DNA of 63,034 nucleotides, the filler included, from Octopus bimaculoides (taxonomy: Eukaryota): NCBI RefSeq assembly GCF_001194135.2. It is 4 parts of 3 records of this genome, joined end to end, with 100 filler letters (N's around TTAATTAATTAA, not from the genome) between each part and the next. Parts side by side here need not be neighbours in the genome. Positions count along the whole stretch, not along the records: positions 55,175 to 63,034 come from NC_068987.1; 3 more parts are not named here. The stretch is one strand, 5' to 3'. The position numbers and the translations under genes are program-made. Of the stretch, positions 1 through 63,034 are shown in pieces (positions within the stretch are counted from its first letter, which is position 1; the number at the start of each line of letters is the position of its first letter). The notes beneath the pieces were generated by a model, which was not told the origin of the DNA, made no database searches, and was given only the letters and a program-made list of their open reading frames with translations.

Positions 1-360
1 CTGGTAAGAAAATGTTAATTTCGAAACCTATGTTTGCAGATAATTGTATTTTTTTGTGTAATTTTCGCTGGTCTTGCCCGCTTTACGTTTTTGTTGCTTC
101 GCTAAATTCTCTTTGAGAATTATTCGGTCTTAGGAGGCACATGACATATGATCTTCTTCTAGCGCATGACCAGTCCACATACTGGCCTCCTGTATATATA
201 CTCGTATATATCTTTATATAAACATATACAATAATCCTTGAGATCTCAGATATTTTTTCTGAATCTCCCTGATTCTTTTAATGTGCTAGTTACCTGGTAT
301 TGAATTGATATTAATTAATATCCAATTTTTACCCCATTGTTTAATTTATTATATATATAT

Positions 361-578
361 ATGTGTGTGTGTGTGCTTGCGTGTCTGTGTTTGTCGCCCC
401 ACCATCGCTTGACAACCGATCTTGGTGTGTTTATGTCTCCGTAATTTAGCGGCTCCGCAAAGGAGTCCGATAGAATAAGTACCACGTTTACAAAGTCTTG
501 TGGTTGATTTGTTCGACTAAAGGCGCTGCTCCAGTCTGGCTGCAGTCAAATGACTGAAACAAGTAAAAGAATAAAAAA
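361..578 (+). mobile_element. SINE family A, 3' half
   Basis: catcgcttgacaaccgat...tccag..tggctgcagtcaaatgactgaaacaagtaaaagaataaaa matches the 3' half of the full copy at 36604-37060. Confidence 0.85.
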
Positions 579-1044
579 ATATATATACGTACACGCACAC
601 ACGCCACACACACACACACATACACATTACTATTTAGCTCCAACTGGACCCCAATGCTAAACGTGATCATCCCGCCTTTCCTCTATATAATTATTTCAAG
701 GTCCACATTGTCCTATGTGACTGTTAGTTTCATATGACTGTTGAGCGTAACATGTAATTGATATATAGTCACAATTTTTAGGAAGTCGATCGACAATATA
801 GAAACCTGCTTTCTTTGTTTCAAGTTACTCAAAAAATAATATAATTCCAACCTTCAAAGTTTCAGAATGATGTTATCTTCTATGCTTCTGATGCTCTCAG
901 AATAACATGCTATGTTGAAGCGATTATAATATACTGTAAACGTTCCACGCCTTTCGTAATATAAACAAACAAACAAACAAACACTCCGAATGTTCAGAAA
1001 TAATACATTTCTAAATCTCTCAGATTTATGCAGTAGTGATACGA

Positions 1045-1441
1045 TGAAGCTGTATGCTGTCAACTTAATGTGACAGTCCTCTGAAGGGAATAATACGACT
1101 GTTGGTTAGACCTAGGAAGCTGCACCGCTTCCTGTCGGCCTTGAGACACATTTCCTGTATCCTTAGGTTTACAAGGGGAACAATTATGTTTATAAGAGCT
1201 TGACAGGCATCTTCGACTAGCAGGTCATGCTACTCCAGACTGATAACGAGCAAAGACTCAGAAGCATGTCTCTGGATGCAGGCTTAGCTGGGTGGAGCTG
1301 CTTGTCTCCCCCTTGTAAACATAAGGACACAGGAAATGTCAAGGCTGACAGGAAGCGGTGCAGCTTCTTAGGTCTAAACAACAGTAGTATTATTCCCTTC
1401 GGTGGACTGTCACATTAAGTTGACAGCATACAACTACTTCA
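1045..1441. mobile_element. MITE-like fold-back element with ~128 bp inverted arms
   Basis: 1051-1179 is the reverse complement, with few mismatches, of 1307-1432; one arm recurs at 13027-13192. Confidence 0.85.
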
Positions 1442-3474
1442 CTCCGAATGTTATCTGAGAATTAAAAAACCGCAGTAAGTCGCCTTATTGACAGTTTGCA
1501 TATATTAAGAATGATATTTTATCAATTACTACTGCAATTACGTATACCTGACTTTTAAACAGCTGGCCGACCGTTTGCAACATCAGTAATTCTTTTGTTA
1601 ACTCTTCCTATATTAAATGCGATGAGTTCTCATCTGTGCATCTCGCAGGCTGTGAGAATCCACCATGGAACGCCCTGAAAATACTGAAATGCATCCGGCG
1701 CTCTTACTTTTCGCTGCTGTAATCAATGTTCGTCTCTCGCTGATATTTGTTTTTAACTACAGTACATTCATTGTAGAGTCTATCTCAGCATAAATACTGC
1801 AGTAACTGGCCTATAAACATTGTATATACATTATGATACATAGATGTCAATTTTAAATATTATGGAATTTTCCATCAGTCTATGTAACATATTTCTTTTG
1901 TTAGTAAACTATTTTCGCTTCTATAAATAGATATTCAAAGCTTTCATCCTGGCAACAGATTCGAACGCAATACTATCGCAGTATTTGAAGAGAATAACAA
2001 ACAAAAAAAAGATGAACTCCCCCCATCCTCCAAAAACCCAAGCAAAATTGTTGTATAATCTTTTTCTAACGAATTTGTGAATCGCAGCCCATGGGACTTA
2101 ATTTGTTAAACCTCTAGAATCTGCTTTAGCAAATTCTTCAGAAACTTATAATTCTGTTATTGTCAATAAAGAATGAAAATGTCATAAGTTTTCCCAAAGG
2201 TCCACAATTATTTCTTTTGGCATTGGTTTGATATCTCCCAGCTTTTGTTTGCTTAAACGAATCGTCTCATCTGCAATGTTAACAAAATTGGTTTAATTCA
2301 ATATTTCATAGATTCCAAACCATCGTTACTTTACAGTAAAATAAACCTATTGAATTTAATAGAATTTCCTACTTGCTTTATCTTCGTTTAACCATTCTTT
2401 ACGATTTGGATCGAGAATGTTCAACTTTCAAAGAAACTCAGTAAAGTCGAATTATTTTGATATTTCATTTTCTCTGGTGTGCTGTGAGTGTTTAGCAAGT
2501 TATACAGTGCCATTCATTCAGGCATGCAAATTACAAATACCCTATAAATATAAGATTTCTTCAACAAAACCAGTTGAGAGGTGTTTTGCTGAAATGAAAT
2601 TTATATCATATTAATAAGGATTTGGAAGAAAAAAATATAATTGAAATAAAATCAACAACTAAAACCACGCTAAATCTCTTCACAATGACGATAATTCTTT
2701 CAATAGTGGATTATTTAGAAATGAATATAAATTTGAGGATCTTGTTCAAAACGGGGGCACCAGTTTTCATTTATGTTTTATGTAGTGTTTTTGGTACCGA
2801 AAGACTTTCAAACTTCGTATACTTATCTATTTTGTGTTATAGAACAGAAAAAAATTTTTGTATTCGGATTTATTTCATTTAAAAAATTGTCTTATTTCGA
2901 TAATTTCAACCAATCACTGACAAGTATTCAGCTGTTGACACTTACTCCTTTGGCAGTTTAAGCGGTGTAAAGCGTATTTAATCTCCATTACTTCTGACAT
3001 TTTGCAGAGGCAACACACGTGTGTTCGTTTTCCCTAACCCTAATTGACTTGCTCCTTCCCTCAAAAACCATACCTTGTGTCTATAATAGAAAGGTTTATT
3101 AACTACTGTGAATATGCTTCAGCCATTTTTTGACAAGGAAATAATATTTTTATCACCGCCAGAATCGTTTGTTTACGTAGTCAGCACTTAATGTATATCG
3201 GCTGAATGGACGTCAGTCATTGGTTGAAATTACAGAAATACGACAACTTTAACATGGAATAACTTATGGATTTCTTTTTTTTTAAGAAGACTAAGAGAAA
3301 AAGATGTTTTATATGACACATTGTACCAGTGTCCCAAGTTTCAAAGTGTTTCGTTAAGAAAATACTGGTGCCCCCGTTTTGAACAAGATCCAAATTTGAT
3401 TTTAATTTTGAAATTGATGACTAAATCAGTATTGTTTTCGCTAGACTTTAATAGACTTAGGGCAATATTTTATA

Positions 3475-3635
3475 TGGGCGCATGGACGGCTGTGTGGTTA
3501 AGAAATGTGCTTTGTAACCACGTGATTTTAAGATCACTTCCACTGCGCAGCACACTGCGCAAGCGTCTTATACCAGAATGACCAGCCGACTAATGCCTTG
3601 TGAGTCAATTTGGTAGAGGGAAACTGTGAGAGGTA
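3475..3635 (+). mobile_element. SINE family A, degenerate tRNA-like head
   Basis: ggctgtgtggttaagaa...ccactgcgcagcac...gccttgtgagtcaatttggtagagggaaactg aligns to the head of 36604-36770. Confidence 0.65.
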
Positions 3636-5083
3636 GTTATATATATGTATATATAAAAACTTAGATATGTTTCGACCAAAGATTGGTCCAGGCCATGTCT
3701 AACTTAATAGCACCACCTAATAAGATTATCTAAATCCTTTTTACAGTCAAGTTTTGTCTATGGTCCATTCAAGTAGTGAGTTCTTATTGAGTGAGTTGTA
3801 TCCAGGTATGGGTGGCTTGTCTGGTTTCTTTGAAGAAAACTGTCTAGACTCCGTTTACACACACACAGGCACCAAAACTCTCACCCGGAATCCCGAATTA
3901 CCAGAAATCTGACTACTTTTGAAACTGGCTAGCTTTGAATTTCACAGGCTGTAGTACTTCGACCCGCAACCAGTTTGTTTTGGTTCCCGCGGCGCATGCG
4001 TCACACGACGCNNNNNNNNNNNNNNNNNNNNNNNNNNNNNNNNNNNNNNNNNNNNNNNNNNNNNNNNNNNNNNNNNNNNNNNNNNNNNNNNNNNNNNNNN
4101 NNNNNNNNNNNNNNNNNNNNNNNNNNNNNNNNNNNNNNNNNNNNNNNNNNNNNNNNNNNNNNNNNNNNNNNNNNNNNNNNNNNNNNNNNNNNNNNNNNNN
4201 NNNNNNNNNNNNNNNNNNNNNNNNNNNNNNNNNNNNNNNNNNNNNNNNNNNNNNAATCACCCCCGTATGACCTAGAATAAGCAGGGAATAAAAAATGACT
4301 CTGTAAAAATAAGCCTAAAATAAGTGTATTGCTTGTATTTTTCTTTCTTTTCGAAACGTCAGTACTTTCCCATCCTTACTTTCCCTGAAAAAAGTTTAAA
4401 ATTCATAAGTGAAATGTAATAAAGATGAAATTGGATTCTGTTAATATTTTTGCATATTCGGAATCTCTGTTAAAGGTAGGAACCCGAAAAAATATTTTTA
4501 CAAAAATTCGTTTTTCAAAGGGGTGCGATTCTGCATTAGCCCCTATACCTATTGGTCGAGCCGATTCAATTTGAAATGATTTAATTAAGAGAACACATTT
4601 AGTTACATTATATGGCCATGCTTTAAGATCGTTACGCCCTGGAAGACAAGTCAGGTGTTTTATCACGCTACTTGTCAATTCCGGGAAAATTATTGATACT
4701 CAAGCAGACTGTTCTGAGACTTACTGAACTCCGTATATTAAAAGACTACGTCTCACACTCATATATTGAAAATACACGCATATACATGAATACACACACA
4801 ATGAAAGACAGCGAAAATTCAACATTGTAAAAAGCCCCCCAAAACTGTAGTGGCAGAAGTCACATCTCTGAGATTGAAACAAAGACACTTGTTGAAAGTG
4901 AAACAAGACACCCAGCAGCACAGAAAGGAAAACCTATTTAGGTTAGGTTTGACGAAGAAGTCGAACCATTTCTCCTGCCAAACAATACTGAGGTAAGACG
5001 GTCGAAACTTACGTTATAACAAACACTAACCAGAACCTGCAATATATACCCTTTAATATATTAATTTTTAATTTTCTAAAATG

Positions 5084-5620
5084 TTATTTACCTCATAAAT
5101 TAATTCAATTTTTCGATCTTTTTGGGCAAATATATCTATCACATTTTCATAGAAATCTTCTCTTTTCATCAATTGTCGTAATATTTTTCAATTGACATTA
5201 GTGCTAACCCGGACAGTCTTCTTTCTCCTGTTGCATTTCTTTGATATGTTTTGATTCTACTTAATGCAGAAAAGGATCGCTCTACAAAAGCAGTGGTAGA
5301 CGGAATTGCACAGATTGAAGAGTTGTGGCATAGCTTCAAGATCACTGTTGTAAATATAACTCATTAAATGACTTACACTTCGCTTTTTAAAATCTTTCAT
5401 TGAATACAACTTATTGAGCTCACTTTGTAATCGAATTACATAAAAACATCTGCCATAAGTGATTTTTTTAAAGAATATATGGAGTCAACAGGAAATTGTT
5501 TGCAATACTCATCAACTTTGTTGAAACTCAAAAGTTCCATGAATTTAAACTCTTCTAAGGATGAATATCGTGCTTTTACTTAGTCGACTATTGTACTGAT
5601 AATTTTGTTATAAAGCATTT
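5084..5620 (-). pseudogene. hAT transposase C-terminal remnant (hAT dimerisation domain)
   Basis: My minus-strand translation, with stops and frameshifts: ...KARYSSLEEFKFMELL...QFPVDSIYSLKK/TYG...RLQSEL...AIPSTTAFVERSFSALSRIKTYQRNATGERRLSGLALMSIEK.../DFYENVIDIFAQKDRKIELIY. The VERSFS..RIKT...RL..LAL.SIEK pattern is typical of the hAT dimerisation domain. Confidence 0.85.
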
Positions 5621-6529
5621 TGGTTTTTGTTTTTGTATACCATTCGATTTAAACCGATTTTCATTGTAATTTTAATTGCTAAATTTTTATTTTACGTCGA
5701 TTTTATTGTGTAACCATATTTTTATTTGACCCCAAATCAGATGTATTGTCCCTTCTATGTTTCGCCCCTTGTGGGTAATAAAGAGATCAATTTTGTTATA
5801 AAGCATTTTATGTCATTGGGGCTCAATAGATATATTTTTGGATCTCTGAATTCCGATTCCTGCATCGACTCCATATTTTCCCCTAACATGTAGAAGATTG
5901 AAAAATTATCAAGTTTGTTTTTGAGTACAGTTCTAGTTTTATCTATTTGCTCCTTACAATACACTTTTTCTTTATTCGGCACTTACGGCTATAACACAGA
6001 AAGAAGGGGACACTACAAGGACAGACACAACATTACAATGGGGATATAAAACAAAACGAATGACAATGAGATGTTATATAAAGAAGAAATGAAATGGCTG
6101 CATGGGCCCCATAACCATGCAGTACTATTTGAACGTTTATATACACTATTTACCATCGTTCACTTTTTCTTAATTATCTGTTTTTTCTTTCTTTTCTTTT
6201 TTAATGTGTTTATAACATAAAACACTTTTCCTTTTTTTCCCAGACATTTTACTTTTTTTAATATCTCATAAACGGATCCAAGTCCTTGAGTTCGATTACT
6301 GGTGCCAGCTCGTCGAACTCAAACGCTACTCCGGGCGTATCAATTTTGTCTCTGCACATGTCTTTTAGTTTCCTGTATGTGTCCTTATCGATCACAATGG
6401 CCTTCATATTTTCAGAGTACACATCTATGGGTAACTTTACTCTTATAATATGCTTAAATTCTAGAATATTTTTCTCCGTCTACGTTTTTTTTTAATGTCA
6501 CAAAATTCCATTTGATTTTTTCCTATTCT

Positions 6530-6800
6530 TGGGGTTTTTTCTCTCTCACTCTCTCTACTACTCTCTCCGTCTCCCACTCTCTCTACTACACTCTTCTTCT
6601 CTCACTCTCTCTACTATCCTCTCCCTCGGTCCTCTCTCTACTTCTCACTCCCGTTTTCAATCTCTCCCTATGTCGCTCTATCGCTCTCCCACTCTCTCAC
6701 TCTGTCATTTTCTCCATTACTCTCTCCCCTCTTTCAATTTCTCCGTTTATCCTTCTATCACGCTCCCACTCTCTACCTTTTGTCACTCCCTTTTTCTTCC
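6530..6800. repeat. CT-rich low-complexity tract
   Basis: Degenerate (CT)n/(CTCA)n runs. Confidence 0.85.
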
Positions 6801-7149
6801 AAGCCTGCTGTAACGCAAATTTTTGTTCGTGTCATTTCCCTGTGTGCAATTATTTTCAGTATAAACAATTTTAAAATTTTGGAGAAAATTCTATTAAGGG
6901 ATATAAAATAAGGTTGTTTTATAAATTTTTATTCCTAATTACACGCCTGCGCAATTTTCTACTCCAACATTTTCTACTAAGTAACTGTTGTCGCTAATGG
7001 CTTGCTGTATTGATCTTTTCTAATTGAAACACGCATCGGCGTCAATTTGGAAACAAAATCGCATCGAATACTGACGCAAAACATTGAAGCAATTTATTAC
7101 AATCTTTATTTTTCTGCATTATACAAAGTTCACTGGAGAAGCCCATAGT

Positions 7150-8391
7150 TCATATCCTTTCTCAGTCACTTCATTACGTCCGCCGTCAAGAACCCTATAT
7201 ATTCAAATAGGCCAATGAGTCTACCTAGCAGAATAGGAATTGTTTCATAAATTAGTCAGCCTAAGAGAGCCAGTGACTATGATCTTCTCAAGCTCCAGAG
7301 AATAGTTCGTCGAGAATTTGCCGAGCCGAGCTGATTGGCTAATTATAGCCAATGAAATGTGTCTTGCCCAATTTGTTAGATCAATTCATCTTTTTGGCAC
7401 AAATTATATTTGAAATGAGTTTTGCCAATGAAATGAAATTGTTTGCAGAAACTATGGAAAGCTAGTGAGGGCAAAACACTACAGATTTAGTCTGAAAGTC
7501 AAATTCAGTAATGGTTACAGGAGAGAAAACAAAAAGACCAGATGAAGACGCACCAGATGAAGATGCACCAGATGAAGACGGGTGCGACCAGCTAGTTAAG
7601 TAAAGAAGGTAACTTAGCAAGTGGTTTGTAGTAACAAAAGTAACTAATGTTTATTGATGAGTATAATCAATGTTACGTAATCGAATGTCTATATTTGCAT
7701 ACGAACTAAAATATTTGTGTGCAACAAAGTAATGTATACATAGTAACAAACTTCTGATGCCGGTTTTACCTGAGGGTTAACAACTGCTCAGGGCATGAGA
7801 GATTTGTCTTAGGTCTGATAAAGAATTATAATTTTTGTGGTCGCTCTATAGGATTAGGGATTTTGTGAACTGGCAATTGTAAAGAAATAGATAACTTTAG
7901 TTATATGTTATTGTTCCTGACTAGAGAGACAGTGGGACATGATTTTCCTTGATATCTGTAATGTGTGAGTATTGCAGTACTAAAACAGAAGTTGTTTGTA
8001 ATGTCTAATCTAAGACTGTATTCGAGATTATTGTTTACAGGTGCGGCATGTGTGAGGTGTTTAGGACGTGTGCAGAGGACATTACTTTATGAAAGCATAA
8101 CGAAAACTGGATGTGATATCATCTGTATCGGAGCATGTAACAGACGGAGTGAACGAGCGATAATTTACGTACAGAAGGGAGAATGGATGAATCACTATGC
8201 AACACTGGAGTTTACCGGATTTGATAGAGTGCTTTAGACAAAGATCCAGGGATGATATGTGCAACTATGATGACGTCTGACATGAATTTCCGATTCAAAA
8301 TAGAGAGACAGATTATAGGAGATAGGTCTCCACAAAGGTTGAGCGTTTCTGGTGTTAATCATATCAAAGGGCCTGTTGGTAACGTTGTAAC
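7150..8391 (+). mobile_element. Possible solo LTR or LTR-element remnant
   Basis: Non-AT-simple block with clustered CCAAT motifs, ending in ...GTTGTAACA (a TG..CA-type LTR end). The 5' boundary is uncertain and no partner LTR or TSD was seen. Confidence 0.35.
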
Positions 8392-8529
8392 ATTTTTTAA
8401 AGAGTGGGAGTGGTAACATGACGGTTAAGAAGTTTTATTGAACTCACGTGGTTTCAGGTTCAGTCCGGCAATCCTGCAAACCGGGTCAACTCATAGTTTG
8501 TAAGTGGATTTGGAAACTGTGGAATTCTG

Positions 8530-8530
<1 letters not shown>

Positions 8531-8602
<72 letters not shown>
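8531..8602. repeat. (CA)n(TA)n microsatellite at the tail of a decayed SINE A head (8405-8530)
   Basis: Directly visible. Confidence 0.9.
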
Positions 8603-8604
<2 letters not shown>

Positions 8605-9562
8605 ATATCCTAATGATAATATATGTTATCCGATTTAAAGCAACATTCATATATAAACTGATTGGGTTGTTTATAACCATTATATGCAGTATTAGTTTAA
8701 GTATGTATACGTAAAATTTGGCTGAAATTGATGGGTGAGCTTTGGCCTAATCAGATGCCCATGTAACCGTGTAAGCGTTGATATGTGCGTTCGATTCTGG
8801 CTAGTGCTGTTCATCATTTTACAGTCAATTTGTTTATATATAAATCTTGCTTTAAATCGGAGAGTATAAATATAATTATTAGTTATTCCATAATCGCTTT
8901 CTCTCCGCAACTTGCAAACTCTTGTGCTTTGTTTATAAATATGTTATATAGTTATATTTTTCTTATTAAACACATAGACCGCATAGAAGTGCTCAAGTTG
9001 AACCTGAGACGTTAGACTAGTATTAATAAATGAAATGGAAAAAGTTCAAGTTAGGCTAACTACAGTGAACACATATGTGTACGGATTTAATTAAGATAGA
9101 AATTGTCCAAAACAAAACATATATTAATATATAAAAATTATATGAATATTAAAAATATATATGGACATATTAACATATGAACATGAATGATTAAACATAG
9201 TAATAATATAATTAAGTAAAATTCATTTCCTGAGAATGTCTCCTTCATCAGGGAAACGGTTATATTGACGGTAAATATGCATTTAGCGCATTGCCAAGAT
9301 ATGAGATAACTGTAAGCTTTTATAGAAGAACAGGTAAGACTATGCTAATAATGGAAATCTTTGAGGGCTGATGGGAGTAAACATTACATTATTACTGAAT
9401 TTATTGAAATTTATATTCGGCGATAGTTTAGGATTCTTTTATATACATTCTACATCTATTCATAATCGTATTGTATGGGATGGGGGCTTATCTATAATAG
9501 ACGAAGATAGTGTATAATTAATATTTTGTAATTTTAGATTATGTATATACCTAGCTAGACGT

Positions 9563-9944
9563 GGAGGCGCAATGGCCTAGTGGTTAGGGCAGCGGACTCG
9601 CGGTCATAGGATAGCAGTTTCGATTCCCAGACCGGGCGTTGTGAGTGTTTATTGAGCGAAAAACACCTAAAGTTCCACAAGGCTCCGGCAGAGGATGGTG
9701 GCGGACCCTGCTGTATTCTTTCACCATAACTTTCTCTCACTCTTACCTCCTGTTTCTGTTGTGCCTGTAATTCAAAGGGTCAGCCTTGTCCCACTGTGTC
9801 ACGCTGAATATCCCTGAGAACTACGTTAAGGGTACACGTGTCTGTGGAGTGCTCAGCCACTTGCACGTTAATTTCACGAACAGGCTGTTCCGCTGATCGG
9901 ATTAACTGGAAGACTCGACGTTGTAAGAGACAGAGTGCCAACAA
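9563..9944 (+). mobile_element. Full-length tRNA-derived SINE (family C) with target-site duplication
   Basis: A box (tggcctagtgg) and B box (gtttcgattcc). Flanking 11-bp TSD tacctagctag (9548-9558) / taccttgctag (9947-9957), 1 mismatch. Confidence 0.9.
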
Positions 9945-10784
9945 TTTACCTTGCTAGTGCGGTTGAGTTTTTGTATTTTAGCTATTTGAAAGATTTAAAT
10001 GAGTTCTATATAGTCTCTTAAAATCTATAGTGCTTCCTATATATACTCTTACTTGACGTTCGTCATTTACCACGCTGCATTACGTTTTTACGTAAACAAA
10101 ATCTAGCGTATCTGTATATTATTACAGGTTAAATAAAGGCAACAGCGAATAAAACAACAACGACCCGCAGGATTATATAAATGAATGGAATAAAGCACAC
10201 AGATCGAAGGCAGCTCAAAGCTGTTATAATTTTTAGAGTCCAAAACATTAGCCGTCACAAAATATCAGAGTTCAAGTGCAGAGCTGTTACAAATAGTTGA
10301 ATATATATTAGTTCTTAAAGATGGAAGTTGAAACTCCAGCAGTTGCTACGGAAACGAGCAATCAAAACAAAAGGGAAGTCACCCTTACCGTTATCTTCTT
10401 GCGTTGGTGTTTACTGTTTATGTCGTTCCGAGTAGTAAGCAGATAGAGACAGCAAAATAAAGGATAGAATGATGCCAATGTTCTGCCTGTCATTTCAGCA
10501 GCAACAACGGAGAAAGACAAAATGACATTTGTCATTCTAAAGTGAGTCAGTGAAAGTTATAAATATCATAGTCGCCTCTTGTCTTCTTCATCTCACCAAC
10601 AACTTCGAGATCGTCTCTTTCGCCAACTCCTTTCATTATCTGTCTTTGGCTTACGAACATTCTGTATTCATAATTCTCGCAACACAGCGAGAAAAAGGGA
10701 CATACCGCTCCGAAAACAATGGGAACTGCTGTAGGTATCTTCCTTATCTCCTGCCAACCATTGTCTGTATAAGAGGGATCAAGT

Positions 10785-10837
10785 GGGGTCGGGTGGAGAA
10801 TATATAAATCGGTTTGGCGTAGGCCATGTGTTCAGTG
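10785..10837 (+). promoter_or_regulatory. Candidate Pol II core promoter: GC-box-like motif, TATA box and TCAGT initiator
   Basis: TATAAA at 10803 lies exactly -31 from the A (10834) of TCAGT; ggggtcgggtgg just upstream; located in a repeat-free block. Confidence 0.45.
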
Positions 10838-12072
10838 TCTCAACTGTCAATTCTTGTCTCCCCGTGAGACAGTGCTGTGGTGCGTCAAAAGGGAATTCTG
10901 TAGATTCAGGTTCGAATCAATATGCCTAAATGAAAATTCACTTTTTATCTTTCCAAGTAAAACATTTTCGTAACAATATATATATTCATAAGTATATGTA
11001 TATATAATTCATAAGTATTGAAATTGAGTTATTGGACTAAAATCTCTTGAAGGCGGACATCCAGCATGACCGCAGTCCAATGACTGAAACAAGTAAGATA
11101 TATTCCTTTCGCCAAGTATTTCAAAGTAGGGAAGATACTTGCTTACAATTGTCATCAGTTGCTTTGAGACACCAGAAGTCAAAGTAATAACTAGGAAGTT
11201 GTTATAATCGAAGTAGTTCTTTTTCGGAAAGGCTACACTGAAGGGGGCGGAGGGAAGAACACCGCCGAGACCAGTTACATTTTGGAGGGTGTAGGTGTTA
11301 ACAAAAAGCACTGTGGTGGCGAGTAAAAGTCTTCTATCTAATAGAGGTCATTTACTACCGTGGAGTGTTCCAGACAGTGCTTATAACCAGTTTCAAAAAA
11401 TTATATTAACATATGCAAAAGACGTGTATAGAAATCTTCTGGCGATATCTCAATCACTTCAGATATTTAAGTGCTCTTCTTTATACATTCATTATTATAT
11501 AATACTTAGTTTTGCTATCATCTACGACAGTTACTTTTTTGCAGTATTGTAGATGGTGATTTAATAACCAATTCCGAAAAACTGTATTAACATTCACAAA
11601 TGTTATATCAATATTTTCTTCCGTCAATACTCTCAGCCATTCCATAACTTTAAGTGCGCTTCTTTAATCATTCATTATATAATACCAAGTCTTTTTCGTA
11701 TCTAAGTAATGAAGTCGTTGTAGCTGTTAATGTGAATATTATGCACAAGCATAATGTTTATCCAAGTCTGAAATATTGTCGAAAACTAAATCGAACTAAT
11801 AACGCTTAATGGACATCAGAAAACAATATTAGTACCCTTTTCTTGTCATTTTTTCCGTATGTTAAAATTGCAAATTGATGTACAGCTTCATATAAAACTA
11901 AATAATGGGTCTTCAACGTGTGACTAGAAACTGTTATATATAAGCTCCAGTCATGTCCACGGACAAAATACTTTGGGGCATTGATTTTACTTCAAATTCT
12001 GCCGAGGTAAACTTAGCCTTCCATCATTCCGCATTTAATAAAATAAAATCCAATCAAATACTAAAATCTCCT

Positions 12073-12210
12073 TTGGTGGCGCATGGCTCAGTGGTTAGGA
12101 TGATGACTGTAAGATTGTAGTTTCGAATCCTTGACTGGGTGACGTTGTGTTCCTGAGCAAAACATTTCATTTCAAGTGGGGACGGACCGGCGTCCCGGCC
12201 CTTATGAGTC
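12073..12210 (+). mobile_element. SINE family D, degenerate or internally deleted
   Basis: tRNA-like head plus ttgtgttcctgagcaaaacatttcatttc and gacggaccggcgtccc, shared with 51553-51790. Confidence 0.7.
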
Positions 12211-52860: not shown

Positions 52861-54444
52861 GATATTTGCACTTAAGATGACTGACTTCTCTGCTGTTGTC
52901 ATTGTTTCGTTCCTTTGGCTCTGGTCGCCATATTTACTTTCTTACTGAAGGCGTGTTCAGAGTCTCTACCACCCTTACAAACCACCTCCCACAACCACTA
53001 CCACTACTACCACCATAACCATCACTACCCCCACCACCCACCCACCCACCACACAGCTTATCCTCCACCAACACCACCACCACATCCACCACTGCCATCA
53101 CTCTAATAACATACACCAACAACACGTGACAACACGGGCACAGTTTCGCGGTTGCTCGATCTGCAAAACGTAACAGCCAGATTCCGTCGAATCACACCCT
53201 ACCGTCATCAGGGTAGAAGGATTACCTTGGACAACGTGGTTCTATAGGGTCCTATCTAAGAAGACGGGCTGGTCACCGTTGGAATATCTCTGATCATAGG
53301 TCTGCTGGATCAAGAAGGAGTAACCCAGGGTTAAACGAACACCAGTATCAACATAGGGGTACCTCCGCACCTTACTACCTTCTTTCCTTCACCTCCACCG
53401 CCACCACCACCACCAACACGAACACCACCATCACCACCAACAACAACAACATCACGAACACCACCATCACCACTACCTCCACCACCATATCGAATGTAAG
53501 GAGCATCACATCACCACCTCCTTCCCACCTTCATCCCCACCGCAATTTTAGGGGCTTCTTCTCTCTTCTGCCTTCTTCCTCCCTCCCTCCCCCACCATAA
53601 TCACCTACCACTTCTACGTGGGGCCCCTCTCACCACTACCACCGTTCCTCCTCCTCCTCCTCCTCCTCCCTTAGTCTTTTCACTTGAGTCGCACCTGTCG
53701 TTTTGTGACTGTGTGTTCGTTCCGAAACACAAACAAGAAAACAAAGAGTTTGCGCTCCACCAGGTAAGGCGAATGTACACACACGCACACACACACACAC
53801 ACACGCACAAACACACACACACGCACATACAAACATATATGCGTACATTTTATATATACACTCACAGAAAATATATATATGCACATACATATACATGTGT
53901 GTATGTGTGTATACACACATATATGTGGGTGTGTACGTAAGTGTGTGTGTATGTGTTTGTATGCGTGTGCGTGTGGTGTGTATATATATATGCACATACG
54001 TATATATGTGTGTATATGTGTATATATGTATATATATATATATATATGTATGTATGTGTATATATATGTATATATATACATATACACGTATGTGTGTACA
54101 CACACGCAAGCACACACACGCACACACACACATATATGTGTGTTTGTGTGTTTGTGTGTGTGTGTGTGTAATGTACAAATCAAAAGATGGGGGTAGGTTT
54201 GATGGGGTGGGTCGTGATATAGGGATGGGGTGTGGGAAAACAAAAGAAGACAAAAACAAAAACAAAAAAGCAACAGCTAAACAAAACAAATAAATAACTT
54301 GTGAAATTTTGGAGGAGACACCTGCCAGTCATTGTACCTGTAATGATAGAGTTTAACAGTGGCTGGGGTGGGGGTGGGGTGGACCAGGCGCTAGTATGGT
54401 AGTAGTGATAGTTGTAGTGGTAGTCGTGGCTGGGTGCTAGTGTT

Positions 54445-54488
54445 ATCTATCTATCTGTCTGTCTGTCTGTCTCTCTATCTGTCTGTCA

Positions 54489-54540
<52 letters not shown>

Positions 54541-54565
54541 GACAGTCTGTCTGTCTATGTATGTA

Positions 54566-54628
<63 letters not shown>

Positions 54629-54645
54629 GTCTGTCTATCTGTCTG

Positions 54646-54723
<78 letters not shown>

Positions 54724-54724
54724 G

Positions 54725-54786
<62 letters not shown>

Positions 54787-54866
54787 GCTTGTCTGTCTGT
54801 CTATCTATCTATCTGTCTATCTGTCTGTCTGTCTGTCTGCCTGCCTGTCTGTCTGTCTGTCTGTCT

Positions 54867-54916
<50 letters not shown>

Positions 54917-55000
54917 TAATCTATCTATCCATCTATCTATCTAATTACCTACCCACCTACCTACCTACCTACCTACCTACCTACCTACCCACCTACCCAA
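54445..55000. repeat. Compound tetranucleotide array (TCTG, TCTA, CT, TCAA, CCTA)
   Basis: Directly visible. Confidence 0.95.
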
Positions 55001-55487
55001 ATTAGTGGGTGCCTACGTTCTAGTGGTGGCGGTGGTAGTGGTTTATATAGTTTGAGTGGTTAAACATTGCAATGNNNNNNNNNNNNNNNNNNNNNNNNNN
55101 NNNNNNNNNNNNNNNNNNTTAATTAATTAANNNNNNNNNNNNNNNNNNNNNNNNNNNNNNNNNNNNNNNNNNNNTGTTTATTTCACCGTTTCGTTTTCCT
55201 GTCTTGTTTTCCGTCCGCCTCTACCCTCCACGAAAACAATTTAATTTGTGTTCGTGGGAAGAACCATTTTAACGATGCGTACTGCCTTAATTCTTCGAAA
55301 CGCCGGAGTTTTAATGGTGGCAGCTGATGAAGGGGATGTTTCTATGTGGCCTGCTTGTTTGTTGCACCTTGTCTACCATTTTGTCCTTGTTCTTTTGCCA
55401 CATCATGTACCCAGTTATGTATCTATATGTACATGTAGATGAACGTATATACATACATGTACATATATATGCATATACTCATATATT

Positions 55488-55525
<38 letters not shown>

Positions 55526-55526
55526 G

Positions 55527-56256
55527 CAGGGTGGGTAGAAAGTAACTAGGCCTTAGAAATTGCTTATAGAATTTGTAGCATTACTGGTCATGACGAAAAT
55601 ATTTTTTTAATAGAACACTAATTGGGATTTCTTATTTTCTTATTGTCTTATTTCTTATCTCTTATTTTGCAGATGGCCGGACGCTTGACTGTTCAGGAGC
55701 GAGCTAAGATAGCAGCACGCATTGAAGTCTAACATTCTATTGTTTTTGTTCAGAGATAGTGGCATGCATGGAAAGGTAACCGTGCAACACTACGCATGAA
55801 GACAATAAAAGGTTGTCATACAAATTTGATGACCACGCTTTCTGTGAAAGATGCAAGAAGTGGGCGTCCAACCACCCAGATCAGCGGAGAACATGGCAAC
55901 AGCGTAGAAAATGTTTCATCGCAGCCCGCAAAAATCAACACTTCCAGTAGCTCCTGAAAGTGAATTATCATGACACACAATACGTACTTTGTTGCATAAA
56001 GAATTGAATTTTCGTCCCTGGAAATCCGCTATATTGTGAGGAGTCTGCGATATAAAATTGCATTTATTACCTTGAAAAATCCGCGATATACTGAATGCGT
56101 GATAGGTGAGCTGCGACGCGATATGTCGAGGGAAAACTGTATTTACTTTCATTTTCCCATGTCAAAAAGTACATGTATCTTGTTTCAATAAATTTATAAA
56201 ACGAAAATGGATTTTATTACCAATTTTTAATGACTACTTAATTTTCACCCAGCCAA
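55527..56256 (+). mobile_element. Tc1/mariner-family element, internally deleted; pseudo-transposase begins at 55673
   Basis: MAGRLTVQERAKIAAR...SVKDARSGRP..RSAEN....FHRSPQKST...LHKELNFRPWK; ends cagggtgggtagaaag / attttcacccagc. Confidence 0.75.
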
Positions 56257-56799
56257 TATATACATATATATATATATATATACATACATATATATATANN
56301 NNNNNNNNNNNNNNNNNNNNNNNNNNNNNNNNNNNNNNNNNNNNNNNNNNNNNNNNNNNNNNNNNNNNNNNNNNNNNNNNNNNNNNNNNNNNNNNNNNNN
56401 NNNNNNNNNNNNNNNNNNNNNNNNNNNNNNNNNNNNNNNNNNNNNNNNNNNNNNNNNNNNNNNNNNNNNNNNNNNNNNNNNNNNNNNNNNNNNNNNNNNN
56501 NNNNNNNNNNNNNNNNNNNNNNNNNNNNNNNNNNNNNNNNNNNNNNNNNNNNNNNNNNNNNNNNNNNNNNNNNNNNNNNNNNNNNNNNNNNNNNNNNNNN
56601 NNNNNNNNNNNNNNNNNNNNNNNNNNNNNNNNNNNNNNNNNNNNNNNNNNNNNNNGTACAGGTAGCCAAAGTAAGGCCACTAGAGACGAACGACAGAAAA
56701 GACATGAAAACGATATGTTGCATAGAAATTTGTTATTCTATATTCAATTTATTCTTTAATTGAGAAATCAATTCTGAATTCATAATATAAATTATTATT

Positions 56800-56861
<62 letters not shown>

Positions 56862-56868
56862 TAATAAC

Positions 56869-56919
<51 letters not shown>
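56800..56919. repeat. (AAT)n microsatellite
   Basis: Directly visible. Confidence 0.95.
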
Positions 56920-56920
<1 letters not shown>

Positions 56921-56984
56921 TACAAAATTTATCATTTTATGAAAGGTGATAGATTCTGTAACATATGTTGAAAGAAATTACGTA

Positions 56985-57595
56985 AGGGCTTCTGGGTAAA
57001 CAACACTCTTTTGCTTTCTGGTTTAGAGCATAGACAAATAAGTCTTGTAAGCTACCGACCTTGGAGCAACCAACATAAAGTTTACTATGAGAAAAGCAAG
57101 GCTCGATTAAGTGCAAGTCAGTAGATTTCAAAGTTTGACCTCGAGCTTTATTAAGAGACATTGCGAAGCAAAGTAGCACTGGGAATTATGTTCGTTTGAA
57201 CTCAAATGGCATGTCTGTTGGTTTGATTGGAATTCTTGAAAGGAAAACCTCTTCCCCCGAGGCATATTCAATGATAGTGGTAGCTTCTATCACATTAGGT
57301 GATAATGTCTTCACACTCAACTTTGTTCCATTGCATAATTTAGGAGGCTCTAAATTTATAAGAATCATTATTAAGATTCCTACCTTCAGAAAAAATTTAT
57401 GTGGAGGAGTTCCAGGTGGTTCAAGGGAATTAAGGAACTCTGTTGGGTAATTGACAGCTTGCTTTTAATCAAGGACTGAATCAGCTGATTTGTAGTCCTT
57501 AATGATTGTTGGAATCTTATTCATTAACTCATGGTTAATCCTTGCTACTGTCTAAGGTTTTGGAGCAAGAATTGCCCTTTCACACCAATTTATTC
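56985..57595 (-). mobile_element. Helitron PIF1-like helicase C-terminal remnant
   Basis: ERAILAP...[17 protein letters not shown]...[13 protein letters not shown]...VFLSRIP...FEFKRT*FPVLLCFAMSLNKARGQTL...CFSHSKLYVGCSKVG, the degenerate QFPV..FAMTINKSQGQT and HGQLYVACSRV motifs. Confidence 0.93.
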
Positions 57596-58955
57596 CACTA
57601 AAGGCGGTACTCCAACATGGTCGCAGTCAGATGACTGAAACACGTAAAAGGAAAAAAATATATATGGACCAAACAATTTGATTCCAATTTGTTGATATTC
57701 TTGAGTTTCAAGCGTGATGCTAGTCTTCCGCCATTACATACAATATTCTACGAAATGAAATAATCACAGCATAAATGCTAGATGAAGCTGCTAGTAACAT
57801 TCAATTCGCAGCTGTAGTATATTGAACACTTACATTGACAATATCTACTACGCCAAAAATAAATAAAAAGGCGAGAAAAAACACGCCAAAACACATCAAA
57901 CTGTTGATGATACTACAAAATACCAGAAACATAAAAGTTGAATTTAGGGAGCTGACGATGTTGACAAAAATACAATCAACATATTGCAATCGGAAACATG
58001 AAAAGCAAATATAGTTTGAATGAAAGGGTTTGTGCATTTCATGACCGTTTATACAAATACCCATATCCTTTTTTGTATCTGTACAATATTGTCTTAATGT
58101 AGTTTTTAAATGTCCCGAATCCCTTAAAGCGTGTGTAGATTTCTTTCTAACATTCAGAGACTATACTCAGATCTACAAAATATATGGCTTCCAAGAATGT
58201 AAACCAAGTTATATCAATTTATCTAGGACAGTACAGCATGAAAGTTTATCCCTCTTTTCTCGACACACTGAATGCATCAGCCATTACCATCATTTTCACA
58301 GCAAAAAATATCGATTCGATTTGATTCTGGATGCAGTTTTCTGTAGTTTATGTTCAACAGCATAAACACAGTGCACTTATATGCACACACGCATATATAC
58401 ACTCATGTATGTATGGATATATATGTGTGTGCGCATAAATACAGGTATAAACGCCATATTTTTCTCTCTCCCTCTCTCGCTGTCTATATATACACACGTG
58501 TATGTTTTGTATCCTTTCATATATGCATGGAAATATGCAATCGTTCACACATACACCCACTCACAGTATTTCACATACACATTGATCAGTCAAATACACG
58601 CCAGCGCAACATACGTATATATATGTATATGTGAATATATAGATGTATATATATTATATGCATTCATATGTGTGTGCATGCAGATATGCATATACGTTGG
58701 TATAAAACCGTAAATTTGAAGAATAGTCGAAGCATACTTTCCCAGCGGTATTTGCTAGGCGTAATAGGGAAAGACAGATAAAACAGTGATGGTAATGACA
58801 TACGATTTACATCCGAAAGTAAAGTTGTACGCTGTGGCATTCCTTTAGTGGTGATGTGGTATTTGTTGTTAAACTTCAGTGACAATTTGTAAATGAATAA
58901 GTAAGTTAAATCTTGCTAAAATATTCGGTTTTCCTCTTATACTTGTTTGCATTTT

Positions 58956-59020
<65 letters not shown>

Positions 59021-59603
59021 ATATATATATATATNNNNNNNNNNNNNNNNNNNNNNNNNNNNNNNNNNNNNNNNNNNNNNNNNNNNNNNNNNNNNNNNNN
59101 NNNNNNNNNNNNNNNNNNNNNNNNNNNNNNNNNNNNNNNNNNNNNNNNNNNNNNNNNNNNNNNNNNNNNNNNNNNNNNNNNNNNNNNNNNNNNNNNNNNN
59201 NNNNNNNNNNNNNNNNNNNNNNNNNNNNNNNNNNNNNNNNNNNNNNNNNNNNNNNNNNNNNNNNNNNNNNNNNNNNNNNNNNNNNNNNNNNNNNNNNNNN
59301 NNNNNNNNNNNNNNNNNNNNNNNNNNNNNNNNNNNNNNNNNNNNNNNNNNNNNNNNNNNNNNNNNNNNNNNNNNNNNNNNNNNNNNNNNNNNNNNNNNNN
59401 NNNNNNNATATATATATATATATAGACAGTACTATTTCGATAGGGAGTCACCTATGTAGCTAGCTATTCACTAATCACATACGTAGCAACATTGCTACAA
59501 TCCTTCCTTATTATTTATAATTTTCACCTTCACCGTTTAGGAAATCAGCGTGTGATTTCTATAATAATCTTACAAACTGGCAAGGCAAATGGAACTTAAC
59601 CGA

Positions 59604-59692
59604 AGGCGCTCGGTGAGAGTCACTGACGAGCATTGATATAAATGCGAAATCACTGTGAGCTGGCTATGTCTAGGCACTGATAGAGCTTGCCT
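59604..59692 (+). ncRNA. Type I hammerhead ribozyme fold with a U16.1>G substitution
   Basis: CUGACGA (59623-29); stem II GCAUU/AAUGC with loop GAUAUA; GAAA (59646-49); stem III UCA/UGA; stem I AGUCA/UGGCU, extended by CGGUG/CACUG and AGGC/GCCU. The cleavage triplet reads AGC instead of NUH. Confidence 0.8.
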
Positions 59693-59851
59693 CCTTTGTC
59701 AGTCATTAAGATAAGGAGTTTTAACTCTTATTTCTAGCAGTACTGGTGATAGCAAGTGCTCTCAGTTACTTTATTGACGTATATACTTCTACCTTTCTGT
59801 TGTAAAATTGTTGCTGTTCTTGTGGTTGTTATTATCATTATTATTATTATT

Positions 59852-60138
59852 CAGTAGTTTTATTTTTATAACGTGCTTTCACTTCACTACCGAGCGCAGC
59901 TCTGTGCGCCTTGGGTATGTGCTGTGGTTTGCTGTGGTGCTCTTATGTTTACTGTATTGAAAGTGTTTTGCGTAGAATGTGTGCAGTACCCAGTAGTGCA
60001 ATTTTCTGTATGTTATATATATTTGTAAGTCCTGGTGTTTTTGTTATGTATTTGTCTGAATATTTTTTTATTATACCTAAGGCACCTACTATGATAGGAA
60101 TTGTTTCTGTTTTTAGATTCCACATTCGAGTTATCTCT
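59852..60138 (-). mobile_element. R4/Dong-like non-LTR retrotransposon 3' end, flanked by (TAA)n
   Basis: EITRMWNLKTETIPIIVGALG...IQKIALLGTAHILRKTLSIQ*, the C-terminus of a restriction-like endonuclease domain; (TAA)n at 59830-59851 and 60574-60606. Confidence 0.8.
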
Positions 60139-60573
60139 NNNNNNNNNNNNNNNNNNNNNNNNNNNNNNNNNNNNNNNNNNNNNNNNNNNNNNNNNNNNNN
60201 NNNNNNNNNNNNNNNNNNNNNNNNNNNNNNNNNNNNNNNNNNNNNNNNNNNNNNNNNNNNNNNNNNNNNNNNNNNNNNNNNNNNNNNNNNNNNNNNNNNN
60301 NNNNNNNNNNNNNNNNNNNNNNNNNNNNNNNNNNNNNNNNNNNNNNNNNNNNNNNNNNNNNNNNNNNNNNNNNNNNNNNNNNNNNNNNNNNNNNNNNNNN
60401 NNNNNNNNNNNNNNNNNNNNNNNNNNNNNNNNNNNNNNNNNNNNNNNNNNNNNNNNNNNNNNNNNNNNNNNNNNNNNNNNNNNNNNNNNNNNNNNNNNNN
60501 NNNNNNNNNNNNNNNNNNNNNNNNNNNNNNNNNNNNNNNNNNNNNNNNNNNNNNNNNNNNNNNNNNNNNNNNN

Positions 60574-60608
<35 letters not shown>

Positions 60609-60609
60609 G

Positions 60610-60642
<33 letters not shown>

Positions 60643-60645
<3 letters not shown>

Positions 60646-61432
60646 GCGATTCTTGTTGAAATGACTTCAAATTTTAACAGCCTTTGAGGAAACAAGTGAA
60701 AATTTTGTGTAATGATTGACGTTTATATTTTCAAGTATAGAAATGGCATTCACTGGAAGAGAAAACGCGTATTGTGCGTTGGAGTATGTTCGAACATAGT
60801 CGAACAAGACTGTGCAGCGTGAAAGAGATCTCTAAAAAGTCACCAACGCCAATGCAGATTTGGACATGGCACAAAAATTCAAAGAGGAAGGCTGCCTGTG
60901 CAGGGCAAAATGATCTGAACAAAAACTAACATCGGGTGAGATGGTGGAGCGGGTTCGCCAAAAATTCCTGCGAAGCCCCAAGAAGTCCCGATTCCTCCAA
61001 TGACAGGCTGGCGCGTCCTGAGCAAACGCTTGCTAATGAAACCCTACAGCTCGTTCAGGCTATAACGGCAGATGATAAGCGAAAGCGCAAACATGGGGTT
61101 ATGTGAAGGGACTGGTCTATGTTCCTCCTCTTCCTGAAAACCTAGAGGACCTGGAGCAGAGAATCACTACCGCATTGGGGACTGTTACCAAAGACATGCT
61201 GCAGCGTGTTTGGGAATACCGATTTGAGGTGTGCCGTGTCTCAGGTGGTGCGCATATTGAACATTTGTGAAATCGTTCATGGAATCCACAAACCTTGGAA
61301 TTTCTCATTCAAATTTGGAGGAATAAATTTTATGATGCTTTACATTAAGCCTGTTGAGTTTCATTTGCTTTGACAATGCAGTTCTGTGATATTTACATCT
61401 CAAATTATATCAAATTTTTTGAAGCATCTTGT
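60643..61432 (+). mobile_element. Tc1/mariner-family element (DUF4817 HTH type), internally deleted
   Basis: MAFTGRENAYCALEY...KTVQRE...IWTWHKKFKEEGCLC...VERVRQKFLRSPKKS // WGYVKGLVYVPPLPENLEDLEQRITTA...MLQRVWE/YRFEVCRVSGGAHIEHL*. Confidence 0.85.
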
Positions 61433-61445
61433 ATATTATTTATTA

Positions 61446-61740
61446 TTATTGTTTAACTGAAGGCCACGCATTCCAAGTACGTTTATCTTCACCATTTTGA
61501 TACAGCTCTAGTCTATACTGTTTTCTTTCCCCATCGTCCATGTTTCCTTCTTCACGTGACCATCTTTCTTTTCTTGCAGGGACATTCAAAAGACTGGACG
61601 TTTTATTTCTCTCTCTTCTATCTTTTCCCTTTTCAAAGAAAATATTTCTCCCAGCGTTCACTATTTTCCTCTCGTTCTGGTCTAACCTTTTCCTTATGTG
61701 TCTCCACTGTACTGTTTTTGTTCCCAACTTTCACTCTCCA
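61446..61740 (-). mobile_element. Highly decayed LINE (RTE-like) 3' end
   Basis: QWRHIRKRLDQNERK...GEDKRTWNAWPSVKQ* followed by an (AAT) tail loosely resembles RTE C-termini. Confidence 0.4.
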
Positions 61741-62677
61741 TAAATTCTAAATTTTATTTTGGAATTTATGGGAGCAACTGTCTTTAAAGACTCATATTGT
61801 CAACGAATGCTCAAAATGAAGAGTAGACACACAGCCTACAACTGATGAATGGTCCTTCCTCTGTGTTTAATTGTCCTGCTTTTACGTATTTCATGTCGTT
61901 TGCACAGCTGGTGATGTCCTGTACCCATATATGCATACACAAACAAACACACACAAACGTATATATATATATATACATATGTATAAATCAGGTACAGCCT
62001 GCGCCAGTAATAATCCCATGGAAGTTATCTCATTTACGATTTCTACCTGATCATACATAGATCATACATAGAATAACAAAATCGATGTAAATAGATATTT
62101 CTTGGAGTGCTGCTGACTGAAGGTAGGCCTAGGCCTTTGCGTCTGAAATATAAAGTTTCTACAGTGTTAGAACATTTCTGTAGTTCCTTTTCCTTTCATT
62201 TTCTAGCATATAATGTATTATGAATATATTCTTGTCCATTACCTGGGCCACTAATAGCTAAACCCTACCTAGGCTATCTAAACTAAATTTATATAAAACC
62301 AATGTAATATGTATCTCCATAATAAAATTTATATAAATGACAAGTTAACAAGAAATTACGTATAGAAATTCGTAGCTTACAGATTCTTCTGCAATAAGTT
62401 GCGATCCACTCGTGTGTATGTGCATCGCCTTGCAATGTCGTCAGAGTATCACAAATGTGAAGTTAACACAGTCCATTATATAATCTATTTTTCCCTTGTC
62501 ATTTATATTATCACTTATTACGCTTTGTGCTCAGTATACATATACTTCTCTGAAGCATATGCATATTGATTTTTAGCCGTAGTTTAGTGTCGTTATGTTT
62601 AAGGAAAATATTAAAGATATTCACAGCATCTTATGTTTTATAGGATCTCCTCTGGATGTATATGATAGATATTCTGT

Positions 62678-62724
62678 TTATTGCTGAGGAGTTGAAATGA
62701 CACCGAAACGCACGCGTCCTACAA
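62678..62724 (+). ncRNA. Minimal (Penelope-type) hammerhead ribozyme motif, partly decayed
   Basis: CUGAGGA (62684-90); stem II G(U)UG-AAAUGA-CACC with 1 mismatch; GAAA (62705-08); stem III ACG/CGU; GUC triplet (62716-18); stem I only partly paired. Confidence 0.6.
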
Positions 62725-63034
62725 TCTATTGACATCATTCATAGACCCCCCTTGTGCTTTCATAAATACCTAAGATGAAAATGTACTCACAGAAATCTTT
62801 CTAGACTAACGTACTGAATATGATTACACCAAAAATATATAATATCAATTTGAATATCAGTTTGAAAATCACTTATTCTTCTCAGAACATTCATGTGTGT
62901 TTATTTCACTCCTATGAAATTTTATGATTTGAGATTTTAAGCCACGCTATCATAACACAGCACAGATATTAAATCACCGAATTGAGTTTTCATTGCAAGT
63001 TGGTATATACATATACTTACATACATACCTATAT

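What the first reader, a model, noticed from the sequence alone, without database searches (positions are those of the whole stretch)
59604..59692. Full-size type I hammerhead ribozyme in an octopus-like genome: candidate retrozyme monomer
Seen in sequence: C3-A9 = CUGACGA; a perfect 5-bp stem II (GCAUU/AAUGC) closed by G10.1-C11.1 with a 6-nt loop; G12-A15.1 = GAAA; a 3-bp stem III hairpin; and a 5-bp stem I (AGUCA/UGGCU, one G-U), followed by an internal loop and two more helices (CGGUG/CACUG, AGGC/GCCU). Only U16.1 deviates, so the triplet is AGC rather than AUC. Established: this extended stem I and loop II layout is that of natural type I hammerheads such as the Schistosoma Sm-alpha type, and metazoan retrozymes are short non-autonomous retroelements carrying such ribozymes that yield circular RNAs. 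Inference: this is a dispersed, probably inactivated copy of a retrozyme-like family whose intact members may self-cleave, or else a natural core variant. No ORF or known feature explains it.
Basis: partly seen in the sequence, partly recalled or inferred. Interest (0 to 1): 0.88.

Follow-up and report, generated by a model that had tools for sequence, protein, structure and literature searches.

The report
Mutated hammerhead-like motif in octopus DNA
A short stretch of repeat-rich octopus DNA matches a type I hammerhead self-cleaving RNA except at one essential base, so it is most likely a dead fossil of a ribozyme-carrying mobile element, which is an ordinary finding in animal genomes.

Summary
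At 59618-59665 (+) there is CUGACGA, a 5-bp helix II closed by G10.1-C11.1 with a 6-nt loop, GAAA, a 3-bp helix III, C17 and a 5-bp helix I. G replaces the essential U16.1 at 59659.

This is rare by chance. Only 3 of 67,222 composition-preserving shuffles of the piece gave a motif as good, which scales to about 18 per 2.7-Gb genome.

It is not a demonstrable ribozyme or retrozyme:
- No Rfam hammerhead model matches it, even at E<=10 on 55 nt.
- U16.1G is a known inactivating change.
- Only helix II is predicted to form.
- There is no tandem repeat or second copy in the 731 nt between assembly gaps.
- No Penelope-like ORF lies nearby.

An unrelated, sub-threshold Rfam Hammerhead_1 hit with an intact core lies 3 kb downstream on the same strand (62678-62724, 21 bits). 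Published Rfam annotation found 235 Hammerhead_1 loci in the giant squid, and Penelope elements are abundant in octopus.

Best reading (about 0.55): a solitary, inactivated fossil of a hammerhead-bearing retroelement. Chance resemblance is about 0.3. No octopus genome DNA was reachable, so copy number and covariation remain untested.

The parts
59604..59692 (+).
Evidence: Sequence read.
59618..59622 (+). Helix I 5' strand, AGUCA. It can pair with 59661-59665.
   Evidence: Pair probability is about 0.002 in genomic context.
59623..59629 (+). Core C3-A9, CUGACGA. It fits the hammerhead core consensus CUGANGA and matches the Rfam RF00163 consensus CUGAcGA.
   Evidence: RF00163 consensus shown.
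59630..59645 (+). Helix II hairpin GCAUU-GAUAUA-AAUGC, with a G10.1-C11.1 closing pair.
   Evidence: This is the only helix predicted to form, with pair probabilities of 0.97-0.997.
59646..59649 (+). G12 A13 A14 A15.1 (GAAA).
59650..59658 (+). Helix III hairpin UCA-CUG-UGA, 3 bp with a 3-nt loop. UCAC/GUGA is self-complementary.
   Evidence: On its own it costs +1.1 kcal/mol. Pair probability is about 0.01.
59659..59659 (+). Position 16.1 is G instead of the invariant U, so A15.1 has no Watson-Crick partner.
   Evidence: U16.1G was selected as an inactivating mutation (PMC4075628). The criteria of PMC3088659 reject such hits.
59660..59660 (+). C17. In an intact ancestor, cleavage would fall between 59660 and 59661.
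   Evidence: Position follows from the hammerhead numbering applied. Cleavage itself is inferred, not shown.
59661..59665 (+). Helix I 3' strand, UGGCU.
59611..59625 (+). Competing hairpin CGGUGA-GAG-UCACUG. It sequesters the 3' end of the helix I 5' strand and C3-G5.
   Evidence: MFE and centroid structures. Energies.
62678..62724 (+). Second, unrelated hammerhead-like motif with an intact core (CUGAGGA, GAAA, A15.1-U16.1, C17) but mismatched helices I and II.
   Evidence: Rfam RF00163 gives 21.0 bits against a gathering score of 34, with E=0.27 for the piece across all 4227 families. Its hammerhead fold evaluates to +5.5 kcal/mol. Its flanks are not similar to those of the first motif.

Best explanation
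The site is a solitary, mutationally inactivated type I hammerhead-like motif. It is most likely the fossil of a hammerhead-bearing retroelement, either a Penelope-like element repeat or a retrozyme-type non-autonomous derivative, lying in transposon-rich, non-coding octopus DNA.

In the inferred intact ancestor, the transcript would fold into three helices around the CUGANGA/GAAA core and cut itself 3' of C17 (59660|59661). Because helix III is short and self-complementary, it may have acted as a dimer in multimeric transcripts.

In the present copy, G at 16.1 removes the essential A15.1-U16.1 pair. G16.1 and A16.2 can also pair with C3 and U4, and an upstream hairpin (59611-59625) competes for helix I. 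No self-cleavage is therefore expected and the site has no present function.

Shown: the motif, its rarity, the core defect, the unfavourable fold, and the absence of tandem copies. Inferred: descent from a mobile-element hammerhead.
For: - The motif is exactly as described and is unique in the piece.
- Chance is low: 3 of 67,222 shuffles are as good, and the i.i.d. estimate is about 1e-9 per nt-strand.
- Features my descriptor did not require also match natural hammerheads: G10.1-C11.1, C7, C17, a 6-nt loop II and a compact helix III (RF00163 consensus).
- An independent second hammerhead-like site with an intact core lies 3,061 nt downstream on the same strand. Rfam scores it at 21 bits, which corresponds to E of about 6e-5 per family for this piece. 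This suggests hammerhead relics are not rare in this genome.
- CTGANGA-N(8-38)-GAAA occurs 3 times in the piece against 0.33 expected.
- Rfam annotation found 235 Hammerhead_1 loci in the giant squid genome (PMC6962438).
- Penelope elements are among the most abundant TE families in octopus (PMC13282606 and PMC8967140). Canonical PLEs carry type I hammerheads that mostly occur as dispersed single motifs from truncated copies (PMC4209133).
- U16.1G is inactivating (PMC4075628).
- The surroundings are a TE mosaic: a LINE ORF2 C-terminus 89% identical to an O. bimaculoides protein and a weak Pif1-like match.
Against: - No homologous copy could be examined, so descent from a repeat family is not shown.
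- No Rfam hammerhead model reports the site, even at E<=10 on 55 nt. From the E-value scaling I estimate this means under roughly 10 bits.
- Helix III (U15.2-A16.2, 3 bp, CUG loop) and helix II (5 bp, no bulged base after A9) fit neither the canonical metazoan layout nor the PLE minimal layout described in PMC4209133.
- The G59659U revertant, in the same 89 nt, is also not predicted to adopt the hammerhead fold.
- No PLE reverse transcriptase or GIY-YIG remnant was seen downstream, and no target-site duplication was found.
- Intact stems together with a core mutation imply a young copy. I could not check whether recognisable relatives exist.
Confidence: 0.55

Rival explanations
1. Chance resemblance. 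Ordinary non-coding or TE-derived sequence happens to contain CUGACGA, a small hairpin, GAAA and short complementary stretches in the right order. It never was a ribozyme.
For: - The essential U16.1 is missing.
- No Rfam hammerhead hit was found.
- Only helix II is predicted to form, and the 89-nt fold has a z-score of -0.64.
- There is no second copy, tandem repeat or TSD.
- About 18 equally good and about 560 relaxed chance motifs are expected per 2.7-Gb genome, by scaling. A scan of many windows by a reader free to accept one core deviation will therefore meet some.
- Perreault et al. warn that consensus-conforming sequences occur by chance in large databases.
Against: - For this one piece the probability is about 4.5e-5, and about 4e-4 for a 63-kb window.
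- Unrequired details also match natural hammerheads: G10.1-C11.1, C7, C17 and compact loops.
- A second, Rfam-detected hammerhead-like site lies in the same 6.7 kb of real sequence. Both being chance is very improbable.
Confidence: 0.3
2. An active natural core variant or dimer-dependent hammerhead. Despite G16.1, the RNA self-cleaves, perhaps only in multimeric transcripts where UCAC/GUGA of two copies form an extended helix III.
For: - Some natural core variants retain low activity, for example U15.1-A16.1 (PMC3088659).
- Many metazoan type I hammerheads have a weak helix III and work as dimers (PMC7229834 and PMC4209133).
- Two copies are predicted to associate, but not through a hammerhead helix III.
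Against: - U16.1G was recovered as a mutation that abolishes enough activity to rescue a phage carrying the ribozyme.
- Mutants at 15.1/16.1 are at least 10-fold less active, and an A-G mismatch adjacent to the core is a rejection criterion.
- No second copy is nearby to dimerise with.
- The hammerhead fold is strongly disfavoured.
Confidence: 0.04
3. A member of a tandem retrozyme array, or one pseudo-LTR of a Penelope-like element. The partner copy would be hidden in the flanking assembly gaps, or would be represented by the second motif 3 kb downstream.
For: - Assembly gaps lie at 59035-59407 and 60139-60573, close to the site.
- Hammerhead pairs about 3 kb apart mark the two PLE repeats in Schistosoma (PMC4209133). 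The two motifs here are 3,061 nt apart on the same strand.
Against: - The flanks of the two motifs show no similarity: local alignment score 162 against a null of 166 +/- 22.
- No Pfam domain was found in the three + frames of 60574-63034. The interval contains a minus-strand LINE 3' end. By eye, and not confirmed by Pfam, it also contains a mariner-like remnant.
- The 731 contiguous bases hold no internal repeat of 150-450 nt.
Confidence: 0.06

Closest known systems
Type I hammerhead ribozyme (Rfam RF00163 Hammerhead_1; Schistosoma Sm-alpha and newt satellite 2 types)
   Same: Same order and topology: an open helix I, CUGACGA, a G10.1-C11.1-closed hairpin II with a 6-nt loop, GAAA, a short hairpin III and C17. 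CUGAcGAG is the RF00163 consensus itself.
   Different: G replaces the invariant U16.1. The 15.2-16.2 pair is U-A rather than the usual C-G. Helix I is 5 bp and helix II is 5 bp, against the canonical 6 and 4 (PMC4209133). RF00163 reports no match at all, against a gathering score of 34 bits. The hammerhead fold is not predicted.
Metazoan non-LTR retrozymes (Cervera and de la Pena 2020, PMC7229834)
   Same: A type I hammerhead-like motif in low-GC (39%) non-coding animal DNA with no ORF.
   Different: Retrozymes are defined by tandem repeats of about 170-400 bp, each carrying a canonical hammerhead, expressed as circular RNAs. Here there is one mutated motif, no repeat unit and no detectable TSD. 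I found no published report of octopus retrozymes.
Minimal hammerheads of Penelope-like element pseudo-LTRs (Cervera and de la Pena 2014, PMC4209133)
   Same: Mostly dispersed, solitary and sequence-heterogeneous type I motifs in PLE-rich invertebrate genomes. They share G10.1-C11.1, a short self-complementary helix III and a 4-5 bp helix I. Penelope elements are abundant in octopus.
   Different: PLE min-HHRs usually have a 6-8 bp helix II preceded by an unpaired base, and little or no helix III. No PLE ORF or partner repeat is present here.
[quoted passage not shown] 2011, PMC3088659)
   Same: A near-consensus hammerhead with one core mutation and a mispair adjacent to the core, located in repeat-rich DNA.
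   Different: Membership of a repeated element is not shown for this site.

Membership tests
Hammerhead ribozyme, type I | Conserved core C3 U4 G5 A6 N7 G8 A9 and G12 A13 A14 | tested here: met
   CUGACGA at 59623-29 and GAA at 59646-48.
Hammerhead ribozyme, type I | A15.1-U16.1 base pair (U16.1 invariant) | tested here: not met
   G at 59659. This is a rejection criterion in PMC3088659, and U16.1G is inactivating in PMC4075628.
Hammerhead ribozyme, type I | H17 (not G) at the cleavage site | tested here: met
   C at 59660.
Hammerhead ribozyme, type I | Three helices around the core, with helix I open and pairs adjacent to the core in helices I and II | tested here: inconclusive
   Complementarity exists at 5/5/3 bp, with the G10.1-C11.1 and A2.1-U1.1 pairs present. 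Only helix II is predicted to form: helix I has pair probability of about 0.002 and helix III about 0.01, and all three core helices form together with probability 3e-7.
Hammerhead ribozyme, type I | Score at or above the Rfam gathering threshold for a hammerhead family (RF00163, GA 34 bits) | tested here: not met
   No hammerhead family is listed at E<=10 on 7.9 kb, 221 nt or 55 nt.
Hammerhead ribozyme, type I | Loop 1 to loop 2 tertiary contacts of full-length natural hammerheads | not testable with these tools
   Loop II (GAUAUA) has the canonical 6-nt length. The proposed internal loop and extension of helix I have pair probabilities at or below 0.02. No 3D or comparative test was possible.
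Hammerhead ribozyme, type I | Helices maintained by covariation among homologues | not testable with these tools
   No homologous DNA could be retrieved.
Hammerhead ribozyme, type I | Self-cleavage activity | not testable with these tools
   This needs an in vitro transcription and cleavage assay.
Metazoan non-LTR retrozyme | Tandem repeats of about 170-400 bp, each carrying a type I hammerhead | tested here: not met
   No direct repeat or tandem period of that size occurs in 59408-60138 or elsewhere in the piece. Assembly gaps limit the view to 731 nt.
Metazoan non-LTR retrozyme | Canonical, self-cleaving hammerhead in the monomer | tested here: not met
   The core is mutated at 16.1.
Metazoan non-LTR retrozyme | Low GC (<45-50%) and no coding capacity | tested here: met
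   GC is 0.39 for 59425-59825. Only ORFs of 35 aa or less overlap the motif.
Metazoan non-LTR retrozyme | Many genomic copies, and expression as linear and circular RNAs | not testable with these tools
   No octopus genome or RNA-seq data was accessible.
Penelope-like element pseudo-LTR hammerhead | Location in direct repeats flanking an RT plus GIY-YIG ORF, with partner hammerheads about 3 kb apart | tested here: not met
   A second motif lies 3,061 nt away, but its flanks are unrelated. No Pfam domain was found in the + frames between and after the motifs.
Penelope-like element pseudo-LTR hammerhead | Minimal architecture: helix II of 6-8 bp with an unpaired base after A9, and helix III absent or 1-2 bp and palindromic | tested here: not met
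   Helix II is 5 bp with no bulge. Helix III is 3 bp with a CUG loop. Architecture taken from PMC4209133.

The most novel reading that the evidence does not exclude
Octopus genomes harbour an undescribed hammerhead-bearing repeat family, retrozyme-like or PLE-derived, with this particular architecture: a 5-bp helix II with a GAUAUA loop and a UCAC/GUGA helix III. Its intact members would carry U16.1, self-cleave, and might give rise to small circular RNAs in cephalopods. This locus would be one mutated copy.
Probability: 0.2. Interest if true: 0.4.

Novelty: new member of a known kind. Interest (0 to 1): 0.17.

Why it matters
If a family with intact copies exists, it would extend ribozyme-bearing retroelements, and possibly their circular RNAs, to octopuses. 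I found no published description of these in octopus, although 235 Hammerhead_1 loci were annotated in the giant squid. As it stands, the locus is a single inactivated motif with no evidence of function. Its main value is as a search seed, and as an example of how a near-consensus hammerhead can fail the standard tests.

Tried and rejected
1. Rfam cmscan at permissive thresholds on 7.9 kb, 221 nt and 55 nt gave no hammerhead hit on the candidate.
2. The many mir-297/mir-466/mir-3149 hits are (TA)n/(CA)n low-complexity artefacts well below their gathering scores.
3. A tRNA-derived SINE head was considered. ARAGORN found nothing in the piece, and no Rfam tRNA, 5S or U-RNA hit was listed.
4. I tried to reach other copies through predicted proteins:
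   - The 42-aa frame across the motif gave no hit.
   - The two octopus-like LINE proteins are not on record for contig look-up.
   - Ten window ORFs are not in the collection.
   - More distant LINE homologues lie on TARA Oceans and other ENA contigs. These share only about 68% of the LINE coding region and nothing of the candidate.
5. Exact-pattern scans of the metagenome and viral collections for CTGACGAGCATT-N(4-8)-AATGCGAAA gave no match.
6. The PLE pseudo-LTR pair hypothesis for the two motifs was rejected. The flanks are unrelated and no RT or GIY-YIG was found.
7. A 22-nt direct repeat (59541 and 59646, 16 of 22 identical) does not extend beyond 22 nt, so I treat it as chance.
8. Two Pfam calls with raw six-frame references failed because of stop codons.
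9. A first Markov simulation was too slow and was replaced.

Full report
**Where the sequence comes from.** The piece (55175-63034) is AT-rich (34% GC). It has three assembly gaps, at 56299-56655, 59035-59407 and 60139-60573. A LINE ORF2 C-terminal fragment at 59952-60137 (-) is 89% identical to Octopus bimaculoides protein A0A0L8I0U5, so the octopus attribution holds. The candidate sits in a 731-nt island between two gaps.

**The observation.** G16.1 is at 59659 and C17 at 59660. The two distal complementary stretches are also present. A descriptor scan of both strands finds this as the only type I hammerhead-like site. It appears only when position 16.1 is left free or when one core deviation is allowed.

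**Is it more than chance?**
- In 67,222 shuffles that keep local composition, 93 contained any type I motif with at most 1 core deviation and helices of at least 4/4/2 bp.
- Only 3 contained one as good as the candidate, with helices of at least 5/5/3 bp. That is about 4.5e-5 for this piece.
- Scaled up, this is about 4e-4 for a 63-kb window, and roughly 18 strict or 560 relaxed motifs per 2.7-Gb genome.
- An i.i.d. calculation agrees, at about 1e-9 per nt-strand.
- The core plus three helices is therefore unusual for one window. A reader scanning many windows would still meet such motifs by chance.
- The distal helices add nothing. Their pair probabilities are 0.0001 and about 0.02.

**Tests of the ribozyme reading.**
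- Rfam lists no hammerhead family on the candidate at E<=10, whether 7.9 kb, 221 nt or 55 nt is searched. From the E-value scaling of the other hit, I estimate this means under roughly 10 bits, against a gathering score of 34.
- The 89-nt MFE (-25.6 kcal/mol, z = -0.64) is not the hammerhead fold. It contains a hairpin at 59611-59625 that sequesters part of helix I and C3-G5.
The best structure containing the three core helices evaluates to -16.7, and the probability that all three form is 3e-7.
- In a 181-nt context only helix II forms (p about 0.99). Helix I has p about 0.002 and helix III about 0.01.
- The G59659U revertant, in the same 89 nt, is not predicted to adopt the hammerhead fold either.
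- Nearest-neighbour models ignore tertiary contacts, and many animal type I hammerheads have a weak helix III and act as dimers. This therefore weakens a ribozyme origin but does not exclude it.

**The core defect.**
- A15.1-U16.1 is, after the core itself, the most conserved pair of the motif.
- Mutants at 15.1/16.1 are at least 10-fold less active. Standard curation rejects any core change, including at U16, and any mispair adjacent to the core. [quoted passage not shown]
- U16.1-to-G was recovered when phage MS2 was selected to escape an inserted hammerhead (PMC4075628).
- The present copy is therefore expected to be inactive.

**Tests of the retrozyme reading.**
- Animal retrozymes are tandem repeats of about 170-400 bp with a canonical type I hammerhead, expressed as circular RNAs (PMC7229834).
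- Here there is no tandem period of that size, no second copy of 59425-59830 anywhere in the piece, and no convincing TSD.
- A solitary monomer, or copies hidden in the gaps, cannot be excluded.
- I found no paper reporting octopus hammerheads or retrozymes.

**A second motif.**
- Rfam reports a sub-threshold Hammerhead_1 match at 62678-62724 (+). It scores 21.0 bits, with E = 0.27 over all 4227 families, which is about 6e-5 for that one family in this piece.
- It has an intact core (CUGAGGA, GAAA, A15.1-U16.1, C17) and a 14-nt helix II hairpin of canonical length. Helices I and II are mismatched, and its hammerhead fold is unfavourable at +5.5 kcal/mol.
- It lies 3,061 nt downstream of the candidate on the same strand. 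That spacing recalls the two repeats of a Penelope-like element.
- However, the flanks of the two motifs are unrelated. No Pfam domain is found in the + frames of 60574-63034. The interval holds a minus-strand LINE 3' end.
- The two motifs are therefore not a pseudo-LTR pair. Two independent rare hammerhead-like sites in 6.7 kb of real sequence nonetheless argue that hammerhead-derived sequence is not rare in this genome.

**Background that sets the prior.**
- Penelope elements are among the most abundant TE families in octopus, with old and recent activity (PMC13282606 and PMC8967140).
- Canonical PLEs carry type I hammerheads that are mostly found as dispersed single, heterogeneous motifs from truncated copies (PMC4209133).
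- Rfam annotation of the giant squid genome listed 235 hammerhead 1 loci (PMC6962438).

**Conclusion.** The most likely reading (about 0.55) is a solitary, inactivated fossil of a hammerhead-bearing retroelement. Chance resemblance remains substantial (about 0.3), because the family test could not be run and the architecture fits neither the canonical nor the PLE-minimal layout. An active core variant (about 0.04) and a hidden tandem or PLE partner (about 0.06) are unlikely. Type I hammerheads and their mutated relics are well known in animal genomes, including cephalopods, so the finding is of low interest unless a genome-wide search shows an intact, expressed family.

Noticed in passing
window 62678-62724 (+): Second hammerhead-like motif, found by Rfam RF00163 at 21 bits (GA 34). 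Its core is intact, including A15.1-U16.1 and C17, but helices I and II are mismatched. A perfect 6-bp distal helix (62665-70/62724-29) could extend helix I. Local GC is 47% with four CpGs. It is unrelated in sequence to the main candidate.
   Followed up: partly
window 57952-57996 (+): Third CTGACGA...GAAA co-occurrence in the piece, all three being on the + strand (3 found, 0.33 expected). CTGACGA is followed directly by a 6-bp hairpin (TGTTGA/TCAACA), but 11 nt separate that hairpin from GAAA, so it is not a hammerhead.
   Followed up: partly
window 59952-60137 (-), tail 59829-59851: C-terminal end of a non-LTR retrotransposon ORF, 89% identical to O. bimaculoides A0A0L8I0U5. It is followed on the minus strand by about 100 nt of 3' UTR and an (AAT)n tail. 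The ORF runs into the assembly gap at 60139. The candidate lies about 135 nt beyond this tail, on the opposite strand.
   Followed up: partly
window 56940-57464 (-): Broken reading frames resembling the C-terminal part of a Pif1/Helitron-type helicase. Pfam gives only a weak Pif1_2B_dom match (E = 0.036). They sit next to a 40-copy (TAA)n microsatellite at 56802-56922.
   Followed up: partly
window ~60741-61267 (+) and ~55700-55954 (+): Frames that by eye resemble the N-terminal HTH region and the C-terminus of mariner-type transposases, for example '...LPENLEDLEQRITTALGTVTKDMLQRVWEYRFEVCRVSGGAHIEHL'. This suggests internally deleted DNA transposons. Pfam gave no significant match, so this rests on recollection only.
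   Followed up: partly
window 59541-59559 and 59552-59559 vs 59646-59653: A perfect 7-bp hairpin GAAAUCA-GCGUG-UGAUUUC lies 105 nt upstream of the candidate's GAAAUCA. Its 3' arm GUGAUUUC is exactly complementary to GAAAUCAC (G12 through helix III 5' strand) of the candidate, giving another competing pairing. The 22-nt direct repeat (16 of 22 identical) is probably chance.
   Followed up: partly
window 55404-55540 and 58362-58705, both strands: Numerous Rfam mir-297, mir-466, mir-3149 and mir-1277 matches at 20-45 bits, against gathering scores of 81-100. They fall on (TA)n/(CA)n-like low-complexity sequence and are artefacts, not microRNA genes.
   Followed up: yes
window 56299-56655, 59035-59407, 60139-60573: Three runs of N (357, 373 and 435 nt), each bordered by microsatellites: (AT)n, (TCTA)19 at 58956-59032, and (TAA)n at 60574-60606. 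They are scaffold gaps of a short-read draft assembly and they limit every repeat test made here.
   Followed up: yes
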